Shown here: positions 1 through 64,000 of the stretch, piece after piece
How positions within the stretch are numbered: the first letter of the stretch is position 1
How the letters are laid out: the number at the start of each line of letters is the position of its first letter
Sequence record: OZ035760.1
Origin: Tequatrovirus NIC06P2
DNA length: 64,000 nucleotides
Strand: one strand, 5' to 3'
The notes under the pieces: model-generated
Databases searched by the model: none
What the model was told of the DNA's origin: nothing
Seen by the model: only the letters and a program-made list of their open reading frames with translations
Program-made: the position numbers and the translations under genes

Positions 1-26
1 AACAGTTTGACCTAAAAAGAATTTCA

Positions 27-314
27 TTAGAACCTCATTTGAAAACCGTGCGATTTAACATTACCGCCGCCAATATCAGAAATGTTAATTTCACGCGCAA
101 TTGAAGGGTCAATGTCAATTTCGCGATTGAGTTTAGTGATAGCTAAAGTATCACGCCCATTTACTGTACGGAATTCTAAAGGACAAACCACATCAACGTA
201 GTTTTTAATCGATTCGCTAGTAGGTTGCAAATGTGCAGGAAGGTCTTTAGGTGCCTTTGAGAAAACAACTTCACAGAAATTTTTGCGGGTATCAAAATAA
301 GTAGTCATAAACAT
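27..314 (-). CDS. hypothetical protein (gene 30.x-region ORF)
   Basis: Minus-strand ORF; preferred start MFMTTYF (GAGG Shine-Dalgarno ~9 nt upstream). The 112-aa track ORF would read through the hairpin at 332-345. Confidence 0.5.
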   Translation of the reverse strand: MFMTTYFDTRKNFCEVVFSKAPKDLPAHLQPTSESIKNYVDVVCPLEFRTVNGRDTLAITKLNREIDIDPSIAREINISDIGGGNVKSHGFQMRF

Positions 315-331
315 AGTATTTTCCTCAGTAA

Positions 332-345
332 GGGGCCGAAGCCCC
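332..345 (+). other. GC-rich GNRA-loop hairpin (ggggc-cgaa-gcccc) followed by T-rich tract on plus strand
   Basis: Perfect 5-bp stem with cgaa loop seen directly; lies between two minus-strand ORFs; the U-run is on the plus (antisense) side. Confidence 0.4.
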
Positions 346-354
346 TGTTTTATT

Positions 355-720
355 TTAAATATCAAATTCGTTAAGAACTACATCAAAGATTGCTTCAAGA
401 TGCTCAGGTTTAGCTCTGTTACTCAAAATATGACGAATCCAAGTTTTAACCAGAAGCTTACGATTAGCGCCATTCCAGCAAGGATGGGTCCCTAAATCGC
501 GTTGACGAAAATCATCATCCAGAGCGATTTTAAAGTTGGAACCTTCCATTGTGATTGAAACCGTGATGCCATTTTCAAATCGCATATAAACGTAATTAGG
601 AGTCATATACTGTTCAATTTCGCATACTGATCCATTTTGATGTTTCCAAAGGCAAATAGTATCAATAGAACCTGCAATACCATTAGAAACATATTTACGT
701 TCAAAGTTGATGTAGTTCAT
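355..720 (-). CDS. hypothetical protein (121 aa)
   Basis: Complete ORF in six-frame track, co-oriented with flanking early genes; early promoter immediately upstream. Confidence 0.55.
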   Translation of the reverse strand: MNYINFERKYVSNGIAGSIDTICLWKHQNGSVCEIEQYMTPNYVYMRFENGITVSITMEGSNFKIALDDDFRQRDLGTHPCWNGANRKLLVKTWIRHILSNRAKPEHLEAIFDVVLNEFDI

Positions 721-754
721 TTTTATTCTCCGAGATGTTTAATTGCGGTACAGG

Positions 755-786
755 TATATAATATCATATCCTGTACCAAAGTAAAC
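755..786 (-). promoter_or_regulatory. candidate T4-type early promoter (-35 GTTTAC, A/T-rich -10)
   Basis: Reverse complement reads GTTTAC-17 nt-TATTAT just upstream of the ORF starting at 720. Confidence 0.45.
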
Positions 787-788
787 AA

Positions 789-1121
789 TTATTTTACTAC
801 TTTCCAGTGCTTCATGTCAAGTTTACCAACTTTTTTCATCTTCTCAATCAAACGTTCGGCACGTTGGCGAGCTGTAACATAATACCATTCGCCTAATTCA
901 TTTTGTTCAATTTTTCCAACGATTACTGTATTCAATTCATAAATCCAACCAGTAAAGAAATTATGAACTTGGATTGTAAAGGTGAAATCTGTTCCCATAC
1001 CTTCTGTTGTTTCTACTTCAATAATATCACCTTCAACTGCCATTAAGAACCACATAGTTTCATCATATTTACCATTGAAGCATTTAGTTTTAACTGCAGC
1101 GTTCAGATTAATCGTTTTCAT
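789..1121 (-). CDS. hypothetical protein (110 aa)
   Basis: Complete minus-strand ORF. Confidence 0.55.
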   Translation of the reverse strand: MKTINLNAAVKTKCFNGKYDETMWFLMAVEGDIIEVETTEGMGTDFTFTIQVHNFFTGWIYELNTVIVGKIEQNELGEWYYVTARQRAERLIEKMKKVGKLDMKHWKVVK

Positions 1122-1202
1122 TTTATTCTCCTTTGTTTGTGTAAGATAATACTATCACAAAGGAACCATACTGTAAACAACTTTGTGCAATCTTTGGAAA
1201 AT

Positions 1203-1226
1203 AAAAAAGGACTCCCGAAGGAGTCC
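1203..1226 (-). terminator. intrinsic terminator (ggactcc-cgaa-ggagtcc stem-loop plus U-run on minus strand)
   Basis: 7-bp perfect stem with GNRA loop followed by T6 on the minus strand, directly after the stop of ORF 1232..1408. Confidence 0.7.
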
Positions 1227-1231
1227 TCAAC

Positions 1232-1408
1232 TTATGCTTTCTGCTTACCAAAACGAGAAGCATCATCTCGAAGAACCGCACGTGCTCGGCGCATGATCTT
1301 CTCAACAGTTTGATTGATACGAGAGTTCGACCCACGCTTGTAACCAGCGCGTTTAGAATCACCAACTTTCTTTTCAACTGCTTTCTTTGCTTTAGCTTGT
1401 TTTGCCAT
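1232..1408 (-). CDS. small basic protein (about 58 aa from MAKQAKAKK; alternative start at 1450)
   Basis: ORF with Lys/Arg-rich sequence ending right at a strong terminator; start choice uncertain. Confidence 0.45.
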   Translation of the reverse strand: MAKQAKAKKAVEKKVGDSKRAGYKRGSNSRINQTVEKIMRRARAVLRDDASRFGKQKA

Positions 1409-1696
1409 TATAAATTCTCTTTTAAATGAAAATGCAGGACTTATTGGCATTGCCTGCGCAAGCCCTCAAGGGGAACATAGGTTTTGAATATTTACCGACA
1501 GGATAACCATAAACCTCGTCATCATACCACCAAGACTTACACAGATAACACTTTTCTGACGCATGATAGTAACATTCAAGAGGTACACCATAAAACTGCC
1601 GGGGTCTTAAAACTATAATGATTCGCAAATCATTAATCAGACAGTTCGATGGCTCCTCGATTTTAGCTCACACTAAGGCAGTGAATCTCCAATAAA

Positions 1697-1945
1697 TTAC
1701 TTCAGTGTTACCACAAAGTGACGAACTGCTTTTCGTGCAGCAGAAGCCAAAGGCTTAGCATATTTAAGTTCATCTTTTTCCTGAAGCTCAGCAGCTAATG
1801 CAGTTTGAGCAGGATTCAGATGTTTGAAATAACGCAGGATTTCAAGAGCTTCGGCTTCAACATCAATAGATGCGCCATAGTTTTCGTGACCATTATTCCA
1901 TGCGTTTCGTTGCAGTTCAAGAGCGTGTTGTAATTGTTTAATCAT
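1697..1945 (-). CDS. rIII: rIII lysis-inhibition accessory protein (82 aa)
   Basis: Size and sequence match recalled T4 RIII; position between 30.x ORFs and gene 31 as in T4. Confidence 0.85.
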   Translation of the reverse strand: MIKQLQHALELQRNAWNNGHENYGASIDVEAEALEILRYFKHLNPAQTALAAELQEKDELKYAKPLASAARKAVRHFVVTLK

Positions 1946-2092
1946 TTAAAAATTCTCGTTAGAGATTAAAACTCGGTAGTCACGTTCTTCTGAATTTCAT
2001 CTTCTTTCGACAGATCTCTCAGTTGTAGACTACCACGTAGAATTGTTCGGTTAACTTATTATTCCGACACCCAATTCATATTATTATTTATA

Positions 2093-2428
2093 TCACTTAT
2101 AAAGACACGGAATAGCTTTATAGTGACAGGTAACAAATTTTTGTTTAATTTCTTTTGGCTGCTTAAGACCCAGAGCTACAAAAGGATGTGGAACATTTCG
2201 AATTTGACCAACTGGAAGAGAAGTCAAATCACCAACTTCGCAGAAACCTTCAGGAACATCAGGACCGACAGAGTGAACTACACACAGTTCAGGAACTTCA
2301 CCTTGGACACGTTTACCAATAATAAGTCCTGATTCTGTGACTTCTTCATCACCAGCTTGTGCAGGTTCAGAAACTAAAATAACATATTCACCGACAGCAC
2401 GAATTGGTAGCTGTTGTACTTCAGACAT
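2093..2428 (-). CDS. 31: gp31 co-chaperonin (GroES analogue, 111 aa)
   Basis: Length and synteny (rIII-31-cd) as in T4; sequence consistent with T4 gp31. Confidence 0.85.
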
Positions 2429-2484
2429 TGTTTTTCCTTTTTGTTAACAGATGAATTAATAATAACAAATAATTCTTAAAGCAT

Positions 2485-2793
2485 TTATTTACCAATAAAT
2501 TGGAGTAAATGCTCAACTTTCATACCATTAACAGAAATCAATTTGTCAATAGAAAAACCTCGCCATGCACCAAGTTCAACATCAAATACTGGAATCATGT
2601 CAGTAGATTCTTTCCGAGTAGATTCAGTTAATTTACCAGTTTGCATGGTTGGCATAAAGTCTGCGTCACGAGTACCTTTCATAGTACGAATAGTACCATC
2701 AGACTTTTCAAAAACTACGTTTGAAACACCCATGGACAATTTAGTTTTCAAAATTTCACGAATTGCTACTTTCTGCTCAGTTGTCAGTTTCAT
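2485..2793 (-). CDS. hypothetical protein (31.1 position, 102 aa)
   Basis: Complete ORF between gene 31 and cd. Confidence 0.55.
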   Translation of the reverse strand: MKLTTEQKVAIREILKTKLSMGVSNVVFEKSDGTIRTMKGTRDADFMPTMQTGKLTESTRKESTDMIPVFDVELGAWRGFSIDKLISVNGMKVEHLLQFIGK

Positions 2794-3033
2794 TTATTTA
2801 CCTATCACAGTTTTAATATGAGTTGTTCCACGTTCTTTAAGGGTGGAAAGTAATTTTTGGCATTTTTCTAAATCAGATTTCCAACTATATGGTCTATCAA
2901 TACTAGTCCAATCAGTTTTATAATACTGTTTCCATTTAGAGAAAAAATATTTCTTATACTCTACAGCAAATGAGATGTTCTCATTAGAATAAGAACTAAT
3001 TGCTGTGAGCTTTACCAAACGAAATTTCATCAT
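2794..3033 (-). CDS. hypothetical protein (31.2 position, 79 aa)
   Basis: Complete ORF abutting cd. Confidence 0.5.
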   Translation of the reverse strand: MMKFRLVKLTAISSYSNENISFAVEYKKYFFSKWKQYYKTDWTSIDRPYSWKSDLEKCQKLLSTLKERGTTHIKTVIGK

Positions 3034-3611
3034 TCACCACAGAATTCGTTGATATTTTCCCAGTTTAACTTATTCAAGTTTTTCTTAGGAACATTAAACA
3101 CTTCAATACCTGCATTTCGCAAAATATCATCCCAACCAGGTTTATTTTTGTCGTATGTTTCGCAATAAACTAGTTTTTTAATTCCAGATTGAGCTATCGC
3201 TTTTGCGCAATCCGGACATGGAGAAAGTGTTACATACATAGTAGCACCTTCAATAGAAGAACCATTTCGTGCAGCAAACAAAATTGCATTTAGTTCAGCA
3301 TGAATTTCATTTTTAGATGACCATTCCGAGTGAGCACTACGATGTTCTTTTGCCAAGACAAAACGATCAGTTGAACCAAATGATACGCATTCAGGCTTAT
3401 GGCCTTGAATGATAGTATGTTTAGGCTTATTCAACAACCATCCTTGCTCAGCAGCATAATCACAACAGTTCACACCCCCTGCGGGTGAACCATTATACCC
3501 AGTAGAAATAATACGTCCATTCTTTTCAATTACTGCTCCTACCTTCCAGGAGCAACATTTTGATTCTTGTGATACTAAATATGCAATTTGAAGTACTGTA
3601 CTCGCTTTCAT
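3030..3611 (-). CDS. cd: dCMP deaminase (193 aa)
   Basis: Cytidine/deoxycytidylate deaminase zinc-binding signature (HAE...PCxxC) and T4 Cd length; synteny. Confidence 0.9.
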   Translation of the reverse strand: MKASTVLQIAYLVSQESKCCSWKVGAVIEKNGRIISTGYNGSPAGGVNCCDYAAEQGWLLNKPKHTIIQGHKPECVSFGSTDRFVLAKEHRSAHSEWSSKNEIHAELNAILFAARNGSSIEGATMYVTLSPCPDCAKAIAQSGIKKLVYCETYDKNKPGWDDILRNAGIEVFNVPKKNLNKLNWENINEFCGE

Positions 3612-3946
3612 TTCATAATCACCAGATAAGCAGATTTAGCAGTTTCAACACGATAAATTTCGTGACGAAGTTTAGTTATACTTTTAATAATAGAACTAAT
3701 TATATTCTGCCCATCTTTAAAGCGGTTTTTCTTGTCAATAAAAATTGCGCCAATCATCTTTTTGTGAAGCTCAACTGGATACTTCGTCACAATAATAGCA
3801 TCATATACAGAAGGATGAATACTATTCACCAGAGTATCATTCATTAAAGTTATTCTAATGAACTGCGCTGTTTCAGAATCAAGCGCTCTATGATCGCCAG
3901 TATCATTTTCAAGACAATTATCAATTATATCAGTTAAATTCATCAT
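3608..3946 (-). CDS. hypothetical protein (cd.x region, 112 aa)
   Basis: ORF translationally coupled to neighbours (overlapping stop/start). Confidence 0.5.
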   Translation of the reverse strand: MMNLTDIIDNCLENDTGDHRALDSETAQFIRITLMNDTLVNSIHPSVYDAIIVTKYPVELHKKMIGAIFIDKKNRFKDGQNIISSIIKSITKLRHEIYRVETAKSAYLVIMK

Positions 3947-4179
3947 AGTACGCCATACACCCTTTGTGCTTCAACTAATCCATCAAAATCCAATTTGAGA
4001 TGTGTTATTTGGTCACCATCACCTGGATTCACAATTACTAATACTGAACGAGGAGTTTCGGTAATAACGCGAACCGATGTTTCTGGAAATCGTTCAGAAA
4101 CCTTATTTACCAATTCCTGAGCAAATAGTTTAACTTTTTCTTGGAATTCTTTAACAGTAATTGGTTTTTCACTTAGCAT
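3943..4179 (-). CDS. hypothetical protein (78 aa)
   Basis: Complete ORF; early promoter upstream. Confidence 0.5.
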   Translation of the reverse strand: MLSEKPITVKEFQEKVKLFAQELVNKVSERFPETSVRVITETPRSVLVIVNPGDGDQITHLKLDFDGLVEAQRVYGVL

Positions 4180-4204
4180 TTTGTTTTCCTCATTTGTTTT
4201 GGTA

Positions 4205-4239
4205 GAGCTATAATATCACAACTCTACCATAAAGTAAAC
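4205..4239 (-). promoter_or_regulatory. candidate early promoter (GTTTAC -35)
   Basis: Reverse complement GTTTAC-17 nt-ATATTAT upstream of ORF starting at 4179. Confidence 0.4.
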
Positions 4240-4241
4240 TA

Positions 4242-4517
4242 TTAAATTGCTTTGAATTCTGATGTCTGCGATTCAAAACGAATATCACCTTTGATGACTA
4301 ACTCAGCGTCAAGACCGAATACGACAATGATATGCGCGGAACCTGGATACAGCGTAATGGCAATAGAATCCACCTGGTCTGGAAGCAAAGTGTTCAATAC
4401 ATGAGTCACTTGAGCATGAATTCGAAGCTCGGCTGCGTTATCAAGCTTTTCAAACATATTATTAGCGATAATTTGGCTAAAAACTACTTCTACGATTTTA
4501 GAATAAGTCGGAAACAT
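4242..4517 (-). CDS. hypothetical protein (91 aa)
   Basis: Complete ORF. Confidence 0.5.
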   Translation of the reverse strand: MFPTYSKIVEVVFSQIIANNMFEKLDNAAELRIHAQVTHVLNTLLPDQVDSIAITLYPGSAHIIVVFGLDAELVIKGDIRFESQTSEFKAI

Positions 4518-4519
4518 AT

Positions 4520-4712
4520 TTACCTCACATAATTTTCTTCAAGCCAATCAATAACATCCAACGCATTATCAAAAGTTGAACCATCTACTTTTTCTTCTGT
4601 TTCATAATCAAGAACATCTAAGCCTAATCTTCCGTTAACAATAGGCCATAAACAAAATAGATATTTCTTTTCTTTTTCAATTTTATCACAAAGACGATAA
4701 ATCTTTTCTAGG

Positions 4713-4720
<8 letters not shown>
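4520..4720 (-). CDS. hypothetical protein (66 aa)
   Basis: Complete ORF. Confidence 0.45.
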
Positions 4721-6135
<1,415 letters not shown>

Positions 6136-6369
6136 TTATTTTTTCTCAACCAATGATTGAATATAATCATGCAGGTCTTTAGATGCTTTACCCCACTTAT
6201 TTTGATATTCATTTTTGAGATTAGCGCGTGATTGAGCTAATAAAACATCATTAGTTGGAGGTAAAGATTCTAATCGCTGAATCTGGCGTCCATAAATCAT
6301 TGCAGCCATCTCGGATTCATAAATCAATCCTTTAAGATGTTCAAATTGATGCCATGAAATCATTTGCAT
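6136..6369 (-). CDS. hypothetical protein (77 aa)
   Basis: Complete ORF. Confidence 0.5.
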   Translation of the reverse strand: MQMISWHQFEHLKGLIYESEMAAMIYGRQIQRLESLPPTNDVLLAQSRANLKNEYQNKWGKASKDLHDYIQSLVEKK

Positions 6370-6659
6370 TTATCCTCTTTTAACTCTTGACGATAATAAC
6401 ATATCATAGTTTTCTGGTCATGTACATATCGTTTTACATCATTAAGCCAAATACGAAATTCCTGGGAATCTTCAAATGGCATACCGACCCAAGCTTTACC
6501 ATCGATAACTTTAACTTGCCAAGATAGTTTAGCTTCATCATATGACTTTATTTGTACAGGCCAATTAGGATGAACTGTTTCTTTCTTTACTTCTAGAGGC
6601 TTTGTCGAACAACCAACTAGAAGACCAATAGATAATATTACTGCTGATAGTTTAATCAT
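6360..6659 (-). CDS. putative lipoprotein (99 aa; signal peptide with LVGC lipobox)
   Basis: N-terminus MIKLSAVILSIGLLVGCSTKP has hydrophobic core and lipobox Cys. Confidence 0.55.
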   Translation of the reverse strand: MIKLSAVILSIGLLVGCSTKPLEVKKETVHPNWPVQIKSYDEAKLSWQVKVIDGKAWVGMPFEDSQEFRIWLNDVKRYVHDQKTMICYYRQELKEDKCK

Positions 6660-7009
6660 TTAGAAAGGTCCTGGATGTCTTCTGCGAACTTGTTGAAGGA
6701 GTTGTTGATTTGTTTTTCAACCAATCCTGGCTTATGAGCCACCACATCCGCCTTCTTTGCGTCTTTGCGCAGTTTTTCATTTTCACGCTCAATAGCAGCA
6801 ATTGCCTCACGATTTTTATTATTCATCGCATCAATATAATTATACTGAATTCGCAAATTATTTAATGCTAAGGCGTTTTCATTGGCCGTTTTTGTAATTT
6901 CAGTAACTGATGTTTCTAATCTTTCTACCTTATTTTTTAAAATAATAGATGTTCCGCCAAATGCTATTACAAGTAATAGCAATCCAGCTGTAAAATTACT
7001 TACATGCAT
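6656..7009 (-). CDS. hypothetical membrane-anchored coiled-coil protein (117 aa)
   Basis: N-terminal hydrophobic helix (AGLLLLVIAFGG) followed by charged helical region. Confidence 0.5.
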   Translation of the reverse strand: MHVSNFTAGLLLLVIAFGGTSIILKNKVERLETSVTEITKTANENALALNNLRIQYNYIDAMNNKNREAIAAIERENEKLRKDAKKADVVAHKPGLVEKQINNSFNKFAEDIQDLSK

Positions 7010-7506
7010 AAAGTTTTAATAACCTCTATAATATCGTCTTGAGAAAGACCGTTAATTAAAATATGATGTTCAGCTGGAGATTTAGAAATTTTAAAGCATG
7101 CCTCAACATCTTCTGCCATATCCGATGCACTACGATTTGGATTACTAATACCAAGGCGGTGTTTTCCCGTCAAAGGATTAACGATGATATAGCATTTGCA
7201 GCTATTGATATGAACATTGGGTTGAGTCTGATTAATGAACACTTCACAATCATACTTAGCGAGTTGATTTTCTAAAAAGACTTTCATCTCTTCAACCGCA
7301 TCAGGAAGCATATCACGGGCTTGCTCAAGACGACGATTTCGATATTCTTTAATGGTCGTTTTCCGCTTGACTTGCTTAGCTAAATCTTTCTTAAGATCAG
7401 TGATATATCCAACTCGACGATTTCCTTTGAATACAGAAATCCCATCTGTAGTATCACCGTATGCTTCAACGACCATTTCAGTAGTAATAAGCTGCAAATC
7501 CATCAT
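7000..7506 (-). CDS. alc: Alc, inhibitor of host transcription (168 aa)
   Basis: Size and position (pseT region-alc-rnlA) as in T4; sequence consistent with T4 Alc. Confidence 0.8.
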   Translation of the reverse strand: MMDLQLITTEMVVEAYGDTTDGISVFKGNRRVGYITDLKKDLAKQVKRKTTIKEYRNRRLEQARDMLPDAVEEMKVFLENQLAKYDCEVFINQTQPNVHINSCKCYIIVNPLTGKHRLGISNPNRSASDMAEDVEACFKISKSPAEHHILINGLSQDDIIEVIKTLCM

Positions 7507-7530
7507 AAAGTCCTCATGTTATGTCAGTAA

Positions 7531-7564
7531 GACTACTATAACACAACACGAGGGACTTGTAAAC
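7531..7564 (-). promoter_or_regulatory. candidate early promoter
   Basis: GTTTAC on minus strand with TATAGT -10 upstream of alc. Confidence 0.4.
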
Positions 7565-7567
7565 AGC

Positions 7568-9155
<1,588 letters not shown>

Positions 9156-9159
9156 AATA

Positions 9160-9177
9160 AAATGGGCCTTGCGGCCC
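9160..9177 (-). terminator. hairpin (gggcc-gcaa-ggccc) plus short U-tract after nrdB
   Basis: 5-bp GC stem with tetraloop between nrdB stop and denA start. Confidence 0.5.
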
Positions 9178-9182
9178 ACTCC

Positions 9183-9685
9183 TTAAAAATATTTTTTAAA
9201 ACTCATCATAACTTTATCATCAACATCATTATCAATCTGTGCAACAAGGTAAGATGACAGTTCTACTTCTTGTGGCGCGGATTGAACATTATCAGAATTA
9301 AGATATTCACGAATCCAAGGATATGGATGTTTAACCGGAGCATCGGTAATTGGGCATGGAAGACCACACTGTTTCATACGAGATACAGTTAAGTAATCAA
9401 TAAAGCTCCACATGCTATTTGTATTTAATCCAGGAACATCGCCATCTTTAAATAAATGAACTGCCCAATCTTTTTCTTGGCGGTTAACTTCCATGAAAAT
9501 ATCAACTGCTTCTTGTTCACACTCTTGAGCAATTTTAACCCATTCATCGCCATCAGTGCCAAGTTGAAGTTGACGAATAATATATTGAGTGCCTTTAAGG
9601 TGAAGCTGCTCATCACGTGCAATGAACTTCATAATCTTGGCATTACCTTCCATGATTTCCATATTCTTGTGGAAGTTAAAGGTAC
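9183..9685 (-). CDS. nrdB: ribonucleotide reductase small subunit NrdB, exon 2
   Basis: Encodes ...TFNFHKNMEIMEGNAKIMKFIARDEQLHL..., matching the C-terminal half of class Ia RNR beta. Inferred 3' splice site follows an intron-terminal G at 9686. Confidence 0.75.
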
Positions 9686-10776
9686 CGTTATGTTCGATTG
9701 AGCTCGCTAATTCTCAACCCGTTCTCTTATGAACTGCTACATATTACTATGCAGACCAGACTATATCACAATCCCAGAGGGATTCTCCCCATTTCGAGTC
9801 GCTTGACCCTACGTCCGAAGACTAGTCGTTGAACCTTGCTTTGCAATTGTCGCCGTGCCATCGTTTATATGTTGATGGTGATAAATCTTTCTTATCACAA
9901 TATGGACAATTCAATTGAATTCTATTTGGATTTAATTTACATCTGTCATTATGTTTTAGATAAAATCCAGGACCTTTACCAATGTGACCGCAGAAATCAC
10001 ATGTGATTTCTTTTTGTGCAGGATGGGTCCCGTTCTTAACCATTTCTAATGTTTTTGCTGATGTTCTTTTCTTATGGTCTTCTGACAAGAAATGATGTGA
10101 ACCGTCATTTACCCGTTTTGATTGAGTTTCTGACTGCATTTTACCACCGCAAAATACATGAGTACCTTCTTTTATAGCTGCAATATTGCGTTCTTTAACT
10201 TTTGCAATATGCTCAGCTTGTTGAAAATTATGTATACCTAATGCAACTCTATTTAAATTAGATTTACGCTGTATTTCACCGTCTAAAAGATGAAATGTAC
10301 CATTTTCTATCTTAGATTTAATAGAGGCAATATTTTTAGCTCGTACTTCAGGGATATTAAAAATCTGGATTTCTCTAGATTTTGCGGCTTTAGAAGCTAA
10401 TTCAGAAATTTCTTCAGGAGAATATTTCATTCTAAGCTTTATAGCATGACAAGCCTGGTAATCTTTTTGAGCTAAATGTATATCATAATGTTCCTGTATA
10501 GAAAGGCACATCAAATTATCTAAATCATTATTTTCACGGTTACCGTCTTTATGATGGATTTCGTATGTTCTTCCATCAGAATCTTTAGGTATAGGTCCGT
10601 TAGCATCTATCCAAATTTTTCTATAGTTCAATTGTGCATCCTCTTAAAAGTATAATCATATTTATATTATACTAATTAAAGGTGCAAGCAAAACCTTGGC
10701 TGCTAGTTTTCCTATAAAGGACTTTCCAGCAATTAAAGGAGTTTTCGATAAACGTTACCGTTTAAAGGCGCATTTT
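9686..10776 (-). mobile_element. group I intron in nrdB (about 1.09 kb) carrying a homing endonuclease ORF
   Basis: In-frame stop directly after ...RFYVSFA in exon 1. Joining after the exonic U at 10777 to 9685 restores the conserved motif YVSFAC-TFNF. The intron contains a 269-aa HNH ORF. Confidence 0.7.
9822..10631 (-). CDS. I-TevIII: intron-encoded HNH homing endonuclease, I-TevIII-like (269 aa, full length)
   Basis: HNH motif (EIHHKDGNRENNDLDNL...H) plus C-terminal Cys/His zinc-finger-like region; location inside the nrdB intron. Confidence 0.8.
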   Translation of the reverse strand: MNYRKIWIDANGPIPKDSDGRTYEIHHKDGNRENNDLDNLMCLSIQEHYDIHLAQKDYQACHAIKLRMKYSPEEISELASKAAKSREIQIFNIPEVRAKNIASIKSKIENGTFHLLDGEIQRKSNLNRVALGIHNFQQAEHIAKVKERNIAAIKEGTHVFCGGKMQSETQSKRVNDGSHHFLSEDHKKRTSAKTLEMVKNGTHPAQKEITCDFCGHIGKGPGFYLKHNDRCKLNPNRIQLNCPYCDKKDLSPSTYKRWHGDNCKARFND

Positions 10777-11452
10777 ACGCAAAAGATACATAAAAACGAA
10801 TAGCTTCTAAGGCATTAATAACGTGTAAACAGAGGTAAAGAGACTTCATTAAAGCACGTTTAGCTTCGGCTTCTTGTTTAATAGCTCGGTTTAAACGAAA
10901 GTCGGCATCAGGAGATTCTTTAGCTAGTTCTACAAATTCTTTAGCATTTTCCCATTCACGGGTTTTAACCAAGACATCATCATAATAGCGACCGATAGAT
11001 TCAGCACGTTTCATGATAGCTTCATCTAATACAATCTCATCAAATACCTTCGATGGATCAGTATAAAGATTTCGCATGATATGAGTATATGAACGACTGT
11101 GAATAGTTTCACTAAAAGTCCACGTAGCAACCCATGTATCAAGACTTGGGTCTGAAATTAATGACATAAGTACAGCAGACGGTGCACGACCCTGAATGCT
11201 ATCTAGAAGTGATTGATACTTCAGGTTATTAGTAAAAATATCCTGCTGATATTGAGGAAGCTTATTAAATTGTGCAGCATCCATCATCAAGTTTACTTCT
11301 TCAGGACGCCAGAAAAATGATAAGGACTTCTCTGTAAGTTCTTCAAATACTCGATGCCGTTGAATATCATAACGCGCAATACCAAGACCTGAACCAAAAA
11401 ACATAGGTTCTTTTAAAACATCAACTGGATTTGTATTAAAAACTGTGCTCAT
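10777..11452 (-). CDS. nrdB: ribonucleotide reductase small subunit NrdB, exon 1
   Basis: Encodes the N-terminal half of RNR beta ending ...ALEAIRFYVSFA; di-iron/tyrosyl radical region is recognisable. Confidence 0.8.
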
Positions 11453-11503
11453 AAATTTTCCACTTAGTTAATAGTTGGTGACTCGTCCGTGAGTCAAATT
11501 ATA

Positions 11504-13768
11504 TCATAATTTACAGGATGAACAATCTTCAGCTTTTGGAGTTTCTATTTCATAATCATCAGTACCAGAACCATCGCGGGTATTATGATAATAGAAATTT
11601 TTTCCGCCAAAATACCAGAAATACAAAAGGTCATCAATCATTATTGACATTGGAACCTTTCCTTTTGGAAAAATCTGCGGGTCATAGTATGTATTCGCTG
11701 AAGCTGATTGACATACCCATTTCAGCATAATAGCTACCTGCGTAAGATAAGGTTTATTACCTTTCTTAGCTAATTTCCACGTATAATCATAGAGGTCTAT
11801 GTTATGTTCAATATTGGGCACGACTTGATTAAAGGAACCCTCTTTTGATTCTTTAACAGAGACTGGTCCACGTGGAGGCTCGATACCGTTTGTACTGTTA
11901 GAAACTTGGGAAGATGACTCACATGGCATAAGTGCTGATAATGTGCTATTACGGATGCCAAAGAGCTTAAGGTCTTCCCGCAACGCCGACCAGTCACAAA
12001 CGTATTTTGGAGCTGCGATTTGGTCAATCTTTTTATTGTACCAGTCGATAGGTAATTCGCCTCGAGACCAACGAGTGTCTGAATAATATTCGCAAGGTCC
12101 TTTTTCTTTGGCGAGCTTAATGGATGCTTTAATGAGTCCATACTGTAATCTCTCAAATAGTTCATGTGTTAAATCGTTAGCATCTTCATAAGAAGCAAAG
12201 TTACTTGCTAGCCAAGCTGCATAGTTGGTAACACCTACACCGAGGTTACGACGCTTTTTAGCTTTTTCTGCTTCAGGAACTGGATATCCTTGGTAATCCA
12301 ACAGATTATCAAGAGCACGAACTTGAACTTCTGCCAATTCATTAATTTTATCTTGGTCTTGCCAGTCAAAATTATCTAATACGAATGCAGAAAGAGTACA
12401 CAATCCAATTTCAGCATCAGGGCTATTCACATCATTTGTTGGAATAGCAATTTCACAACACAAGTTACTCTGACGAATAGGTGCCTTTTCACGAATAAAC
12501 GGAGTATAGTTATTCGTATTATCAATGAACTGTACATAAATCCTTGCTGTTCCTGATCGTTCAGTCATGAGCAATTCAAATAGTTCACGAGCTTTAATAC
12601 GCTTTTTACGAATATTAGGGTCTTTTTCTGCTGCTTCGTATAATTCACGGAAACGGTCTTGGTCTTTAAAATAAGAATAATAAAGCTCTCCACCCATTTC
12701 ATGTGGACTGAACAAAGTAATGTAATCGTTCTTTCCGAATCGTTCCATCATCAAATCATTCAGCTGAACACCATAATCCATATGACGAATGCGGTTTTCT
12801 TCTACGCCTTTGTTATTTTTCAAAACGAGAAGATTTTCAACTTCCAAATGCCAAATAGGATAATAAGCAGTAGCAGCGCCGCCACGAATTCCACCCTGTG
12901 AGCATGATTTAACAGCAGTCTGAAAATGTTTCCAAAAAGGAATAACACCAGTATGGCGTACTTCACCCATGCCAATCTTAGAACCTTCGGCACGAATCAT
13001 ACCAACGTTAATACCAATTCCAGCGCGTTTAGAGATATATTCAACAATTGAAGCGGAAGCCTTATTGATAGACTTCAATGAATCTCCTGCCTCAATAACA
13101 ACACATGAACTAAACTGCCGAGTCGGAGTACGGCAACCAGCCATAATAGGAGTTGGCAATGAAATCTGTCGAGTAGATACTGCTTCATAAAAACGAATAA
13201 CATGTTTTAATCTATCAACAGGTTCATCTTGATGCAATGCCATTCCAATAGTCATAAATGCAAACTGTGGAGTTTCATAAATTTGACCAGTGGTTTTATC
13301 TTTAACTAGATATTTTTCTTTTAATTGCATCGCCCCGGAATAAGTAAATTCCATATCCCGCTCGTGCTTAATTTTTGATTCTAAAAATGTAATTTCTTCT
13401 GCTGAATATTTTGACAATAATTCAGGGTCGTATTTACCTTCATTTACACAGTAAGAAATATGGTCAATAAATGAACGTGGTTCATACTGCCCATAAACAT
13501 GCTTACGAAGAGCAAACATTAAACAACGTGCAGCTACATATTGATAATCAGGCTCTTCAACCGAAATAGAATTCGCAGCGGCCTTAATGACAATAGTCTG
13601 AATATCATCAGTTGTCATTCCATCACGGAGATAAGATTTAATATTTTCATATAATTCATAAGGATCTACTGATGTTCCTTCAGCTGCCCAAGATAAAACT
13701 TTAATAATTTTTTGTGGGTCAAAGCTCTGAGAAACACCACTACTTTTGATAACATTAATTAATTGCAT
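11504..13768 (-). CDS. nrdA: ribonucleotide reductase large subunit (754 aa)
   Basis: Class Ia RNR alpha signatures (ATP cone, active-site Cys region NLCCEI, C-terminal CxxC...CSSC); T4 NrdA length. Confidence 0.95.
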   Translation of the reverse strand: MQLINVIKSSGVSQSFDPQKIIKVLSWAAEGTSVDPYELYENIKSYLRDGMTTDDIQTIVIKAAANSISVEEPDYQYVAARCLMFALRKHVYGQYEPRSFIDHISYCVNEGKYDPELLSKYSAEEITFLESKIKHERDMEFTYSGAMQLKEKYLVKDKTTGQIYETPQFAFMTIGMALHQDEPVDRLKHVIRFYEAVSTRQISLPTPIMAGCRTPTRQFSSCVVIEAGDSLKSINKASASIVEYISKRAGIGINVGMIRAEGSKIGMGEVRHTGVIPFWKHFQTAVKSCSQGGIRGGAATAYYPIWHLEVENLLVLKNNKGVEENRIRHMDYGVQLNDLMMERFGKNDYITLFSPHEMGGELYYSYFKDQDRFRELYEAAEKDPNIRKKRIKARELFELLMTERSGTARIYVQFIDNTNNYTPFIREKAPIRQSNLCCEIAIPTNDVNSPDAEIGLCTLSAFVLDNFDWQDQDKINELAEVQVRALDNLLDYQGYPVPEAEKAKKRRNLGVGVTNYAAWLASNFASYEDANDLTHELFERLQYGLIKASIKLAKEKGPCEYYSDTRWSRGELPIDWYNKKIDQIAAPKYVCDWSALREDLKLFGIRNSTLSALMPCESSSQVSNSTNGIEPPRGPVSVKESKEGSFNQVVPNIEHNIDLYDYTWKLAKKGNKPYLTQVAIMLKWVCQSASANTYYDPQIFPKGKVPMSIMIDDLLYFWYFGGKNFYYHNTRDGSGTDDYEIETPKAEDCSSCKL

Positions 13769-14085
13769 AAGTCCTCAACTTGAAAATCGTCTTTAAACAA
13801 TCGGTTAACTATATGAGCTATTATATCACCATGACACGGCTTTGGTTTACATGTGCATCCTAGCCTCATTCCACGTAAAGGCTCTAAATGTGCTTTAGTT
13901 ATTTCTCCGGATTTAATTCGACGTATAAAATCTTTTTTGAATAATTCAATGGCAGCCTCCCGGCTGCCAGCATCTTTACCGACGTAATTTCCCCAAAATG
14001 TACCGCGGTGAATATTAACATCAAAGTCGGATTTGTATTTATTCACTACCCGGCATAGACGGCCCACGCTGGAATAATTCGTCAT
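13759..14085 (-). CDS. hypothetical protein (nrdA.1 position, 108 aa)
   Basis: Complete ORF overlapping the nrdA start. Confidence 0.5.
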
Positions 14086-14302
14086 ATTGTTTTTCCGTTA
14101 ATACAGTAATATCGTAGTAACAGTCAGAAGAAGTTTTAACTGTGGAAATTTTATTGTCAAAATATTCACGAGTCATTTTATGAGTATAGTATTTTTTACC
14201 ATAAATGGTAATAGGCTGTTCTGGTCCTGGAACTTCTAACTCGCTTGGGTTAGGAAGTGTAAAAAGAACTACACCAGAAGTATCTTTAAATCGTAAAATC
14301 AT
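14039..14302 (-). CDS. hypothetical protein (nrdA.2 position, 87 aa)
   Basis: Complete ORF coupled to the td stop. Confidence 0.5.
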
Positions 14303-15159
14303 ATTGCCATTTTCCCTTTAATTGCTGGATGCGATTCATAATTTTCAAGGATAAAATCTTTCGGTTTCATGTATTCAGTTAACCAGTAAAGCTGTGTTTC
14401 GGTGTCACAATTTCCAAACTCTATAGGCCAGTCAATTTTAAGTTCGCACAGTTCTTTAGGCTCACGACGTAAAATTTCTTTACATTGCTCAGTATGATTC
14501 ATATAGATGTGAGTATTACCACCAGAAAATATCAAATCTCCTGGGATAAGATTACACATCTTAGCCACAATATGCGTCAAGGCAGCGTACGAGGCAATGT
14601 TGAATGGCAAGCCCAAGAAAACATCTACACTTCTTTGGTACCATTGTAAATCAAGATAACCATTACGCACATTAAACTGATAGAACATATGACAGGGCGG
14701 TAATGCCATTTGATTGATTTCAGCTGGATTCCATGCTGAAACGATTTGACGTCGATCAGTTGGTAATTTTTTAATACGATCAATAGTTTCAACTAATTGA
14801 TCCACACCACCGAAATCACGCCATTGTTTACCGTATATAGGACCAAGTTCACCACTATGATATCCTAGGTCTTTAGCCTGGTTTTCATAGTTATCGTCCC
14901 AAATAGTTTTACCTTGAATAAGACTACCATGAGTGCGAAGACGTAAATCATTAACATTGGTAGAACCGGAAATAAACCATAGAAGCTCAGCAATGCATGC
15001 ATTCCAGGCGAGCTTTTTAGTTGTTACTGCAGGAAAACCTTTGGTTAAATCCCAACGCAATTTAGTACCGAACAAAGCAATTGTTCCTGTGCCCGTTCGA
15101 TCATCGGTTTCATAGCCATTTTCAAAAATGTCTTTAATTAAATCTTGGTATTGTTTCAT
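14299..15159 (-). CDS. td: thymidylate synthase, uninterrupted (286 aa)
   Basis: Full-length TS with catalytic region PPCHMFYQF in a single ORF; no intron. Confidence 0.95.
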
Positions 15160-15203
15160 TTAGTACCTTATATAAATTATAATACATTTTATGAAGCTAA
15201 TAA
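15160..15203 (-). promoter_or_regulatory. candidate middle promoter (MotA-box-like GCTTCA about 12 nt upstream of TATAAT)
   Basis: Reverse complement reads ...tagcttcataaaatgtatTATAATtta... immediately upstream of the td start. Confidence 0.3.
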
Positions 15204-15551
15204 TTAATACGGTTTAGCATCAAATTTTCTCTCAATTTCAGGCGTGAAATATAATTCTTTACCGCGTTTGGAAAAACGACCAATAATATGATAATTATTC
15301 TCATCAAACGTGATATTACCAATATCCATAGCTTTCAACCAAATATCGATATTTCTATCCAGCTTTATGTCAAAATTCCAATACGGAGAACTATTACCGA
15401 AAATACTGCAAGCGGATTCAGTGAAACAACTGCTATAAATCTTGTCTTTAGGAACTACTAATTGATAGACGCCTTTAATAAACTGAGGACCCTGCCATTT
15501 TGGTTGTTTCGCGTCTTTTTCTAATAGAATAGGGTAATAATTAAAATTCAT
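15204..15551 (-). CDS. hypothetical protein inserted between frd and td (115 aa)
   Basis: Complete ORF occupying a 411-bp spacer between frd stop and td start. Confidence 0.5.
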   Translation of the reverse strand: MNFNYYPILLEKDAKQPKWQGPQFIKGVYQLVVPKDKIYSSCFTESACSIFGNSSPYWNFDIKLDRNIDIWLKAMDIGNITFDENNYHIIGRFSKRGKELYFTPEIERKFDAKPY

Positions 15552-15570
15552 ATTTCCGCCACGCGTTATT

Positions 15571-16397
<827 letters not shown>

Positions 16398-16407
16398 ATT
16401 ATTTTCC

Positions 16408-16650
16408 TTAAACAGACTTTTTCACAATTTTCCAATCAGCTTTAAACTGTTCAACGTCAGAATGGTAAATCCAGAATCCTGCGCTTTCTCCATCCTCATA
16501 AAGAGGGCATCCATCACATTCACCTTCCCATCCCATACCACGTAAAAGATGTTCAGCTTTTTCAACAAGTTCAGAATCTTTACCGATGATATTAAAATAC
16601 CATTTACCTCTAACTTCTGAATCTTTGATGCTTTGGCGTTGTAATCTCAT
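16408..16650 (-). CDS. hypothetical protein (80 aa)
   Basis: Complete ORF with early promoter/leader upstream. Confidence 0.5.
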   Translation of the reverse strand: MRLQRQSIKDSEVRGKWYFNIIGKDSELVEKAEHLLRGMGWEGECDGCPLYEDGESAGFWIYHSDVEQFKADWKIVKKSV

Positions 16651-16705
16651 TTTATTCTCCTTAGTTGATAGGGTAATAGTATCACACTACTACCCTGATG
16701 TAAAC
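16651..16705 (-). promoter_or_regulatory. early promoter and leader (GTTTAC...ATACTATTACCCTATCAACTAAGGAG)
   Basis: Conserved promoter/leader cassette repeated at other loci in this window. Confidence 0.5.
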
Positions 16706-17070
16706 TACTTTTTGAAAGTTTTTCGCAAAAGTTCAATGATTTCGTCTACATTGTTTTCATCTACAATGCAGTGAATTTTTGTTACGCCATAAACCTGGTC
16801 TTTGACTTCATCTTCTTCAGAAGTCGGTTCTTTATACTCACGAAAACAATGAAATTCGTCTTCACAAACGTTAAAGTAAAAATGCTTTCCATTTGCACAT
16901 TCAATGTGTTTTATTGCTCTAAATCCATCAGCAAAGAAAGCTTCTTTAACTTCAAACCACCCGCCATTTTCTTCAATAATTTTAACTATTGATGAATTAG
17001 AACGTGGGCGATAATTAATAAATGTATCAATAAGTCTTGGAACAAGTTCATACTTTTTGCCAATATACAT
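16705..17070 (-). CDS. hypothetical protein (121 aa)
   Basis: Complete ORF. Confidence 0.5.
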   Translation of the reverse strand: MYIGKKYELVPRLIDTFINYRPRSNSSIVKIIEENGGWFEVKEAFFADGFRAIKHIECANGKHFYFNVCEDEFHCFREYKEPTSEEDEVKDQVYGVTKIHCIVDENNVDEIIELLRKTFKK

Positions 17071-17113
17071 TACGTTTTCCTCATTTTAACGGGCTATAAT
17101 AGCCTCTTGATAA

Positions 17114-17341
17114 TTATTGTTCAATCAGTCCCATGTAAAATTCTGCGTCTTCAGAATCCATGCCATCACAATATTCATTAGCCATAAAGCGGGTGAGGTC
17201 TTCAAGAGGACCTTCAATAACGATTTGAATACTCCAATACTTAGAATCTTGCACGCTTGTGATACTAAGTTCAGGATAACGATTACGAATAATCTCTTCA
17301 ATATATTCAAAATCAACGATGTCAATATCAACTTTAGCCAT
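17114..17341 (-). CDS. hypothetical acidic protein (75 aa)
   Basis: Complete ORF downstream of the gene 32 terminator and an early promoter. Confidence 0.5.
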
Positions 17342-17415
17342 ATTATTTTTCCCCTTTAATTATCAGCAGTATTGCCGATAGTTGTATAGTACCATGGAAG
17401 GACAAGGATGTAAAC
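17342..17415 (-). promoter_or_regulatory. early promoter and leader (GTTTAC ... GGTACTATACAACTATCGGCAAT)
   Basis: GTTTAC -35 with downstream conserved leader; follows the gene 32 terminator. Confidence 0.5.
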
Positions 17416-17440
17416 CGTTTTGTGAAAAAATTTTTGAAAT

Positions 17441-17465
17441 AAAAAAGGGGACCTCTAGGGTCCCC
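17441..17465 (-). terminator. intrinsic terminator downstream of gene 32
   Basis: ggggacc-ctag-aggtcccc stem-loop followed by T6 on the minus strand directly after the gene 32 stop. Confidence 0.8.
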
Positions 17466-17487
17466 AATTAATTAGTAATATAATCTA

Positions 17488-18396
17488 TTAAAGGTCATTC
17501 AAAAGGTCATCTAGGTCCGTGTCATCAGCACTAGATGAACTGCCAGAGCTTGAGCTCATAAAATCATCTTCAGTTTTTGTATTGAAGTCATCAACATTGA
17601 ATGCATCCAAATCATCAGCAACTTTATCAGCTTTCTTAGCAGCAGTTGCAGCGGCACCGCCCATCACAGCAGTTCCCATGACTTGACCGAATTTAGTGCT
17701 CAGTTCTTCAAACGATTTGAATTTATCTTTAGAAGTCATTTCAGAAAGGTCAACCATTTGTTCGAACAGTTCTTTCTGGAAAGATTCATCGTCAATGTTT
17801 GGAATCGCAGATTGATTCAGGAATTTAGATTCGTCGTAGTTACTAAATCCAGAAACCTGTTTAACTTTCAGTACAAAGTTAGCACCTTCCCACGGACAAG
17901 TTACATCAACTGGAGTTTCACCCATTTCAACATCAACCGCAATCATCGCGTTGATTTTATCCCAGATTTTCTTACCGAAGCGGTATTTAAATACTTTACC
18001 TTCGTTTTCTGGAGCAGCTGGGTCTTTTACAACAAGAATGTTAGCCCAGTAAGAAGTTTTACGTTTAACAAGACTGTACTCTTTATTGTCAGTGTTGTAC
18101 AGATCATTTTTACTGATGTATTGACATACTGGGCAAGAATCGTAATCACCGTGGGTAGATGAACATGTTTCAATATACCATTTACCATTTTTCTTGAAAC
18201 CGTGATTTACAAGAATTGCGAATGGTGCTTGTTCATCATTTTTAGACGGAAGAAAACGAATTACTGCTTGACCGTTACCCGCATTGTCGAGTTTCAGTTT
18301 CCACTCGCCTTTATCTTCAGAAGAAAAACCACCTTTATTTCCAGCCAGTTTAGCCATTTGTGCAGCGAGTTCAGCAGTAGATTTACGTTTAAACAT
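17488..18396 (-). CDS. 32: single-stranded DNA-binding protein gp32 (302 aa)
   Basis: Matches T4 gp32 including the zinc-binding region (H...[14 protein letters not shown]) and the acidic Ser/Asp-rich C-terminal tail. Confidence 0.95.
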
Positions 18397-18456
18397 TTTT
18401 ATTTCCTTTTTAATTTAATTAACAGTTGGTGCTATGACGATGTATGACCTCATAGC
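18397..18456 (-). promoter_or_regulatory. gene 32 translational operator (A/U-rich unstructured leader plus upstream pseudoknot hairpin)
   Basis: Leader reads UUAAUUAAAUUAAAAAGGAAAUAAAA-AUG, preceded by stem gcuauga...ucauagc; this is the known gp32 autoregulatory architecture. Confidence 0.65.
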
Positions 18457-18495
18457 TGGTCAGTGAGATAATTATAATCTATTTATAACAAGCAA

Positions 18496-19149
18496 TTAAT
18501 ACTTACAAGATTTCACAGTTTCAATGAAAACATTTTTAGCTTTCTGTGAATCAATATTTAAAATTTTTCTATAAGCCTTTAACTTTATAGAATAATTATT
18601 CCAGACTAAATTATCAGTCTGATCATCATGTTTATCAATTATATTTAAAAACGAATCAAGCAAGATAAACGTCTCAAACGAAATTATGTTCGATTGTAGA
18701 AGTTTAAAAATATAACTTGATTGAACTTTTGGATTATACTCAAAGATTTCTTTAAAAGCAGAAACTTCAACTTTTTTACTAAAATAATAAATGTTGCGAA
18801 TATCTTCTTCAAACTTAAATTTAATTTGCTTTAAGCGTCCGATATATTCACGATAAAACACAAGTGCATCAGCGTCAGAGATGTCACCAATCCAAGCATC
18901 TTGGTTAGCAACCAAATTACTTATAAAGATTAAAGCAAGTTCCTTTAATTTATATTTTTCTGATAACTTCTGGAAAAAATACTTATCCCTTCGCTTTTGA
19001 TAAGCGGCATCAGACACCCGCATGCACCAATTATACTTAATTACATCATACTTTCCATTCATATGCTGTTTTATCATTAAGTATAATTTATAAACTGATT
19101 TACCATCAATGTATCTTTCACCACCAGCAGGCATGCGGAGTTTAATCAT
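18496..19149 (-). CDS. 59: gp59 helicase loader (217 aa)
   Basis: Matches T4 gp59 length and sequence; synteny 32-59-33. Confidence 0.9.
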   Translation of the reverse strand: MIKLRMPAGGERYIDGKSVYKLYLMIKQHMNGKYDVIKYNWCMRVSDAAYQKRRDKYFFQKLSEKYKLKELALIFISNLVANQDAWIGDISDADALVFYREYIGRLKQIKFKFEEDIRNIYYFSKKVEVSAFKEIFEYNPKVQSSYIFKLLQSNIISFETFILLDSFLNIIDKHDDQTDNLVWNNYSIKLKAYRKILNIDSQKAKNVFIETVKSCKY

Positions 19150-19484
19150 AGTAGAAAATCTAATGTATTAGTTTTTTCACAACGAACAACAGAAGGACGT
19201 AAAAGATTTTCGTCGATAGCTTCTGACTGAATTTTTTCAATTATACCCGAAGGAATAAATTTAGCAAATTGAGTTTCAGGAATAGAGTTTTCTTCCAAGA
19301 ATGCTGTCGTAGCTTCAAGATAACTCATTCCAAACTCTTCTACCATTTTTTCAATAATAAATCCATTTTCTTGACGATCAAGAAGCTTTGCTATTTCATC
19401 CTTTTCTTTCTTAATTGAAAGTTCTTTTTCTGAAAGACCGGTCTCATCGACCGGACGAATATCATTTAGAGAAAACTGTGTCAT
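19146..19484 (-). CDS. 33: gp33 late transcription co-activator (112 aa from MTQFSL)
   Basis: Matches T4 gp33; track ORF has 3 extra N-terminal codons. Confidence 0.85.
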   Translation of the reverse strand: MTQFSLNDIRPVDETGLSEKELSIKKEKDEIAKLLDRQENGFIIEKMVEEFGMSYLEATTAFLEENSIPETQFAKFIPSGIIEKIQSEAIDENLLRPSVVRCEKTNTLDFLL

Positions 19485-19731
19485 AAAGTTCAACTACCTC
19501 TTCAGTTTCAGCTTCAAACACATCACGGTTATCTTTATGATACAAAGCTAATAGACGATTAAACATCTTACCATCAACGCCAAGTTCATCTTTGGCACGA
19601 ATTCGAATATCTTTAATCAGTTCATTATAACCGGAAATTTTCAGTTTATGATCAGATGCTTCTTTAATAAATTTAGCCAAGTCTTCGCCATGGATAGCTT
19701 CATCAAATTCAACCATTTCTTTTTTAGCCAT
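19462..19731 (-). CDS. dsbA: DsbA double-stranded DNA-binding protein (89 aa)
   Basis: Size and position between rnh and 33 as in T4. Confidence 0.8.
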   Translation of the reverse strand: MAKKEMVEFDEAIHGEDLAKFIKEASDHKLKISGYNELIKDIRIRAKDELGVDGKMFNRLLALYHKDNRDVFEAETEEVVELYDTVFSK

Positions 19732-19739
19732 TATTCACC

Positions 19740-20657
19740 TCAAAATTCATTAATGCTATTAGTTAATTTAGAAAGACCCGCTTTTACAAAATATGAATAA
19801 ATTTTGCCACGCGGTGGTAATTTATATGAATTATAGTAATTCACAATGTTTGAAGCAATATTATCAGGAATATAATCAAAATCAATTAGAACTAGATTTT
19901 CTTTATAACGATTATATTCAGATTCTGTGAGAAGCACCTTAGCTTGCTCACGGTCATTAGCAATAGCTTCAACGATTGAAGTTTTCATTGAAGGAGTTCG
20001 TTCACCTTCAACTCTGGTAAACCAAAAGTCAGATCGTACTTTAACTGAAGCAACGTTATCCTTTTTGTCGCCTTTAAGGATTTTAGTCATACAGTCAATT
20101 TCAGCAGAACCGCTTTTAATTTTAACCCATTTCTTGTGCATCGGTGACCATTGCTTAACATTTGGGTATTTGTGAAGTTGAGTAAAGTCACCATCCGATG
20201 AAATGATTAAAATCTTGTGTCCTTCTAAAGAGAACTTTTTAACAAGAACAGCAATGTGGTCATCTGCTTCATACTTATCAATATCCATAACAATGTATGG
20301 CATATAAGCTTTCAATTCATCTATAACTTTATGGCTGGATTCAAAATAACCTTCCCAGTCCCAAGTCGATTCTTCTCGTGCTTTTCCACGGTTTTTCTTA
20401 TAATAATACGCGAAATCACGACGCCAATATCCAGATTTCGCGTTATCAATACACAGTACAATTTTAGTGTATCCAAGAGTTTTTGCTTTTTTGACATTAA
20501 ACTTAATTGAGTTCAATATCAAATGACGAACCATTGATAAATTAATTTTTTCTTTATCTGGAAAGTTTACCAAAGCAGTTGAAAGCGCAATTTGACTAAA
20601 GTCAATTAAGCAGATTCCTTCTTTGTAATCTTCATCCAGCATCATTTCTAAATCCAT
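19740..20657 (-). CDS. rnh: RNase H / 5'-3' exonuclease, FEN-like (305 aa from MDLEMM)
   Basis: FEN-family acidic active-site residues; T4 Rnh length; synteny. Confidence 0.9.
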   Translation of the reverse strand: MDLEMMLDEDYKEGICLIDFSQIALSTALVNFPDKEKINLSMVRHLILNSIKFNVKKAKTLGYTKIVLCIDNAKSGYWRRDFAYYYKKNRGKAREESTWDWEGYFESSHKVIDELKAYMPYIVMDIDKYEADDHIAVLVKKFSLEGHKILIISSDGDFTQLHKYPNVKQWSPMHKKWVKIKSGSAEIDCMTKILKGDKKDNVASVKVRSDFWFTRVEGERTPSMKTSIVEAIANDREQAKVLLTESEYNRYKENLVLIDFDYIPDNIASNIVNYYNSYKLPPRGKIYSYFVKAGLSKLTNSINEF

Positions 20658-20672
20658 ATGAACCTCGTTCAA

Positions 20673-20716
20673 TTAGTGAGATTTCTATTATATACCATCC
20701 AAATCTTAAAGTAAAC
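20673..20716 (-). promoter_or_regulatory. candidate early promoter for rnh (GTTTAC -35, TATAATA -10)
   Basis: Reverse complement GTTTAC...TATATAATAG upstream of rnh; divergent from the gene 34 late promoter. Confidence 0.45.
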
Positions 20717-20719
20717 AAG

Positions 20720-20727
20720 TATAAATA
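20720..20727 (+). promoter_or_regulatory. late promoter TATAAATA upstream of gene 34
   Basis: Exact TATAAATA about 35 nt upstream of the gene 34 ATG, with AGGAG Shine-Dalgarno. Confidence 0.75.
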
Positions 20728-20761
20728 CTTATTATTGAAAACACAATAGGAGCCCGGGAGA

Positions 20762-23700
20762 ATGGCCGAGATTAAAAGAAAGTTCAGAGCAGAAGATGGT
20801 CTGGACGCAGGTGGCGATAAAATAATCAACGTAGCTTTAGCTGATCGTGCCGTAGGAACTGACGGTGTTAACGTTGATTACCTAATTCAAGAAAACACAG
20901 TTCAACAATACGATCCAACTCGTGGATATTTAAAAGATTTCGTAATCATTTATGATAACCGCTTTTGGGCTGCTATAAATGATATTCCAAAACCAGCAGG
21001 AGCTTTTAATAGCGGACGCTGGAGAGCATTACGTACCGATGCTAACTGGATTACGGTTTCATCTGGTTCATATCAATTAAAATCCGGTGAAGCAATTTCG
21101 GTTAATACTGCAGCTGGAAATGACATCACGTTTACTTTACCATCTTCTCCAATTGATGGTGATACTATCGTTCTCCAAGATATTGGAGGAAAACCCGGAG
21201 TTAACCAAGTTTTAATTGTAGCTCCAGTACAAAGTATTGTAAACTTTAGAGGTGAACAAGTACGTTCAGTACTAATGACTCATCCAAAGTCACAGCTAGT
21301 TTTAATTTTTAGTAATCGTCTGTGGCAAATGTATGTTGCTGATTATAGTAGAGAAGCTGTAATTGTAACACCAGCGAATACTTATCAAGCACAATCAAAC
21401 GATTTTATCGTACGTAGATTTACTTCTGCTGCACCGATTAATATTAAACTTCCAAGATTTGCTAATCATGGCGATATTATTAATTTCGTCGATTTAGATA
21501 AACTAAATCCGCTTTATCATACAATTGTTACTACATACGATGAAACGACTTCAATACAAGAAGTTGGAACTCATTCCATTGAAGGCCGTACAACGATTGA
21601 CGGTTTCTTGATGTTTGATGATAATGAGAAATTGTGGAGATTGTTTGACGGGGATAGTAAAGCGCGTTTACGCATTATAACGACTAATTCTAATATTCGT
21701 CCAAATGAAGAAGTTATGGTATTTGGTGCGAATAACGGAACAACTCAAACAATTGAGCTTAAGCTTCCAACTAATATTTCTGTTGGTGATACTGTTAAAA
21801 TTTCCATGAATTACATGAGAAAAGGACAAACAGTTAAAATCAAAGCTGCTGATGAAGATAAAATTGCTTCTTCAGTTCAATTGCTGCAATTCCCAAAACG
21901 CTCAGAATATCCGCCTGAAGCTGAGTGGGTTACAGTCCAAGAATTAGTTTTTAATGGTGAAACTAATTATGTTCCAGTTTTAGAGCTTGCTTATATAGAA
22001 GATTCTGATGGAAAATACTGGGTTGTACAGCAAAACGTTCCAACTGTAGAAAGAGTAGATTCTTTAAATGATTCTACTAGAGCAAGATTAGGCGTAATTG
22101 CTTTAGCTACACAAGCTCAAGCAAATGTCGATTTAGAAAATTCTCCACAAAAAGAATTAGCAATTACTCCAGAAACGTTAGCTAATCGCACTGCTACTGA
22201 AACTCGCAGAGGTATTGCAAGAATAGCAACTACTGCTCAAGTGAATCAGAACACCACATTCTCTTTTGCAGATGACCTTATCATTACTCCTAAAAAGCTG
22301 AATGAAAGAACTGCTACAGAAACTCGTAGAGGTGTCGCTGAAATTGCTACGCAGCAGGAAACTAATACAGGTACTGATGATACTACAATCATTACTCCTA
22401 AAAAGCTTCAAGCTCGTCAAGGTTCTGAATCATTATCTGGTATTGTAACTTTTGTATCTACTGCAGGTGCTACTCCAGCTTCTAGCCGTGAATTAAATGG
22501 TACGAATGTTTATAATAAAAACACTAATAATTTAGTTGTTTCACCTAAAGCTTTGGATCAGTATAAAGCTACGCCTACTCAACAGGGTGCAGTAATTTTA
22601 GCAGTTGAAAGTGAAGTAATTGCTGGACAAAGTCAGCAAGGATGGGCAAATGCTGTTGTAACGCCAGAAACGTTACATAAAAAGACATCAACTGATGGAA
22701 GAATTGGTTTAATTGAAATTGCTACGCAAAGTGAAGTTAATACAGGAACTGATTATACTCGTGCAGTCACTCCTAAAACTTTAAATGGTCGTAAAGCAAC
22801 TGAAAGTTTAAGTGGTATAGCTGAAATTGCTACACAAGTTGAATTCGACGCAGGCGTCGACGATACTCGTATCTCTACACCATTAAAAATTAAAACCAGA
22901 TTTAATAGTACTGATCGTACTTCTGTTGTTGCTCTATCTGGATTAGTTGAATCAGGAACTCTCTGGGACCATTATACACTTAATATTCTTGAAGCAAATG
23001 AGACACAGCGTGGTACACTTCGTGTAGCTACACAGGTTGAAGCTGCTGCAGGAAAATTAGATAATGTTTTAATAACTCCTAAAAAGCTTTTAGGTACTAA
23101 ATCTACTGAAGCACAAGAAGGTGTTATTAAAGTTGCAACTCAGTCTGAAACTGTGACTGGAACGTCAGCAAATACTGCTGTATCTCCAAAAAATTTAAAA
23201 TGGATTGTGCAGAGTGAACCTACCTGGGCAGCTACTACTGCGATAAGAGGTTTTGTTAAAACTTCATCTGGTTCAATTACGTTCGTTGGTAATGATACGG
23301 TAGGTTCAACACAGCCATTAGAATCATATGAGAAAAATAGCTATGCAATATCACCATATGAATTAAACCGTGTATTAGCAAATTATCTGCCGTTAAAAGC
23401 AAAAGCTGTAGATAGTAATTTATTGGATGGTCTAGATTCATCTCAGTTCATTCGTAGGGATATTGCACAGACGGTTAATGGTTCACTAACCTTAACCCAA
23501 CAAACGAATCTGAGTGCCCCTCTTGTATCATCTAGTACTGCTACGTTTGGTGGTTCAGTTTCGGTAAATACATTAACTATTTCTAAAACTGGAACAGCAG
23601 CTCGTCTGATTTTTGAGAAAGGACCTCAAACTGAAACTAACCCAGCGCAGACGATGACTATCAAAGTTTGGGGAAACCAGTTTAGTGGCAGACCAGATTC

Positions 23701-24631
23701 AACGCGTTCTACTGTATTTGAAGTTGGTGATGAAACATCTCATCACTTTTATTCTCAGCGCAATACAGCTGGAAAGATATTGTTTAATATCAATGGTACT
23801 GTAATGCCGATAGATGTAAATGCTTCTGGTTCATTGAATGCGAATGGCGTTGCAACATTTGGTAATTCAGTTACTGCTAATGGAGAATTTACCAGTAAAT
23901 CAGCAAATGCTTTTAGAGCAATAAATGGAAATTACGGATTCTTTATTCGTAATGCTGGTAATGACACCTATTTTATGCTCACTGCAGCCGGTGATCAGTT
24001 TGGTGGATTTAATGGATTACGTCCATTATCAATTAATAATCAATCCGGTCAAGTTACAATTGGTGAAGGGCTTATCATTAGTAAAGGTGGAGCAACAATT
24101 AACAGCGGTGGTTTAACTGTTAACTCGAGAATTCGTTCTCAGGGTACTAAAACATCTGATTTATATACCCGTGCGCCAACATCTGATACTGTAGGATTCT
24201 GGTCAATCGATATTAACGATTCAGCCACTTATAACCAGTTCCCAGGTTATTTTAAAATGGTTGAAAAAACTAATGAAGTGACTGGGCTTCCATACTTAGA
24301 ACGTGGCGAAGAAGTTAAATCTCCTGGTACATTGACTCAGTTTGGTAACACACTTGATTCGCTTTACCAAGATTGGATTACTTATCCAACGACGCCAGAA
24401 GCGCGTACCACTCGCTGGACACGTACCTGGCAGAAAACCAAAAACTCTTGGTCAAGTTTTGTTCAGGTATTTGACGGAGGTAACCCTCCTCAACCATCTG
24501 ATATCGGTGCTTTACCATCTGATAATGCTACAATGGGAAATCTTACTATTCGTGATTTCTTACGAATTGGTAATGTTCGCATTGTTCCTGACCCAGTGAA
24601 TAAATCTGTTAAATTTGAATGGGTTGAATAA
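20762..24631 (+). CDS. 34: long tail fibre proximal subunit gp34 (1289 aa)
   Basis: T4 gp34 length; internal repeats of the ATxxETxxG...IATQ...GTD...ITPKKL type; first gene of the 34-38 late cluster. Confidence 0.95.
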   Translation: MAEIKRKFRAEDGLDAGGDKIINVALADRAVGTDGVNVDYLIQENTVQQYDPTRGYLKDFVIIYDNRFWAAINDIPKPAGAFNSGRWRALRTDANWITVSSGSYQLKSGEAISVNTAAGNDITFTLPSSPIDGDTIVLQDIGGKPGVNQVLIVAPVQSIVNFRGEQVRSVLMTHPKSQLVLIFSNRLWQMYVADYSREAVIVTPANTYQAQSNDFIVRRFTSAAPINIKLPRFANHGDIINFVDLDKLNPLYHTIVTTYDETTSIQEVGTHSIEGRTTIDGFLMFDDNEKLWRLFDGDSKARLRIITTNSNIRPNEEVMVFGANNGTTQTIELKLPTNISVGDTVKISMNYMRKGQTVKIKAADEDKIASSVQLLQFPKRSEYPPEAEWVTVQELVFNGETNYVPVLELAYIEDSDGKYWVVQQNVPTVERVDSLNDSTRARLGVIALATQAQANVDLENSPQKELAITPETLANRTATETRRGIARIATTAQVNQNTTFSFADDLIITPKKLNERTATETRRGVAEIATQQETNTGTDDTTIITPKKLQARQGSESLSGIVTFVSTAGATPASSRELNGTNVYNKNTNNLVVSPKALDQYKATPTQQGAVILAVESEVIAGQSQQGWANAVVTPETLHKKTSTDGRIGLIEIATQSEVNTGTDYTRAVTPKTLNGRKATESLSGIAEIATQVEFDAGVDDTRISTPLKIKTRFNSTDRTSVVALSGLVESGTLWDHYTLNILEANETQRGTLRVATQVEAAAGKLDNVLITPKKLLGTKSTEAQEGVIKVATQSETVTGTSANTAVSPKNLKWIVQSEPTWAATTAIRGFVKTSSGSITFVGNDTVGSTQPLESYEKNSYAISPYELNRVLANYLPLKAKAVDSNLLDGLDSSQFIRRDIAQTVNGSLTLTQQTNLSAPLVSSSTATFGGSVSVNTLTISKTGTAARLIFEKGPQTETNPAQTMTIKVWGNQFSGRPDSTRSTVFEVGDETSHHFYSQRNTAGKILFNINGTVMPIDVNASGSLNANGVATFGNSVTANGEFTSKSANAFRAINGNYGFFIRNAGNDTYFMLTAAGDQFGGFNGLRPLSINNQSGQVTIGEGLIISKGGATINSGGLTVNSRIRSQGTKTSDLYTRAPTSDTVGFWSIDINDSATYNQFPGYFKMVEKTNEVTGLPYLERGEEVKSPGTLTQFGNTLDSLYQDWITYPTTPEARTTRWTRTWQKTKNSWSSFVQVFDGGNPPQPSDIGALPSDNATMGNLTIRDFLRIGNVRIVPDPVNKSVKFEWVE
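22150..23200 (+). repeat. in-frame imperfect tandem repeats within gene 34 (about 40-aa units)
   Basis: DNA motifs attactcctaaaaagct (22283, 22391, 23077) and actgctac[t/a]gaaactcg[c/t]agaggt (22190, 22311) recur; the protein repeats are visible. Confidence 0.6.
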
Positions 24632-24639
24632 GAGGTATT

Positions 24640-25755
24640 ATGGAAAAATTTATGGCAGAGTTTGGACAAGGATATGTCCAAACGCCATTTTTATCGGAAA
24701 GCAATTCAGTAAGATACAAAATAAGTATAGCGGGTTCTTGCCCGCTTTCTACAGCAGGACCATACGTTAAATTTCAGGATAATCCTATCGGAAATCAAAC
24801 ATTTAGCGCAGGCCTTCATTTAAGAGTTTTTGACCCTTCCACCGGAGCATTAGTTGATAGTAAGTCATATGCTTTTTCGACTTCAAATGATACTACATCA
24901 GCTGCTTTTGTTAGTTTCATGAATTCTTTGACGAATAATCGAATTGTTGCTATATTAACTAACGGAAAGGTTAATTTTCCTCCTGAAGTAGTATCTTGGT
25001 TAAGAACCGCCGGAACGTCTGCCTTTCCATCTGATTCCATATTGTCAAGATTCGACGTATCATATGCTGCTTTTTACACTTCTTCTAAAAGAGCTATTGC
25101 ATTAGAGCATGTTAAACTGAGTAATAGAAAAAGCACAGATGACTATCAAACTATTTTAGATGTTGTATTTGACAGTTTAGAAGATGTTGGAGCTACCGGG
25201 TTTCCAAGAAGAACGTATGAAAGCGTTGAGCAATTTATGTCAGCGGTTGGTGGAACTAATAACGAAATTGCGCGTCTACCAACTTCAGCTGCTATAAGTA
25301 AATTATCTGATTATAATTTAGTTCCTGGTGATGTTCTTTATCTTAAAACACAACTATACGCTGACGCTGATTTACTTGCTCTTGGAACTACAAATATATC
25401 TATCCGTTTTTATAATTCATCTAATGGATATATTTCCTCGACACATGCTGAATTTACTGGACAAGCTGGTGTTTGGGAATTAAAGGAAGATTATGTAGTT
25501 GTTCCAGAAAACGCAGTAGGATTTACGATATATGCACAAAGAACTGCACAAGCTGGCCAAGGTGGCATGAGAAATTTAAGCTTTTCTGAGGTGTCAAGAA
25601 ATGGTAGTATTTCGAAACCCGCTGAATTTGGCGTCAATGGTATTCGAGTTAATTATGTCTGTGAATCCGCTTCACCTCCGGATATAATGGTACTTCCTAC
25701 ACAAGCATCGTCTAAAACTGGTAAAGTGTTTGGGCAAGAATTTAGAGAAGTATAA
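24640..25755 (+). CDS. 35: long tail fibre hinge connector gp35 (371 aa)
   Basis: Size and position immediately after gene 34. Confidence 0.9.
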   Translation: MEKFMAEFGQGYVQTPFLSESNSVRYKISIAGSCPLSTAGPYVKFQDNPIGNQTFSAGLHLRVFDPSTGALVDSKSYAFSTSNDTTSAAFVSFMNSLTNNRIVAILTNGKVNFPPEVVSWLRTAGTSAFPSDSILSRFDVSYAAFYTSSKRAIALEHVKLSNRKSTDDYQTILDVVFDSLEDVGATGFPRRTYESVEQFMSAVGGTNNEIARLPTSAAISKLSDYNLVPGDVLYLKTQLYADADLLALGTTNISIRFYNSSNGYISSTHAEFTGQAGVWELKEDYVVVPENAVGFTIYAQRTAQAGQGGMRNLSFSEVSRNGSISKPAEFGVNGIRVNYVCESASPPDIMVLPTQASSKTGKVFGQEFREV

Positions 25756-25760
25756 ATTGA

Positions 25761-25783
25761 GGGAGCCTTCGGGTTCCCTTTTT
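25761..25783 (+). terminator. intrinsic terminator after gene 35
   Basis: gggagcc-uucg-gguuccc hairpin followed by T5. Confidence 0.7.
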
Positions 25784-25786
25784 CTT

Positions 25787-25794
25787 TATAAATA
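25787..25794 (+). promoter_or_regulatory. late promoter TATAAATA upstream of gene 36
   Basis: Exact TATAAATA about 24 nt upstream of the gene 36 ATG. Confidence 0.75.
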
Positions 25795-25817
25795 ATATTA
25801 AAATAAAGGGGCATACA

Positions 25818-26507
25818 ATGGCTGATTTAAAAGTAGGTTCAACAACTGGAGGCTCTGTCATTTGGCATCAAGGAAATTTTCCATTGAATCCAGCCGGTGA
25901 CGATGTACTCTATAAATCATTTAAAATATATTCAGAATATAACAAACCACAAGCTGCTGATAACGATTTCGTTTCTAAAGCTAATGGTGGCACAGATTCT
26001 CAAGGTTTCCAAAAAGAAGTAGAATTTAAAAAAGGTGTTAAGATTTCTGCAACGTTTTCTGGCGGTTCAAACCTGAATGGGTTATATTCTGGCAATGGAG
26101 ATGGAGCTTCCAGAGAAAAAGCTAACATGGATTTACGTTCATGGTACGGCATTGGTATTTGGAACTCATGCACAGGTGATGGGATCCAGGGACGCACAAT
26201 CTGGTTTAATGTCAGGCGTGGTACAGTTGAAACACTTGGCGATATTGTTTCGGGCAAACAAGTTATTTCTAATGCTTCAGGACCGACCGGCCCAGCACAC
26301 TTAACTCGCAAAGATTATGTTGATGGAGCAATAAATAATGTTACAGCAAATGCGAACTCTAGAGTGTTGCGTTCTGGTGACACTATGACAGGTAATTTAA
26401 CGGCGCCAAACTTTTTCTCGCAGAATCCCGCATCTCAACCTTCACATGTTCCACGATTTGACCAAATCGTAATTAAGGATTCTGTTCAAGATTTCGGCTA
26501 TTATTAA
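25818..26507 (+). CDS. 36: long tail fibre distal connector gp36 (229 aa)
   Basis: Position and size; shares the GDTM(T/S)GNLT motif with the gp37 N-terminal region. Confidence 0.9.
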
Positions 26508-26515
26508 GAGGACTT

Positions 26516-29500
26516 ATGGCTACTTTAAAACAAATACAATTTAAAAGAAGCAAAACCGCAGGTGCACGTCCTGCTGCTTCAGTATTAGCCGAAGGTGAAT
26601 TGGCTATAAACTTAAAAGATAGAACAATTTTTACTAAAGATGATTCAGGAAATATCATTGATTTAGGTATTGCTAAAGGCGGCCAGGTTGATGGTGATGT
26701 GACTATCAATGGTAAATTAACATTAAATGGCGCGTATGTTCAGACGCTGGCTGGTATTAATACTACGGGTGGTATTAATTCTGGGGCCGCTATAAGTGCA
26801 ACAACTTATTATGCTCGGTCTGGTTCTTTTTATGCTCGTGCTCCAGATGCCAATGCGAATACACATGTTTGGTTTGAAAATAACAATGGTATAGAACGTG
26901 GTGTGATTTGGGCTGTTCCGAACACTTCAGACCTAGGCTCGGTACGTATTCGAGCAAAAACCACAGGCGGTGTTTTCGCCGGCGAGTACAGTTTCCGCTC
27001 TGATGGCCGATTTGATGTTCCTGTAGCAGTTAAAATCGGCGGAGCAGCGATGCTAACCAAAGATGGCAACATTACCTCTGGTTCTATGTTTGGCGGTAAC
27101 CTTAACAACTATTTGACTTCTATTAAAAATGACATTGTTGCTGGTGATAATAAGAAAGTAAGTAAAACCGGTGACACGATGTCCGGCAACTTGACTATTA
27201 ACGCTAACTTAAAAGTCGAAAACTCTAATGGAACGTTTGTTGATTTAGGTTCAGAGAACTCTGATAAGTATAGCAGATTAACTCTTGCTCGTAAAATTGG
27301 CGATGGCGCTGGTGTAGCAATGCTTAAAGTTACTCCTGAAGGAAACGTGCAATTTGGTTATCAACCTACAGTTGCTACTCCATCTCCTACCAAGTATATT
27401 CTAATTAAACCTAACGGTCTTGAAGTAGAAGGTGATTTAGTTTTTAAGCAAACTTATCGTGGTGTTGAAGAAGCATTTGATATTACTGATCAGACTATTG
27501 ACCTTAATAGCCTTATTATTAGAGGATCAGATTTAGGTACTCGTAAGCTGTATAAATGCAGATCATCTGGAGGTGGTTCTAATATATTGAACAAACCTAC
27601 ATCTGACGGCAACTTTACTCTTGAAGTTCTGTCTTTACGCAAGGTTTCTGATACCGATTGGTCATGTAAGCAGACCTTTACTACAAAGAACAATAATGTT
27701 GTAGGCGTATATGTTCGCTACGGGCAAGGCGGCTCATGGTCTGCATGGCAAGAAGTTGTATCTGGCGTTCAGCCAATTAATTTAGGTGGTACTGGAGCAA
27801 CTTCTGCAGCTGCTGCCCGTAATAACCTTGGTGTTGGTGCAGGCCAAACTGTAACATTCGGTAATTTAGTTACCACCGATTTAACTGCAAACGGAAACGT
27901 TAGATTAGTTGGAAGACTGAACTTTGGTTCTAATTCTCAGTCGGCTGGTGTATTACGCGCCAACGAAGGTGGGGCTGTTGTTTTAAGTTCTGCAAGTGGT
28001 GCAAACATCCACATCAGAGCGGGCGGCGATACTTCTACTGGTGAAACTCGCTTTGAGCCAAATGGCAACGTTGTAGTTGGTGGAGCTATTACAACATCTC
28101 AGCGTATTACAGTTAATGCTGCCACCGATGCTATTGTTGTTAACGCTCCAACTCAAGCATCATCCAACTATATTCAGGGTCGTAAAGCTGGTGTCGCTAA
28201 ATGGTATGTCGGCATTGGCGATGATGGTGATGCAGTACGTCTACATAACAATGTATATTACCATGGTATTGGATTGAGCGCTGATACTGTCGATATTACC
28301 AAGCCTCTTAAAGTCGGAAATGCCAAACTAGGAACTGATGGTAATATCACCGGTGGTTCTGGCAATTTTTCTAACTTGAACACAACATTAAACCGTAAAG
28401 TTAATGTTGGTACATGGTCAGGTGTTGATAAAGTAGTAGGTTGGTACTGGTACAAATTTGCTACTGTAACAATGCCACAATCTGCATCTACCGCGCGTTT
28501 CAAAATTATCGGCGGGAATGGTTATAATGCTAATGCTCCTGAACAAGCATCTGTAAGTGAAATTGTTCTTAGAACTGGTAATAATAATCCTAAATCTATT
28601 AATGCGGTGCTGTGGTCTAGCACTAGTACCGGCCCGTCAAACATTGCTACAGTGAATACATCTGGCGATAATTATGATGTATATGTATACATGGGCAATT
28701 TTGCCCAATCTTTATTGGTTGAATATGATGCTACAGATACTCGTTATATTTCGGTAATCGGTCTTAATGGTGCATCTCAATCACCGGTAGAAGAGCTTCC
28801 TGTGAATAATGTTAAAGGTCGTGTTTTTAAACTTCTTAATAACAGCTCGGGTGTTTTTGATGCAGATAGTTCTAATATTTCTACAAACGCAACTTTTGTG
28901 GCAAATACTCCTTTAGGATTCCGTCACAAATCTAACGGCGACGAAAGTGGCTCTGCCGCTACTCTGCTTTATAATGATGGTACTACGTTCCACATATTAT
29001 TAACAGATAAAAATACCAATACTGATAGAACTAAAGCCTCTGGTTCTTATAATAGCTTGAGACCTTTTTCTATCGATATCGCTTCAGGTAAAGTAACTAT
29101 TTCACACTCTATGAGCGTTTTTGGGGTATCAGAGTTTTATACTGGCCTTAACATCAAAAATAATGGAATTAACTTTGATAAGTCTGGTGCTAACCCGAGA
29201 AACATGAGAATATTCCATGCCGGAGATGCCACACGTGGTAACCGTATTGAAATTGCTGATGATTCAAGTTATTTGGTTTATTTCCAACGTTTACCGGGCG
29301 GCGCTAACCAGTGTACATTTAACTCTGCTGCTCTTTCTGGTATAACACAGACTAACTCTTTTGGTATTAATACAACAAATGCATGGGGTGGTAACTCAAT
29401 TACAATAGGTGATAACGATACTGGTTTTAGACAAGTAGGCGATGGGCTTTTAGAAGCGTGGGCGAACAATGTTAAAGTTGTTAGATTCACCTCAGGTGAA

Positions 29501-29845
29501 GTTTATTCCGAGAAAAACGTCAACGCTCCTAATGTTTACATTCGTTCTGATGTTCGCTTGAAATCTAATTTCAAACCTATTAAAAATGCGCTCGAAAGGG
29601 TTGAGCAACTTGATGGTTTAATCTATGACAAAGCTGAATATATAGGCGGTGAACCTGCTCAAACAGAAGCGGGTATTATAGCTCAAACGTTGCAAGACGT
29701 TTTACCAGAAGCAGTCCGTGAATCAGAAGACAGCAAGGGTAATAAAATACTCACTGTTTCTTCTCAAGCCCAGATTGCTCTTCTGGTTGAAGCTGTGAAA
29801 ACACTTTCTTCTCGTGTAAAAGAACTTGAATCTAAACTTATGTAA
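26516..29845 (+). CDS. 37: long tail fibre distal subunit gp37 with C-terminal intramolecular chaperone domain (1109 aa)
   Basis: Position; the C-terminal 98 aa (from DVRLKSNF...) show the peptidase S74 autochaperone motif (...NAL..V..L.G..Y...E.......TE.G.IAQ....VLPEAV). Confidence 0.9.
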
Positions 29846-29846
29846 A

Positions 29847-29864
29847 AGAGGGCTTCGGCCCTCT
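29847..29864 (+). other. stable UUCG-loop hairpin between genes 37 and 38
   Basis: agagggc-uucg-gcccucu directly after the gene 37 stop; not followed by a clean U-run. Confidence 0.45.
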
Positions 29865-29875
29865 AAGGATTTTTA

Positions 29876-30658
29876 ATGGCAATTGTAGGTGTTCCTGGCT
29901 GGATTGGTGAATCTGCCGTGAATGAAACTGGACAACGTTGGATGGATGCTGCAATGAGAGCAGTTCGTGTTTCAGTTCCCGGTTGGATGAGCTCAATGGC
30001 TGGACAATCTAAAGAAATTATTCACACGCTTGGAGCAGACCATAACTTCAATGGTCAATGGTTCCGAGATAGGTGTTTTGAGGCAGGTAGTACACCTATA
30101 GTGTTTAATATTACAGGTGATTTAGTATCATATTCTAAAGATGTTCCTTTATTCTTCATGTATGGAGATACACCGAATGAATATGTTCAGTTGAATATAC
30201 ACGGCGTAACGATGTATGGACGTGGCGGTAATGGCGGTAGCAATAGTCCTGGCTCAGCTGGAGGTCATTGTATTCAAAATGATATTGGTGGGAGACTAAG
30301 AATTAATAATGGTGGAGCTATTGCTGGCGGCGGCGGTGGCGGTGGCGGCGGATATTATTCTCCTTTTTCACAAATGAGATTGACCTTTGGCGGCGGTGGC
30401 GGTCGTCCTTTTGGTGCGCCAGGCGGATCTATTGATATGCAATCAGGCGCGACTGGTGGTACTATTTCTGCACCTGGCTCAGGATCCGTGAATGGTATCT
30501 ATAATGGCGGAAACGGTGGTGAAGTAGGTTCCGCGGGAGGTAGATGCAATATTCGCGGTCAAGGATCTGAATATAATGGCGGCGCTGCTGGTTATGCTGT
30601 CATAGGGTCCGCTCCAACGTGGCAAAATGTTGGAGCAATATATGGTCCAAGAGTATAA
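29876..30658 (+). CDS. 38: gp38 tail-fibre tip adhesin, T2-type (260 aa; glycine-rich motifs)
   Basis: Multiple poly-Gly motifs ([39 protein letters not shown]) separated by variable segments; follows gene 37. Confidence 0.85.
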
Positions 30659-30688
30659 TGTGAATAAATACCCTTAAAAGGAGGGTCT

Positions 30689-31345
30689 ATGGCAGCACCT
30701 AGAATATCATTTTCGCCCTCTGATATTCTATTTGGTGTTCTAGATCGCTTGTTCAAAGATAATGCTACCGGGAAAGTTCTTGCTTCCCGGGTAGCTGTCG
30801 TAATTCTTTTGTTTATAATGGCGATTGTTTGGTATAGGGGAGATAGTTTCTTTGAGTACTATAAGCAATCAAAGTATGAAACATACAGCGAAATTATTGA
30901 AAAGGAAAGAAATGCACGCTTTGAATCTGTCGCCCTGGAACAACTCCAGATAGTTCATATATCATCTGAGGCAGACTTTAGTGCGGTGTATTCTTTCCGC
31001 CCTAAAAACTTAAACTATTTTGTTGATATTATAGCATACGAAGGAAAATTACCTTCAACAATAAGCGAAAAATCACTTGGAGGATATCCTGTTGATAAAA
31101 CTATGGATGAATATGCAGTTCATTTAAATGGACGTCATTATTATTCCGACTCAAAATTTGCTTTTTTACCAACTAAAAAGCCTACTCCCGAAATAAACTA
31201 CATGTACAGTTGTCCATATTTTAATTTGGATAATATCTATGCTGGAACGATAACCATGTACTGGTATAGAAATGATCATATAAGTAATGACCGCCTTGAA
31301 TCAATATGTGCTCAGGCGGCCAGAATATTAGGAAGGGCTAAATAA
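30689..31345 (+). CDS. t: holin T (218 aa)
   Basis: Matches T4 holin: short cytoplasmic N-terminus, single TM segment (VAVVILLFIMAIVW), large periplasmic domain. Confidence 0.95.
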   Translation: MAAPRISFSPSDILFGVLDRLFKDNATGKVLASRVAVVILLFIMAIVWYRGDSFFEYYKQSKYETYSEIIEKERNARFESVALEQLQIVHISSEADFSAVYSFRPKNLNYFVDIIAYEGKLPSTISEKSLGGYPVDKTMDEYAVHLNGRHYYSDSKFAFLPTKKPTPEINYMYSCPYFNLDNIYAGTITMYWYRNDHISNDRLESICAQAARILGRAK

Positions 31346-31618
31346 TTATTTGTTCGTATACATCTCTAGATATCGATATACACCCTCAAAACCCTCGTTG
31401 AATTCGTCGATGAGGGTTTTCTTATCTTCTTGAGTTAATTCAGAAACAATTTTACGGAATGAATTCTGATTTAATTTTCTACCTTCATGCGTTACTCCAA
31501 TCTCATTCAGAAATGCAATAAAATTAGCACGATTCTCAACAATATCTTCTCTGGAAAATTTAATCAAAATAGAAGCAACAGTAATAATTTCACGAACTGT
31601 ATCAATATTTTTATTCAT
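31346..31618 (-). CDS. asiA: anti-sigma70 factor AsiA (90 aa)
   Basis: Matches T4 AsiA length and sequence; convergent with gene t. Confidence 0.9.
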   Translation of the reverse strand: MNKNIDTVREIITVASILIKFSREDIVENRANFIAFLNEIGVTHEGRKLNQNSFRKIVSELTQEDKKTLIDEFNEGFEGVYRYLEMYTNK

Positions 31619-31630
31619 TAACTATACCAC

Positions 31631-31783
31631 TCAATTAGTTGACTTTGTTATAATATCATCAGACGCTTGATTTGTAAACTGGTCTGTGTTATTTTCTTCA
31701 AAAATTTTTTCTACGAATTCCTTGAACGATTCACGTTCCTGAGCTACATTATGCTCGATTACCTTTTCAAGATTATGACTCAT
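31631..31783 (-). CDS. small acidic ORF (50 aa; asiA.1 position)
   Basis: ATG overlaps the arn stop (ATGA); below the track size cut-off, translated by hand. Confidence 0.4.
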   Translation of the reverse strand: MSHNLEKVIEHNVAQERESFKEFVEKIFEENNTDQFTNQASDDIITKSTN

Positions 31784-32058
31784 TCGAAATAATCTTCAAT
31801 TTCATAATCATGGACATAAATCATTATAGTTTTTAATACATCATCAATACTTTTTCCTGGAGCTGGAATTACGTAAAAATATCCTGCTTTTGAGAGGTCT
31901 TTATAAGTTCCAATCAAGAAATCATTATTCTCAAGATGTAGTTCTTCAACTAATTCATTAACAATTGAGTGGTATAAATTTGGTAGAAACTTATATAGCT
32001 TTTCTAGAATATCAATTTTGATTGTGTATTGAACTACGGATTGAGAATCAATAATCAT
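31780..32058 (-). CDS. arn: Arn anti-restriction protein (92 aa)
   Basis: Size, acidic composition and position next to asiA as in T4. Confidence 0.8.
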   Translation of the reverse strand: MIIDSQSVVQYTIKIDILEKLYKFLPNLYHSIVNELVEELHLENNDFLIGTYKDLSKAGYFYVIPAPGKSIDDVLKTIMIYVHDYEIEDYFE

Positions 32059-32141
32059 AGACCTTCCCCTTATGTTTCTGTTTGCGATTAGATTCTTTAA
32101 ACGCTTTCTTCTTATCCTTATGAACAGAAGCTTTATTAAAA

Positions 32142-32360
32142 TTATGTTTTGCGACTAAATTGTTCATAGTGCTGAATTACCTCTCTTAAACATTTGCATG
32201 TGAATGAGAACTTTTTAGCTACACCACATTCAAATATATGTTCTCTTAAATCACGTGTATCAGTATATCCCATCTCAACAATAAAATGCCTTATTAGATT
32301 TTTATCTTTATCATTGAGAGAGTTAAAATAATCGGATTTTGAATTAATTTCCCTGGTCAA
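32142..32360 (-). CDS. hypothetical protein (72 aa)
   Basis: Complete ORF. Confidence 0.45.
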   Translation of the reverse strand: MTREINSKSDYFNSLNDKDKNLIRHFIVEMGYTDTRDLREHIFECGVAKKFSFTCKCLREVIQHYEQFSRKT

Positions 32361-32640
32361 ATTGAATCACCTTCAGTTGACGTTTTAGCTCTTTTATCAT
32401 TTCTTCGTTCATCGCAATATAAAGATCGCGTAGAGCAGGTTTTAGCATTCCATTTACTGGAGAACTAAATGGGCACACATAATCTTTTCCTACGAGCTTT
32501 TTAGTGAATTCCATATTACAGAACTGAAATGCCGGTTCATTGGCATAAATTCCCCATTTGGTTGACATCATTTTATTGGCATATTCCAGTGCCTGGATTT
32601 GATTCATAATTCCATCAATTTGAAACTTTTTAATATTCAT
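32344..32640 (-). CDS. hypothetical protein (98 aa)
   Basis: Complete ORF. Confidence 0.5.
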   Translation of the reverse strand: MNIKKFQIDGIMNQIQALEYANKMMSTKWGIYANEPAFQFCNMEFTKKLVGKDYVCPFSSPVNGMLKPALRDLYIAMNEEMIKELKRQLKVIQFDQGN

Positions 32641-33101
32641 TAGTAAAGGTCCTCAGAGTAAAGTTCTTTTTCATTACCACCACGTTCAATACGTACTTGT
32701 CCAGCGTAAGTTGCAATAATCATTGCTTCTTCACGTGTCCAATAATTACTATATTGGTCAATAAACCCTTGGTCATCATCACAAACTTGCTGAGTAACTA
32801 ATTGAGGTTTAACTACATCTAAAACTTCTGCCATATCTTTAGAATAATGACGAGCACCTGGAATAATAAGAGTTCGTCCATCTTTTAATTTAAAACGGTT
32901 GGCTGCACAGACAATTCGTCGTTGATACTTTTGGTTTTCATCCCAATACACAGTCTGCCAACAGATTTCAGGAACTTCATCTAAAACATTTTGTTCTGTA
33001 TATTCACCGCCGTAAGAAGCTAATTTAGCAGCCAGACTTTCCGGAGTCTCACGCGACAAAGCTTTATCTAACAGAGCTAAACGTTCTTTAAAAGTTTTCA
33101 T
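32640..33101 (-). CDS. hypothetical protein (153 aa)
   Basis: Complete ORF with coupled start/stop to neighbours. Confidence 0.55.
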
Positions 33102-33427
33102 TTAAACCATCCTTTAATACGTTGCCACAAAGTTTTCTGCTGAGCTTTGTTAACACCAATTGAGCGAATAACCGGTTGAGATTCCTGGAATTCTTTATAA
33201 TCATCAAGGTAAATTTCGTAAGCTGCATCTGTAAATGAACTTATTGCTGCCATAAAATTATTGCGAATACCTACTGGAGCATCTTTACTTTCACGAATAA
33301 TCATGTATTTACCAGTCTTAATCTTTACGATAGTTCCAAGATAAGCTCCATGGTACCAAATATCCCAACCCTCTTGAGTAGGTTCTGCACAACGACGAAG
33401 TTCATTAACGATTTCTAACTTGTTCAT
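33098..33427 (-). CDS. hypothetical protein (109 aa)
   Basis: Complete ORF. Confidence 0.5.
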
Positions 33428-33437
33428 TATTTATTCC

Positions 33438-34073
33438 TCACAGTTCAGATGCTACAATGATTACAGCTTCAATGTTTTCTGCCGAGCGTTTAATGTCAAG
33501 ATACACATTACCGTTTTTAGCGATTTTACATGACATTCCGATATCAGTAAATTTCTGAATATGATGTTCCATCATTTTGTATCCAAAAATTCGCATATTT
33601 CCATTGTTGTTAATTTCAAAATTACGAATTCCGTGAGTACGTTTTTCTAAAATAGCGAGATAGTTACTACGATAAGTTTCAACCTTTTTAAGAACAAATC
33701 CATTTTCATCTAGCAGTTTTAACATGAGGTCTTTATCTTCTTCCATATCGGAAGTAATCTCGCGAGCTTTACGAGTTGCTCGTTTTTTCAGCAGTTCCGG
33801 AGCATTTTCTTGTGCATATAAAGTTGCTGCGTTTGAAATAATATCCTGAGCTTCACCAGTAATGATTAATCCATCACCAGATTTCTCCACCAGGCCTTTT
33901 TTAATCAATACCCCAATATTACTATTAACTACTGCGTTACCTAAATCTGGATGCACCTCACGAACTTCTGCAGCTGTAATGAAATCTTTCTTAGCAATAG
34001 TAATTAAAATCGCAGCAGTTTTTTCATTCAGAACATCGTTAGAAGCTTTGATGATGTAAGTTACTTTAGACAT
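33438..34073 (-). CDS. motA: MotA middle-transcription activator (211 aa)
   Basis: Matches T4 MotA length and sequence. Confidence 0.9.
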   Translation of the reverse strand: MSKVTYIIKASNDVLNEKTAAILITIAKKDFITAAEVREVHPDLGNAVVNSNIGVLIKKGLVEKSGDGLIITGEAQDIISNAATLYAQENAPELLKKRATRKAREITSDMEEDKDLMLKLLDENGFVLKKVETYRSNYLAILEKRTHGIRNFEINNNGNMRIFGYKMMEHHIQKFTDIGMSCKIAKNGNVYLDIKRSAENIEAVIIVASEL

Positions 34074-34144
34074 TTTCTAATCTCCGTAATTCTGTATCAG
34101 TAGTTGATAGTTGTATAGTACCACAGTATGCTTTGGTTGTAAAC
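34074..34144 (-). promoter_or_regulatory. early promoter and leader upstream of motA
   Basis: GTTTAC -35 with GGTACTATACAACTATCAACTAC leader; near-duplicate of the cassette at 17342-17415. Confidence 0.5.
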
Positions 34145-34168
34145 CGTTTTGTGAAAAAAATTTAAAAT

Positions 34169-34194
34169 AAAAAAGGGAGAGCCTCGGCTCTCCC
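34169..34194 (-). terminator. intrinsic terminator
   Basis: gggagagcc/ggctctccc stem followed by T-run on the minus strand. Confidence 0.7.
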
Positions 34195-34199
34195 TAAAA

Positions 34200-34349
34200 T
34201 TACTGCATGACTGTGATAACTGTCATGATAACACGTTGAATTCCGAACGCAAGAAGACCTCCTGCTACGGCTGGAACAACACCTAAACCCGCCAGTAAAA
34301 TGCTACCGGATACTAATGCAGCGCTTGTAATACCAATGAATGGACTCAT
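34200..34349 (-). CDS. small hydrophobic peptide (49 aa; motA.1 position)
   Basis: ATG overlaps the gene 52 stop (ATGA); predicted TM peptide MSPFIGITSAALVSGSILLAGLGVVPAVAGGLLAFGIQ... Confidence 0.4.
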   Translation of the reverse strand: MSPFIGITSAALVSGSILLAGLGVVPAVAGGLLAFGIQRVIMTVITVMQ

Positions 34350-35674
34350 TTGATTTCCTCTAAATCTTTGGTGTATTCTGTAACTACATCAGTAGTTTTC
34401 CAATATTCGTTTTCTTCTTTTTTAGCTTTAGCTTCTTCTGCAAGTTTCTTTGCTTCGTCGGAAGTCATATGAAAAATATTCATTCCGACTAGTTTATCAA
34501 CATAAGAAGAATACATATCGATTTTCGAAAGTTCTTCGGTCAGTTCTTTACGAGTTTTACCCTGTACAACAATTTCACCTGAAATTACTTTCTTAATGAA
34601 ATGCGCCTTGGCAAAGGCTAAACGAAAAGCGGACTCAGTTTCTTTAATTTTGTTATCAATTCGTTTTTGGACATAAGTTTTACGAACTTCAACAAAGTCT
34701 TTAATTAAATCAACTACGTTATCGTAAACTTGTAGTTTTCCTTTCTCATTAATAACGGTAATATTCTGAGAACGACGCTCAATCAACCCGAAGTCTTTCA
34801 TAATTTTTGCATGGCGTTCTTCTTCGTTATCGCTCAAAGAATATTCTTTACGGAATTTAACTTTGAATCCAAAACCATGCTCACCACAAGCATCATCCCA
34901 TGTAATGAAGCCTTTATCTTCAAGTGGGTCTAAAATTTTACTCACGTAAGTTTCACGATCATACTTATACGGAATCTCAGTGATATGCATTTGAGTTCGT
35001 GAAGTAAACTTATATGTTCCACGAATTTCATATTGTCCATCAATTTCAACGACTTCACCACGAAATTCTGGGAATTCTACCTTCGGTTTAGTTACTTTCT
35101 TTCCTTGAAGAGCTTGCAGTACAGCTTTCTTGACAGAAGAAACACTATGAGGAAGAATGTAAGTTGCATAACCAGTTGCAATACCGGAAACGCCATTAAG
35201 AAGAACAGTAGGAATAACAGGCAAATAGAAAGCAGGCGGAATGTGTTCTTTATCTTGATGTACCGGAGCATATTCAGTATCTTTATATACGTTATAGAAA
35301 TTTTTACTTACACGAGCAAAAATATAACGACTTGCCGCTGCCTTTTGGACAGTACGAGAACCAAAGTTTCCTTGACCATCTAACAGAGGAAAATTATTAT
35401 TCCAAGTGTTAGCCATCAAAGCACCTGCGTCTTGCGCAGAGTTTTCACCATGATGATATCCAAGGTCCGCTACACCGCCTGCGATAGAAGCGAGTTTGTG
35501 AAACTTATCTTTATTTCCTCGTGCCAAATCAAGAGCTCGAGCAATAACAAATCGTTGAACTGGCTTAAATCCGTCAATCATATTTGGGATAGCACGATTT
35601 TCAACCGTGTACATAGCATAAGCCAATGCTTCATTATCAATGATACTTTTTAAATCGCGATTATTCAGTTGCAT
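34346..35674 (-). CDS. 52: DNA topoisomerase II medium subunit gp52 (442 aa)
   Basis: GyrA-like breakage-reunion domain with active-site Tyr region; T4 gp52 length. Confidence 0.9.
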   Translation of the reverse strand: MQLNNRDLKSIIDNEALAYAMYTVENRAIPNMIDGFKPVQRFVIARALDLARGNKDKFHKLASIAGGVADLGYHHGENSAQDAGALMANTWNNNFPLLDGQGNFGSRTVQKAAASRYIFARVSKNFYNVYKDTEYAPVHQDKEHIPPAFYLPVIPTVLLNGVSGIATGYATYILPHSVSSVKKAVLQALQGKKVTKPKVEFPEFRGEVVEIDGQYEIRGTYKFTSRTQMHITEIPYKYDRETYVSKILDPLEDKGFITWDDACGEHGFGFKVKFRKEYSLSDNEEERHAKIMKDFGLIERRSQNITVINEKGKLQVYDNVVDLIKDFVEVRKTYVQKRIDNKIKETESAFRLAFAKAHFIKKVISGEIVVQGKTRKELTEELSKIDMYSSYVDKLVGMNIFHMTSDEAKKLAEEAKAKKEENEYWKTTDVVTEYTKDLEEIK

Positions 35675-35678
35675 AAAT

Positions 35679-35819
35679 TTACCATACTAGTGAATGTAGT
35701 GCCATAATAACATCAGAAATGAAAAGCACGACTTGAATTAATCCAAACATTACTCCATAATATAGTGCTACCAATAAAGCAGCAAGGGCTAATGAATAGC
35801 CCAAGATTTTCTTAATCAT
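35679..35819 (-). CDS. small hydrophobic peptide (46 aa)
   Basis: Hand-translated ORF MIKKILGYSLALAALLVALYYGVMFGLIQVVLF...; below the track cut-off. Confidence 0.3.
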   Translation of the reverse strand: MIKKILGYSLALAALLVALYYGVMFGLIQVVLFISDVIMALHSLVW

Positions 35820-35970
35820 TAGTAGATAACAACACAAATGTTAAATATGCACACATACCCTGGGCTAAAGCTTGTGAAAACACACTGCTGGCATCGATAC
35901 AGATAGTTAAAACACATGCTACTATCCAACAAATAAATGAAATAACTCCTAATAATTTTGCAATATTCAT
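35812..35970 (-). CDS. small hydrophobic peptide (52 aa)
   Basis: Hand-translated ORF MNIAKLLGVISFICWIVACVLTICIDASS...; overlaps the next ORF by 8 nt. Confidence 0.3.
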   Translation of the reverse strand: MNIAKLLGVISFICWIVACVLTICIDASSVFSQALAQGMCAYLTFVLLSTND

Positions 35971-36066
35971 AATATTCTCCTCAACTATTTTTAAAACCTA
36001 AAATACCAAAGTTTTTAAAATTATTACGATAGAACTGCATCACATGTTCGTTATGGAAATTACTCA

Positions 36067-36525
36067 TTAATATGCCTGCAAAACAAATTTAAAGTTATCA
36101 GCCAACATACGGTTCATTTCTTCAAGCGTTTGATACTCAGAATGATGGTTACGAGTAAACGCCAAAGCTAACTGACCTTTTCCAAATCCTGTCGTCAGAG
36201 GTTTCATCTTAGAAGCAGGCAGATAAAACACTGTGTATGGAACATTGTTATTTGCAATAGTACGCGCAAGTTGAGACCGGCGTTGACGAATATGACTTAA
36301 AACCGCACTGAATCCTTGCTTAGAACGCTGATTACCTACATAAAATCGTGCAGACACACATGGATTACTAAATGGACGACCATCTAATTTACTTACTAAA
36401 AAGTAAAATCCAGGTTTAGATAAAATATCTTTATGTGGAGTTCCTAAAAACCATTCACCACCCTTGATTGTACCAATAACAGTAGCGCCTGCGTTGTTCA
36501 GATCAGTAACAGTCATATATTTCAT
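36067..36525 (-). CDS. ndd: Ndd nucleoid disruption protein (152 aa from MKYMTV)
   Basis: Matches T4 Ndd; track ORF has a 16-codon N-terminal extension. Confidence 0.85.
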
Positions 36526-36585
36526 ATTAATTTCCTCTAAATTATTTTCTACTCCAAGGCCGCATGAATACACACGGCCATTAAA

Positions 36586-36801
36586 TTAATCGTCGCAGTC
36601 GACGCTCAATTCCCAAAACTCTTCTACGGTATAAGTTTCAGTATCATTTTCAATACAGAAACGTTCATTACTGTTATTTACTAAAGTAGCGTTAACTGTC
36701 GGTTTCTCGCTGGTGCTCTTAAGAGGCGAAACACGAATTAACTGATCACCGTTATCTAAACAAAAAATTTCACCAACTTTTACATCTTTAAAAATTTTCA
36801 T
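36586..36801 (-). CDS. hypothetical protein (71 aa)
   Basis: Complete ORF. Confidence 0.45.
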   Translation of the reverse strand: MKIFKDVKVGEIFCLDNGDQLIRVSPLKSTSEKPTVNATLVNNSNERFCIENDTETYTVEEFWELSVDCDD

Positions 36802-36916
36802 AATTCACCTCAAGGAGTATAAAATCCAAATGCAGTTGTTGACCATCCCATCCAATATGGAAAATTTGCACCAATGTAAAACATAAGAATATAAAACCAA
36901 ATGTTTAGTAAATTCA

Positions 36917-37135
36917 TCATTTTACACCATTCCAAATTGTTTCAACTACGGATTTTAAACCATTTTGATGAATATCAATTCCGACTACTGTCATCAAATA
37001 GATTCCAACTACAACTGAACCTAAGGCAAAAATCAGCATGAAAATGAATAAAGCCGGAAAAATATTATCGAAAAACCATTCAATAAATGTAAAAGCACTG
37101 CGTTTACGCTTCATATTTTCCTCACATAAATCCAA
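36917..37135 (-). CDS. small membrane protein (72 aa)
   Basis: Two predicted hydrophobic helices. Confidence 0.45.
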   Translation of the reverse strand: MDLCEENMKRKRSAFTFIEWFFDNIFPALFIFMLIFALGSVVVGIYLMTVVGIDIHQNGLKSVVETIWNGVK

Positions 37136-37235
37136 AGTAAACGTTTAATACATCAATCATTAAAACGATTGGGAATATACTCAAAACTAATAATATTATA
37201 ACTACATTCCATATAGCTTTAATAATCTTTTTCAT
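37122..37235 (-). CDS. small membrane peptide (37 aa, MKKIIKAIWNVVIILLVLSIF...)
   Basis: Starts directly after the conserved early promoter/leader; the longer 82-aa track ORF reads through the promoter. Confidence 0.4.
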   Translation of the reverse strand: MKKIIKAIWNVVIILLVLSIFPIVLMIDVLNVYFGFM

Positions 37236-37293
37236 TTTCTGTTCCTCCGTAGTTGATAGGGTAATAATACCACAGAGGAACAGTCTTGTAAAC
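37236..37293 (-). promoter_or_regulatory. early promoter and leader (GTTTAC...GGTATTATTACCCTATCAACTACGGAGGAAC)
   Basis: Conserved cassette shared with 16651-16705 and 37743-37799. Confidence 0.5.
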
Positions 37294-37478
37294 AACTTTT
37301 TTAAAAATATTCGTAATAAATGTGAATACCAACTACTACCGCTGAAACCTGTGCAACCCACCACGCACAAGCAATAAGTACAGAATTCATAATTTTCATA
37401 ATAACCTCATTACAAAAGTAAATGTTAAACAAATTACTGGAATACTAATTAACCAAACAAAACACCACCACAGTGAAC

Positions 37479-37742
37479 TCATAGCTCAATCTCAATGATT
37501 TCAAGATTATTTTCTTTAATAGCTTTCTTTAAATCATCGTAAATAAGAACTTCCCAAGAATTGTTTAAATCACCATTCAACAAACGCTCTTGTTGCAATT
37601 TATCAGTAAGATATGGTTGATCTGATTCATATTTAGACAATCCCAATGAAATAAATGATGTTGCATCATCAATTTCAGAATATTGTACATAAACAAATTC
37701 ACCTGTGATTTTATGTTTAACATAAAAGAATTTAAATTTCAT
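37479..37742 (-). CDS. hypothetical protein (87 aa)
   Basis: Complete ORF with promoter/leader cassette upstream. Confidence 0.5.
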   Translation of the reverse strand: MKFKFFYVKHKITGEFVYVQYSEIDDATSFISLGLSKYESDQPYLTDKLQQERLLNGDLNNSWEVLIYDDLKKAIKENNLEIIEIEL

Positions 37743-37799
37743 TTTTGTTCCTCCGTAGTTGATAGGGTAATAGTACCACGGTCCTTGTGGTATGTAAAC
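37743..37799 (-). promoter_or_regulatory. early promoter and leader (GTTTAC...GGTACTATTACCCTATCAACTACGGAGGAAC)
   Basis: GTTTAC -35, 17-nt spacer, conserved leader with GGAGG Shine-Dalgarno. Confidence 0.55.
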
Positions 37800-37815
37800 T
37801 AGTTTATGAAAATTT

Positions 37816-38373
37816 TTAGATGGAAAGATACCATCCGTTGTAGTTGCTTTTTCGCACTACCTTACGAAGGTCTTCTCTATCCCCAATGAACTTCGGAGTG
37901 TACTGGATGACACCTGGATGAATTTCTTTAGTGTTGAATATAATTATACAGTCCGCGACTTGATGATTTAGAATGGGCCCTAGATTTATTCCAGAACCGT
38001 ATGGATACTCTCCGCTGCATCCTGTTGTTACCGAAATCCAACGTGAGTCAGTTTGATGTGTCTTAACTTCTACACGAAGCCCACAGTATTTTGGATGTGC
38101 TAAAACATCCCATGCATATGTGTACGGATCATCGACATCTTCTTGGCCTTTATTGACATATCCGCTTAGCCAATCTGCCACAAAAAACTCTGCGTACACA
38201 GCGATACGGCATCTTTCGATAACTTCTGCCTTATCCTGATTTGGGTTCTGTTTTAAAGAGTATCTTACAGTATCAGCAATTTTGACCTTCATTTCATTGG
38301 TTAAATCGCTGTTCGATAGAGTAAATGTCGGAATCTGAAATAGTCTCTGTAACCCAGGATTCGTTTTCTGCAT
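37816..38373 (-). CDS. denB: endonuclease IV (185 aa)
   Basis: Matches T4 DenB length and sequence. Confidence 0.85.
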   Translation of the reverse strand: MQKTNPGLQRLFQIPTFTLSNSDLTNEMKVKIADTVRYSLKQNPNQDKAEVIERCRIAVYAEFFVADWLSGYVNKGQEDVDDPYTYAWDVLAHPKYCGLRVEVKTHQTDSRWISVTTGCSGEYPYGSGINLGPILNHQVADCIIIFNTKEIHPGVIQYTPKFIGDREDLRKVVRKSNYNGWYLSI

Positions 38374-38441
38374 TTAAACTTTCCTTTATGTCGGAATCAC
38401 TGATATTCATATAATAAATCATAATTTCTCTTAAAACAAAA

Positions 38442-38453
38442 GGGCCGAAGCCC
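38442..38453 (-). terminator. hairpin gggc-cgaa-gccc with flanking U-run (after denB.1-position ORF)
   Basis: Stem-loop followed by TTTTGTTTT on the minus strand; identical hairpin recurs at 38670-38681. Confidence 0.55.
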
Positions 38454-38458
38454 TTATT

Positions 38459-38653
38459 TTATTTGAATTGTGCAATTCTTTTCTCTAGACATTCAGCATA
38501 AGATTTCATTGAGATGAACTGTGAAAGTAACAGTTCTTGCTCAACTGCGTTAACTGTTAGAAACTTTGTGCTTTCTAAAAATTTGCTCAGTGCATTAATT
38601 TTGAGCATTAATTGATCGTATTCTTCTTTTACTCGTGCTTGATAACCTAACAT
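38459..38653 (-). CDS. hypothetical protein (64 aa; denB.1 position)
   Basis: Complete ORF bracketed by two identical hairpins. Confidence 0.5.
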   Translation of the reverse strand: MLGYQARVKEEYDQLMLKINALSKFLESTKFLTVNAVEQELLLSQFISMKSYAECLEKRIAQFK

Positions 38654-38669
38654 AATTTTCCTTAGTTAA

Positions 38670-38681
38670 GGGCCGAAGCCC
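38670..38681 (-). other. hairpin gggc-cgaa-gccc at the rIIB stop (second copy)
   Basis: Same 12-nt hairpin with matching flanks (aagggccgaagcccttattt); no U-run on the minus strand. Confidence 0.45.
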
Positions 38682-39620
38682 TTATTTAAATTGTTCAGTA
38701 ACGTCTTCAACTACTTCGTATTGGCAGGTACGCATTTTAGCATCGTTGTAATCAATCGGAATTGATACTACATCACGCGGATGTACTTTAACTTTTACAA
38801 CTCGGCTGGTTGAACTGCCAAAGTGACGAATATAAGATTTAGAACACACATGCAGACCACGAGAACAAGTTTGTGTATCATCGTCATTCACACGAGTACG
38901 TGGCATTTTAACTACTTTACCCGGACTGTTATCAAAGGTGTTTGAGTGACAGTCAAAGTAGTTGTCACGAACTACTTTCCAAGCATAGAAGTAACCATCT
39001 TCGGTGATTTCAATATCGTTTGCTACCAAGAAATCAAAGAGTCGAGATACCGCTTTTTGGCTTGGGTTTTCCAACAGATTTTCCAGGAACGGAAAATAAA
39101 ATTCAAAGTTTTCACCTTTTTCCATCGAGTCAAGAATACGATCAATTAAACCAGACCGCAATTCAATATTTTGATAGAACAAGCTTCCACCTTCAATTCG
39201 AACATCACCGGAAATATATTTTTCAACAGCGCGACGAACGTTAATTTTTTGCGCAGCTTCTTCCAGCTTATCCGCTACAAGCAGATTAAGAATTTCCTGG
39301 AAGTTTGAATGAGTATTAGGAGTTGCGTTATAAGTTACACCGTCAACAGTAATTGAAATGAATTTTTTAGATGCATTCCAAATAATGTCAGATTTAGCAA
39401 CCGGAGCAATAACTGCATCGCTATTAACTTTAACTGTAATATCACCGCTAATAGTAACTTTAGGGCGTTTAGCTTCTTCAGCATTTTTCAAAACACGACG
39501 GATTGTGTCAACCGATACACCTTGCCAATCAGCCAATTCCTGTTGGGTGTAATTACCACTTGAGTACAGCTTAACAATTTCAGCTTGTTCGTTTTTGGTC
39601 AGGCATTTAATATTGTACAT
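38682..39620 (-). CDS. rIIB: rIIB (312 aa)
   Basis: Matches T4 rIIB length and sequence; adjacent to rIIA. Confidence 0.95.
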   Translation of the reverse strand: MYNIKCLTKNEQAEIVKLYSSGNYTQQELADWQGVSVDTIRRVLKNAEEAKRPKVTISGDITVKVNSDAVIAPVAKSDIIWNASKKFISITVDGVTYNATPNTHSNFQEILNLLVADKLEEAAQKINVRRAVEKYISGDVRIEGGSLFYQNIELRSGLIDRILDSMEKGENFEFYFPFLENLLENPSQKAVSRLFDFLVANDIEITEDGYFYAWKVVRDNYFDCHSNTFDNSPGKVVKMPRTRVNDDDTQTCSRGLHVCSKSYIRHFGSSTSRVVKVKVHPRDVVSIPIDYNDAKMRTCQYEVVEDVTEQFK

Positions 39621-39631
39621 AATTTTCCTTA

Positions 39632-41809
39632 TTAGGCCGCAAGGGCCTTCATAGTTTTAGCGATTTGGGAAACTTCATCATCGCTCAAAGAGTTGCGATA
39701 ACCGATGAAGTCGGAAACAATACTGAATTTCTTGGTAAACTCAGCAACCATTTTATCACTATTTTTTGAAGCATTACGTGATAATTCATCAAAAAGATTA
39801 GTTACCGTCCAGATGTCATGACCGATGGTATCTTTTCCACCATTAAAATATACACCCTGTAATGAACTAACCATATTAGCGAGTCGTGTATATTCTTCAG
39901 AAACTTCATCTACACTGAAGTACTTCATCATAAAATCTAGCTCAGGATACTTGATAATTTTATCAATATATCGTTTAGCTGAACTTGAATAACCTACATA
40001 CTTATCATAATCTACATCATCAAAAGCATCTACATATAAATCACGCAAAGCTTCAAAAATACATTGGCACTGACCGAGTTCTTTTACCTTTTTCTGTAAA
40101 AGCGGACGAATAACATAAAATTCATTAATGCCAATAAGATTAGCCATACGAATCAAAATATTCATAGATGGATGACAAAGAGATGTAGTACCATCCATAG
40201 AGAAAATATCAGAACGATGCATATACGCTACATAACCAGTAATTTCATCTGCTTCTGACGTAAGTGTAAACAGTTCCTCTTTTTCCCAACGCCCGTCTTT
40301 AATTTCAAACTTAAATGCTGTAGCAGCTTTAGGACGAGGAGCTTTACTTTTAACTACCTTTGGAATATAGCTTTTAACTAAAGCTTCAATTTCTGACAAA
40401 TAATGAATGTTAACTTCATCACTTTCAAACATCGCCATAATATCAGGAAGCAAATCAATCTGCGATTCTACTTCTGGATTAATAAACAGAAGACGTTCGT
40501 TGTGATGAATATTCAAAGTGTTATTAAATTCACTATCATCTAACGCACGTGCTAATCCACGGACAATATTAACACGATTTTTAATATTATCAATAACGAT
40601 ATTAATTTTTGTTGTATTAATACCAAACAGACGATAACTTGATGCAACGGCTGAAGTTTCATGACTTTGCTTAATGCGCTTCAGTCGAGGGTCAAGATTT
40701 ACTTCATACACAACTCCTGCATTGCATAACTTACTATCAGGTTCAAACATACTCTGCATCTTCTTATATGACAGATTTTTAGTCGTGAATTTGACTGAAT
40801 TACTAATCATATAATCTCGAGCAGAATACCCCATCTTCATCAATTCACGATATGTGTGACGAGGAGATGTAGATTCTTTAAATCGTTTTACATCTTCATT
40901 AAATGCTTTCTCACTGAGTTCTTTAACTCGTTCAATAATATTTTTACGAGTACGATCATCAAGTGAAAGAGCCTCGCGAGATGGAGCAATATCAAGTGAA
41001 CCCATTGGAAACTTAATGTAATTCACTTCATTGCGAATGCTTAACCAGTTGCGGTCTCTAATAACACCATCAATAGGATAAACAATACCGCCATAGATAG
41101 CATATAATCCACCACGATCTGGCCAGTATCTTTCTGGATTTACACCGTAATAATCATCAAAATCCGGAAAATAATCAATTTCGCGGTCAAGACCATTAAT
41201 GATAGCCAAATCTTTGAACGGTCGCATGATATAAGAAACTTCATAAGCAAAGTTTCTAAAGTCTTTTTCTTCAACTGGAACTACGATTTCAATACCAGTT
41301 TTATCATCTGGACCCATTTCTTTTACGAATGTAGGTTTAATCTGTGGACCATCACCATCCATGTAAGCTACATAACCACGAATTTCACCTTTATGATACG
41401 AAGTAATACTAAACGTATCAGTATAACTAAACGGAGATTTAGAACCTAAACCAAATCCGCCAATGAAATCGTTAGATTCAGCCTTAGATGAACTGAAGTA
41501 TGAATTATACAGACCAGGAGAATTATCATCACCCTGAATATCAAAATCACTCATACCCGGACCAAAATCTCGACAAACAAATCGTGGATCTAAACGTCCA
41601 GGAACTTGTATGATAAATTTTTCAGGATTTCCATTGAGAGCATGGGCATCAATCATGTTGGTAATCAATTCACGGACTACTGCGCGAATTTTGTTTGTAT
41701 ACAAATCAGATGACAGAATTTTAAATACTTTAGGAGATGCTGTGATGCTAAATGCTTTTGATTTAGAACCATTACCAAGAATTGTTTCTTTTTCAGTGGT
41801 GATAATCAT
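39632..41809 (-). CDS. rIIA: rIIA (725 aa)
   Basis: T4 rIIA length; N-terminal GHKL-type ATPase-like region; synteny. Confidence 0.95.
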
Positions 41810-41819
41810 AATTTCCTCA

Positions 41820-42023
41820 TTAATTCATATTACGCTTAATAACTTCAGCAACTTCTAGTAATTCATCTTTAGTTGCGGTGTCGGATTGAATTTTATCTCT
41901 AATATCCTTAAAGCGGTTTTTAAATTCTTCGGCTTCTCCCATATCGAAAAAGCGTTGAATGATTCTATATTCTCGATGAACTGCTTTATCAAAAAGTTCT
42001 AAATTTACTTTATATGATTTCAT
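41820..42023 (-). CDS. hypothetical protein (rIIA.1 position, 67 aa)
   Basis: Complete ORF between the gene 39 stop and rIIA. Confidence 0.55.
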
Positions 42024-42078
42024 TTCAATATCCTCATTTGCCCAATTAATTATACCACATCCTTGTGGTAAAGTAAAC
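42024..42078 (-). promoter_or_regulatory. candidate early promoter (GTTTAC at 42073-42078)
   Basis: Reverse complement GTTTACTTTACCACAAGGATGTGGTATAATTAA upstream of the rIIA.1 ORF. Confidence 0.5.
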
Positions 42079-43898
42079 TACTGGCTCATCCATTCTTTAC
42101 GAAGGTCAGCGTTATCTCCCATGAGCATTTCAAAAAGCTCTTTCCAATTCTCAGGAAGTTTAACAACATCATATACTGGATTTTGAATCATCTCACGATA
42201 TTCAGATTTTTCCAAAGAGCCAAGTCCTTTAATATAACGGATGCTATGTTTAGGTAGAGCATCTTTGGCACTCTCATATTCAGCGACTGTATAAAACCAT
42301 TCTTGTTTTTTACCGACCTGAGCGATGATTACAGGAGTTTTGACAAAGCGAATTCGTCCTTGCTCAAACAATTCTGGCCAATTACTAAAAAATCCGAGCA
42401 GAGAAGGATAAATGCTTCCTAGACCATCATGGTCAGCATCAGTCATAATAGCAATATTATGATAATTCAAGTTTTCAGCTTTTTCACCGAGAACTAATCC
42501 AGTGATTGCGCAAATATCAAATAGTTCTTTGTTTTTAAGCATATCAGCATATGACATACCCCAACTGTTGAGAACTTTACCACGTAATGGATAACCACCG
42601 TGAAGTTCTTTATCACGAACATCAATAAGATATCCGATAGCCGAATCACCCTCAGTCAAGAAAAGAGTAGTATCAGCATCTTTACCACAAAGATTCGCTT
42701 TAATATGTTTATGAACCTTAGCTTTAGAAGCCTTTTTAGCTGCTTTAGTTTCTGCTGCTTTTTCTGCCGCTAATTTACGAGCCAAAGCAGCTTCAATAAT
42801 CGGCATTAGAATTGCTTCATTATTTAGAATAGCACGTGAAATCTTTTTAGCATCAAGCTGAATATGACTACGGATTTCACCAAATGGAGAAGTCAAGCGC
42901 TCTTTAGTTTGAGAATCAAATCGCATGTTTTTCATATCACGAACAAACATAACGATAGTCAAACATTCTTTAACACGTGCTTTAGTTACATCAATTTTGA
43001 ACTTACGTTTGATTTGTGGAATAAGGTCTTCACAAATATCATCCATAACACAGTCAATGTGATGGCCACCATTCTTAGTGTGGATGTTATTGACGTATGT
43101 TAATTGACGAAAACCATCCGGTGAACGACCAACCGCAATAGAACAATTTTCTTGTTCTTGAACAATAGCATGCTCATCATATTGGCGTGCATATTTCTTA
43201 AAATTGCCCTGAACCTTTTTACCATTAAAGGTAAATTGAATATCAGGATAAACAACAGCAAGTGTCTGGAGACGATCTAGTGTAATGTCAAGATAAACTT
43301 GGGACAGCTCATTAGTTTCAAATGACATAAAATCAGGAATGAAAGTAACACGAGTTCCTTTCCATTTTCCAGGAATATCTTCCCATGATTTATTTTCCAT
43401 GCCGTTTGAACAACGAACTACAATATTATTTTGACCATCACCAGTTTCACCGACAAACATCACAGAAAAAATGTTTGTCAAACTAGAACCAACACCATTC
43501 ATACCACCGGTGACGCGCTCTTTATCATCACCGAAGTTACCACCTGCTTTTGGAATAGTCCACGCAGCAACAGGTCCAGGAATTTCTTCACCGGTAGGTG
43601 TTTTAACCATCGCTTGTGGAATACCGCGACCGTTATCTTCAACTGTTACTTGATTGTTTTTAATAGTAACATTAATTTTATTTGCGAATTTAAACTTAGT
43701 ACGAATACCTTCATCTACTGAGTTATCGATAATTTCATCAATAAGCTTAACAAGACCAGGTACATACTGAACACTTTCCCATTTACCAAACAGAAAGCGC
43801 TCATGCATTTCATTAGCAGAAGAGCCAATGTACATGCCGCTACGCTTTTTGATATGTTCAATATCGCTCAGAATTTTAATTTCATTCTTAATCATCAC
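42078..43898 (-). CDS. 39: DNA topoisomerase II large subunit, single fused gp39 (606 aa; covers T4 genes 39 and 60)
   Basis: GyrB-like ATPase (GHKL) and TOPRIM regions in one uninterrupted ORF; no internal gap, no mobA. Confidence 0.9.
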   Translation of the reverse strand: MMIKNEIKILSDIEHIKKRSGMYIGSSANEMHERFLFGKWESVQYVPGLVKLIDEIIDNSVDEGIRTKFKFANKINVTIKNNQVTVEDNGRGIPQAMVKTPTGEEIPGPVAAWTIPKAGGNFGDDKERVTGGMNGVGSSLTNIFSVMFVGETGDGQNNIVVRCSNGMENKSWEDIPGKWKGTRVTFIPDFMSFETNELSQVYLDITLDRLQTLAVVYPDIQFTFNGKKVQGNFKKYARQYDEHAIVQEQENCSIAVGRSPDGFRQLTYVNNIHTKNGGHHIDCVMDDICEDLIPQIKRKFKIDVTKARVKECLTIVMFVRDMKNMRFDSQTKERLTSPFGEIRSHIQLDAKKISRAILNNEAILMPIIEAALARKLAAEKAAETKAAKKASKAKVHKHIKANLCGKDADTTLFLTEGDSAIGYLIDVRDKELHGGYPLRGKVLNSWGMSYADMLKNKELFDICAITGLVLGEKAENLNYHNIAIMTDADHDGLGSIYPSLLGFFSNWPELFEQGRIRFVKTPVIIAQVGKKQEWFYTVAEYESAKDALPKHSIRYIKGLGSLEKSEYREMIQNPVYDVVKLPENWKELFEMLMGDNADLRKEWMSQ

Positions 43899-43947
43899 TT
43901 ATCCTCGTTTGGTTTCGGGAATATTATACTCCGGTAATCATAAAGCT

Positions 43948-43965
43948 AAAGGCCCGAAGGCCTTT
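43948..43965 (-). other. hairpin aaaggcc-cgaa-ggccttt (bidirectional terminator-like)
   Basis: Perfect 7-bp stem with GNRA loop flanked by A-run and T-run; lies between gene 39 start and the upstream ORF stop. Confidence 0.45.
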
Positions 43966-44234
43966 TATTTAAAACGAATAGTTGAATCCTTAAAGAACAG
44001 CCCAGAACATACTGTTCCTTCTACTTTCTGCCCAGTAGGTCCAATAGCACGAAATCCAGTATGTTGGAAATCATTTTCAGAGCAACCGAACCAATTATAT
44101 CCAGTGATTTCAATATTAGTAAAACCACTTGAAGACAAAACTTTGGTTGCATTATCAGCATCAGTACATCCTATTAAAGACACTGCTAATACTAATGCTG
44201 CGATAGAACGATTAACATATTTCATAATTTTCAC
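43965..44234 (-). CDS. putative lipoprotein (89 aa; signal peptide with LIGC lipobox)
   Basis: MKIMKYVNRSIAALVLAVSLIGCTD... has a classical lipoprotein signal. Confidence 0.55.
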   Translation of the reverse strand: MKIMKYVNRSIAALVLAVSLIGCTDADNATKVLSSSGFTNIEITGYNWFGCSENDFQHTGFRAIGPTGQKVEGTVCSGLFFKDSTIRFK

Positions 44235-44602
44235 TTAAATTTAATGGCTTGAAGGAGACTAATAATTCTTAAACGGCTTCTTTCATCTTTAACTGTAAAA
44301 GAAAGAGGATCGCCAGATTTCATAGTGATAGTGCATTCAAAATCAAAATCTTCGGAAACTTCTTTGAAGAAGTCAAATTCTTCATCATAAATTAGAACAT
44401 TACTCTGACAACTATGAAGAATTTTTCCATCATTTCCAGATGCTGTACTAATCATTGTAACATTATGACCTTTCATATCTTCAACGATAAATTCACTAGT
44501 CAATATTACAGCATTAATAGAACTATTCCTATTACTAGCAGAAAGTAGATATTTCTGTTCTTCACCTTCACGAATGCAATATTTCTTACCGATTTTAAAC
44601 AT
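44231..44602 (-). CDS. hypothetical protein (123 aa)
   Basis: Complete ORF. Confidence 0.5.
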   Translation of the reverse strand: MFKIGKKYCIREGEEQKYLLSASNRNSSINAVILTSEFIVEDMKGHNVTMISTASGNDGKILHSCQSNVLIYDEEFDFFKEVSEDFDFECTITMKSGDPLSFTVKDERSRLRIISLLQAIKFK

Positions 44603-44604
44603 AA

Positions 44605-44781
44605 TTACCCTTTAAGTAAGTCGTAAAAACCACCATTCACATGCTTAGGAGCAGAAGGCCGACGAGTAGACAAACGATGACATTTAGGGCAAACATCATT
44701 TTCTCGTTCAGAAATCTTTTTAATTTTTTCATATTCATGCCCGCAATCTTCGGATTGGCATTTATAATCATACATTGGCAT
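44605..44781 (-). CDS. small zinc-ribbon protein (58 aa; CxxC...CxxC)
   Basis: Hand-translated: MPMYDYKCQSEDCGHEYEK...CPKCHRL...; AAGGA Shine-Dalgarno; start overlaps upstream stop. Confidence 0.45.
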   Translation of the reverse strand: MPMYDYKCQSEDCGHEYEKIKKISERENDVCPKCHRLSTRRPSAPKHVNGGFYDLLKG

Positions 44782-44783
44782 AA

Positions 44784-45209
44784 TTATTCCTTAAAATGAG
44801 CTTTCAGCATTTGATACAAAGACCATGCCTGTTCATTATTTTCAATAGTAACTTTCATGACTGGGAATTCTGTGAAATCTTCTATTTGTTCTTGCTCTTT
44901 CTCTTCCTGCTCTTGCTCTTCAGCTGCCTGGTATGGATTTTCAACTTCATCAAAGAATTCAGCTTCGCTAGTAGAAAGCCAAATAAAATCTTCATCCAAA
45001 ATATCTTTACCGGAGGATAATGCCAATCTTCCAGTAGATGTCACAATTTTAGTAGGACGACCAAGATAGTCAATATCTATAACTTTAAAAGGTTCCATAC
45101 CTAAACGTCGTGCATAAATTCCGTTTTCAGTGTGGTCTTTAATAAAAGCTTCTTGAGCTTGTTTATTTTTAAATTGATACCATTTATTAACTTCAAATTT
45201 AATAGCCAT
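44784..45209 (-). CDS. hypothetical acidic protein (141 aa)
   Basis: Complete ORF; Glu/Gln-rich central tract. Confidence 0.5.
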
Positions 45210-45424
45210 TAATAAATTTCCTTCCAGTAAGTTGTACCGTCTTCAGTGATTTCACGGAATACACCGTAAATCGGTTGTTTATCACCAACCTTTTCATACA
45301 CATAAACCGAAGTCAAGTGAATAAACTTGATGGTGTGTTCCTTTTGAACTACTACCAAATCTGGATCAAATAATACATCTTCAAATTCGTCATTAGTGCA
45401 ATTCTGAACAATTTTACGTTTCAT
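45209..45424 (-). CDS. hypothetical protein (71 aa)
   Basis: Complete ORF coupled to the downstream gene. Confidence 0.5.
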
Positions 45425-45437
45425 TACAATTTCCTCA

Positions 45438-45719
45438 TTAATTGAACAGTGGAGCGATGCGTTTCAGAAGAGTAGCAGCACCTTTAGCGAATTTTACATC
45501 ATGAAAAACAGTTTCTTCTTCCGTTACAACACGAGCTTTAATGTTTTCACAATCCCAATTTTTGCGAACAATCTTCAAAAGCTGCAGTAAATCTTTACAT
45601 TCAGCAATATCGATAACACATCCACGAGAATCTTCCATTATAGCACGATAACCGTAAGCCATACCATAATCGTTGAAAGATTGCTCGATGATAATTAAGT
45701 TTTCCATTTTATTCTCCAA
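45438..45719 (-). CDS. hypothetical protein (93 aa)
   Basis: Complete ORF. Confidence 0.5.
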   Translation of the reverse strand: MENKMENLIIIEQSFNDYGMAYGYRAIMEDSRGCVIDIAECKDLLQLLKIVRKNWDCENIKARVVTEEETVFHDVKFAKGAATLLKRIAPLFN

Positions 45720-45803
45720 GTTGTTTTCTGTATCAGTAGTTGATATTGATATAGTACCATAATCAACTACTGATGTATATAGTTTTATGAAAAAATTTAA
45801 ACT

Positions 45804-46295
45804 TTATGCATAGCGAGCTTTGCTGTAGTGTTTAATCCAACTTTCAGGAATGACTTTGTATGTTCCTAAAAATACCACATTGTACAGCTTAACACCATCT
45901 TCTACCCATTGATCAGTAATGTATGCACACATAGCGCGAGTACGCTGAGGAAGTGGTTGTCCACCTTCGGTAAATTCAAACTCATAAGGAGCAATGAACT
46001 TGATAGCTTGACCAAGTTTCCACTTAAAGTCTACACCTACATGTGAAGTATCAATCGTTTCAATTCCTTTAGCAGGAACAGCTTTCAAAAACGCAGATTC
46101 AAGAAATTTCGCGCGAACATAACCAAACTGAGGTTTAGACTTTCCATCTTTAGGAATGATACGCACTTTTACTTCAGAATCTTCATCTTTAACGCCGTGT
46201 TTAAGCTGAATGCTTACAATTTCGACCAATTTTCCTGCTGCTTTAGAACGGGATTTATCAGATACACGAGCAATTTCACCAATATTAATAATCAT
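45804..46295 (-). CDS. motB: MotB (163 aa)
   Basis: Matches T4 MotB size and sequence. Confidence 0.8.
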   Translation of the reverse strand: MIINIGEIARVSDKSRSKAAGKLVEIVSIQLKHGVKDEDSEVKVRIIPKDGKSKPQFGYVRAKFLESAFLKAVPAKGIETIDTSHVGVDFKWKLGQAIKFIAPYEFEFTEGGQPLPQRTRAMCAYITDQWVEDGVKLYNVVFLGTYKVIPESWIKHYSKARYA

Positions 46296-46370
46296 AGTTA
46301 TTTCTCACTTGTTAAAAAGATTTTATACTCCGCGGGACCATTATACTCTGGTCCCAAGAGTTTGTAAACT
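46296..46370 (-). promoter_or_regulatory. early promoter upstream of motB (GTTTAC -35, GTATAAT -10)
   Basis: Reverse complement GTTTAC-17 nt-GTATAAT; -10 is embedded in the inverted repeat gggaccaga/tggtccc. Confidence 0.55.
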
Positions 46371-46371
46371 A

Positions 46372-46914
46372 TTAATTCAAAATAGCTACCACTGCACTAC
46401 GAGGTACTACGCTAAAATCACCTGCATGAACAACGTTCAGAAGTTCAACACCATCTTCAATCCATTGGTCTGTTACCCAACCACAGACCGAAATAAATGG
46501 AGTCTTGATAGCTACCGCATGAGTTAGAAGGTCGGTAGGGTCTTGTTCTTCAACTTCTTGGAACAGGATGAACTCATCTTCATAAACCAGGTTTTTCTTT
46601 ATTTTGTTATTATCTAACCGGCGACCGTGGATGACGTAAGATTTGTCAAACCACTCACTTTTGGCAAATTCTTCAACAATAAATTCGCCTTCGCCAAAAA
46701 CATCAGTCAGAGTTTTATGACCGGAAATCAAGGCATTAGTTTTAATTTTAGGTTCAACCAGTTTGTAGGTTTTGCCGATTTCAATAGCGGTAGTCATAGT
46801 AGGTTCCTTAATTTCCAGCGGTTTAACAGGGCATACATAAGTGCTTACAACATCAAAATCAATCAGTTTAGCTACCGGATTTGGTATGTATTCAGGATTA
46901 TAATTAAATTTCAT
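46372..46914 (-). CDS. MotB-like paralogue (180 aa; shares the MotB C-terminal motif)
   Basis: C-terminus CGWVTDQWIEDGVELLNVVHAGDFSVVP aligns with MotB CAYITDQWVEDGVKLYNVVFLGTYKVIP. Confidence 0.55.
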   Translation of the reverse strand: MKFNYNPEYIPNPVAKLIDFDVVSTYVCPVKPLEIKEPTMTTAIEIGKTYKLVEPKIKTNALISGHKTLTDVFGEGEFIVEEFAKSEWFDKSYVIHGRRLDNNKIKKNLVYEDEFILFQEVEEQDPTDLLTHAVAIKTPFISVCGWVTDQWIEDGVELLNVVHAGDFSVVPRSAVVAILN

Positions 46915-46916
46915 AA

Positions 46917-47417
46917 TTATCTCATTTCAATAAAATCTACGAGTTCAGCATGCGATTTGCGGAACATTACTTGGTGCCCGCCAATGATAACTTGGTCATC
47001 TGGCACTTCGTATACAGCAAGATAAAATCCTTTAGAAGCTAATTCTTCACGCTCTTCTCGTGTGAACCATCTCATCATATCATATTCACTAGCGAAAGCA
47101 AAATGATAAAGACCTATAAACCATCCGGGAATATGATATTCTACTCCAACATAATCTTTCTTGAACTTAGTATTAATTACTATATTAGCGTTTTTAACTA
47201 ATAGTTTATCTTCGTGTGGTAAAGGAATTCTTTTATTATTATCGCTATGATGCATAAAATTAGGTCTGTCATAACCTACGTGTAATAGCCACTCTTCGCT
47301 CCATGAATCTATTATACTCCTATACGGCGTTATTTGAACACAAAGATTTCGACGTATTGTTATAGCATCTTCATAATCAAGAATACTAAACGATGATTCA
47401 ACACGATAAATTTTCAT
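46917..47417 (-). CDS. hypothetical protein (166 aa from MKIYRVESSF)
   Basis: Track ORF start at 47456 lies inside the promoter/leader; the shorter start follows the leader. Confidence 0.5.
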   Translation of the reverse strand: MKIYRVESSFSILDYEDAITIRRNLCVQITPYRSIIDSWSEEWLLHVGYDRPNFMHHSDNNKRIPLPHEDKLLVKNANIVINTKFKKDYVGVEYHIPGWFIGLYHFAFASEYDMMRWFTREEREELASKGFYLAVYEVPDDQVIIGGHQVMFRKSHAELVDFIEMR

Positions 47418-47474
47418 TTTATTATCCTCAGTAGCTATGGTGTTATAATACCACAACTAACCGAGGAAGTAAAC
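47418..47474 (-). promoter_or_regulatory. early promoter and leader
   Basis: GTTTAC (47469-47474) with leader GGTATTATAACACCATAGCTACTGAGGATAAT. Confidence 0.5.
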
Positions 47475-47480
47475 AACTTT

Positions 47481-48164
47481 TTATCGTTTTGTTGGAAGAG
47501 ACAGAGGATCGCACTCTTCCTCTGATGGAGCATCTTCAAGACCCATAGCGTATCGCAAAGCATACTTCATCATCAGGATGTCTTTCGCACAGTCATGAAT
47601 AGAATTATGCGCAACAAATCCATCTAAAGTTCCCTTTGGAAGGGGACACGTTGTCATATCACGAACAAGTAGAAGTGCTTCAATTCTGGTACGAATATCA
47701 CGCTGATTCCAAAATTTACAAGGTTCTAACTTAAATGTATCAAGCTCATTCTCGGAAACGCCGTTAAGACGTTGAATATCGCGAATGAGATCGACTAAAA
47801 TTGGAAAATCAAACGACATTCCACGGCACCAGCCTTGAGATTTCCAAGGATCGATATTATGCGCATTGATGTAATCATTAAATTTTGCAATACCATCGAT
47901 AGTGCTTACATCTTCATCTGATGGCGCAATATTTTTTCGAGCTTCAGGAGATTGATTCTTCCACCATTCGATAGTGCTTTTAGTAAAAAGACGATGTCCT
48001 TTTTGGCTTTTTAAATCAAATTTGATTTTAATGCCACGTGAAACTAATTCATCAAATGTTTCAACGACTTCTGGATTAGGGTCAAAAGCAATTACAGCCA
48101 AATCAATAACAGCTGCTTTTTCACCGCTTCCCATTGTTTCAAAATCTATAATAAAATCAAACAT
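47481..48164 (-). CDS. dexA: exonuclease A, DnaQ-like 3'-5' exonuclease (227 aa)
   Basis: DEDD exonuclease motifs (FDFETMG; ...HNSIHD) and T4 DexA length. Confidence 0.85.
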   Translation of the reverse strand: MFDFIIDFETMGSGEKAAVIDLAVIAFDPNPEVVETFDELVSRGIKIKFDLKSQKGHRLFTKSTIEWWKNQSPEARKNIAPSDEDVSTIDGIAKFNDYINAHNIDPWKSQGWCRGMSFDFPILVDLIRDIQRLNGVSENELDTFKLEPCKFWNQRDIRTRIEALLLVRDMTTCPLPKGTLDGFVAHNSIHDCAKDILMMKYALRYAMGLEDAPSEEECDPLSLPTKR

Positions 48165-48439
48165 TAAATTTTCCTTGCTAAATCGCGAATTTGACCTACA
48201 GTATAATCTTGGATATAAACTTTATTAATAGGCTCATCAATAAATTTTGCCATAGATTCAATATCTTTTTGTATCTCTTCAAGACTGTATACTATCTTTA
48301 AAGCTTTTTCGCGAATAGTAATATTTTCAGGACTAGAATTTTCCTCAATGACAGCTTTAACATTTGTCATAAGAGATTTAAACTGATGCAAACTTAATTC
48401 AATCATTAATAACCGCCTTATAAAGATGGCTAATTTCAC
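48164..48439 (-). CDS. hypothetical protein (91 aa; tandem paralogue family member)
   Basis: C-terminal half resembles the next ORF (...LEEIQKDIESMAKF...DYTVGQIRDL vs ...LEEIERDLIALEFF...DYVLGEISHL). Confidence 0.5.
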   Translation of the reverse strand: MKLAIFIRRLLMIELSLHQFKSLMTNVKAVIEENSSPENITIREKALKIVYSLEEIQKDIESMAKFIDEPINKVYIQDYTVGQIRDLARKI

Positions 48440-48659
48440 CTAAAACATAATCACTGATTGTAACAGTTTTTACTTCACCACAAAAGAATTCTAACGCAAT
48501 TAAATCTCGTTCAATTTCTTCTAATTGAAGCATTAACTTGCCTGATTCAGTTTTCACGTTTTTGCGATTTTTACTATAAGCCAATTCATAAATTTCATTT
48601 ACTTTATCTTGAAGAAGATAAAACTGATCTTTAGTTATTTCCACGAATAGATTCCTCAA
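48399..48659 (-). CDS. hypothetical protein (86 aa; tandem paralogue family member)
   Basis: See the previous ORF. Confidence 0.5.
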   Translation of the reverse strand: MRNLFVEITKDQFYLLQDKVNEIYELAYSKNRKNVKTESGKLMLQLEEIERDLIALEFFCGEVKTVTISDYVLGEISHLYKAVIND

Positions 48660-48891
48660 ATTTAATTAGTAATTTACAGACACTTTCATCTAGTGTAATT
48701 ACCGTATCTGTATTACTGTGATATGATTGTTTTTCAATTCGTTTAATTGCTAATATAGTATCACTTATAAGATAAAGCTTATGAAGGAGCTCAGCTCCTG
48801 TTACCATAACATCGAGATTATCTTGCTTATTAGTATGCTTCCTTATACCATCTATTAGACGATTTAAATATTTTGAATTGATGTTAATCAT
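48631..48891 (-). CDS. hypothetical protein (86 aa)
   Basis: Complete ORF immediately downstream of dda. Confidence 0.5.
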   Translation of the reverse strand: MININSKYLNRLIDGIRKHTNKQDNLDVMVTGAELLHKLYLISDTILAIKRIEKQSYHSNTDTVITLDESVCKLLIKFEESIRGNN

Positions 48892-48897
48892 ATAGCC

Positions 48898-50217
48898 TCA
48901 CACATAAAACACATCATAACGACCACGGGTAACACCAACATAAAGAAGTTGTTGAGCTAATTCAGCATCTGCATAATGAATACAAGGCGTATAAATGAAA
49001 GCACGGTCTACAGACATACCCTGAGCTTTATGGAATGTTGATGCAGGAAGTGCTTTCACTTTACTAAACTGTGATTTAGCATCCCAAAAATCACTCCACG
49101 GAGCTTTTCCGCCTTTATTCCAATTTTTATAAGTTTCTGCCGTTTTACCTAAAAATAAGTTAAACTTATACAGCTCTTCATCAGATGAAATTATTTTAAT
49201 CTTTTCACGATAATATTCATCATCGCCGTAAGTTTCTACTGTCAAATCCCAATGACGAATTAGATATTCTCCAGAAACACCACGAGCTTTAACAAAGGTT
49301 GATGTATACTCTGCTTCTATAATACGAACTAATTGTCCGTTATTAAAAATAATTTCTGACACAGGCTTTCCATCAATTTTATATGTTTTAATTAATGGTT
49401 CCTGCATTACAATAATTTCGCCGACAATAAAATCTTTATCAGTTTCAAAAATCTTTTTGCGAATAATATTGTTTAACTTATCAACAGATTTATTCGTAAA
49501 TGCCATTACGCGATTTTCAAACAAATCATCTAGTGATTTGACGATTGAAAAATAATTTACCATAAAATCGCGTAAAGCGGTATCACCAGTAAATCCACGT
49601 ACTCCATGCCCGTCAACAACTTTATCATAAATCCACTTACCGTTGCGAACATCAGTAGCTACATCAATAATAGGAGCATTACTGCGTTTAACTTCAGTAA
49701 GTTCACACTGATAAAAATCTTTGTGTGTAAAGAATGGACTGATATAAGCAGTATTTTCTCCTGGATCAACAGGTCTAATTTGCTTATTATCACCTATTCC
49801 AATTATAGTACACCAAGGTGGAATAGTTGAAAGCAGAATTTTAAATAGCTTTCTATCATACATTGACACTTCGTCGCAGATTAATACCCTGCATTTAGCT
49901 AAATCTGGTACTTCCTTCTGTTCAAAAAGAACGTTTTCTTCATACGTAACTGGGTTAATTTTAAGAATACTGTGAATAGTACTCGCTTCTTTCCCTGACA
50001 GTTTTGAAAGAATCTTTTTAGCTGCATGAGTAGGAGCTGCTAAAATAATACCAGTTTCACCCGTAGATATTAAAGCTTCAATGATGAACTTAGTAAGAGT
50101 AGTCTTACCAGTACCAGCAGGTCCATTAATAGTTACATGATGTTTCTTTTCTTTAATAGCCCTCATAACGATGTTAAAGGCATTTTTCTGGCCTTCTGTC
50201 AAATCATCAAATGTCAT
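48898..50217 (-). CDS. dda: Dda DNA helicase (SF1B, 439 aa)
   Basis: Walker A GPAGTGKTT, Walker B (LICDEVSM), matches T4 Dda. Confidence 0.95.
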   Translation of the reverse strand: MTFDDLTEGQKNAFNIVMRAIKEKKHHVTINGPAGTGKTTLTKFIIEALISTGETGIILAAPTHAAKKILSKLSGKEASTIHSILKINPVTYEENVLFEQKEVPDLAKCRVLICDEVSMYDRKLFKILLSTIPPWCTIIGIGDNKQIRPVDPGENTAYISPFFTHKDFYQCELTEVKRSNAPIIDVATDVRNGKWIYDKVVDGHGVRGFTGDTALRDFMVNYFSIVKSLDDLFENRVMAFTNKSVDKLNNIIRKKIFETDKDFIVGEIIVMQEPLIKTYKIDGKPVSEIIFNNGQLVRIIEAEYTSTFVKARGVSGEYLIRHWDLTVETYGDDEYYREKIKIISSDEELYKFNLFLGKTAETYKNWNKGGKAPWSDFWDAKSQFSKVKALPASTFHKAQGMSVDRAFIYTPCIHYADAELAQQLLYVGVTRGRYDVFYV

Positions 50218-50525
50218 CGTAAATTCCCTGCAATTGGTATACTAACAATACGCCCAGTATCTAAAATTCGCTGATATAATCTTTGTGTGTCTACGTCAGG
50301 CTTAACATGTTTAACTTCTATTTTATTAAACCAAAATTTACGTGGAGTCTCAACTAATCTTGGAATTCCCTTACCTAAAGCTAGTTGATACTGCTCTTTA
50401 AGAGTGGTAAATACTTTATCAGCAATCTTCCATTCAAAAAATACAGCAGGACGATGTTCATCAAGCGGAACTGGCGCAGTAAATCCGTCTTTGTCTCGGT
50501 AAACTATCGCGTATACATAAACCAT
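50214..50525 (-). CDS. hypothetical protein (dda.1 position, 103 aa)
   Basis: ORF overlapping the dda start. Confidence 0.5.
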   Translation of the reverse strand: MVYVYAIVYRDKDGFTAPVPLDEHRPAVFFEWKIADKVFTTLKEQYQLALGKGIPRLVETPRKFWFNKIEVKHVKPDVDTQRLYQRILDTGRIVSIPIAGNLR

Positions 50526-50526
50526 A

Positions 50527-51273
50527 TTATCCTCGGATAAGTTTAAAAATTGAACAATTTAGCGGGTATCCTCTTTTCAGTTTAAGTTTATCAATAAAAG
50601 ACAAGTTTTGATACCGCTCTACACCTTGAATAATTTTATCACACATATCATATTGCATTTCTGCTTCTGACAACTTTTTCACAATTTTCCAATCCGAGCC
50701 TTTAAGAAGAACGTTCAGTTTAACAACTTCAGCGCCTTCTGCTATGCGAGAACCATCAATACGAGCTTTAAGCGCTATAATTCTTAGCTTAATGTCAGAG
50801 GTCTGTTTTGATTTAGAAAGCTGAGAAATGTGTTCAATTCGGTTTTCACGTTTTTTCTGTATAGCTTTAATTTGATTATAAGTCTTTTTGATTTTAGCCC
50901 ATTTCTTTTCATCTAAATTTAGTTTATGAACTTTTTTCGCAGATGAACGACCAATTCGCAAAGCAAACAAATCACGCTTTTCGATTAACTCTTCTAAAGT
51001 ATAATCAGAACGAAATGTATTATACTTTTTCTTTACTGCAATAACATTCCCTTTAATGTATCCAACGTTATTATCAAAACGTTCTAATGATAATTTCTCT
51101 CCTTCAATACGATTATCAAAAGGTTCTCCCGAGTAAGCACAAACTTTTTGATCTAAAATGTTCTTAATGTAATTGAAGTCTAAGTTAAAATCTTTAGAAC
51201 GTCTTTTTGCAGATGCCTGAGTATGCTCTAGACGACGTTTAATTTTACGAATTTGGCTATTAGACAGCTTCAT
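50527..51273 (-). CDS. srd: Srd-like basic protein (248 aa)
   Basis: Position between dda and modA and size fit T4 srd; assignment from synteny and length only. Confidence 0.5.
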   Translation of the reverse strand: MKLSNSQIRKIKRRLEHTQASAKRRSKDFNLDFNYIKNILDQKVCAYSGEPFDNRIEGEKLSLERFDNNVGYIKGNVIAVKKKYNTFRSDYTLEELIEKRDLFALRIGRSSAKKVHKLNLDEKKWAKIKKTYNQIKAIQKKRENRIEHISQLSKSKQTSDIKLRIIALKARIDGSRIAEGAEVVKLNVLLKGSDWKIVKKLSEAEMQYDMCDKIIQGVERYQNLSFIDKLKLKRGYPLNCSIFKLIRG

Positions 51274-51339
51274 ATTTTTCTCACATCTTACGGACGGTTA
51301 ACTACTTATACTATAACATTTTTACTTTAACTTGTAAAC
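51274..51339 (-). promoter_or_regulatory. candidate early promoter (GTTTAC at 51334-51339)
   Basis: Reverse complement GTTTACAAGTTAAAGTAAAAATGTTATAGTATAAG upstream of srd. Confidence 0.45.
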
Positions 51340-51396
51340 AACTTTATGTAAAAATGCTTTAAAAATTTCATGGTATAATGAATCTAAGTCCTTCCA

Positions 51397-51999
51397 TTAT
51401 AGATTAAATCCTTCAAAATCAAGAGTATAGATAGTGTATGTTGAATACTTTTTGTACTCATATCTATCTGCAATTCTAAATACGCTTCCAGCTGGTATCA
51501 TTACTTCTTGTTCATCTGAAACTAATTCCATATTACGATAACGATGACTATCCGGAAACTTAAAGTTTGGATTGTATTCTTTACAGCGTAGAGCTTTTAT
51601 AGCATACTCCTGGAAATTGAATACCATAGGAGCTTTGAATTCAAAAATAACTTGTGTGTTATACTCTAAACCAGAAGCAAAATGTAGAGCTATATTTTTA
51701 TCATATGAAGCTGATACGACTTTATCAAATGTAATAATATCAATTCCTTGATTTAATACTTGTTTAGTCTCAGCTGGAACACCTCTCCAAAGAGGTTTAT
51801 CGTTTGGTTCCAAACGATATTTGATTATTTCATTTAACCAAGAATGATCGTCTGGTTTATTAGTAATACAATGAATTAAAAGTTCAATTTCAGATAAATT
51901 AAACCCTTCAGAAAGTAATTCTTCACGAATAGAAGCACGCACCGATGCATCCATTGATTTTATTTTAAAATCTTTTAGTTGCATTACTGAGTATTTCAT
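51397..51999 (-). CDS. modA: ADP-ribosyltransferase ModA (200 aa)
   Basis: ART R-S-E motifs (LWRGV ... SAS ... EQEVMIP); tandem with modB. Confidence 0.85.
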   Translation of the reverse strand: MKYSVMQLKDFKIKSMDASVRASIREELLSEGFNLSEIELLIHCITNKPDDHSWLNEIIKYRLEPNDKPLWRGVPAETKQVLNQGIDIITFDKVVSASYDKNIALHFASGLEYNTQVIFEFKAPMVFNFQEYAIKALRCKEYNPNFKFPDSHRYRNMELVSDEQEVMIPAGSVFRIADRYEYKKYSTYTIYTLDFEGFNL

Positions 52000-52619
52000 T
52001 CAACTACCTCAATATCATATACTTTAAATGTTCCAAATGAATCGTGTAATTTTTCTTTTGAAATAGAAGTTATTTTATACTTTCCAATTGGAATCATCCA
52101 TTCTTGTTCACGCACAATCATCATTAAGTTATCAGTACGCTCTGAATCTAATCCATCAGTATCTTCATACGTGTACTTAAACTCAGTATTAGGAGAAGAA
52201 AGTATAATATCGCTGATATGGTCAGAATAATTAAAAGCTTTATTAGTTTTTAAGCGAAGTATTATTTTAGTAAAATATTCAGCGTAAGAAAAAGAACATG
52301 CTGTGAGCAAACTAGTAGTAAATGAATCTACTCTATTCGTTGAAAACACTTCTCCAACTTGTAAATCTTTAATAAGTTCTTCTGTTGATTTTGATATACC
52401 ACGATATAACTGATAAGGTGATTTAGTTAAATGCTTTTTAATGATTTTATTCAATTGCCGATGAAGAGCTTCATTCTTTTTGGCTTCCATACATTGCCAA
52501 AGAACTGACTGCTCAAAGTCAGTAAATTTTTCACAGACCTTTTTATACATATCATATTGAAAATCAACGCTTTCAGCTTTTATAGATAACTGTTCAACAT
52601 CTGCAAGATTAATAATCAT
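51996..52619 (-). CDS. modB: ADP-ribosyltransferase ModB (207 aa)
   Basis: ART motifs (LYRGIS ... FSTN ... EQEWMIP); paralogue of modA. Confidence 0.85.
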   Translation of the reverse strand: MIINLADVEQLSIKAESVDFQYDMYKKVCEKFTDFEQSVLWQCMEAKKNEALHRQLNKIIKKHLTKSPYQLYRGISKSTEELIKDLQVGEVFSTNRVDSFTTSLLTACSFSYAEYFTKIILRLKTNKAFNYSDHISDIILSSPNTEFKYTYEDTDGLDSERTDNLMMIVREQEWMIPIGKYKITSISKEKLHDSFGTFKVYDIEVVE

Positions 52620-52675
52620 GATAGCCTCCGTATACTTCAGAAGCTATCATATCATCGTTAGAAAGGAAAGTAAAC
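52620..52675 (-). promoter_or_regulatory. candidate early promoter
   Basis: GTTTAC at 52670-52675 (reverse complement) with A/T-rich -10 upstream of modB. Confidence 0.45.
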
Positions 52676-52686
52676 AACTTTTTGAA

Positions 52687-52869
52687 TTATTTTGCCCAGG
52701 GAGCCCAAGGCGGAGGGTCAAGATGGTATGAAGCTAGTTCTTCTAGAAGAGCATCTGGGGCTTCAATTCCATAATTCTGTAATACTATACGGTACTCTTT
52801 CTTATAATCACTAGAATCATTCTGGATATTCGTAGAATGATTATCTTCTAACATCTCAAATAAATCCAT
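52687..52869 (-). CDS. hypothetical acidic protein (60 aa)
   Basis: Complete ORF. Confidence 0.45.
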   Translation of the reverse strand: MDLFEMLEDNHSTNIQNDSSDYKKEYRIVLQNYGIEAPDALLEELASYHLDPPPWAPWAK

Positions 52870-52877
52870 ATTAATTC

Positions 52878-53348
52878 CTAGCGATAAAAACCAAAATGAC
52901 GATTAGCTTCAGCAATCTTTCTTTCTTCTTCGGACATTCTCCAGCGTAGTCCAACATCAAAATGAGCCCAGACCATTTTAACAAATGCGTGTATGTCTTT
53001 AATATCTTCAATAATGAATGTTTTACTTTTCGAAGGTTGACTCGCTAATTTAACCTTATCATCTTCAAACAGGTCAAAAAGACCATATTCATGAGCTCTT
53101 TTATAGCCTTTAATAGTTAAAGCTTCGGAAGAAGAAAACGGTGAATCAGTATTTTGCAAAATATCTTCAGTATGCTTTATAATTAGAATAATATTTTCTG
53201 GATATTTTCTTTCTTTTATATCTTTAATTAAAAAATCCGGATTTTCTGCTAAAGGAATAATTAATGAGCATTTTTTATCAAGTGTATTTACTGATTTACC
53301 TTCTTTAGACATAAATTCTATTGAATAATGTTTTGCTACTTCAATCAT
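52878..53348 (-). CDS. hypothetical protein (156 aa)
   Basis: Complete ORF. Confidence 0.5.
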
Positions 53349-53501
53349 GGGATTTCCTTTTGCCTACTAATGGACCATCGGGAATTTTGTTTTCCTGGAT
53401 ATATTTCTCATTTTCTTCCATCATTTTACTACCTATTTTAAGAAGCAAATCCATTGCTTCATTTGCTTTAGCTTTAGCCTCTTCTAACGTCATATCTTTG
53501 T

Positions 53502-53705
53502 TCATGATTTATCACCATAGATGTCTCTCATCAATTTAAGCGCTGAGCGTTCTAATTTCTTTTCTTTCTCAGCACTAATCATTGATTTCATCCATTCTTC
53601 CGATTCGTTCTGCATTTCTTTATTTGCTTGTTCAACCCAACCATCATCAATATACATTGAGTTTGGTCTATTGAACCATTCAAGCATTTTCTTCAGAGCT
53701 TTCAT
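53502..53705 (-). CDS. hypothetical protein (67 aa)
   Basis: Complete ORF. Confidence 0.45.
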
Positions 53706-54177
53706 TTGTTTTACCTAAAACAATAGTAGGAGCATCGTCAAATTCATGAATTTTTAGCAAATTTGGATTTAAATTATTCCATAAAGAGGTAATAAAATAT
53801 GATAAAGCATCTTCGTCCACAATTATAAACTTATTTCCTTTATCTATTTCCCAACTATATGCTGAATCATATGAATAAAAAGATAAAGGTTTATCATTAT
53901 ATTTTTCTGTGTTAACATTAATGTATTCTGATTTAGTAAATGCTTCAATTGCTCTAAATGGAATATTTTGTACAGTTTCAATAATACCAATCTTTTTAAG
54001 TTTTATTTCAGCATCTTCTGGAACTGGCATTGAAACGAAATTTTTTACGAGATACATTGGGTCACAATAACCCTTATCAATCATTACAGCTACAGTAATT
54101 GGAACATCTTTAGCAAACGACATGCTATTACTGCTAATATACATTTCAAACAAAATCGCTTCCATAATTTTCCTCAA
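53680..54177 (-). CDS. hypothetical protein (165 aa)
   Basis: Complete ORF. Confidence 0.5.
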
Positions 54178-54515
54178 TCACAAGATGTGGATGAACAACT
54201 AGAATCACAAGAACTTCCACATGAATCGCCCGTCCATACATGAACAGGAACATTAGTATCATATGAATCAGAACTAGACTGTGTATTCTGTGCATTAGAT
54301 GATGTAGTAGGTACTGACCAACGCCAAGGATTTTTATAATATTCTTGGGCTTCTTCATAAGTCATAGTGACTGCTTCTACTGTTCCATCTCCCATATAAA
54401 CATACTCAACTACAGTTAAAGGAAGGTCGTCATTTGAAATAGGAACTACACCTTCCCCAGGAACTGTAGAGAAAAAATCCGTAAAGAAATTTTTAAACCA
54501 ATTAAAGATAAACAT
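54174..54515 (-). CDS. hypothetical protein with Cys/Ser-rich C-terminal tail (113 aa)
   Basis: C-terminus ...[19 protein letters not shown]; hydrophobic aromatic N-terminus. Confidence 0.5.
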
Positions 54516-54721
54516 TACAAAAAGCCTCTTTTGAATTCAACTTGCTTCTCGCCATAATCGTATCGAATCTCTGCATTAAATTCAACAGAACCATCTGCGT
54601 ACATCATAAATGAATGCACAACAACTTCTGTAGACCATGGTTGCAATTCATATTTCTTCATTACGTGTCGTGAAATGATAATATCTAAATCTTCATTCGG
54701 TTTAATCCAACGATTTAACAT
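54515..54721 (-). CDS. hypothetical protein (68 aa)
   Basis: Complete ORF with early promoter upstream. Confidence 0.5.
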   Translation of the reverse strand: MLNRWIKPNEDLDIIISRHVMKKYELQPWSTEVVVHSFMMYADGSVEFNAEIRYDYGEKQVEFKRGFL

Positions 54722-54778
54722 AGCGCTCTCCTCTATAAGATAATTCTATTATACCATACTCATTTTGATATGTAAACC
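54722..54778 (-). promoter_or_regulatory. candidate early promoter (GTTTAC at 54773-54778)
   Basis: Reverse complement GTTTACATATCAAAATGAGTATGGTATAATAG; follows the soc terminator. Confidence 0.5.
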
Positions 54779-54785
54779 ATTTAAA

Positions 54786-54809
54786 TGAAAAAAGGACTCC
54801 CGAAGGAGT
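54786..54809 (-). terminator. intrinsic terminator downstream of soc (same hairpin as at 1203-1226)
   Basis: ggactcc-cgaa-ggagtcc followed by T-run on the minus strand. Confidence 0.75.
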
Positions 54810-54819
54810 CCTTGAATTA

Positions 54820-55056
54820 TTAACCACCTATTTCTGTTGGCGTAAACATTGCAGCATTCTTAGTTTTCCAGTCAGCTGCATCAGAAACTACAGTAGAATA
54901 TGCTGCCTTTTCAGAAGGAAAGGTCTGATAATGAGAATCTGCAATACGATGCTCGTTAGAATAGATTTCAAACGGAACAGAAACTTCCATACCTTTAACT
55001 TCTTTGCCTTCACCTGCTGGATGAGTAAAGGTCTTGATGTTAACGAAACCGCCCAT
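54820..55056 (-). CDS. soc: small outer capsid protein Soc (78 aa)
   Basis: Conserved Soc motifs (YVNIKTF..., HYQTFPSEKAAYSTV) and late promoter upstream. Confidence 0.9.
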   Translation of the reverse strand: MGGFVNIKTFTHPAGEGKEVKGMEVSVPFEIYSNEHRIADSHYQTFPSEKAAYSTVVSDAADWKTKNAAMFTPTEIGG

Positions 55057-55087
55057 AATAAACTCCTTTATTGTTTAATTACAGGTG

Positions 55088-55095
55088 TATTTATA
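55088..55095 (-). promoter_or_regulatory. late promoter TATAAATA for soc
   Basis: Plus-strand TATTTATA is TATAAATA on the minus strand, about 32 nt upstream of the soc ATG. Confidence 0.7.
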
Positions 55096-55942
55096 AACCA
55101 TTTTCAAATCTCTTTATCATGTTTATATAATTTTCGTCAGGATAACCTAGGCTAACTGCTAACTTTCTAAAATTGACATATTTAGGTTTGTTGTTATTAA
55201 TCCATAATTCTCTAAGCTCTTTTTCATAATTCCATTTAAGTTGATTTCTGCGTGCAATTTTGCTTAAAGTTTTTCCTTTAGCTTTTAAAGCTTTTTCAGA
55301 TGACTGTTTTAATTTTTGAATATTTAAAACTTCTTCTATAGATAAATTATTTTCCTTTGAATATCTTATGCAAAAATCTTTTACTACGGCTATTAGGCAA
55401 TTTTTGTGAGTACCTAAAATTTCTGGATTATTTTCTTCAACTAAAATTCCCCAATATCTTCGATAGCGAGGCATATCCCTTGAAATCCAGTCATTATACC
55501 AAAAATCAAAGTTGGAATACATGAAAGATTTTCTTTTGCGAAGAGTATCTTGGTTTATCCATTGCTCACGTTTATCAGCCCATAACTTAATAGTAAAGTC
55601 TTTCTCTAAGTCAGAAAGCTTCTTAAATTGCGAGCTATTTACTGAGGTCATTCTCTGGAATGCATTCAGCAATCCAAATCTTCCAGTTGAACATAAGAGA
55701 TAGTGAACATATATGTGTTGATATATTGGGAGATATACTCTATTCCAAGGATATGTTTTAAAATCACTGTACTCAGGAAATGCGCATTTAGGAAGTATAT
55801 GATGGGCTTCTGTTTTAGATTTAATGTGAGTGTTTAACTTATACTTATCTATAATTTTTAAATACTCATCTAAAAGTTCCCATTGCGGGAACTTTTCTTT
55901 AAGAGCAGATTTGAAATTAATATCCATTATCTTGACGTTCAA
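55091..55942 (-). CDS. putative free-standing HNH homing endonuclease (283 aa)
   Basis: HNH-like core (TEAHHILPK...N...H) near the N-terminus, basic C-terminal half; occupies the soc-56 spacer and overlaps the 3' end of gene 56. Confidence 0.5.
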   Translation of the reverse strand: MNVKIMDINFKSALKEKFPQWELLDEYLKIIDKYKLNTHIKSKTEAHHILPKCAFPEYSDFKTYPWNRVYLPIYQHIYVHYLLCSTGRFGLLNAFQRMTSVNSSQFKKLSDLEKDFTIKLWADKREQWINQDTLRKRKSFMYSNFDFWYNDWISRDMPRYRRYWGILVEENNPEILGTHKNCLIAVVKDFCIRYSKENNLSIEEVLNIQKLKQSSEKALKAKGKTLSKIARRNQLKWNYEKELRELWINNNKPKYVNFRKLAVSLGYPDENYINMIKRFENGL

Positions 55943-56435
55943 AATTATGTTTGTTCTTCAGATAATAAAGTTTAAAGATTTCTTCTGCTGTAAGACCAAG
56001 ACCTTGGAACATGTTCAGAACAAAATGAAGAATATCAATCATTTCGAATTTAATTTCTAACTGATCCTGTGGAGACAAATCAGTAATCAAAGTTTCACGG
56101 CGTTCACCATGCTGCGACTTCCAAGGTTTCCATACAGCAGATGCATCTTTTTCGCCATTGCTCATACCGCCAAGAGAAGTTAGAAGTTCGCGGAATTCAT
56201 CATCAATATAATCTTTCTGATTACGCAGCCAATCAACAACTTCACCTGCGGTAGCCAAATCATCAGGATGACGGTTATATTCAGGTTTATCTTTAGCTAA
56301 ACGAATCTGTAAAGATTTCTGCATATCAAGCATTACCTGCAGCGGGTCTTTTTCATCACCGAGAATATCCCAATATTCATTTTGAGCTTTATCAGCGCCT
56401 TCGATCAGTTGACTACATTCGTTGAAATGTGGCAT
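55917..56435 (-). CDS. 56: dCTPase/dUTPase gp56 (172 aa)
   Basis: Matches T4 gp56 size and sequence (MazG-like NTP pyrophosphatase). Confidence 0.9.
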   Translation of the reverse strand: MPHFNECSQLIEGADKAQNEYWDILGDEKDPLQVMLDMQKSLQIRLAKDKPEYNRHPDDLATAGEVVDWLRNQKDYIDDEFRELLTSLGGMSNGEKDASAVWKPWKSQHGERRETLITDLSPQDQLEIKFEMIDILHFVLNMFQGLGLTAEEIFKLYYLKNKHNFERQDNGY

Positions 56436-56508
56436 GTTATTTTTCCTTTCAATTCATGGGTTAGTAGATTAATTATACAATAAATATATAAAGCAATAAG
56501 GAGGACAT

Positions 56509-56709
56509 ATGGTACAAAAATTAATGGCACTTGTTAATGCCATAAAAGGTAATAAGAAACGTATAGCTTTTACTATTTCTGCTATGGTAGGAATTTTACT
56601 CTGGAACTTTATTCTATCACCTGTTGCAATTGCACATGGTATTAATATTCCAGTAGTTACTCTTGATACATTTGTAGATTTAGCATTTGCTTTAGTTGGG
56701 TTGATTTAA
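56509..56709 (+). CDS. small membrane protein on the plus strand (66 aa)
   Basis: Strong AAGGAGG Shine-Dalgarno 7 nt upstream of the ATG; two hydrophobic segments; convergent with gene 61, stops overlap. Confidence 0.45.
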   Translation: MVQKLMALVNAIKGNKKRIAFTISAMVGILLWNFILSPVAIAHGINIPVVTLDTFVDLAFALVGLI

Positions 56710-57734
56710 ATCTTAGCATATTTAGATAGCCGCATTTTAGCCATCAACCCCTGTGCAATATTATTTTTCATATATTCCATAATTTGTTCAGGGGTTGCAC
56801 CTTCCTTTCTAATCATATCATTAACATCTTTTGATTTCCAGGGAGATTTATCCCAAAACATAACCCTTTCTCCTGCATCAACTAATTTAGTCATTCGTTT
56901 AATAGTGTCAGGGTGACGAGGTTCATTATCTAAAACCCACACTCGTCTATCTTTAAATGGAACAACTTCTAGGTCTAATTGACCACCCGTAATAGCTATA
57001 CCATTTTCAATAAAAAGTGAATCTATAGGTCCTTCTAGAACATATACATCACCATCTTTAACTCGTTCGACTCCATAGATTTTTGTTGCCTCAGGATAAG
57101 CTTTGATGGTGATATATTTTTGAGGAGCATCTTTCTTTAATGCGCGTCCTTGAAAAGACTCAGCTTTTCCATTAGCATTATAAATTGGAATAACAAGACG
57201 AGGCTCAGAAATTTCCTTTTTATATGTTCCCGGTGCTATGCTATTAACCAATTTAGGCCATTCGGTTGTAAACCAAAGATATTTCCATTTATCCTTTGGA
57301 ATACAACGAGCTTTTACATATTTTATAATTGGATGGTCTTCCGCCAGTTTATCTAATCTAACACATGACGGAAGAGATTTAATTATTTTCTTCTCAGGTT
57401 GTTTAGGAAGTTCTTTAGGTTTTTCTACTGGACGACTTTTACCTTTTTCTTTTCTTATTTCAAAGATATACTCACGATATAAATCAGGTTCAAACTCCTT
57501 TAAATATATTCCGATTGGTGCATGATAGTTACAGTTATAACAATGAATATTTCCTTCATTATTATCACCATAATACCATCCACGAGCTTTATTCTGGTCT
57601 GTTTTTGAATCTCCACAAACAGGGCATCTAAACCGTAATTTAAAAGTTGAACTATTATTTACTTGTGTGAATTTAGGTAAATGAGCTAATGCACGGTATG
57701 CGAACTCATTATCAATCCAAGGTATTGATGACAT
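56706..57734 (-). CDS. 61: DNA primase gp61 (342 aa)
   Basis: N-terminal zinc-ribbon (CPVCGD...CYNC) and TOPRIM region; T4 gp61 length. Confidence 0.9.
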   Translation of the reverse strand: MSSIPWIDNEFAYRALAHLPKFTQVNNSSTFKLRFRCPVCGDSKTDQNKARGWYYGDNNEGNIHCYNCNYHAPIGIYLKEFEPDLYREYIFEIRKEKGKSRPVEKPKELPKQPEKKIIKSLPSCVRLDKLAEDHPIIKYVKARCIPKDKWKYLWFTTEWPKLVNSIAPGTYKKEISEPRLVIPIYNANGKAESFQGRALKKDAPQKYITIKAYPEATKIYGVERVKDGDVYVLEGPIDSLFIENGIAITGGQLDLEVVPFKDRRVWVLDNEPRHPDTIKRMTKLVDAGERVMFWDKSPWKSKDVNDMIRKEGATPEQIMEYMKNNIAQGLMAKMRLSKYAKI

Positions 57735-57736
57735 TT

Positions 57737-57901
57737 TTACTCTTCTTTTTCTTTAGATTCCTCTTTTTTCTTTTTAGGAATCTGTTCAGGACCTTTATTT
57801 ACTACAGCGCCTGACGTTGTTCCAGTAGAGATATTTTCAGGACTACCACCTGAATCTCCAGCGACCATATCTTCTTTGATAAATTCTTTAAACGTTTTCA
57901 T
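57737..57901 (-). CDS. small ORF (54 aa; 61.1 position)
   Basis: Hand-translated MKTFKEFIKEDMVAGDSGGSPENIST...KKKEESKEKEE; stop abuts the gene 61 start. Confidence 0.4.
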   Translation of the reverse strand: MKTFKEFIKEDMVAGDSGGSPENISTGTTSGAVVNKGPEQIPKKKKEESKEKEE

Positions 57902-57913
57902 ATTAGCCTCTAA

Positions 57914-58207
57914 TTATTCACCTACCACTTCAGCGATGATATTTTTATTATTAAAGTTTTTATCACAATACAGAACGTAATTATACTGCATTACACCACC
58001 AGACTTAAGCTGTTTTTGCACTTCAGCTTTCATTTCAGGACGATCACGCTCAACGATATTCATAATATCTGCTTCAATTTGAGTTTCAACCTCAGTCTGA
58101 TCCGCAGTCATAGACCATTCGCACAAATCTTTATCATAACCTGCCATAGCAGGCTGAGCAGCACAAGAAGCTAAAGCAAAAATTGTAGCAAAGATAAATT
58201 TTTTCAT
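57914..58207 (-). CDS. sp: Spackle periplasmic protein (97 aa from MKKFIFAT; signal peptide)
   Basis: Signal peptide MKKFIFATIFALASCAAQPAMA; size and position (61.3 locus) match T4 Sp; track ORF start lies in the promoter region. Confidence 0.6.
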   Translation of the reverse strand: MKKFIFATIFALASCAAQPAMAGYDKDLCEWSMTADQTEVETQIEADIMNIVERDRPEMKAEVQKQLKSGGVMQYNYVLYCDKNFNNKNIIAEVVGE

Positions 58208-58266
58208 GATTAATCTCCTCAGTAGTTTATGTTTATATAGTATCTCAATTTCCAATAAAAGTAAAC
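58208..58266 (-). promoter_or_regulatory. candidate early promoter and leader upstream of sp
   Basis: GTTTAC at 58261-58266 (reverse complement) with A/T-rich -10 and GAGG Shine-Dalgarno. Confidence 0.45.
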
Positions 58267-58268
58267 AG

Positions 58269-58568
58269 TTATTTTAAAACTTTTGCGTAATCACATGTTA
58301 CAAACTGTTTCTCTAGCTTAACGATCTTACGAAAATACCTTTTACACTGACGAATCTGCCGCTTCGTAGGGCGAACAGCAAACTTAATAAATTCCACTCG
58401 ACCAAATGGAGGACTTTCTTCTGCTGGAATATCTAACGCCAATTCCCACGTATCGGCAATAAGTGCTTTGAATTGCGTATTTTTCCTGACGTTATACGGA
58501 GTAGGTTTAAATAAAACAATATGCATATTATCCTCGGCAATCCACTTCACATACTTTCTTGTCATCAA
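58269..58568 (-). CDS. hypothetical basic protein (99 aa; 61.4 position)
   Basis: Complete ORF. Confidence 0.5.
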   Translation of the reverse strand: MMTRKYVKWIAEDNMHIVLFKPTPYNVRKNTQFKALIADTWELALDIPAEESPPFGRVEFIKFAVRPTKRQIRQCKRYFRKIVKLEKQFVTCDYAKVLK

Positions 58569-58710
58569 TGAAAGCTTTAACTAATGCTTTATTAACATCA
58601 GCATATTGAGTAGTAGCCCATTGAACGTCATCTTTCATCATTGTGATTTCTTTAGTAAACGTGCTTTCATTCTTAAACCACCCCATAAAAACTACCTTTA
58701 CCAATTCCAT
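58528..58710 (-). CDS. dmd: Dmd antitoxin, discriminator of mRNA degradation (60 aa)
   Basis: Matches T4 Dmd (MELVKVVFMGWFKNES...) in length and sequence; position just upstream of gene 41. Confidence 0.85.
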   Translation of the reverse strand: MELVKVVFMGWFKNESTFTKEITMMKDDVQWATTQYADVNKALVKAFIDDKKVCEVDCRG

Positions 58711-58768
58711 AACAATCTCCCCATTTAACCAACAAGACTACTATACCATAGTCTTGTCAGCTTGTAAA

Positions 58769-60196
58769 CTAAAATTTTAATTCATTCGCCAAAGCATCTA
58801 ACTGAGCTCGAGTCGATTCGTTTCTTTGATAGCGATTCTGTTCAGCCTGAATCTGTTGTGAACCTGCTACCTCACTCACTTCAGTTGGAGTAGAATCTTG
58901 TTCAATTTCTACCCATTTCTGATTTCCTTTTTGAACACCCATCAAAAACTTATTCCACTTATTCTTATCACCATATCGTGATTTGATTTGCTTAATGAGT
59001 TGTTGTTCAGCAGCTGCTAGCTCCTCGGTTTCAATGACCGCAAGCATAAAATCAGCTGTTGCTGGAAGACCAGCAGATTCTGCGATATCACTCATGTTAA
59101 CATCAGAAGAGTCCCAAGCTTGTTTACCAACCTGTGCTGCAGTCCAAAGAACAGTTTCGGTTTCAACAGCCAGAGCACGCAATTCCTCTGCGATAGCTTT
59201 AACAGTTGTGTAACTATTTTCTGAATAAACTCTAATGCGGCAAGATTTACAAATACCTAGATAGTCGACAATAATGATTGTTGGAACAAAATTCTTCTTG
59301 AGCTTCAATTCGTTTAAAAGTGATCGAAATGTATTAGCGTCTGCTCCACCAGTAGGATATTGCTTAACGATTAAACGACCAAGGGTAGATTTCTCACGCC
59401 ATTTTTCCATTTTTCCTTTATATTCAGCGTAAGAAATATGTCCATCATCAATATCGTCAAGAGAAACATCGAGCATGTTAGCATCAATACGTTTAGCACA
59501 GACTTCTTCTGCCATTTCCATGGAGATATAAAGAACGTTATGACCAAGCTGCAAATAATCTGCTGCTAATGAACAAAGTCCTAATGATTTACCAACGTTA
59601 ACGCCAGCCATTAAAACGTTCAGTGTTCCAGTCTCAGCTCCGCCTTTAGTAATTTTGTTTAGAATTCTGAGTTTAAATGGAACCTTACGAGCTTTATTCA
59701 TATAAGATAGCCAACGCGCTTCATAGTCATCCATCCAATCATGACCAACGTAGCTATCAAATGAAATTGATAATGCTTGGCGCATGATGTCAGGAATAGC
59801 ACCTACATCTGGCATTTTCTTATTTCGTTTTTCCGGAGGAAGCTCAGCATTAGTTTGAATTTCGATTATTTTAGACGTAGCATTAAACATCGCCCTTTGC
59901 TGAACATATTTTTCTGTTTCTTTTATTAACCAACTGTGGTCTTCCGGAGAATCAGCCAGTTTTGAAATAAGTGTTTTTACACCAGAATATTCTGTTTCAG
60001 TAAATGAACTATTTTCTAATGCAACATTTAACGCATTAATAGATGGAACGCTATGGTACTCATTAACATGAGATTTAATTAATTTGAATGTATTTTTAGC
60101 TGGACCACTTTCAAAATATTCTGAATCCATATATGGCCAAACTTTTGAAAAATAAGCTTGATCAAATATAAGATGAGAAAGAATAATTTCTACCAC
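58769..60196 (-). CDS. 41: replicative DNA helicase gp41 (475 aa)
   Basis: DnaB-family motifs (Walker A GVNVGKS; ...IIIVDYLG...) and T4 gp41 length. Confidence 0.95.
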   Translation of the reverse strand: MVEIILSHLIFDQAYFSKVWPYMDSEYFESGPAKNTFKLIKSHVNEYHSVPSINALNVALENSSFTETEYSGVKTLISKLADSPEDHSWLIKETEKYVQQRAMFNATSKIIEIQTNAELPPEKRNKKMPDVGAIPDIMRQALSISFDSYVGHDWMDDYEARWLSYMNKARKVPFKLRILNKITKGGAETGTLNVLMAGVNVGKSLGLCSLAADYLQLGHNVLYISMEMAEEVCAKRIDANMLDVSLDDIDDGHISYAEYKGKMEKWREKSTLGRLIVKQYPTGGADANTFRSLLNELKLKKNFVPTIIIVDYLGICKSCRIRVYSENSYTTVKAIAEELRALAVETETVLWTAAQVGKQAWDSSDVNMSDIAESAGLPATADFMLAVIETEELAAAEQQLIKQIKSRYGDKNKWNKFLMGVQKGNQKWVEIEQDSTPTEVSEVAGSQQIQAEQNRYQRNESTRAQLDALANELKF

Positions 60197-60205
60197 ACTT
60201 ACTCC

Positions 60206-60568
60206 TTAAAAGAATTTAAACTTTTTCTTTGACCTTTTATTAAATGCATCTTGTAGTTGCATTGTAATACATTTTTCTACATGAGGAGCTAACTCAGCTT
60301 TTCTTTCTTGGTCAAGAACAGCAAAGTCCATTACGACTTTTCCATCAACCCAATCTAATTTTGTCACATACACAATGTGTGTAGAACCATCTTCTAGTTT
60401 AATGACAATCTCCTGGATAACATTTTCCATAGCGGATTTAATTATCTTAAGAGACTCATTAAAAAGACGTTCTTTTCTTTCTTCTTCCCCCTCCGAAGAG
60501 GGGGATTCATCGATAATTTCTAGATCTAAATCTAAATCATCTTTATTCATTAAATTCTTCCATATCAC
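60206..60568 (-). CDS. 40: gp40 head vertex assembly chaperone (120 aa)
   Basis: Size and position between uvsX and 41. Confidence 0.6.
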   Translation of the reverse strand: MIWKNLMNKDDLDLDLEIIDESPSSEGEEERKERLFNESLKIIKSAMENVIQEIVIKLEDGSTHIVYVTKLDWVDGKVVMDFAVLDQERKAELAPHVEKCITMQLQDAFNKRSKKKFKFF

Positions 60569-61724
60569 TTAACTGTTCGAGGTCAGTTTCTAAATCAGCA
60601 GCTGATTTACTTTTACTTTCTGGAGATTTAAATTTTTCAACCTTTGAGTTAATCAATTCATCAACTTCAGCTTCAACAATTTCATTACTATCAATAGCAC
60701 CTAACTGATAAGCACGTTTAATAGCATCTCGGAATGGTTGATGCTTAAATAAAGGACCCCAGAATGTAGTGCAGTTGGTATCTTTTGCACGCCAAGATTT
60801 TTCTTCGCGAATCATCTCACCGGTTTCTTCATCAAGAAATTCACGGGCATACCAGCCATTTTTAGGTTTTACTACAAATCCTAATTCTAGAGCCATATCT
60901 AACAATCCAGAATAAGGATCGATACCACCGTCAAATTTAACATCAATAAAGAATTTACTTTTTTCTTTAACGGTACGAGATTTTTCTACATTTAGAACAA
61001 ATTGATACCCCTGAAGATCAGAACCATCTTTAATTTGACGTTTACCGATAATGAATACAGTATCAGCCGAATACATTACGCCTGTACCGCCTGTCATCAC
61101 GGTTTTACTAAACATTTCAATTGTTTCAATTGTATGGTTAACCGCAACGCACGGAATATTTTTAATGCTAAAATAAGGAGTAACAATACGGAATAATGAC
61201 TTCAGTGATTTAGCACGAGTCATATCTGCCACAGATTTTTCATTCAAGGCATCTTCCGTTTCTTTCTTAGAAGCCATATTACCGATTGAGTCGATGAATA
61301 CAATAACCTTTTCACCACGCTCAATAGTTTCAAGCTGATTCACCATATCAATTTTCAGCTGTTCAACTGATTGGATTGGCGTATGAATTACTCGTTCCGG
61401 GTCAACACCCATAGACTTAAGATAAGCCGGAGTGATACCAAACTCTGAGTCATAGAACAAACAGATAGCATCAGGATACTTATTCAAATAAGCTGCTACC
61501 ATTGTCAGTGACATATTAGATTTAAAATGTTTAGAAGGCCCTGCGAAAATAGTTAAACCAGACTGCATACCACCATCAATCGCACCGCTAATTGCAATAT
61601 TAAGCATTGGAATTTTTGTACGAATTACATCCTTTTCATTAAAGAATTTAGATGTAGTCAGTTCAGCAGTCATTTTAGAAGTGGAAGCTTTAATCAAACG
61701 GGATTTTAAATCTGCAATAGACAT
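60543..61724 (-). CDS. uvsX: UvsX recombinase (RecA-like, 393 aa)
   Basis: Walker A GPSKHFKS, matches T4 UvsX; acidic C-terminal tail. Confidence 0.95.
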   Translation of the reverse strand: MSIADLKSRLIKASTSKMTAELTTSKFFNEKDVIRTKIPMLNIAISGAIDGGMQSGLTIFAGPSKHFKSNMSLTMVAAYLNKYPDAICLFYDSEFGITPAYLKSMGVDPERVIHTPIQSVEQLKIDMVNQLETIERGEKVIVFIDSIGNMASKKETEDALNEKSVADMTRAKSLKSLFRIVTPYFSIKNIPCVAVNHTIETIEMFSKTVMTGGTGVMYSADTVFIIGKRQIKDGSDLQGYQFVLNVEKSRTVKEKSKFFIDVKFDGGIDPYSGLLDMALELGFVVKPKNGWYAREFLDEETGEMIREEKSWRAKDTNCTTFWGPLFKHQPFRDAIKRAYQLGAIDSNEIVEAEVDELINSKVEKFKSPESKSKSAADLETDLEQLSDMEEFNE

Positions 61725-61801
61725 TCATTTTTTCCATAGGCATCATTATATTTTCCTCACTGGTTAAAGATAGAGTAATTATAACACAATAAATTTAGGC
61801 A

Positions 61802-62644
61802 TTAATCAACTGCTATTGGATGAATAGCATTAAACTTATGAAATGCTTCTGATTTTTCTTTACGAGAAACACACATGCGAAGAACCTTTAATGGCTCGTC
61901 TTCTTCACCCAACGATTTTCGTTTTTCAATATTAGAAGTTTTCCAACGAGCTTGCTCTGGAAACTCTCTATTGATTTGCTCAAGCGCTCTATTATGTTTA
62001 GAATTACTGCGAATTGAACTGCACCCGCCAGGAGCTTGTGCTTTTCCAGATACAACCAGATATTTGAACAAGGCCAAATGCGGATAACCTTGATTAATTA
62101 AATTGAGAAATGCATACATATCTTCGCATAAATCAATTTTTCCATACCCAATTTGTTCTGTGGTAAGTTTTCCGAGGTCATACCATGTATTCGTGAATCC
62201 GTATGAATTTTCACGATAATTACCCCAAGATGAAGTAATTTTAAAAATTGGTAGACGAGCATGACCGTGATAATACCCGCAATCCATGGCATCTTCAACG
62301 TATTGAATCAATTCATAGAACTGTTCACGAGTTAATTGATTAATTTTATCTACACATCGGCGATCATCTCTTTTTCGCATTGAACTCATACGAATAGTAG
62401 TATCATCGTCAATCATCCAGATTCGTTGACCTGCATACATATCAGTAATTGCTTTACGAGTACCGGCAATTCCGTTTACATCATCAGGAATAGTTACAAT
62501 TTTAGCTTTAGACCCATAGGCATCATAATAAGCTTTTTCTTCATGTTCACGTACTACGATATGAGGTTCATAATCAGTCGGAAACATATCAAGGGCAGAA
62601 ACTGCCCCTACACGTTGATAGCTCGGAATTACGAATTGAATCAT
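61802..62644 (-). CDS. putative GT-A fold glycosyltransferase at the T4 beta-gt position (280 aa)
   Basis: DxD-type motif (WMIDDDTT); sits between uvsX and gene 42 where T4 carries beta-gt but does not resemble it; consistent with a T2/T6-type enzyme. Confidence 0.55.
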   Translation of the reverse strand: MIQFVIPSYQRVGAVSALDMFPTDYEPHIVVREHEEKAYYDAYGSKAKIVTIPDDVNGIAGTRKAITDMYAGQRIWMIDDDTTIRMSSMRKRDDRRCVDKINQLTREQFYELIQYVEDAMDCGYYHGHARLPIFKITSSWGNYRENSYGFTNTWYDLGKLTTEQIGYGKIDLCEDMYAFLNLINQGYPHLALFKYLVVSGKAQAPGGCSSIRSNSKHNRALEQINREFPEQARWKTSNIEKRKSLGEEDEPLKVLRMCVSRKEKSEAFHKFNAIHPIAVD

Positions 62645-63282
62645 TTAAGTGCCTTACATTTGTCAAAATGGTATCTTGTCATATTTGGCCCACGTCCTTT
62701 TAGTCCGCAATGCGGACATATTTTTTCTATCAAATTATGAGGTTTTCCTTTACGATTTTTAGACATCGTTTCTTTAATTATTTTAGCTTTTTCTACGCCA
62801 AAAATTTCTTCATAAGTTTTACCAGAATTTTCCTTGGCTCGATTTATAATTCCATATGCCTGCTCATTTTTACCATACATTGGATTACCTTCGCCTTTCA
62901 TTCTTTTAGAATGATCAGGACGCTTGATTCCACGAAAGGCATTTCCGCACTTATATCTTTCTTCTGGAGATAGTTTTTTACCGTACATTCCATTTAATTT
63001 GCCTGGAAAACTTCCTCCCCATGCTTCATTCTTTAAATTATATGAATCCGGACAATTAGCAGCATCTAAACAAGTTAAAATAATTTCTTCAACCTGTCTA
63101 AACATTGGTCCTTCATATAATATTTCTTTATTAAAGAATTTTATTCCATATTTCTTTTTAGCATGTTGCCAAACTACACCCGAACCATCATAATTCGGGT
63201 TGTGACCATCATGACTTCCTATATACCACTTTTTAGTTTTAGGATGTTTATACTTATAAACATGTGGCACATTTACTTCCAT
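62641..63282 (-). CDS. GIY-YIG homing endonuclease, Seg-like (213 aa)
   Basis: N-terminal GIY-YIG motif (HVYKYKH...KKWYIGSHDG), NUMOD3-like repeats (NGMYGKKLSPEER; GEGNPMYGKNEQ), C-terminal CPHCG zinc finger. Confidence 0.7.
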   Translation of the reverse strand: MEVNVPHVYKYKHPKTKKWYIGSHDGHNPNYDGSGVVWQHAKKKYGIKFFNKEILYEGPMFRQVEEIILTCLDAANCPDSYNLKNEAWGGSFPGKLNGMYGKKLSPEERYKCGNAFRGIKRPDHSKRMKGEGNPMYGKNEQAYGIINRAKENSGKTYEEIFGVEKAKIIKETMSKNRKGKPHNLIEKICPHCGLKGRGPNMTRYHFDKCKALK

Positions 63283-63998
63283 TTTCCAGTATAATCCTTT
63301 TTAGCAATATGAGTCTCACCGGTGTTCCACCAATGGTCAACTAAATAAAACTGATTTTCGTACACATGAAGACTTCCAACGTTCCATATAATAGAACCTG
63401 CTTTATATTGCCGCGATGGGTCGCCTGCATTCAAATCAGATACTAATTTATATAGTACGTATTTTTGCCAAGCATAATCATTACGATAGCCTGCCCAGCA
63501 ATCATTGCTTCTCATGCTAACAACCGCATTGACTTTCTTATCACGAATCAGGTACTGTACTGTATTAGTACACATGAAATCTGACATGCCATCTTTATTG
63601 TAGTCAAACTGCATAGATGGACGAGTATAAATCATGATACCACGTCGAGAATCAGGATTTTGACCAAGTTCAGCTAAACACATATCATACTGGGCATAGT
63701 TATCTTCTGACCAGATAGCCCAACCATAATTTGAGTTAATTTCGCCTTTAGAAGATGCTACCTGTTGCCAAATCTTCGGTGTTTCACCCGGAATATCTTT
63801 AACAAACAGACTTTGAGACTTGTACCATTCAAGTTCACGCTGAATGTATTCATCATTAAGAGCGCCAAAAATAAACGGTTCATCTGCTACAAATGATGCG
63901 CCAATAATTTCAATAGTTTTAACACCAGTTTTATCAACTACGAAATCTTTTTCCTTTAATGCAGTTCCCAAATAAAAACGGATTTCTTCAACTGTCAT
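63273..63998 (-). CDS. 42: dCMP hydroxymethylase gp42 (at least 241 aa; N-terminus may extend past the window edge)
   Basis: Thymidylate-synthase-like fold with T4 gp42 sequence (MTVEEIR...); the ORF start is 2 nt from the window end. Confidence 0.9.
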   Translation of the reverse strand: MTVEEIRFYLGTALKEKDFVVDKTGVKTIEIIGASFVADEPFIFGALNDEYIQRELEWYKSQSLFVKDIPGETPKIWQQVASSKGEINSNYGWAIWSEDNYAQYDMCLAELGQNPDSRRGIMIYTRPSMQFDYNKDGMSDFMCTNTVQYLIRDKKVNAVVSMRSNDCWAGYRNDYAWQKYVLYKLVSDLNAGDPSRQYKAGSIIWNVGSLHVYENQFYLVDHWWNTGETHIAKKDYTGKWK

Positions 63999-64000
63999 AG

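Follow-up and report, generated by a model that had tools for sequence, protein, structure and literature searches.

Small hydrophobic ORFs around gene 52 and ndd

Are the very short hydrophobic open reading frames that surround gene 52 (encoding the topoisomerase II medium subunit) and ndd in the 64,000-nt stretch of OZ035760.1 analysed here (the window) genuine genes, and what could their products do in the infected cell? A sequence-only reading had listed five such ORFs, and all five are indeed present on the minus strand, with the start of one of them revised below. Three further hydrophobic ORFs that it did not list, ndd.2, ndd.5 and ndd.6, lie in the same run. The features considered here are as follows:

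34174..34195, minus strand: intrinsic-terminator-like stem-loop and T-run, directly after motA.1
34200..34349, minus strand: motA.1, 49 aa, hydrophobic and rich in Gly/Ala, final gene ahead of the terminator
35679..35819, minus strand: 52.1, 46-aa hydrophobic protein (counted from the ATG)
35812..35970, minus strand: ac, 52 aa, acridine sensitivity ("acridine resistance") gene
36810..36920, minus strand: ndd.2, 36 aa, aromatic-rich, moderately hydrophobic
36917..37114, minus strand: ndd.2a/ndd.3, single 65-aa ORF, ATG at 37114 after GAGGAAA
37122..37235, minus strand: ndd.4, 37 aa, single predicted TM helix, GGAGG Shine-Dalgarno site
37246..37306, minus strand: T4 early-promoter cassette upstream of ndd.4
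37301..37399, minus strand: ndd.5, 32-aa hydrophobic protein
37396..37482, minus strand: ndd.6, 28-aa hydrophobic protein

Sequence comparison identifies the window as DNA of a Tequatrovirus, i.e. a T4-like phage. The best database match of the region is a Tequatrovirus record (98.4% identity), at least 80% of the region is covered by 481 phage records, and the gene order is the same as in the T4 reference NC_000866, with about 97-100% identity to the T4 proteins. The five listed ORFs have one-to-one T4 counterparts (motA.1, 52.1, ac, ndd.2a/ndd.3 and ndd.4), all annotated in NC_000866 with product names of the "predicted membrane/periplasmic" type. Since they are already annotated in T4, these ORFs are, as judged by sequence comparison, long-known T4 early genes, ordinary for a T4-like phage, rather than a discovery. 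In the family scan all eight small ORFs match PHROG families, and three of them match Pfam families (52.1, DUF7396; ndd.2a/3, DUF7248; Ac, PF26944). The NCBIfam scan of all eight proteins returned no matches, and therefore a bacterial counterpart of a known kind is absent; likewise, the Rfam scan of 33900-37900 returned no RNA families, and therefore the non-coding alternative is absent as well. We propose, with a probability of about 0.85, that the eight micro-proteins (28-65 aa) are encoded by the small, dispensable early genes which T4-type phages carry around gene 52 and ndd. The suggestion that such micro-proteins are overlooked does not hold for NC_000866 or for the PHROG families, in which all of them are represented, but it is partly justified for the relatives, whose automatic annotation is inconsistent: 52.1 is absent from the records of phages 132, PYps47T and G8, ndd.4 from that of G8, and ndd.6 from several records.

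Evidence for coding and for clustering

Hydrophobic small ORFs, counted as ATG-initiated ORFs of 25-80 aa with H19>=2.0, are common in the window. There are 35 of them, and the fact that 26 are embedded in larger ORFs speaks for the view that the small ORFs are not genes but frames left open by chance in AT-rich DNA. Only 3 of these 26 carry a Shine-Dalgarno-like motif, and the hydrophobic fraction is similar among gap ORFs (9/71) and embedded ORFs (26/229). The embedded hydrophobic ORFs look like chance occurrences, and hydrophobicity alone is no proof of a gene. The clustering that the sequence-only reading had pointed out, on the other hand, is not due to chance: seven of the nine hydrophobic ORFs situated between larger genes fall within 34200-37482, which is 5% of the window.

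Against chance frames, the small ORFs discussed here fit into the spaces that larger genes leave free, a Shine-Dalgarno site precedes most of them, and they form a chain joined via ATGA or 8-nt start/stop overlaps, downstream of T4 early-promoter cassettes and upstream of one terminator. Within the genus (14 Tequatrovirus loci compared), pN/pS ranges from 0.02 to 0.23, apart from ndd.4 (about 1.1, see below). In a wider survey by local HMM iteration over 41 gp52 loci of T4-like phages, the family alignments reveal motifs conserved across several genera. Hence, the small ORFs evolve as proteins under purifying selection, and for ac there is also genetics on record. The low pN/pS values and the cross-genus conservation effectively refute the view that these ORFs are chance frames, to which we attach next to no credence. 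The failure of T4 proteomics to detect the proteins could still be quoted in its favor: in the T4 time-course the transcripts of these genes are early and the proteins undetected (Class_P = NA). However, this is weak negative evidence, because the tryptic peptides expected from each small protein would be exclusively very long and hydrophobic.

The terminator-like stem-loop that follows motA.1 has a stem of 9 bp, 6 of them GC pairs, and then TTTTTATTTT; it is annotated as a terminator in phage G8 and ends the transcription unit of the small ORFs and gene 52. The cassette upstream of ndd.4 contains a -35 element TTTACA, a spacer of 17 nt, TG-TATTAT and then the leader ATCAACTACGGAGG; the promoter scan gave 10/12 matches plus the TG, which is a consensus match only. 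The cassette is a copy of a 61-nt repeat that occurs three times, with the two further copies at 34097-34157, upstream of motA, and at 37752-37812, upstream of an 87-aa ORF.

The description of the five listed proteins as mostly transmembrane is borne out by the best 19-residue Kyte-Doolittle means of 2.26-3.03 and GRAVY values of 0.85-1.86. In each of the five, 20-38 consecutive residues are uncharged, which is enough to cross the bilayer, and on these features the five are predicted to be integral inner-membrane micro-proteins.

The neighbors of gene 52

The ATG of motA.1 overlaps the stop codon of gene 52 (ATGA). Its product is identical to T4 MotA.1 (P39512) at 49/49 positions and matches PHROG 3487 (E=2e-31). 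A full-length copy is found in 13 of the 14 Tequatrovirus loci compared (pN/pS 0.09), and homologues with 37-39% identity occur in Kosakonia/Enterobacter-type phages. The RefSeq name "predicted periplasmic protein" given to T4 MotA.1 is a prediction only.

On the other side of gene 52, the first 8 nt of 52.1 are also the last 8 nt of ac (ATGATTAA). The protein is identical to T4 gp52.1 (P18922; 46/46), belongs to PHROG 3595 and matches DUF7396 over residues 1-46 of 46 (E=6e-23, 81.1 bits, cut-off 27). Its pN/pS is 0.23 within the genus and 0.06-0.12 in comparison with JS98-like phages, where pS is about 0.4.

It is conceivable that 52.1 and the ORF at the motA.1 position encode membrane partners of the translationally coupled gp52, and that the ndd.x peptides could similarly partner Ndd. 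The 52.1 stop lies 4 nt upstream of the gene 52 ATG, and 52.1 is present in 28/41 gp52 loci; in 24/40 loci the gp52 stop codon is also where a hydrophobic ORF begins, and these ORFs belong to at least six unrelated sequence types; and when Tequatrovirus is compared with JS98-like phages, conservation is higher for 52.1 than for gp52 (lower pN). The T4 topoisomerase subunits were also reportedly found to be membrane-associated in work of the 1970s. However, gp52 occurs without such a stop-codon ORF in 16/40 loci, including many T4-like lineages, growth persists in the sa-delta-9 deletion that lacks 52.1, and coupling by ATGA overlap is general in T4 operons. We therefore find a partnership with gp52 or Ndd improbable.

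The ndd.x genes

The ORF ndd.2a/3 had been read as 36917..37135 (72 aa). The ORF is there, but that start would be a TTG, and initiation at the ATG at 37114, which yields 65 aa, is likelier; it is annotated as a 198-nt CDS in related phage records. The N-terminus of the protein is basic (MKRKR), a segment of 30 residues is free of charges, and a conserved motif, GLKSVVETIWNG, is found at the C-terminal side. It matches PHROG 2401 and, over residues 6-63 of 65, DUF7248 (68.1 bits, cut-off 27), and the latter match spans the parts annotated separately in T4 as ndd.3 and ndd.2a. A full-length match is found in 493 phage records, pN/pS among the Tequatrovirus loci is 0.10, and AlphaFold2 predicts one helix (residues 5-64, pLDDT 90). 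The ORF is disrupted in both the T4 and the T2 reference records, and it is intact in another T4 record, KJ477684. Its stop is overlapped by the start of ndd.2 (ATGA), the product of which is identical to T4 Ndd.2 at 33/36 positions (PHROG 4135; pN/pS 0.18).

Ndd.4 starts with the basic sequence MKKIIK and has a conserved Asp close to the helix end; it is identical to T4 Ndd.4 (P39249) at 36/37 positions of the shared part and matches PHROG 3098 (E=7e-21). The gene is found in 25/41 loci; the Asp is invariant among them, and their N-termini conform roughly to KK..K.IWN. Across genera its pN/pS is about 0.3 at 59-62% amino-acid identity; within Tequatrovirus the value of about 1.1 comes from a pS of 0.019 and only five variable sites. 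We also considered that ndd.4 might be an island constrained at the nucleotide level. This idea was dropped because equally flat patches of diversity elsewhere, e.g. in gene 52 and 52.1, fit mosaic recombination.

An ATGA overlap joins the start of ndd.6 to the stop of the 87-aa ORF that precedes it, and another joins the start of ndd.5 to the stop of ndd.6. Ndd.6 is identical to its T4 counterpart (28/28; PHROG 8851; pN/pS 0.10) and occurs in 13/41 loci, while Ndd.5 (31/32 identical to T4 Ndd.5; PHROG 5011; pN/pS 0.14) is limited among the 41 loci to those of Tequatrovirus.

Ac and acridine sensitivity

The Ac protein matches T4 Ac (51 aa, P18924) at 51/51 positions and has one extra Thr before the C-terminal ND. 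It matches PHROG 2501 over its full length (E=3.7e-25), relatives carry a precomputed PF26944.1 assignment, and pN/pS is the lowest of the set (0.02 in the Tequatrovirus loci). AlphaFold2 predicts helices at 3-24 and 28-51 (pLDDT 76.5), i.e. a two-helix hairpin. A word-indexed protein search with Ac returned eight close clusters, all of Tequatrovirus type except for one partial "Enterococcus faecalis" sequence; the distant Ac-like ORFs come solely from the local HMM iteration over 41 loci. In the T2 reference record ac is disrupted.

The sequence-only reading had remarked that proteins of this kind can modulate host membrane functions. They are indeed products of real small genes and mostly transmembrane, and ac has a documented membrane-related phenotype; it is the only one of the eight small genes with a phenotype on record, and our literature searches found no functional study of motA.1, ndd.2a, ndd.4 or gp52.1. 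How much acridine infected cells accumulate, and how sensitive they are to it, depends on ac. Resistance to acriflavine results from ac knock-out or from the G38R substitution, and expression of Ac makes E. coli sensitive to acriflavine and ampicillin (10.1101/2025.06.30.662393); the same view of Ac is cited in PNAS in 2026. As the most likely mechanism, Ac would raise intracellular acridine by blocking efflux, with AcrAB-TolC as the proposed candidate target on the basis of indirect growth assays (10.1101/2025.06.30.662393).

The indirect nature of these assays leaves some room for the view, going back to Silver in the 1960s, that Ac (and possibly its neighbors) raises envelope permeability or uptake, or partly dissipates membrane energy, rather than blocking a pump. 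According to a summary of the early work, the membrane undergoes an early, energy-dependent change by which acridine uptake rises (10.1101/2025.06.30.662393). In addition, Ac bears no similarity to AcrZ: BLASTP gave no alignments at E<=100 (with an AcrZ sequence entered by hand), and the candidate homology between the two was rejected on this ground. However, Ac also sensitizes cells to ampicillin, which the authors ascribe to efflux (10.1101/2025.06.30.662393), and general leakiness is not among the reported effects of Ac. We thus consider increased permeability rather unlikely, and Ac is now tentatively tied to efflux.

Proposed roles at the membrane

We suggest that, soon after infection, each micro-protein would enter the inner membrane of the host, Ac as a two-helix hairpin, and Ndd.2a/3 and Ndd.4 as proteins with one span and the N-terminus inside. 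Ndd.2a/3 would expose its conserved C-terminal peptide of about 19 aa to the periplasm; the AlphaFold2 helix predictions and the charge distribution are consistent with these topologies. Each of the proteins probably binds or perturbs a component of the host envelope. Against the preferred explanation one can cite the within-genus pN/pS of ndd.4, the disrupted genes in the T4 (ndd.2a/3) and T2 (ndd.2a/3 and ac) reference records, and the fact that the whole block from 52.1 to denB can be deleted, as in sa-delta-9, with a phage yield about half normal. The sa-delta-9 deletion also abolishes T4's stimulation of phosphatidylglycerol synthesis, but the small ORFs are not specifically implicated, because mutants lacking only dCTPase, endonuclease IV (denB) and Alc lose the stimulation as well.

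Alternatively, the micro-proteins could act in conflicts between phages or with phage defence, i.e. in superinfection exclusion, lysis timing or the countering of membrane-acting abortive infection. They would then be comparable to rIIA/rIIB next door and to other small membrane proteins of T4 such as Imm, Sp, RI and RIII. In laboratory hosts the genes can be dispensed with, and the block can be deleted; the content of this region, flanked by promoter cassettes, turns over between genera, like the modular shuffling described in T4-like phages; and the small genes are next to stp, for which an interaction with the host Prr restriction/anticodon-nuclease system is on record, and near rIIB. However, no such phenotype was found for any of them in the literature searched, and the family scans revealed no homology to Imm, Sp or RI, which makes this role unlikely in our opinion.

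It is tempting to go further and to regard the micro-proteins as a toolkit of small transmembrane binders, each devoted to one host inner-membrane machine (the efflux pump in the case of Ac), with 52.1 and the ORF that begins at the gp52 stop perhaps linking the topoisomerase to the membrane. This speculation, which draws on the variety of unrelated hydrophobic ORFs downstream of gene 52 and on the conservation of 52.1 relative to gp52, strikes us as quite unlikely to be right. Returning to small non-essential early genes as the preferred explanation, the locus has a calibration value for genome scanning, as the reading of raw sequence recovered real micro-protein genes that were already catalogued in T4. 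As antibacterial leads, phage-encoded small proteins able to disable membrane machines of the host are of interest, but the window adds no new members to them.

Comparison with known systems

The closest known system is T4 itself. MotA.1 of T4 has the same sequence, the same overlap with the gene 52 stop and the same terminator behind it, and T4 gp52.1 has the same sequence and the same position directly upstream of gene 52; no differences were found in either case. T4 Ndd.2a (40 aa, P39245) occupies the same locus and is identical at 38/40 positions to the C-terminal 40 residues of the 65-aa protein. In T4, however, Ndd.2a and Ndd.3 (26 aa) are separate, whereas the window and most relatives have one ORF; the separate "ndd.3" frame in the T4 reference is due to a 1-nt deletion that splits it. 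T4 Ndd.4 is annotated as a 42-aa protein, but the upstream ATG from which it starts is ACG in the window, and the shared ATG after GGAGG gives 37 aa, as in the annotation of relatives. T4 Ac is likewise encoded upstream of gene 52, with stp and 52.1 as its neighbors on either side, and has the same two-helix prediction. It lacks the extra Thr, an allele known from phage PP01, which is still acriflavine-sensitive (10.1101/2025.06.30.662393).

Outside phages, the obvious comparison is with E. coli AcrZ (49 aa), which binds AcrB. AcrZ has a single TM helix, whereas Ac has two predicted helices, and their sequences are dissimilar. Ac is nonetheless similar to AcrZ in size and likewise mostly transmembrane, and, if the efflux model is right, the two would be analogous in function only.

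Identity of the small hydrophobic ORFs

All five small hydrophobic ORFs that the sequence-only reading had taken for overlooked peptides around gene 52 and ndd are present in the window at the positions given, but they turn out to be T4 genes. Three further hydrophobic ORFs of the same run, ndd.2, ndd.5 and ndd.6, were absent from its list. The eight ORFs are:

34200..34349, minus strand, motA.1
35679..35819, minus strand, 52.1
35812..35970, minus strand, ac
36810..36920, minus strand, ndd.2
36917..37135, minus strand, ndd.2a/ndd.3
37122..37235, minus strand, ndd.4
37301..37399, minus strand, ndd.5
37396..37482, minus strand, ndd.6

All eight proteins match PHROG families; in Pfam, 52.1 corresponds to DUF7396 and Ndd.2a/3 to DUF7248, and relatives of Ac carry PF26944. 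MotA.1 (49/49 residues), gp52.1 (46/46) and, apart from one additional Thr, Ac (51/51) are identical to their T4 counterparts, while Ndd.4 shares 36/37 residues and the 65-aa Ndd.2a/3 shares 38/40 with T4 Ndd.2a over its C-terminal part. Between 33.4 and 39.6 kb every gene lies on the minus strand, and the gene order is that of T4: motA, motA.1, 52, 52.1, ac, stp, ndd, ndd.1, ndd.2, ndd.2a/ndd.3, ndd.4, ndd.5, ndd.6, an extra 87-aa ORF, denB, denB.1, rIIB. The stretch 34000-37800 is matched by 901 phage records, nearly all from T4-like phages of Escherichia, Shigella, Yersinia, Salmonella and Citrobacter (481 cover at least 80% of it); Tequatrovirus BCH953P4 is 98.4% identical. On the grounds of both sequence and synteny, the eight ORFs are members of the T4 families rather than analogues, and the finding is already known, as part of the catalogued T4 gene set.

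Hydrophobicity by itself is no evidence of a gene in an AT-rich genome. With a hydrophobic small ORF defined as an ATG-initiated ORF of 25-80 aa containing a strongly hydrophobic 19-residue segment, the window holds 35, of which 26 are buried within larger ORFs (3 of these 26 with a Shine-Dalgarno-like motif). Nine are located in gaps between larger genes, seven of them inside 34200-37482. Elsewhere in the window, the only two such ORFs are 44637-44771 (minus strand, 44 aa) and 56509-56709 (plus strand, 66 aa). The small ORFs of the run occupy intergenic gaps, GAGG/GGAGG sites precede most of them, and ATGA overlaps connect the 87-aa ORF with ndd.6, ndd.6 with ndd.5, ndd.2a/3 with ndd.2, and 52 with motA.1; ac and 52.1 overlap by 8 nt. 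A scan of the small-ORF region found no Rfam family.

Gene boundaries

The ORF at 36917..37135 exists, but the length of 72 aa initially assigned to it requires a TTG start, whereas the ATG at 37114, which follows GAGGAAA, yields 65 aa, as annotated in relatives. In the T4 record NC_000866 this frame is split into ndd.3 (26 aa, 6049-6129) and ndd.2a (40 aa, 5933-6055) through the loss of one nucleotide, the G in ATGAAGCGT. The unsplit ORF (window 36917-37114) is intact here, in TadeuszReichstein, AndreasVesalius and the T4 record KJ477684, and in 493 phage records; the T4 deletion is likewise missing from T2, where the ORF is interrupted by a nonsense codon. DUF7248 extends across both halves, and the separate "Ndd.3" probably reflects either an annotation artefact or a laboratory-strain mutation.

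The T4 annotation gives Ndd.4 a length of 42 aa by starting at an ATG further upstream (MEEQK...), a codon that is ACG in the window. The five extra codons (6251-6265 in NC_000866, 37236-37250 in the window) include the GGAGG that serves as Shine-Dalgarno site for the downstream ATG common to both; together, these two features argue that the 37-aa Ndd.4 is the likely product in all these phages.

Conservation

Iterated local HMM searches of 41 gp52 loci found 52.1 in 28, ndd.4 in 25, Ac-like sequences in 14, ndd.2a/3 and ndd.6 in 13 each, ndd.2 in 11, motA.1 in 8 and ndd.5 in 5. Among the conserved motifs, 52.1 has a C-terminal ...S(L/I)xW, Ndd.4 an invariant Asp, and Ndd.2a/3 (D/N/E)GLK(S/G) with a variable tail of the W/MNG type behind it; the closer Ac-like sequences share a polar SV(F)SQA loop.

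Among 14 Tequatrovirus loci, pN/pS is 0.02 for ac, 0.09 for motA.1, 0.10 for ndd.2a/3 and ndd.6, 0.14 for ndd.5, 0.18 for ndd.2 and 0.23 for 52.1, compared with 0.02-0.09 for gp52, motA, ndd and ndd.1. The within-genus value for ndd.4 (1.1) is based on just 5 variable sites, too few to inform; in other genera its homologues are 59-62% identical, with pN/pS of ~0.3. The 52.1 protein and its JS98-type homologue share 91-96% identity (pS ~0.4, pN/pS 0.06-0.12), as compared to 81% (pS ~0.7) for gp52 of the same JS98-like genomes (loci L008-L010, L034, L044), and the pN of 52.1 (0.03-0.05) is below that of gp52 (0.125). Because pS also differs between the two genes, the conservation of 52.1 would reflect either unusually strong constraint or a more recent exchange of the gene.

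Expression signals and predicted topology

A 61-nt T4 early-promoter cassette, recognized by consensus (GTTTACA, 17 nt, TGGTAyTAT, then the leader ATCAACTACGGAGG), occurs in three copies that are 66-70% identical to the reference copy:

34097-34157, minus strand, upstream of motA
37246-37306, minus strand, upstream of ndd.4
37752-37812, minus strand, upstream of the 87-aa ORF

Conserved promoter modules of this type have been proposed as the means by which T4-like phages shuffle gene cassettes, with the exchange of ndd.4/.5 given as an example (PMC4122927). A consensus match to a strong terminator-like hairpin lies downstream of motA.1. Independent support for these expression signals comes from a T4 time-course, in which the transcripts of motA.1, 52.1, ac, stp and ndd.2-ndd.6 are classed as early; all their proteins are listed as not detected (Table S2, PMC9697503). 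The non-detection is weak evidence, since trypsin would be expected to release nothing but very long, hydrophobic peptides from each small protein. The T4 proteins detected by proteomics also formed the starting set for a screen of early Mosigvirus proteins, so that the small peptides were presumably never candidates.

For Ac, AlphaFold2 (single sequence, pLDDT 76.5) predicts two helices, 3-24 and 28-51, interrupted at I25-D26-A27, in agreement with an ESMFold model shown in a preprint (10.1101/2025.06.30.662393). Ndd.2a/3 comprises an N-terminal MKRKR, 30 uncharged residues and a conserved 19-aa tail, and is modelled as a single helix over 5-64 (AlphaFold2, pLDDT 90); the positive-inside rule would place the tail in the periplasm. 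Ndd.4 consists of MKKIIK and one predicted TM segment, and the uncharged stretches of MotA.1 (Gly/Ala-rich) and 52.1 span 38 and 31 residues, respectively. Where RefSeq product names say "periplasmic" or "outer membrane", this reflects old predictions rather than data.

Neighbouring ORFs and annotation in relatives

At the gp52 stop codon (34346-34349 in the window), a hydrophobic ORF of 22-77 aa begins in 24 of 40 loci, via ATGA or a 9-nt overlap. These ORFs fall into six or more types unrelated in sequence (motA.1-like, 49 aa; JS98-type, 34 aa; Klebsiella Mineola-type, 23 aa; Citrobacter CF1-type, 45-46 aa; further ones of 22, 26 and 77 aa): the slot keeps its place, while its sequence turns over. 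Several, e.g. in JS98 and the Klebsiella Mineola-type phages, are unannotated in GenBank.

The micro-genes are annotated inconsistently across the GenBank records of relatives (L003, L046, L047, L049, L050). The annotation of 52.1 is missing in phage 132, PYps47T and G8, and that of ndd.4 in G8, several records have no annotated ndd.6 or stp, and an Ac homologue is labelled "sugar ABC transporter permease" and, elsewhere, motA.1 "transcriptional regulator".

Three neighbouring ORFs deserve mention. Neither T4 nor T2 has the non-hydrophobic 87-aa ORF between denB and ndd.6 (37479-37742, minus strand; PHROG 2390), and among Tequatroviruses it is hypervariable (nucleotide diversity 0.2-0.3 vs ~0.03 in the flanks; other alleles ~53% identical). 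Stp (35981-36067, minus strand; 28 aa) diverges at its C-terminus from T4 (...NNLKTKGVFGRQ; 19/26 identical), and the stp DNA of most relatives aligns over the first 55 nt only. A 109-aa ORF adjoining motA (33098-33427, minus strand) is 98% identical to the upstream-extended frame of T4 arn.4, which is annotated as 68 aa and has Ile at the position of the window ORF's start Met. To judge by its size and position beside motA alone, it may be the counterpart of Gp94/Emp of Mosigvirus AV110, a 109-aa elongasome-targeting protein (bioRxiv 10.64898/2026.09.14.751387).

Function

A literature search found no functional study of motA.1, 52.1, ndd.2a or ndd.4. The block from 52.1 to denB can be deleted (sa-delta-9) with a yield about half normal, and the deletion abolishes the T4 stimulation of phospholipid synthesis (PMC6071114). 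This does not point to the small peptides in particular, because stimulation of phosphatidylglycerol is also lost in mutants lacking only dCTPase, endonuclease IV and Alc (PMC6071114).

Only ac is characterised among the eight genes. Acriflavine-resistant T4 arises by ac knock-outs, indels and the G38R substitution, and E. coli expressing Ac is sensitised to acriflavine (~3 logs) and ampicillin; the +Thr allele present in the window is known from PP01 and is still sensitive (10.1101/2025.06.30.662393). The T2 record LC348380 contains TCA-to-TAA nonsense codons in ac (codon 11) and ndd.2a/3 (about 2415-2580 and 3518-3720), and because of the former the sequenced T2 stock is likely ac-null; reference and laboratory T2 are shown as separate sequences in the Ac preprint (10.1101/2025.06.30.662393). 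Its authors propose that Ac blocks AcrAB-TolC, a proposal that recurs as an assumption in a 2026 PNAS paper; the older reading, according to which Ac acts via uptake or permeability, is a live rival. Direct comparison found no sequence similarity between Ac and AcrZ, the AcrB-binding small protein of E. coli, and the resemblance to AcrZ and other bacterial small-protein regulators is a functional analogy at most.

Follow-up and report, generated by a model that had tools for sequence, protein, structure and literature searches.

The small gene denB.1 of T4-like phages lies, in the genome analysed here, between two copies of the same hairpin, one at the end of rIIB and one ahead of denB. This arrangement raises the question of whether the hairpins terminate transcription, process or stabilise the message, or mark the footprint of a small gene that was once inserted. 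The window, by which we mean the whole stretch of 64,000 nt under analysis, is a T4-like Tequatrovirus genome, and its region 37800-39700 shares 97.8% identity with BCH953P4 and ~96% with T2 and T4. The minus strand carries rIIA, rIIB, denB.1 and denB (Table 1). The DUF7418 gene, which encodes 109 aa in PYps55T/T6-type relatives, is represented in the window by a remnant of 42 aa. As the initial annotation had noticed, an identical hairpin sequence occurs twice at this site: the 20-mer AAGGGCCGAAGCCCTTATTT has exactly two copies in the window, whereas 100 shuffles gave an expectation of 0.00. The second copy lies at 38668-38687, where it had been placed, and the first at 38440-38459, one position away from the 38441-38460 originally given. 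The pair flanks a single small ORF that had been recognised by its position as denB.1, and its 64-aa product is indeed 95% identical to T4 DenB.1. The overlap of the proximal copy with the end of rIIB is likewise real, since this copy contains the stop codon at 38682-38684.

Table 1. Features of the rIIB-denB region and the strong intergenic UUCG hairpins of the window.
Feature	Position	Strand	Basis
rIIA	39632-41809	-	
rIIB initiation region	39618-39631	-	
rIIB (312 aa; upstream cistron; stop inside proximal hairpin)	38682-39620	-	ORF list
Proximal hairpin UAAGGGC-UUCG-GCCCUUA, 7 bp, C(UUCG)G tetraloop	38667-38684	-	sequence, fold, hairpin scan
denB.1 initiation region UAAGGAAAAUUAUG (Shine-Dalgarno AAGGA and AUG)	38651-38664	-	sequence, pattern search
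denB.1 (64 aa; conserved small phage protein)	38459-38653	-	ORF list, Pfam, phrog
Distal hairpin AAGGGC-UUCG-GCCCUU, 6 bp, C(UUCG)G tetraloop	38440-38455	-	sequence, fold, hairpin scan
U-rich tail UUGUUUU of distal hairpin; with two stem U, UUUUGUUUU	38433-38439	-	sequence, terminator scan
Third initiation-region copy UAAGAGAAAUUAUG, before truncated DUF7418 ORF	38420-38433	-	sequence, pattern search
DUF7418 gene remnant (42 aa; between distal hairpin and denB; overlaps denB start)	38294-38422	-	
denB (endonuclease IV, 185 aa; downstream cistron)	37816-38373	-	ORF list
Strong intergenic UUCG hairpins of the window	331-346, 1207-1228, 25759-25780, 29847-29864, 38440-38455, 38667-38684, 43948-43965, 54792-54813		

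On the transcribed strand, the proximal junction reads ...CAAUUUAAA-UAA-GGGC-UUCG-GCCC-UUAACUAAGGAAAAUUAUG and the distal junction ...CAAUUCAAAUAAAAUAAGGGC-UUCG-GCCCUU-UUGUUUUAAGAGAAAUUAUG. Because rIIB and denB.1 are minus-strand genes, their mRNA reads GGGC-UUCG-GCCC, with a UUCG loop closed by a C-G pair; on the plus strand the loop is CGAA. The description of the pair as GNRA hairpins was therefore abandoned, a G-N-R-A loop being present on neither strand. For annotation purposes, hairpins of this type should be read in the orientation of the genes that they accompany.

The rIIB stop codon UAA is part of the 5' arm of the proximal hairpin (0 nt past the rIIB stop), and the distal hairpin begins 3 nt past the stop codon of denB.1. 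Folded with ViennaRNA in a 51-nt context, the proximal hairpin reaches -10.9 kcal/mol and the distal hairpin, with its A/U extension, -11.9 kcal/mol; the corresponding z-scores of -2.8 and -2.2 are modest. A search of the whole window against Rfam at gathering thresholds gave no family match. The copies part company in the sequence that follows the stem, and the earlier observation of a U-run after one hairpin and none after the other holds true on the mRNA-sense minus strand: UUGUUUUAAG follows the distal stem, with 6 T in 8 nt, and AACUAAGGAAAAUUAUG follows the proximal stem, with 1 T in the 8 nt counted. The distal copy thus has the anatomy of an intrinsic terminator, namely a G+C-rich stem-loop followed immediately by a U-tract on the transcript, and it was flagged as terminator-like on the minus strand by the terminator scan. 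The proximal copy lacks a U-tract and runs directly into the ribosome-binding site of denB.1, the initiation region of which starts 2 nt past the hairpin, with its AUG 13 nt past it. Between the distal hairpin and denB there are 66 nt, in which the promoter scan found no promoter-like site; nor did it find one in the 13-17 nt that separate either hairpin from the next start codon. A weak candidate promoter picked out by eye past the distal hairpin (TTGTTT-17-TATTAT) was dismissed: it falls below the threshold of the scan, and neither T4 nor T2 conserves its -10-like part.

T4 mRNA is where the UUCG tetraloop originally came to notice (Tuerk et al. 1988, PNAS 85:1364, as cited in PMC8948821 and PMC4371310), and CUUCGG hairpins are described, in the same citing papers, as abundant in T4, mostly intergenic and able to stop reverse transcriptase. 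The denB.1 hairpins are members of this T4-type C(UUCG)G class, known since 1988: they share with it a UUCG loop closed by C-G, the mRNA-sense orientation, the intercistronic position and a short G+C-rich stem. Both hairpins also occur in T4, T2 and other Tequatroviruses, and nothing essential sets them apart from the class. Their value as a discovery is accordingly small, given that the tetraloop was first recognised in T4 mRNA and that T4 itself has both copies. What the sequences compared here add is evidence that a hairpin keeps its position at the end of rIIB from genus to genus while its stem covaries, and that the second copy is confined to the Tequatrovirus lineage.

Within the 64-kb window, the denB.1 pair accounts for two of eight strong intergenic UUCG hairpins, all of which carry the UUCG on the mRNA-sense strand and start 0-8 nt past the upstream stop codon. 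Among the ten intergenic Watson-Crick tetraloop hairpins in the window, seven loops read UUCG in the sense orientation and none reads CGAA; furthermore, GCTTCGGC occurs 6 times in the window against 0.49 expected. Hairpins with this loop are to be expected at stop codons throughout T4-like genomes. Two designs recur in the window. In one, a U-run is combined with a longer spacer (hairpins at 1207, 25759, 38440 and 54792); in the other, stop codon, hairpin, Shine-Dalgarno sequence and AUG are tightly packed and the U-run is absent (331, 29847 and 38667). Not every UUCG hairpin should be annotated as a terminator, the proximal one at denB.1 being without a U-tract. The pair is also part of a dispersed repeat family of three copies (D4), the third at 331-356, and two further hairpins, at 1198-1235 and 54783-54820, are near-identical to each other at a distance of 53.6 kb; sequence identity alone is therefore no proof of a local bracket.

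A re-sequenced T4 clone, T2, PYps55T and G9062 have both denB.1 hairpins, as do three of five IMG/VR Tequatroviruses; in the remaining two, one or both are altered. The copies drift independently: the proximal loop is UUUG in two of these loci (L011 and L012), and in L012 the distal stem is altered. Conservation beyond the genus was assessed in 80 rIIB-containing IMG/VR loci, with 32-99% rIIB identity, and eight annotated records. A comparison with other T-even rIIB-denB regions had been offered as a check by the initial annotation. Among the 48 loci with at least 40% rIIB identity, 44 have a tetraloop hairpin of at least 5 bp within 70 nt of the rIIB stop, compared with 3.2% of 942 control windows taken within rIIB. 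A UUCG loop occurs in 37 of the 48 loci and in none of the 942 control windows.

The stems at the rIIB stop vary by lineage (AAGGGC, GGAGGC, GGGGC, GGGGAC, AGGAGCC, AAGGGCC, AAGCCCUC and others). When 19 distinct hairpins were aligned on their loops, 98.2% of cells paired, a percentage that is inflated because the aligned hairpins were picked by a hairpin search. Both-side, compensatory changes occur in five of the six pairs, and the closing C-G pair is invariant (19/19). The covariation score of 0.747, against 0.222 in shuffles, was not reached in any of 500 shuffles and breaks down once the 3' partners are shifted by one column or more. The rate in control windows is a fairer statistic than the covariation count, and addresses the selection bias in part. 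Additionally, across the 80 loci the UUCG hairpins on the rIIB strand outnumber those on the opposite strand by 60:1. Such a bias is a poor fit to a plain DNA palindrome, because a palindrome with no role in RNA would show none. Conservation, covariation and orientation of the rIIB-stop hairpin, as read from these alignments, point to selection on RNA structure.

Both hairpins probably act, as T4-type C(UUCG)G elements between cistrons, in the early/middle mRNA of the minus strand. The distal hairpin with its tail is likely to be a leaky intrinsic terminator, or attenuator, which would end the transcription unit of rIIA, rIIB and denB.1 before the DUF7418 remnant and denB are reached. It resembles known intrinsic terminators in its G+C-rich stem, its tetraloop, the tail UUUUGUUUU, the A-rich 5' flank and its location past a stop codon. 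It differs from them in the shortness of its stem (6 bp) and in the lack of a promoter before denB, and for these two reasons it is probably only an attenuator. Indeed, as no promoter-like site precedes denB, the terminator must leak or denB must be expressed otherwise.

The proximal hairpin departs from intrinsic terminators in having no U-tract, and would for this reason not terminate. Somewhat more probably than not, it is a highly stable fold between the two cistrons that does not terminate transcription and acts as an exonuclease barrier or 5' cap and as an insulator of the ribosome-binding site. Such a fold would block 3'-to-5' exonucleases and so protect the ends of the rIIB mRNA, and/or it would cap the 5' side of a processed denB.1 mRNA; it may also keep the adjacent ribosome-binding site of denB.1 free of alternative structures. 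In E. coli, the REP sequences in malE-malF are intercistronic stem-loops that stabilise mRNA. A CUUCGG hairpin in the T4 gene 32 leader stabilises gene 32 mRNA (Gorski 1985, as cited in PMC8948821). What the proximal hairpin has in common with both is a stable hairpin between cistrons with no U-tract. By analogy with these stabilisers, it would block exonucleases and allow a different stability on either side; it is much smaller than REP, and it overlaps the upstream stop codon. Among the functions first suggested for the pair, the combination of a terminator with an RNA-processing or stability element is thus the best-supported reading: its terminator half has the expected anatomy on the sense strand, and its other half would fall to a hairpin that lacks a U-run yet is conserved with compensatory changes. 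A literature search for T4 and its relatives returned no term-seq data, 3'-end maps or other transcript-end data. The rIIB-stop hairpin, which is kept across genera while small neighbouring genes come and go, offers a clean, testable case for the role of U-less intercistronic UUCG hairpins.

If one of these elements accompanied an inserted gene, the history of denB.1 should bear on the matter. Homologues of DenB.1 occur in 660 phage records. The product matches Pfam PF21825 (crAss001_48-related, E=4e-19) and phrog_774 (E=2e-22), and these, its only profile matches, are families of unknown function; no solved structure was found among its relatives, and a literature search on denB.1 returned nothing useful. 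The gene is present, at a minimum of 90% identity, in ~495 of the ~499 Tequatrovirus records that match the region, and it is found at the equivalent position in Dhakavirus, Kanagawavirus, Marfavirus, Winklervirus, Merlin-like phages and PM2, with a divergence that tracks that of rIIB.

The order of genes and hairpins in the slot differs between lineages. In Tequatrovirus, rIIB is followed by a hairpin without a U-run, denB.1, a hairpin with a U-run, DUF7418 or its remnant, and denB. Dhakavirus, Kanagawavirus and Marfavirus have rIIB, a hairpin, denB.1 abutting DUF7418, and denB, with no distal hairpin. Mosigvirus and several others have no denB.1, and a hairpin with a U-run separates rIIB from DUF7418 and denB. 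The group of Citrobacter phage Merlin has rIIB overlapping denB.1, followed by a U-run hairpin, DUF7418 and denB; Pectobacterium phage PM2 and Winklervirus have two different hairpins around denB.1; and in several lineages rIIB, a hairpin and denB follow one another directly. Genomes with two hairpins have only one with a clearly U-rich tail, which is the distal one in Tequatrovirus and PM2 and the proximal one in Winklervirus. In Mosigvirus, Kanagawavirus, Marfavirus and others, a U-run follows the hairpin at the rIIB stop. No hairpin with a U-run lies between rIIB and denB in Dhakavirus, and a terminator in this interval is therefore not universally required.

A neighbour-joining tree of rIIB places Tequatrovirus as sister to Mosigvirus, with Dhakavirus, Kanagawavirus and PM2 outside. 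From this distribution we infer that denB.1 was present in the ancestor of the Tequatrovirus/Mosigvirus/Dhakavirus/Kanagawavirus/PM2 clade, that the distal hairpin arose in the lineage of Tequatrovirus, or of Tequatrovirus and Mosigvirus together, and that Mosigvirus has presumably lost denB.1 along with one hairpin. The derived feature would be the second hairpin and not the gene, because outgroups have denB.1 without a distal hairpin. The proximal hairpin may descend from an ancestral rIIB terminator, the U-run of which has been kept in most other genera; in Tequatrovirus, the U-run would reside on the second, derived copy past denB.1, and denB.1 would therefore be co-transcribed with rIIB.

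The reverse event is also missing from the records examined. A synthetic 433-nt junction representing a hairpin-to-hairpin deletion was compared with 50,697 phage records; the best 30 of the 626 matching records, to which this check extends and beyond which rare variants may still exist, all retain denB.1 and match the junction in two or three pieces only. The exact junction pattern has 0 matches in IMG/VR. On these records, deletion of denB.1 from hairpin to hairpin within the genus was set aside. Being ancestral, present in essentially every Tequatrovirus and without an excision junction in the matches inspected, denB.1 is not a fresh insert, and the idea that the hairpins are the footprint of a small inserted gene finds no support in its simple form. 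The 20-nt identity may instead derive from a copied stop-to-start junction or from membership of one dispersed hairpin family. A weaker version of the cassette idea survives in the genomes compared, namely that differences in gene content between genera are bounded at the hairpins.

This version leads to the alternative that fares best. It is possible, if less than probable, that the hairpins also serve as recombination joints at the DNA level, as promoter-less relatives of the PeSL elements, a role that would not exclude one in RNA. The stop-to-start junction, hairpin and ribosome-binding site included, would have been copied from rIIB/denB.1 to denB.1/DUF7418, and recombination between hairpins would insert, delete or swap small genes in the slot. 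Several findings are in keeping with this. The two hairpin junctions are alike beyond the 20-mer, over ~45 nt, in the common pattern CAAxTxAAATAAGGGCTTCGGCCCTT plus TAAGrrAAATTATG. The denB.1 initiation region UAAGGAAAAUUAUG is identical to that of rIIB, and TAAGRRAAATTATG occurs with zero mismatches only at three consecutive junctions of the window (rIIA/rIIB, rIIB/denB.1 and denB.1/DUF7418 remnant). In the sister genus Mosigvirus, precisely denB.1 and one hairpin are missing, the copy with the U-run being kept; denB.1 lies upstream of the hairpin in Merlin-like phages and downstream of it in Dhakavirus; and in a distant locus (L054) a phrog_6496 gene (E=1.5e-30), with no similarity to denB.1, fills the slot between two near-identical UUCG hairpins. 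The near-identical hairpins 53.6 kb apart may be counted on the same side. Against this stand the near-universal presence of denB.1 in Tequatrovirus records (~495/~499), its retention in the best 30 of 626 junction matches with no exact match in IMG/VR, the lack of a sigma-70 promoter at either hairpin, the shortness of the 16-26 nt held in common for homologous recombination, the independent drift of the copies (the UUUG loops of L011 and L012) and the 60:1 strand bias, which is unexpected of a purely DNA-level role.

PeSL (promoter-early stem-loop) elements are mobile regulatory cassettes of T4-like phages (Arbiol et al. 2010, PMC2839356; Comeau et al. 2014, PMC4122927). The denB.1 site resembles them in that repeated intergenic stem-loop junctions flank a small non-essential ORF, that related phages differ by the ORF plus one copy of the element, and that a Shine-Dalgarno sequence and a start codon close every junction; a stem-loop within a repeat is also present, as family D4 has three copies and the junctions are alike over ~45 nt. 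It differs in the absence of a sigma-70 early promoter, in the length shared (~45 nt against ~100 nt), and in showing, in the records examined, neither polymorphism within the genus nor an excision junction. Gain or loss of the ORF with a single chimeric element left behind is thus not seen within Tequatrovirus in these records, and is seen between the sister genera, Mosigvirus having rIIB, a hairpin with a U-run and DUF7418. Families of early-promoter repeats (D1 and D2) occur elsewhere in the window, and the denB.1 hairpin sites are not among them. Membership of PeSL was rejected on the grounds that the promoter component is absent and that D1 and D2 exclude these sites. We would only tentatively describe the rIIB-denB interval as a hairpin-delimited slot in which promoter-less junction cassettes (stop, C(UUCG)G hairpin, RegA-type ribosome-binding site, AUG) are copied between cistron boundaries. 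With the same reserve, the junctions might double as recombination joints at which denB.1, DUF7418 and phrog_6496 genes have been gained, lost and repositioned. If so, the PeSL model would extend to elements without a promoter, and the slot lends itself to asking whether hairpins guide the shuffling of genes.

That both hairpins are terminators, the proximal one also stopping RNA polymerase past rIIB, is unlikely. The hairpins are annotated as 'putative transcriptional terminator' in G9062 and other related records, and the hairpin at the same position has a U-run in Mosigvirus, Kanagawavirus, Marfavirus and others. In the window, however, AACUAAGG past the proximal stem on the sense strand is no U-tract, and the start codon of denB.1, 13 nt downstream of the stem, leaves no room for a promoter. 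Were termination complete at the proximal hairpin, denB.1 would therefore be shut off, despite its conservation in 660 records.

A role in antisense RNA of the plus strand, whether as GNRA-type hairpins or as plus-strand terminators, is most improbable. The plus-strand stems are followed by the T-rich runs ATTTTATTTG and TTTAAATTGT, which were flagged as terminator-like, but the plus-strand loop is CGAA and not GNRA, only 7 of the 101 called ORFs lie on that strand, the nearest of them ending at 30658, ~7.8 kb away, and the opposite orientation occurs in none of the 48 loci among rIIB-stop hairpins. A chance repeat without function, for which only the shortness of the repeat could speak, is refuted to any practical degree by the zero matches expected in shuffles and by positional conservation and covariation across genera.

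In the T4 reference record (AF158101.6) the hairpins carry no annotation. Each differs there by one base inside the hairpin, and an exact-pattern search misses them for this reason. Such one-base differences in a reference of the 1980s era, an indirect hint at the unusually high stability that marks the class, are of the kind that gel compressions would produce.

An initiation region of the form UAAGrrAAAUUAUG is common to three consecutive cistron starts on the minus strand (39618-39631, 38651-38664 and 38420-38433), and at zero mismatches it occurs nowhere else in the window. The site at denB.1, AAAAUUAUGUUA, corresponds to the first 10 of the 12 nt in the RegA site published for rIIB, AAAAUUAUGUAC, and that of the DUF7418 remnant ORF, AAAUUAUGAUU, is identical to the RegA site of gene 44. 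The three cistron starts may be co-repressed RegA targets. The final rIIA codons form a further hairpin, immediately 5' of the rIIA stop codon and the ribosome-binding site of rIIB. The rIIA/rIIB boundary has the same layout, a hairpin followed by an initiation region, as the two boundaries of denB.1.

Features of the window and of one comparison locus
Feature	Location	Strand	Details
rIIA-end hairpin	window 39634-39648	-	AGGCC-CUUGC-GGCCU; formed by final rIIA codons
DUF7418 remnant	window 38294-38422	-	42 aa; between distal hairpin and denB
DUF7418 full gene	L001 805-1134		109 aa; Pfam PF24193, E=4e-37
GyrB-like topoisomerase II large subunit	window 42078-43895	-	605 aa, unsplit ORF; HATPase_c, DNA_gyraseB and TOPRIM_C domains
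UUCG hairpin	window 60486-60505	-	UCCCCCUC-UUCG-GAGGGGGA; 8 bp, strong

The hairpin after the rIIB stop carries natural loop variants in five loci (L011 947-966, L012 2436-2455, L023 2480-2495, L030 922-937 and L053 1312-1331). Some Tequatroviruses have UUUG at this position, one Dhakavirus has UCCG and PM2 has UCAG; a single lineage carries GCAA, which is a true GNRA loop. Marine-type loci, which are more distant, possess long-stem GNRA terminators in place of these hairpins. A distant T4-like contig (L054, 2525-2885; rIIB identity 42%) holds, between rIIB and its denB homologue, a 71-aa phrog_6496 gene that is unrelated to denB.1 and is flanked by two near-identical U-run UUCG hairpins.

Between the distal hairpin, which follows denB.1, and denB, the window, T4 and T2 are shorter by about 216 bp; PYps55T/T6-type relatives, like other genera, keep the DUF7418 gene intact. 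The shortening apparently reflects a deletion within the DUF7418 ORF and not at a hairpin. DenB.1 itself (window 38459-38653) is a member of Pfam PF21825 (crAss001_48-related), and tblastn matches it weakly (36.7% identity, E=5e-4) to a gene of Bacteroides crAss-like phages that bears the annotation 'shock protein C', indicating a small helical domain distributed far outside the T4-like phages.

The T4 reference record AF158101.6 (1225-1245 and 1452-1470 of locus L009) departs from MZ375356.1, a re-sequenced clone of T4, by a single base within each hairpin, its proximal copy, at the rIIB stop, reading AAGGC-TTCG-GCCCTT (short by one G) and its distal copy AAAGGGC-TTCG-GCCTTTT (short by one C). 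Stem pairing is perfect in the re-sequenced clone and in the other Tequatroviruses with the same stem. These differences are probably old gel-compression errors, and as a consequence exact-pattern searches overlook both hairpins in the reference.

Two terminator-type UUCG hairpins (GGACUCC-UUCG-GGAGUCC, then a U-run) at 1198-1235 and 54783-54820 share 87% identity over 38 nt and are separated by 53.6 kb; hairpin sequence families are therefore dispersed and not just local. A family of ~74-nt repeats (1123-1196, 16650-16723, 17377-17451, 34089-34180, 37238-37311, 37744-37817 and 45725-45816) contains T4 early-promoter-like sequence on the minus strand (GTTTAC, a TA-rich -10 and ATCAACTACGGAGGAA), and one copy begins immediately after denB. 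The copy at 1123-1196 comes after the U-run hairpin at 1207-1228; judged by sequence, the pair is a terminator-promoter cassette resembling the PeSL (promoter-early stem-loop) mobile cassettes of T4-like phages.

The sole strong coding-region UUCG hairpin in the window lies in frame within a 114-aa ORF (60206-60550), 45 nt past its start, and encodes ...ESPSSEGEE....

T4 divides the topoisomerase II large subunit between genes 39 and 60, and translational bypass takes place in the latter. Since the corresponding ORF in the window is unsplit, the phage seems to be T2-like at this locus.

Follow-up and report, generated by a model that had tools for sequence, protein, structure and literature searches.

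Gene 39 lies at positions 42078–43895 of the minus strand of the window, the 64-kb stretch of Tequatrovirus NIC06P2 DNA (OZ035760.1) analysed here, and specifies a protein of 605 amino acids plus a stop codon. The gene, also called '60plus39' and known in the literature as Topo2L, was assigned from the open reading frame listing, from Pfam matches and from protein identity with RB32 and T6. On the minus strand, the open reading frame itself runs uninterrupted from 42078 to 43898, with no internal stops, and amounts to 606 codons if counted from an in-frame GTG (43896–43898, minus strand) that can be read in the sequence one codon 5′ of an ATG. This GTG is the source of the 606-residue length given in the earlier note; the uninterrupted frame described there stands, but its length needs amending by one residue. 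The product most likely has 605 amino acids and starts at the ATG at 43895 (the second codon of the longer frame) rather than at the GTG, since a GAGGA Shine–Dalgarno sequence is found 6–7 nt upstream of this ATG, and since the same ATG, with MIKNEIK as the first residues, is the start of T4 gp39 as well as of the homologues annotated in RB32, T2 and Pu-Krd-SF4. The GC content across the gene is ∼0.36, the same as that of its surroundings.

Three Pfam domains, all scoring above the curated cut-offs, were found along the protein: HATPase_c (the GHKL ATPase; residues 47–149, E = 2e-9), DNA_gyraseB (the transducer; residues 250–384, E = 1.4e-13) and TOPRIM_C (residues 519–604). In a search of solved structures, the protein aligned with the ATPase domains of human and yeast Topo II and with those of ParE and GyrB. 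The QTK loop is present (MRFDSQTKERL), and the Toprim motifs are carried on one chain, TEGDSA at residues 414–419 (which includes E415) and IMTDADHDG at residues 483–491 (which includes D486, D488 and D490). Judged from these domains and motifs, the protein is a GyrB-like subunit of a type IIA DNA topoisomerase, with an ATPase domain, a transducer and a complete Toprim domain. E415, together with D486, D488 and D490, would form the metal site of the latter; E415, D486 and D488 have been named as the Toprim metal-binding residues of T6 gp39 (PMC11461880). The best match to the protein among solved structures was PDB 8YLU chain C, aligned over residues 1–605, and the related entries 8YO1, 8YO5, 8YO7, 8YOD and 8YON were matched as well. 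Entry 8YLU and those related to it correspond to the large subunit of phage T6 topoisomerase II, gp39, as solved by cryo-EM (PMC11461880).

A small discrepancy was observed in the T4 reference record directly before the QTK loop. Residues 326–328 of gp39 read LIR in NC_000866 (MR-LIR-QTK), while they are FDS in the window protein, in T6 (PDB 8YLU) and in a resequenced T4 (MT984581). The difference comes from a 1-nt deletion and a 1-nt insertion in NC_000866, located 8 nt apart, at a place that corresponds to window positions 42912–42920. The LIR triplet of the reference record looks like an old sequencing error, which is probably what it is, or else a strain peculiarity. The T4 construct used for cryo-EM (8YO3) was synthesised from the reference protein NP_049621.1 (PMC11461880).

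The genes around gene 39 follow the order rIIB, rIIA, rIIA.1, 39, 39.1, a gene similar to RB32ORF005c, 39.2 and goF, which is the order found in RB32 and T2. The downstream neighbour of gene 39, rIIA.1 (41820–42023, minus strand), was recognised by its match to Pfam T4_RIIA1 (E = 1.4e-33), and the succession of rIIA.1 and gene 39 is the same in T4, T2, RB32 and the window. On the other side, the 39.1 homologue (43965–44234, minus strand) specifies 89 amino acids if translated from a GTG, and its N-terminus resembles a signal peptide followed by a lipobox (LAVSLIGC), which suggests a small lipoprotein; in the T4 reference, 39.1 is annotated as a shorter protein of 65 amino acids. A GC-rich hairpin, AAAGGCCTTCGGGCCTTT, is present at 43940–43962 (minus strand), directly 3′ of the stop codon of 39.1, and the sequence TATAAT occurs ∼25 nt before the Shine–Dalgarno sequence of gene 39, so that the region between 39.1 and 39 looks like a terminator followed by a promoter. 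A promoter and terminator scan of positions 41700–44300 gave counts no higher than those in shuffled sequence and did not flag this arrangement of AAAGGCCTTCGGGCCTTT and TATAAT. Between 39.1 and 39.2 there is an open reading frame of 123 codons (44231–44602, minus strand) that is absent from T4 but annotated in both RB32 (RB32ORF005c) and T2; it matches PHROG 622 (function unknown) and weakly resembles families of the goF type.

The protein was compared with T4 gp39 and gp60, taken from NC_000866. By BLASTP, residues 1–473 matched residues 1–473 of T4 gp39 (466 of 473 identical, 99%), and residues 472–605 matched residues 27–160 of T4 gp60 (128 of 134 identical), the aligned part of gp60 being identical to the window protein over residues 492–605. 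Nothing in the window protein corresponds to residues 474–516 of T4 gp39 or to residues 1–30 of gp60. At the DNA level, the match is made up of three blocks: window 43997–42478 with T4 5430–3911 (97.3% identity), a coding stretch of 46 nt at window 42469–42424 with T4 2899–2854 (76%), and window 42413–42000 with T4 2793–2380 (99%). Homology to T4 stops exactly at codon 473/474, where the alignment with gp39 and gp60 suggested in the earlier note places the junction, and it picks up again 9 nt past the T4 bypass cassette. The earlier note's reading of the locus as one gene spanning T4 genes 39 and 60 was borne out, the BLASTP matches, the DNA blocks and the nucleotide comparison described below being in agreement.

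Gene 39 can be divided accordingly into three parts, all on the minus strand. Codons 1–473 (42477–43895) are common to T4 gp39, as judged by BLASTP and the DNA match. Their product comprises the GHKL ATPase and the transducer together with the first half of the Toprim domain, in which E415 is located. Codons 474–491 (42423–42476) constitute the parental segment, ENLNYHNIAIMTDADHDG, which includes the DxDxD motif (D486, D488, D490) and is the part that aligns with T4 at 76% DNA identity. Codons 492–605 plus the stop codon (42078–42422) are common to T4 gp60 residues 47–160, by BLASTP as well as by their 99% DNA identity, and complete the Toprim domain and add the C-terminal associated domain. 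The sequence GEKA-ENLNYHNIAIMTDADHDG-LGS reads through continuously in the window, with no break over codons 466–494.

A nucleotide comparison placed the site of the T4 50-nt bypass cassette between codons 491 (GGT) and 492 (CTA), at positions 42422–42423 of the minus strand, where nothing is inserted. T4 reads GAT CAC GAT GGA / TAG CCTTCGGGCTA...ATTATT GGA / TTA GGT TCT ATT across this site, whereas the window reads GAC CAT GAT GGT / CTA GGA AGC ATT; the 50-nt gap is missing from the window, which has GGT as codon 491 where T4 has the take-off codon GGA. In T4, the insert of ∼1.1 kb gives gp39 a tail of 43 amino acids and gp60 a head of 30 amino acids, and also contains a mobA pseudogene (with 60.1), as well as the untranslated gap of 50 nt together with the take-off hairpin that belongs to it; the window lacks all of these. 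In T4 the parental segment has been deleted, and the element's own diverged copy (homR, of codons 476–491) has taken its place, whereas the window has the parental ENLNYHNIAIMTDADHDG. The window protein is, on the evidence of these alignments, something other than a simple concatenation of gp39 and gp60.

Remnants of the bypass and of mobA were sought over the whole 64-kb window. No match to the bypass hairpin (a 21-mer, with up to 3 mismatches) was found. When the T4 insert (2794–3910, which takes in the 50-nt bypass as well as mobA/60.1) was used as the blastn query, only the 46-nt coding stretch was recovered, and a tblastn search with T4 60.1 and the mobA fragment gave chance-level matches only. 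The RNA around codon 491 was no more stable than shuffled sequences (z = −0.87), and the take-off hairpin was not found in its fold; when the T4 sequence was submitted to the same test, the 10-bp GGAUAGCC-UUCG-GGCUAUCU take-off stem appeared. The absence of a bypass element and of mobA claimed in the earlier note therefore held in every one of these tests, including the search for hairpin remnants that it had proposed.

The window does contain a free-standing HNH homing endonuclease gene elsewhere, an open reading frame of 283 codons at 55091–55942 (minus strand) that lies between gene 56 (dCTPase, 55917–56435) and soc (54820–55056) and shares 26 nt with the end of gene 56. It matches PHROG 655 'homing endonuclease' (E = 1e-33) and gave no match in Pfam; its spread is sporadic (only 30 phage records), as is typical of mobile endonucleases. 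The idea that this gene, to which one weak match to the HNH motif had pointed, might be a relocated mobA was considered and rejected: BLASTP against the intact MobA of RB55 gave E = 7e-4 over 43 amino acids, and only the HNH motif is common to the two proteins.

The boundaries of homology between the window and T4 coincide with those published for the clade-1 MobA element (Manning & Atkins, bioRxiv 10.1101/2022.08.31.505936). In that description, the 5′ break falls at Topo2L residues 466–473, the homR copy is 67–81% identical to the parental segment, a range that includes the 76% observed here, and the bypass cassette comes after D490/G491 and is followed by 9 nt more of element sequence. In the literature, the fused Topo2L is regarded as the parental state, which has been invaded repeatedly by the MobA element. 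Taken together, the comparisons make it close to certain that the open reading frame at this locus is an intact, uninserted gene 39 of the T2/T6/RB32 type, specifying the large subunit of the T-even topoisomerase II. The state seen in T4 (39, mobA, 60 and the 50-nt bypass) arose when a MobA homing-endonuclease element of ∼1.1 kb invaded a gene such as this one; the phage from which the window derives either would never have received this element, or may have received it without retaining it.

A continuous gene could also be the product of a secondary fusion, in which an ancestor carrying the MobA element in the manner of T4 later lost it in a 'hit and run' fashion, re-creating the continuous gene. 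Losses of this kind have precedents, since in the Aeromonas and Campylobacter phage clades the endonuclease and the bypass were lost after insertion (Manning & Atkins, bioRxiv 10.1101/2022.08.31.505936); the published cases, however, keep the C- and N-terminal extensions derived from the element, while the window protein has neither extension, nor is there a homR copy. Codons 474–491 are moreover the parental allele, and the DNA from gene nt 1408 to 1520 is identical to that of T2. Had the element been lost when its carrier recombined with an uninserted phage, the result would look the same as if it had never been there, but a secondary fusion is considered very unlikely. An assembly or sequencing artefact, whereby a T4-type insert or a frameshift present in the real genome had been collapsed, has a precedent for error within gene 39 in the compensating frameshift pair at codons 326–328 of the T4 reference record, but is scarcely credible, as the window protein does not differ from that of RB32 at any residue, the same continuous 1818-nt gene is present in hundreds of independently sequenced phages (see the counts below), and a clean in-frame collapse of a unique 1.1-kb insert is implausible as an assembly error.

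The preferred reading, that of an uninserted parental gene, fits the distribution of the two states among phages. The 2.6-kb region around gene 39 was matched by 535 phage records, 507 of which match over ≥80% of its length at a single place, and the T4 insert was found in only 43 records, namely T4 isolates, RB55, RB59, HY01, vB_EcoM_112 and a few others. Since the insert is present in only 43 records as against the 535 that match the region, the continuous gene 39 is the majority state, found in about nine-tenths of Tequatrovirus-like records, and the split form of T4 is a rare exception.

Over longer distances, the identity of the window to other phages varies. The best 25-kb match to positions 30000–54999 in the phage collection is ∼95% identical, and the identity of phages Pu-Krd-SF3 and SF4 to the window, which is 100% at the HNH gene, is no more than 97.4% at gene 39. 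As far as these identities indicate, the window is from a mosaic T-even relative to which no record examined corresponds throughout, in keeping with the usual mosaicism of T-even phages.

The segment of gene 39 that spans everything replaced by the MobA element (gene nt 1408–1520) is the one identical in DNA to T2, for which nicking by MobA and cassette transfer (homing) have been reported, according to work cited in bioRxiv 10.1101/2022.08.31.505936. Because the window and T2 have the same sequence over the insertion site, gene 39 of the window is expected to act as a naive homing site, one that MobA can cleave during mixed infections. By analogy with T2, the nick and homing site would be contained in codons 474–491. 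Just upstream of the insertion site, three synonymous differences from T2 are found, at gene nt 1398, 1399 and 1407. Were these changes to confer part resistance to MobA, the gene would be a naturally immune uninserted allele; there is very little chance of this, given that the window and T2 do not differ in the segment where the nick has been reported.

The partner subunit is specified in the same window, ∼6.4 kb from gene 39. Gene 52 (34346–35674, minus strand) appears in the open reading frame listing as a GyrA-like protein of 442 amino acids and matches Pfam DNA_topoisoIV (E = 1.1e-76). The gene 39 protein and gp52 would assemble into an A2B2 enzyme, gp39(2)gp52(2), that should relax DNA in an ATP-dependent manner. 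This expectation comes from the near-identity of the window protein to T6 gp39, for which both the structure and the relaxation activity have been determined: structures and ATP-dependent relaxation were reported for T6 Topo II, in that case T6 gp39 paired with T4 gp52 (PMC11461880).

Both the bypass of T4 gene 60 and the mobile cassette of MobA are defined by comparison with the uninserted gene as the reference state. The window contributes one more 'parental' allele to this reference, the predicted homing site being intact and the same as in T2, and adds nothing new on topoisomerase function, translational bypassing or homing; its gene 39 is an ordinary gene of the T2/T6 type, already known, annotated and structurally characterised. 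The arrangement had been attributed in the earlier note to relatives of T2, and this attribution agrees with the comparison with the individual phages. The protein has the same length, 605 amino acids, as gp60plus39 of RB32 and RB14 and as gp39 of T2. It is identical to RB32 gp60plus39 over all 605 residues, the DNA being 98.1% identical and the differences all synonymous; no match above ∼98% DNA identity to gene 39 was found in the phage collection, even though the protein is one already known from RB32. T2 gp39 differs at a single residue (604 of 605 identical), with 96.6% identity between the genes. T6 gp39 shares 603 of the 605 residues, the substitutions being D173 versus T and Q526 versus H, and its catalytic residues E415, D486 and D488 are all present in the window protein. 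The T6 enzyme is composed of two kinds of subunit, gp39 and gp52, and the same number has been described for T2 Topo II, whereas that of T4 has three (PMC11461880).

Follow-up and report, generated by a model that had tools for sequence, protein, structure and literature searches.

The modB-soc interval of Tequatrovirus NIC06P2 as the counterpart of the T4 mrh/modA early region, with a C-terminal Cys-Asp motif characteristic of the Mrh.1 family

The genes lying between modB and soc in Tequatrovirus NIC06P2 constitute the Tequatrovirus early cassette mrh.2-mrh.1-mrh-srh-modA.4-modA.3-modA.2, and the Cys/Ser-rich tail with which one of their products ends is the hallmark of the Mrh.1 family (DUF7206), a disordered segment of Ser, Asp, Gly and Tyr that closes with S-C-D-S-[GS]-x(3-6)-C-D-COOH. 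The DNA analysed, referred to here as the window, is a stretch of 64,000 nucleotides from sequence record OZ035760.1. All seven genes are on the minus strand, and their stops and starts overlap or sit close together. An earlier note, made from the letters of the window, had listed six ORFs of 60, 156, 67, 165, 113 and 68 aa in this interval; their strand, coordinates and lengths are confirmed, but modA.4 (54 aa, 53341-53505), which is annotated in T4, T2 and phage vB_Eco_F26 (F26), was overlooked. The 165-aa ORF (53680-54177) is in the right frame with the wrong start, the TTG having been chosen mechanically by the ORF listing, whereas T4, T2 and F26 annotate an ATG at 54165 that gives 161 aa and is preceded by GAGGA overlapping the mrh.1 stop codon.

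A megablast search with the interval returns 524 phage-record matches, nearly all Tequatrovirus-like, of which the best is F26 (99.3% identical), where the cassette genes are annotated. The names of the matching phages point to E. coli, Shigella, Yersinia, Salmonella and related hosts. Gene-by-gene tables of T2, T4 and F26 are concordant with the cassette, as are the PHROG and Pfam assignments, and the seven proteins are 81-100% identical to their T4 counterparts. By sequence, the locus is thus the textbook mrh/modA early region of T4. The description of the ORFs as uncharacterised does not stand, since each is an orthologue of a named T4 gene and both mrh and srh are genetically characterised; homology to T4 proteins is found for every ORF listed, and a known function for part of them. 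All seven genes are under purifying selection relative to T4 (dN/dS 0-0.34; the ratio is undefined for modA.2, in which a single site differs). The earlier statement that recognisable catalytic motifs are absent holds for the Pfam, NCBIfam and PADLOC profiles, which identify no catalytic domain in any cassette protein, the NCBIfam and PADLOC searches yielding sub-threshold noise only.

Table 1. Genes, protein segments and putative regulatory signals of the modB-soc interval, in window coordinates.
Feature	Coordinates	Strand	Description
modA.2	52687..52869	-	60 aa; 59/60 identical to T4 ModA.2, 60/60 to T2; phrog_1647 at 2e-31
modA.3	52878..53348	-	156 aa; 148/156 identical to T4; phrog_1234; PF24070 T4_MRH
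modA.4	53341..53505	-	54 aa; 54/54 identical to T4 ModA.4; phrog_2681 at 2e-37
srh	53502..53705	-	67 aa; 66/67 identical to T4 Srh; phrog_2441 'decoy of host sigma32' at 1.4e-40
mrh	53680..54165	-	161 aa from ATG 54165; open frame extends to TTG 54177
mrh.1	54174..54515	-	113 aa; Pfam PF23836 DUF7206; 107/113 identical to T4 Mrh.1
Mrh.1 tail, G96-D113	54177..54230	-	18 residues; C103-D104 and C112-D113 family-wide; C99 and C107 in the T4 group only
Mrh.1 core motif, E37-Y-V-Y-M-G-D-G44	54384..54407	-	Most conserved core motif; turn of predicted beta-hairpin
Mrh.1 N-terminal amphipathic helix, residues 1-15	54471..54515	-	Family consensus M-I-x-W-L-K-x-L-F; AlphaFold helix 3-15
mrh.2	54515..54721	-	68 aa; 67/68 identical to T4, 68/68 to T2; phrog_1873 at 1e-36
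Putative early-type sigma-70 promoter	54748..54776	-	TTTACA, 17 nt, TGnTATAAT; 11/12 consensus positions, extended -10
Intrinsic-terminator-like hairpin after soc	54792..54813	-	9-bp stem, 5 G-C pairs, T-run

Mrh.1 is a member of its Pfam family, scoring 102.8 bits (cut-off 25.6) with residues 3-113 aligned to profile positions 1-107 of 107, and it carries all of the family motifs: an N-terminal W-[LF]-K-x-x-F, the EYxYMGDG core, and S-C-D-S...C-D-COOH at the C-terminus. T4 Mrh.1 (AAD42613.1) has the same length, the same tail and the same slot between mrh.2 and mrh, and the six substitutions that separate the two proteins leave the tail motif untouched. The motifs are conserved in 57 aligned and 112 scanned full-length members, although members of the family are only 27-60% identical overall. 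An exhaustive representative search with Mrh.1 gives 12 matches. Three long proteins among these (P0009, P0013 and P0014) were discarded as relatives, as they align through many short repeated stretches only, two of them on a Ser-rich linker. Frameshifted or truncated mrh.1 alleles occur in nature (H81, P0004, P0005 and P0011).

Remote homology searches, as proposed in the earlier note, recovered families and T4 orthologues; neither sequence nor fold comparison gives a solved relative of Mrh.1. The AlphaFold model built from the 57-sequence alignment has a pLDDT of 58 and shows a helix at residues 3-15, a hairpin at 34-52 and two short helices (53-61 and 63-66), with the remainder disordered. 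The EYVYMGDG region has the highest pLDDT in the protein (74-82), and Y40, G42, D43 and G44 are invariant among the 57 sequences. Computed over 11 residues, the hydrophobic moment of the N-terminal helix is about 0.6 in most members, the eight examined spanning 0.41-0.70. A Foldseek comparison of the model with the PDB gives nothing at E ≤ 0.001, as expected for a mostly disordered model, and PDB sequence and profile searches with Mrh.1 and its alignment give nothing below E = 0.3. A literature search for mrh.1, modA.2 and DUF7206 found nothing.

The protein does end in the 18-residue Cys/Ser-rich tail described previously, although the earlier view of it as out of the ordinary in a phage early protein does not hold: the tail sequence is identical in the Mrh.1 proteins of T4 and T2, and it is a hallmark of DUF7206 across T4-like phages. 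In each of the 112 full-length homologues the last two residues are C-[D/N], with S-C-D-S-[GS] 5-10 residues before, giving the family pattern ...S-C-D-S-[GS]-x(3-6)-C-[D/N]-COOH. C112 is invariant, and S102, C103, D104, S105 and D113 are each at least 90% conserved. The composition of the tail is less telling. It is the sole cluster of at least four Cys in 18 aa among the 99 ORFs of the window, but 21% of residue shuffles of the window proteome yield at least one such cluster, so that Cys content by itself says little. What counts is that the motif has been conserved in evolution, and the tail is a genuine, non-random feature.

That the tail might nonetheless be functionless low-complexity sequence, its Cys content a compositional accident, is suggested by the frequency of such clusters in shuffles, by the predicted disorder of the region, and by the dispensability of the gene and its broken natural alleles. 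We regard this as highly improbable, because the last residues are the best-conserved part of an otherwise divergent family and the protein end always falls exactly after Cys-Asp/Asn. Moreover, C112 is invariant and C103, D104 and D113 are at least 90% conserved even though distant loci differ in codons (Ser TCN/AGY, Cys TGT/TGC, Asp GAT/GAC), use any of the three stop codons, and continue into unrelated sequence downstream. Since the tail codons differ between phages, the constraint acts on the protein. The same differences in codons, stops and downstream sequence led us to reject conservation of the tail through overlap with the mrh ribosome-binding site; an origin by slippage was also rejected, as Tandem Repeats Finder detects no DNA repeat beneath the tail.

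The suggestion that the tail binds metal was examined in its simplest form, a self-contained four-Cys site of zinc-ribbon-like or metallothionein-like character within a single Mrh.1 chain. In the window, T4 and T2 the four Cys (99, 103, 107 and 112) are spaced 3-4 residues apart with Asp/Ser flanks, as such a site might have. However, C99 and C107 are replaced by Tyr or Ser in most of the 112 homologues, leaving two Cys, and the conservation of only C103 and C112 argues against a simple four-Cys site. AlphaFold gives residues 67-113 no ordered structure, and no zinc-finger or metallothionein family is matched in Pfam or NCBIfam. A four-Cys site is thus quite improbable.

The placement of a Ser/Cys-rich segment right at the C-terminal end, following a conserved N-terminal portion, also recalls ribosomally synthesized precursor peptides, in which a leader precedes a modified core (lanthionine, thiazole/oxazole or similar). 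The tail gives a sub-threshold match to NCBIfam TIGR04363, the FxLD lanthipeptide precursors (E = 0.025, 14.6 bits), which share a Ser/Cys-rich C-terminal stretch; this score is far under the cut-off of 30, and Mrh.1 is not a member of that family. Neighbouring genes in the window cassette and in five distant loci encode no dehydratase, cyclase, YcaO or radical-SAM domain. Known cores do not show an Asp invariably following each Cys, nor a variable Ser/Gly spacer, and Mrh.1 is an early product that a lytic phage makes inside the cell. We consider a precursor role extremely improbable.

Mrh belongs to the T4_MRH family (PF24070; 146.3 bits, cut-off 24.4), also matches phrog_1234, and is identical at 130 of 161 positions to T4 Mrh (81%) and at 150 of 161 to that of T2 (93%). 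ModA.3 is likewise far over the cut-off (133.1 bits), and the two occupy the places of Mrh and ModA.3 in the T4 gene order; on profile evidence the family is present twice, ModA.3 being a paralogue of Mrh. T4 mrh is annotated as modulating rpoH and as a transcription modulator under heat shock. An effect of mrh on T4 late transcription is reported when rpoH is mutated or cells are heat-shocked (42 °C), and recombinant Mrh is reported to assemble into a very large complex (PMC8076793, PMC6070864). We found no literature follow-up to an unpublished cryo-EM structure of Mrh, PDB sequence and profile searches with Mrh and its alignment give nothing below E = 0.3, and the AlphaFold model is unusable (pLDDT 37; 31 sequences, all close relatives, plus ModA.3).

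Srh is a postulated decoy of host sigma-32 (T4 annotation; PMC6070864, PMC8076793), and although the window protein is nearly identical to that of T4, the decoy role is a postulate in T4 itself. Residues 23-60 of Srh align with region 4.2 of E. coli RpoH (residues 244-279) at 32% identity with a pairwise E of 7e-4, in a single local alignment of 38 residues that is suggestive of a resemblance, though short. The remaining products (ModA.2, ModA.4, Mrh.1 and Mrh.2) are small and conserved and have no assigned function. ModA.2 ends in the conserved motif DPPPWAPWAK, and distant orthologues (loci L004, L005 and L009) belong to Pfam PF26838 (Phage_T4_Y01E) and end in DPPPW(A/T)PW(A/V)K. The modA.4 gene differs from that of T4 by eight synonymous and no non-synonymous changes, and the mrh.2 stop overlaps the mrh.1 start (TAATG).

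Among 27 loci surveyed the order soc, mrh.1, modA.2, Mod ADP-ribosyltransferase is kept in 25, and mrh.1 lies between soc and the Mod ADP-ribosyltransferase genes in 26. A gene of the MRH family is present within the cassette at 24 loci, and a homologue of mrh.2 is directly upstream of mrh.1 at 18, with a stop/start overlap in nearly all of these. The usual companions of Mrh.1 are Mrh.2, ModA.2 and a gene of the MRH family. In Mosigvirus/Dhakavirus-like loci it is srh, not mrh, that follows mrh.1, and at two loci (L008 and L010) the mrh.1 neighbours are unrelated. The survey overturned the notion that srh, modA.4 and modA.3 are insertions confined to Tequatrovirus.

The cassette is probably transcribed from a putative early promoter just downstream of the soc terminator (Table 1). 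No other site in the scanned region fits better than this promoter, which is identified by consensus match only; the terminator-like hairpin stands between soc and the cassette. In T4, mrh.2 deletions of 35-526 bp are viable and the 39-56 region is non-essential (PMC8262927), and a 'dispensable region' has been described (PMC6070864). The cassette is therefore likely to be a dispensable early accessory module for host takeover and not a set of enzymes.

These features would also suit counter-defence, in which some or all of the seven genes act against specific anti-phage systems and not as modulators of sigma-32 or proteostasis: the genes are early, dispensable, small and accessory, they occupy a conserved spot beside the Mod ADP-ribosyltransferases, and mrh has diverged further from T4 than any other cassette gene (85.6% nucleotide identity, versus 95-99% in its neighbours), as might be expected of a host-interaction gene. 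However, the dN/dS of mrh relative to T4 is 0.34, which gives no sign of positive selection, and PADLOC offers only a marginal match of Mrh.2 to BrxC (E = 0.0066, 12.1 bits) that we treat as chance. A literature search found no link of the cassette genes to defence, and the published genetics indicate rpoH (PMC6070864, PMC8076793). We consider counter-defence unlikely, and we favour a role in host takeover in which, following the T4 genetics, Mrh and Srh would act on sigma-32 (RpoH) dependent transcription.

We tentatively propose, with limited confidence, that Mrh.1 binds a partner and that its terminal Cys-Asp pairs act as ligands of a metal or thiol site. Mrh.1 would be a cytoplasmic, largely disordered adaptor or inhibitor, with the N-terminal amphipathic helix and the EYxYMGDG hairpin docking it onto a partner or onto the membrane surface. 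The two Cys-Asp pairs, one of them at the free C-terminus, could then supply thiolate and carboxylate ligands. With two Cys per chain a tetrahedral metal site cannot form from one chain alone, and the ligands might instead bind a metal ion shared with the partner or with a second copy of Mrh.1. Alternatively, their target could be a reactive site of a host heat-shock or proteostasis protein, in the pathway addressed by the neighbouring genes; the one line of evidence that would connect Mrh.1 to sigma-32 is this gene neighbourhood.

The membrane protease FtsH is inhibited by small proteins with an amphipathic helix, phage lambda CIII and Bacillus SpoVM, and CIII stabilises sigma-32, to which the neighbouring genes mrh and srh are linked. 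Mrh.1 may be likened to these inhibitors in its small size, its phage or accessory nature and the amphipathic helix at one terminus, but they are not known to have a Cys-Asp tail and the analogy is one of possible mechanism only. A more specific and very improbable version of the proposal is that the Cys-Asp tail is a 'warhead' that, placed at the inner membrane by the helix, chelates the catalytic zinc of FtsH or another proteostasis metal or thiol site, tuning sigma-32 stability together with Mrh and Srh. If true, Mrh.1 would represent a new kind of phage-encoded inhibitor, one that depends on its C-terminus and is conserved across T4-like phages.

The outcome of this analysis is mainly a correction, in that the interval is the known T4 mrh/modA early region rather than a new locus. 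Its lasting value is a sharper picture of the orphan family Mrh.1/DUF7206, which has a strictly C-terminal S-C-D...C-D motif, invariant among T4-like genera. Mrh.1 has been a T4 gene without a hypothesis for decades, and an answer would clarify how T4-like phages handle the heat-shock system of their hosts.

The interval between modB and soc is the already known mrh/modA early region of T4. Megablast matches 52600-54830 to 524 phage records, nearly all of them Tequatrovirus-like and the best being Escherichia phage vB_Eco_F26 (99.3%), and T2, T4 and F26 are all annotated with the order soc, mrh.2, mrh.1, mrh, srh, modA.4, modA.3, modA.2, modB. The six ORFs described in the earlier note are all present on the minus strand, together with a seventh that it overlooked, modA.4, both ends of which overlap adjacent genes. 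The note considered the six uncharacterised, a status it set against clear homology of each to a T4 protein of known function; since each is homologous to a named T4 protein that homology exists, with known function confined to mrh and srh, at the genetic level. The premise of six uncharacterised ORFs is partly wrong, as regards both their number and their status. The mrh start annotated in T4, T2 and F26 is an ATG preceded by GAGGA, which overlaps the mrh.1 stop codon.

Features of the mrh/modA region and related loci (window coordinates unless a locus is named)
Feature	Coordinates	Strand	Description	Identity to T4 protein	Basis
modA.2	52687-52869	-	60 aa	59/60	ORF listing, raw sequence
modA.3	52878-53348	-	156 aa	148/156	ORF listing, raw sequence
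modA.4	53341-53505	-	54 aa	54/54	
srh	53502-53705	-	67 aa	66/67	ORF listing, raw sequence
mrh, longest form	53680-54177	-	165 aa, mechanically chosen TTG start		ORF listing, raw sequence
mrh, ATG start at 54165	53680-54165	-	161 aa	130/161	T4, T2, F26 annotation
mrh.1	54174-54515	-	113 aa	107/113	ORF listing, raw sequence
mrh.2	54515-54721	-	68 aa	67/68	ORF listing, raw sequence
Promoter candidate	54776-54748	-	Sigma-70 type; TTTACA, 17 nt, TGnTATAAT; best site in region	
Hairpin after soc	54813-54792	-	Terminator-like		Sequence scan
modB hairpin	52651-52617	-	14-bp stem		
Promoter-like sequence	52674-52646	-	TTTACT, 17 nt, TGnTATGAT		
ModA.2 end motif	52687-52719	-	DPPPW(A/T)PW(A/V)K		Sequence comparison
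Distant modA.2 orthologues with this motif	L004 4908-5108; L005 4764-4955; L009 4892-5101		Phage_T4_Y01E		
soc	54820-55056	-	78 aa	36/83	
Endonuclease-like ORF	55091-55942	-	283 aa		
Soc-GDSL gene	L003 and L004, 2224-3738		504 aa		
T2 modB region (LC348380.1)	L001 899-1520		429-nt CDS and 129-nt ORF		

PHROG and Pfam assignments are consistent with these identities: PF24070 (T4_MRH) is common to ModA.3 and Mrh, Srh matches phrog_2441 ('decoy of host sigma32'), Mrh.1 matches PF23836 (DUF7206), and PF26838 (Phage_T4_Y01E) is present in distant ModA.2 orthologues. ModA.2 and these orthologues share a C-terminal Pro/Trp motif, a second conserved C-terminal short motif in the cassette. Nei-Gojobori counts against T4 give dN/dS values of 0 to 0.34 for the cassette genes with a computable ratio, indicating purifying selection; modA.4 has eight synonymous and no non-synonymous differences, and the ratio for modA.2 is undefined because a single site differs. 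The most diverged gene by far is mrh, with 85.6% nucleotide identity to T4 (dS 0.35, dN 0.12) versus 95-99.5% for its neighbours, and Mrh homologues inside Tequatrovirus are 75-99% identical in protein sequence, which points to allele exchange or more rapid evolution of mrh.

The cassette genes overlap or abut, with TAATG joining mrh.2 and mrh.1 and ATGA-type overlaps later, and the candidate promoter lies 27 nt upstream of mrh.2, just past the post-soc hairpin; we infer a single early transcription unit. The GGAGG and ATG of modB are enclosed in a hairpin whose left arm holds the -10 element of the promoter-like sequence, such that the modB start would be masked in read-through transcripts and not in those from the proximal promoter. 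This arrangement is known for some other T4 genes. The record for T2 splits modB into a shortened CDS and a separate hypothetical ORF, where T4 and the window have a 624-nt gene; modB appears to be disrupted in T2.

On the other side of the cassette, the window Soc (43/86 identical to that of T2) contrasts with the products of the flanking early genes, which are 95-100% identical, and appears to come from a replaced or highly diverged allele of this capsid-decoration gene, the surrounding region being otherwise T4/T2-like. In PHROG, the ORF located between soc and gene 56 hits families of homing endonucleases (1e-33) and HNH endonucleases (4e-10), with no match to a Pfam model; the same site holds the GIY-YIG endonuclease segF in T4, two small ORFs in T2 and a 224-aa endonuclease in F26, and appears to be a hotspot of mobile endonuclease exchange. 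Two loci like Enterobacter phage Entb_45 encode a protein with Soc and GDSL lipase/esterase domains adjoining a normal soc; its Soc domain could serve as an anchor that presents the enzyme on the capsid.

Gene order was compared across 27 loci, 18 of them from IMG/VR and six metagenomic or genomic, in addition to the window, T2 and T4; in 26 of the 27, mrh.1 lies between soc and a Mod ADP-ribosyltransferase gene, with modA.2 also kept in 25 of these 26. An MRH-family gene is within the cassette in 24 loci, and mrh.2 is directly upstream of mrh.1 in 18, nearly always with a stop/start overlap. Mosigvirus/Dhakavirus-like loci have mrh.2, mrh.1, srh, modA.4, modA.3 and modA.2 without a separate mrh; in two outliers (L008 and L010) the neighbours of mrh.1 differ.

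The Cys/Ser-rich 18-residue tail that the earlier note described at the C-terminus of Mrh.1 is present in the window and identical in T4 and T2. No other cluster of at least four Cys within 18 aa occurs in the window, although 21% of proteome shuffles yield such a cluster, so Cys composition alone is weak evidence. Homologues were sought by a word-seeded search, which found close relatives only, an exhaustive representative search, which found distant ones, and then a profile search, giving 134 proteins, nearly all with PF23836 (best 120 of 134). Among the matches listed, the 112 full-length members all terminate in Cys-Asp, or in two cases Cys-Asn, and have an S-C-D-S-[GS] element 5-10 residues before this pair. 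In an alignment of 57 sequences, 27-60% identical to the window protein except for two close relatives, C112 is invariant and conservation reaches at least 90% at S102, C103, D104, S105 and D113; this invariance of the motif disfavours the view of the tail as functionless low complexity. Further conserved blocks are an N-terminal W-[LF]-K-x-x-F helix, P-G-E-G-x-V-P-I and E-Y-x-Y-M-G-D-G-x-x-E-E-V. C99 and C107 are confined to the T4 group, with Tyr or Ser in other homologues, a pattern that disfavours a four-Cys site within a single chain.

Across distant loci the tail codons vary (Ser TCN/AGY, Cys TGT/TGC, Asp GAT/GAC), all three stop codons are used and the downstream sequences are unrelated; therefore it is the peptide, rather than the DNA, that is constrained, and retention of the tail for the next gene's ribosome-binding site is ruled out. 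No DNA tandem repeat was found under the tail. The tail is thus real and conserved, yet already in T4 and covered by a Pfam DUF. One 164-aa homologue (P0003, Escherichia phage 235Ecol030PP) is a mosaic, with an N-terminal half and tail of T4 type and an inserted middle segment of RB69/JS98 type (...EEIIRQPEKAGNVG...IITATAVSSW...); recombination has taken place inside the disordered linker.

An AlphaFold model built with the 57-sequence alignment has a mean pLDDT of 58, with a helix (3-15), a hairpin (34-52, pLDDT 74-82) and short helices (53-61 and 63-66), and predicts residues 67 onwards to be disordered. For the N-terminal helix the hydrophobic moment is ~0.6 in most members (0.41-0.70 across eight examined), and this helix lacks a signal-peptide-like long hydrophobic core because K8 and D13 break it up, so Mrh.1 is probably cytoplasmic with reduced Cys. 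Sequence, profile and fold searches found no relatives in the PDB. Mrh.1 is predicted to be disordered, bears short conserved motifs near its two termini and has Cys-Asp as an obligatory C-terminus. That it is a modified precursor peptide is disfavoured, a sub-threshold FxLD match being its sole support and modifying enzymes being absent nearby. Tentatively, Mrh.1 could be a partner-binding adaptor or inhibitor, whose two Cys-Asp pairs might coordinate a metal jointly with a partner or second chain, or interact with a host protein's reactive site, with a target probably in the heat-shock/proteostasis pathway that the neighbouring genes address. A more specific version, in which the target would be the membrane zinc protease FtsH, takes lambda CIII and SpoVM as analogues and is very improbable. 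It is also unlikely, though less so, that some or all cassette genes are counter-defence genes: PADLOC gives one marginal match, and a literature search found no paper linking them to defence.

Two cassette members are tied genetically to sigma-32. In the T4 record, Mrh is annotated as modulating transcription during heat shock and Srh as a 'postulated decoy of host sigma 32'; of Mrh it adds that it 'allows growth on rpoH mutants'. The literature reports an effect of mrh on late transcription in rpoH mutants and under heat shock (PMC6070864, PMC8076793). A direct comparison of Srh with E. coli RpoH aligns residues 23-60 to RpoH 244-279 in region 4.2 (32% identity, pairwise E = 7e-4), a suggestive match, if a short one. 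Recombinant Mrh is soluble and migrates as a very large complex, and a 3.3 Å cryo-EM structure is mentioned as unpublished (PMC8076793); a sequence search found no deposited Mrh structure and a literature search no follow-up paper. T4 tolerates 35-526 bp deletions around mrh.2 (PMC8262927), and mrh.1 alleles with frameshifts or truncations occur in nature (H81, P0004, P0005 and P0011). The cassette is therefore accessory: conserved, dispensable and probably early.
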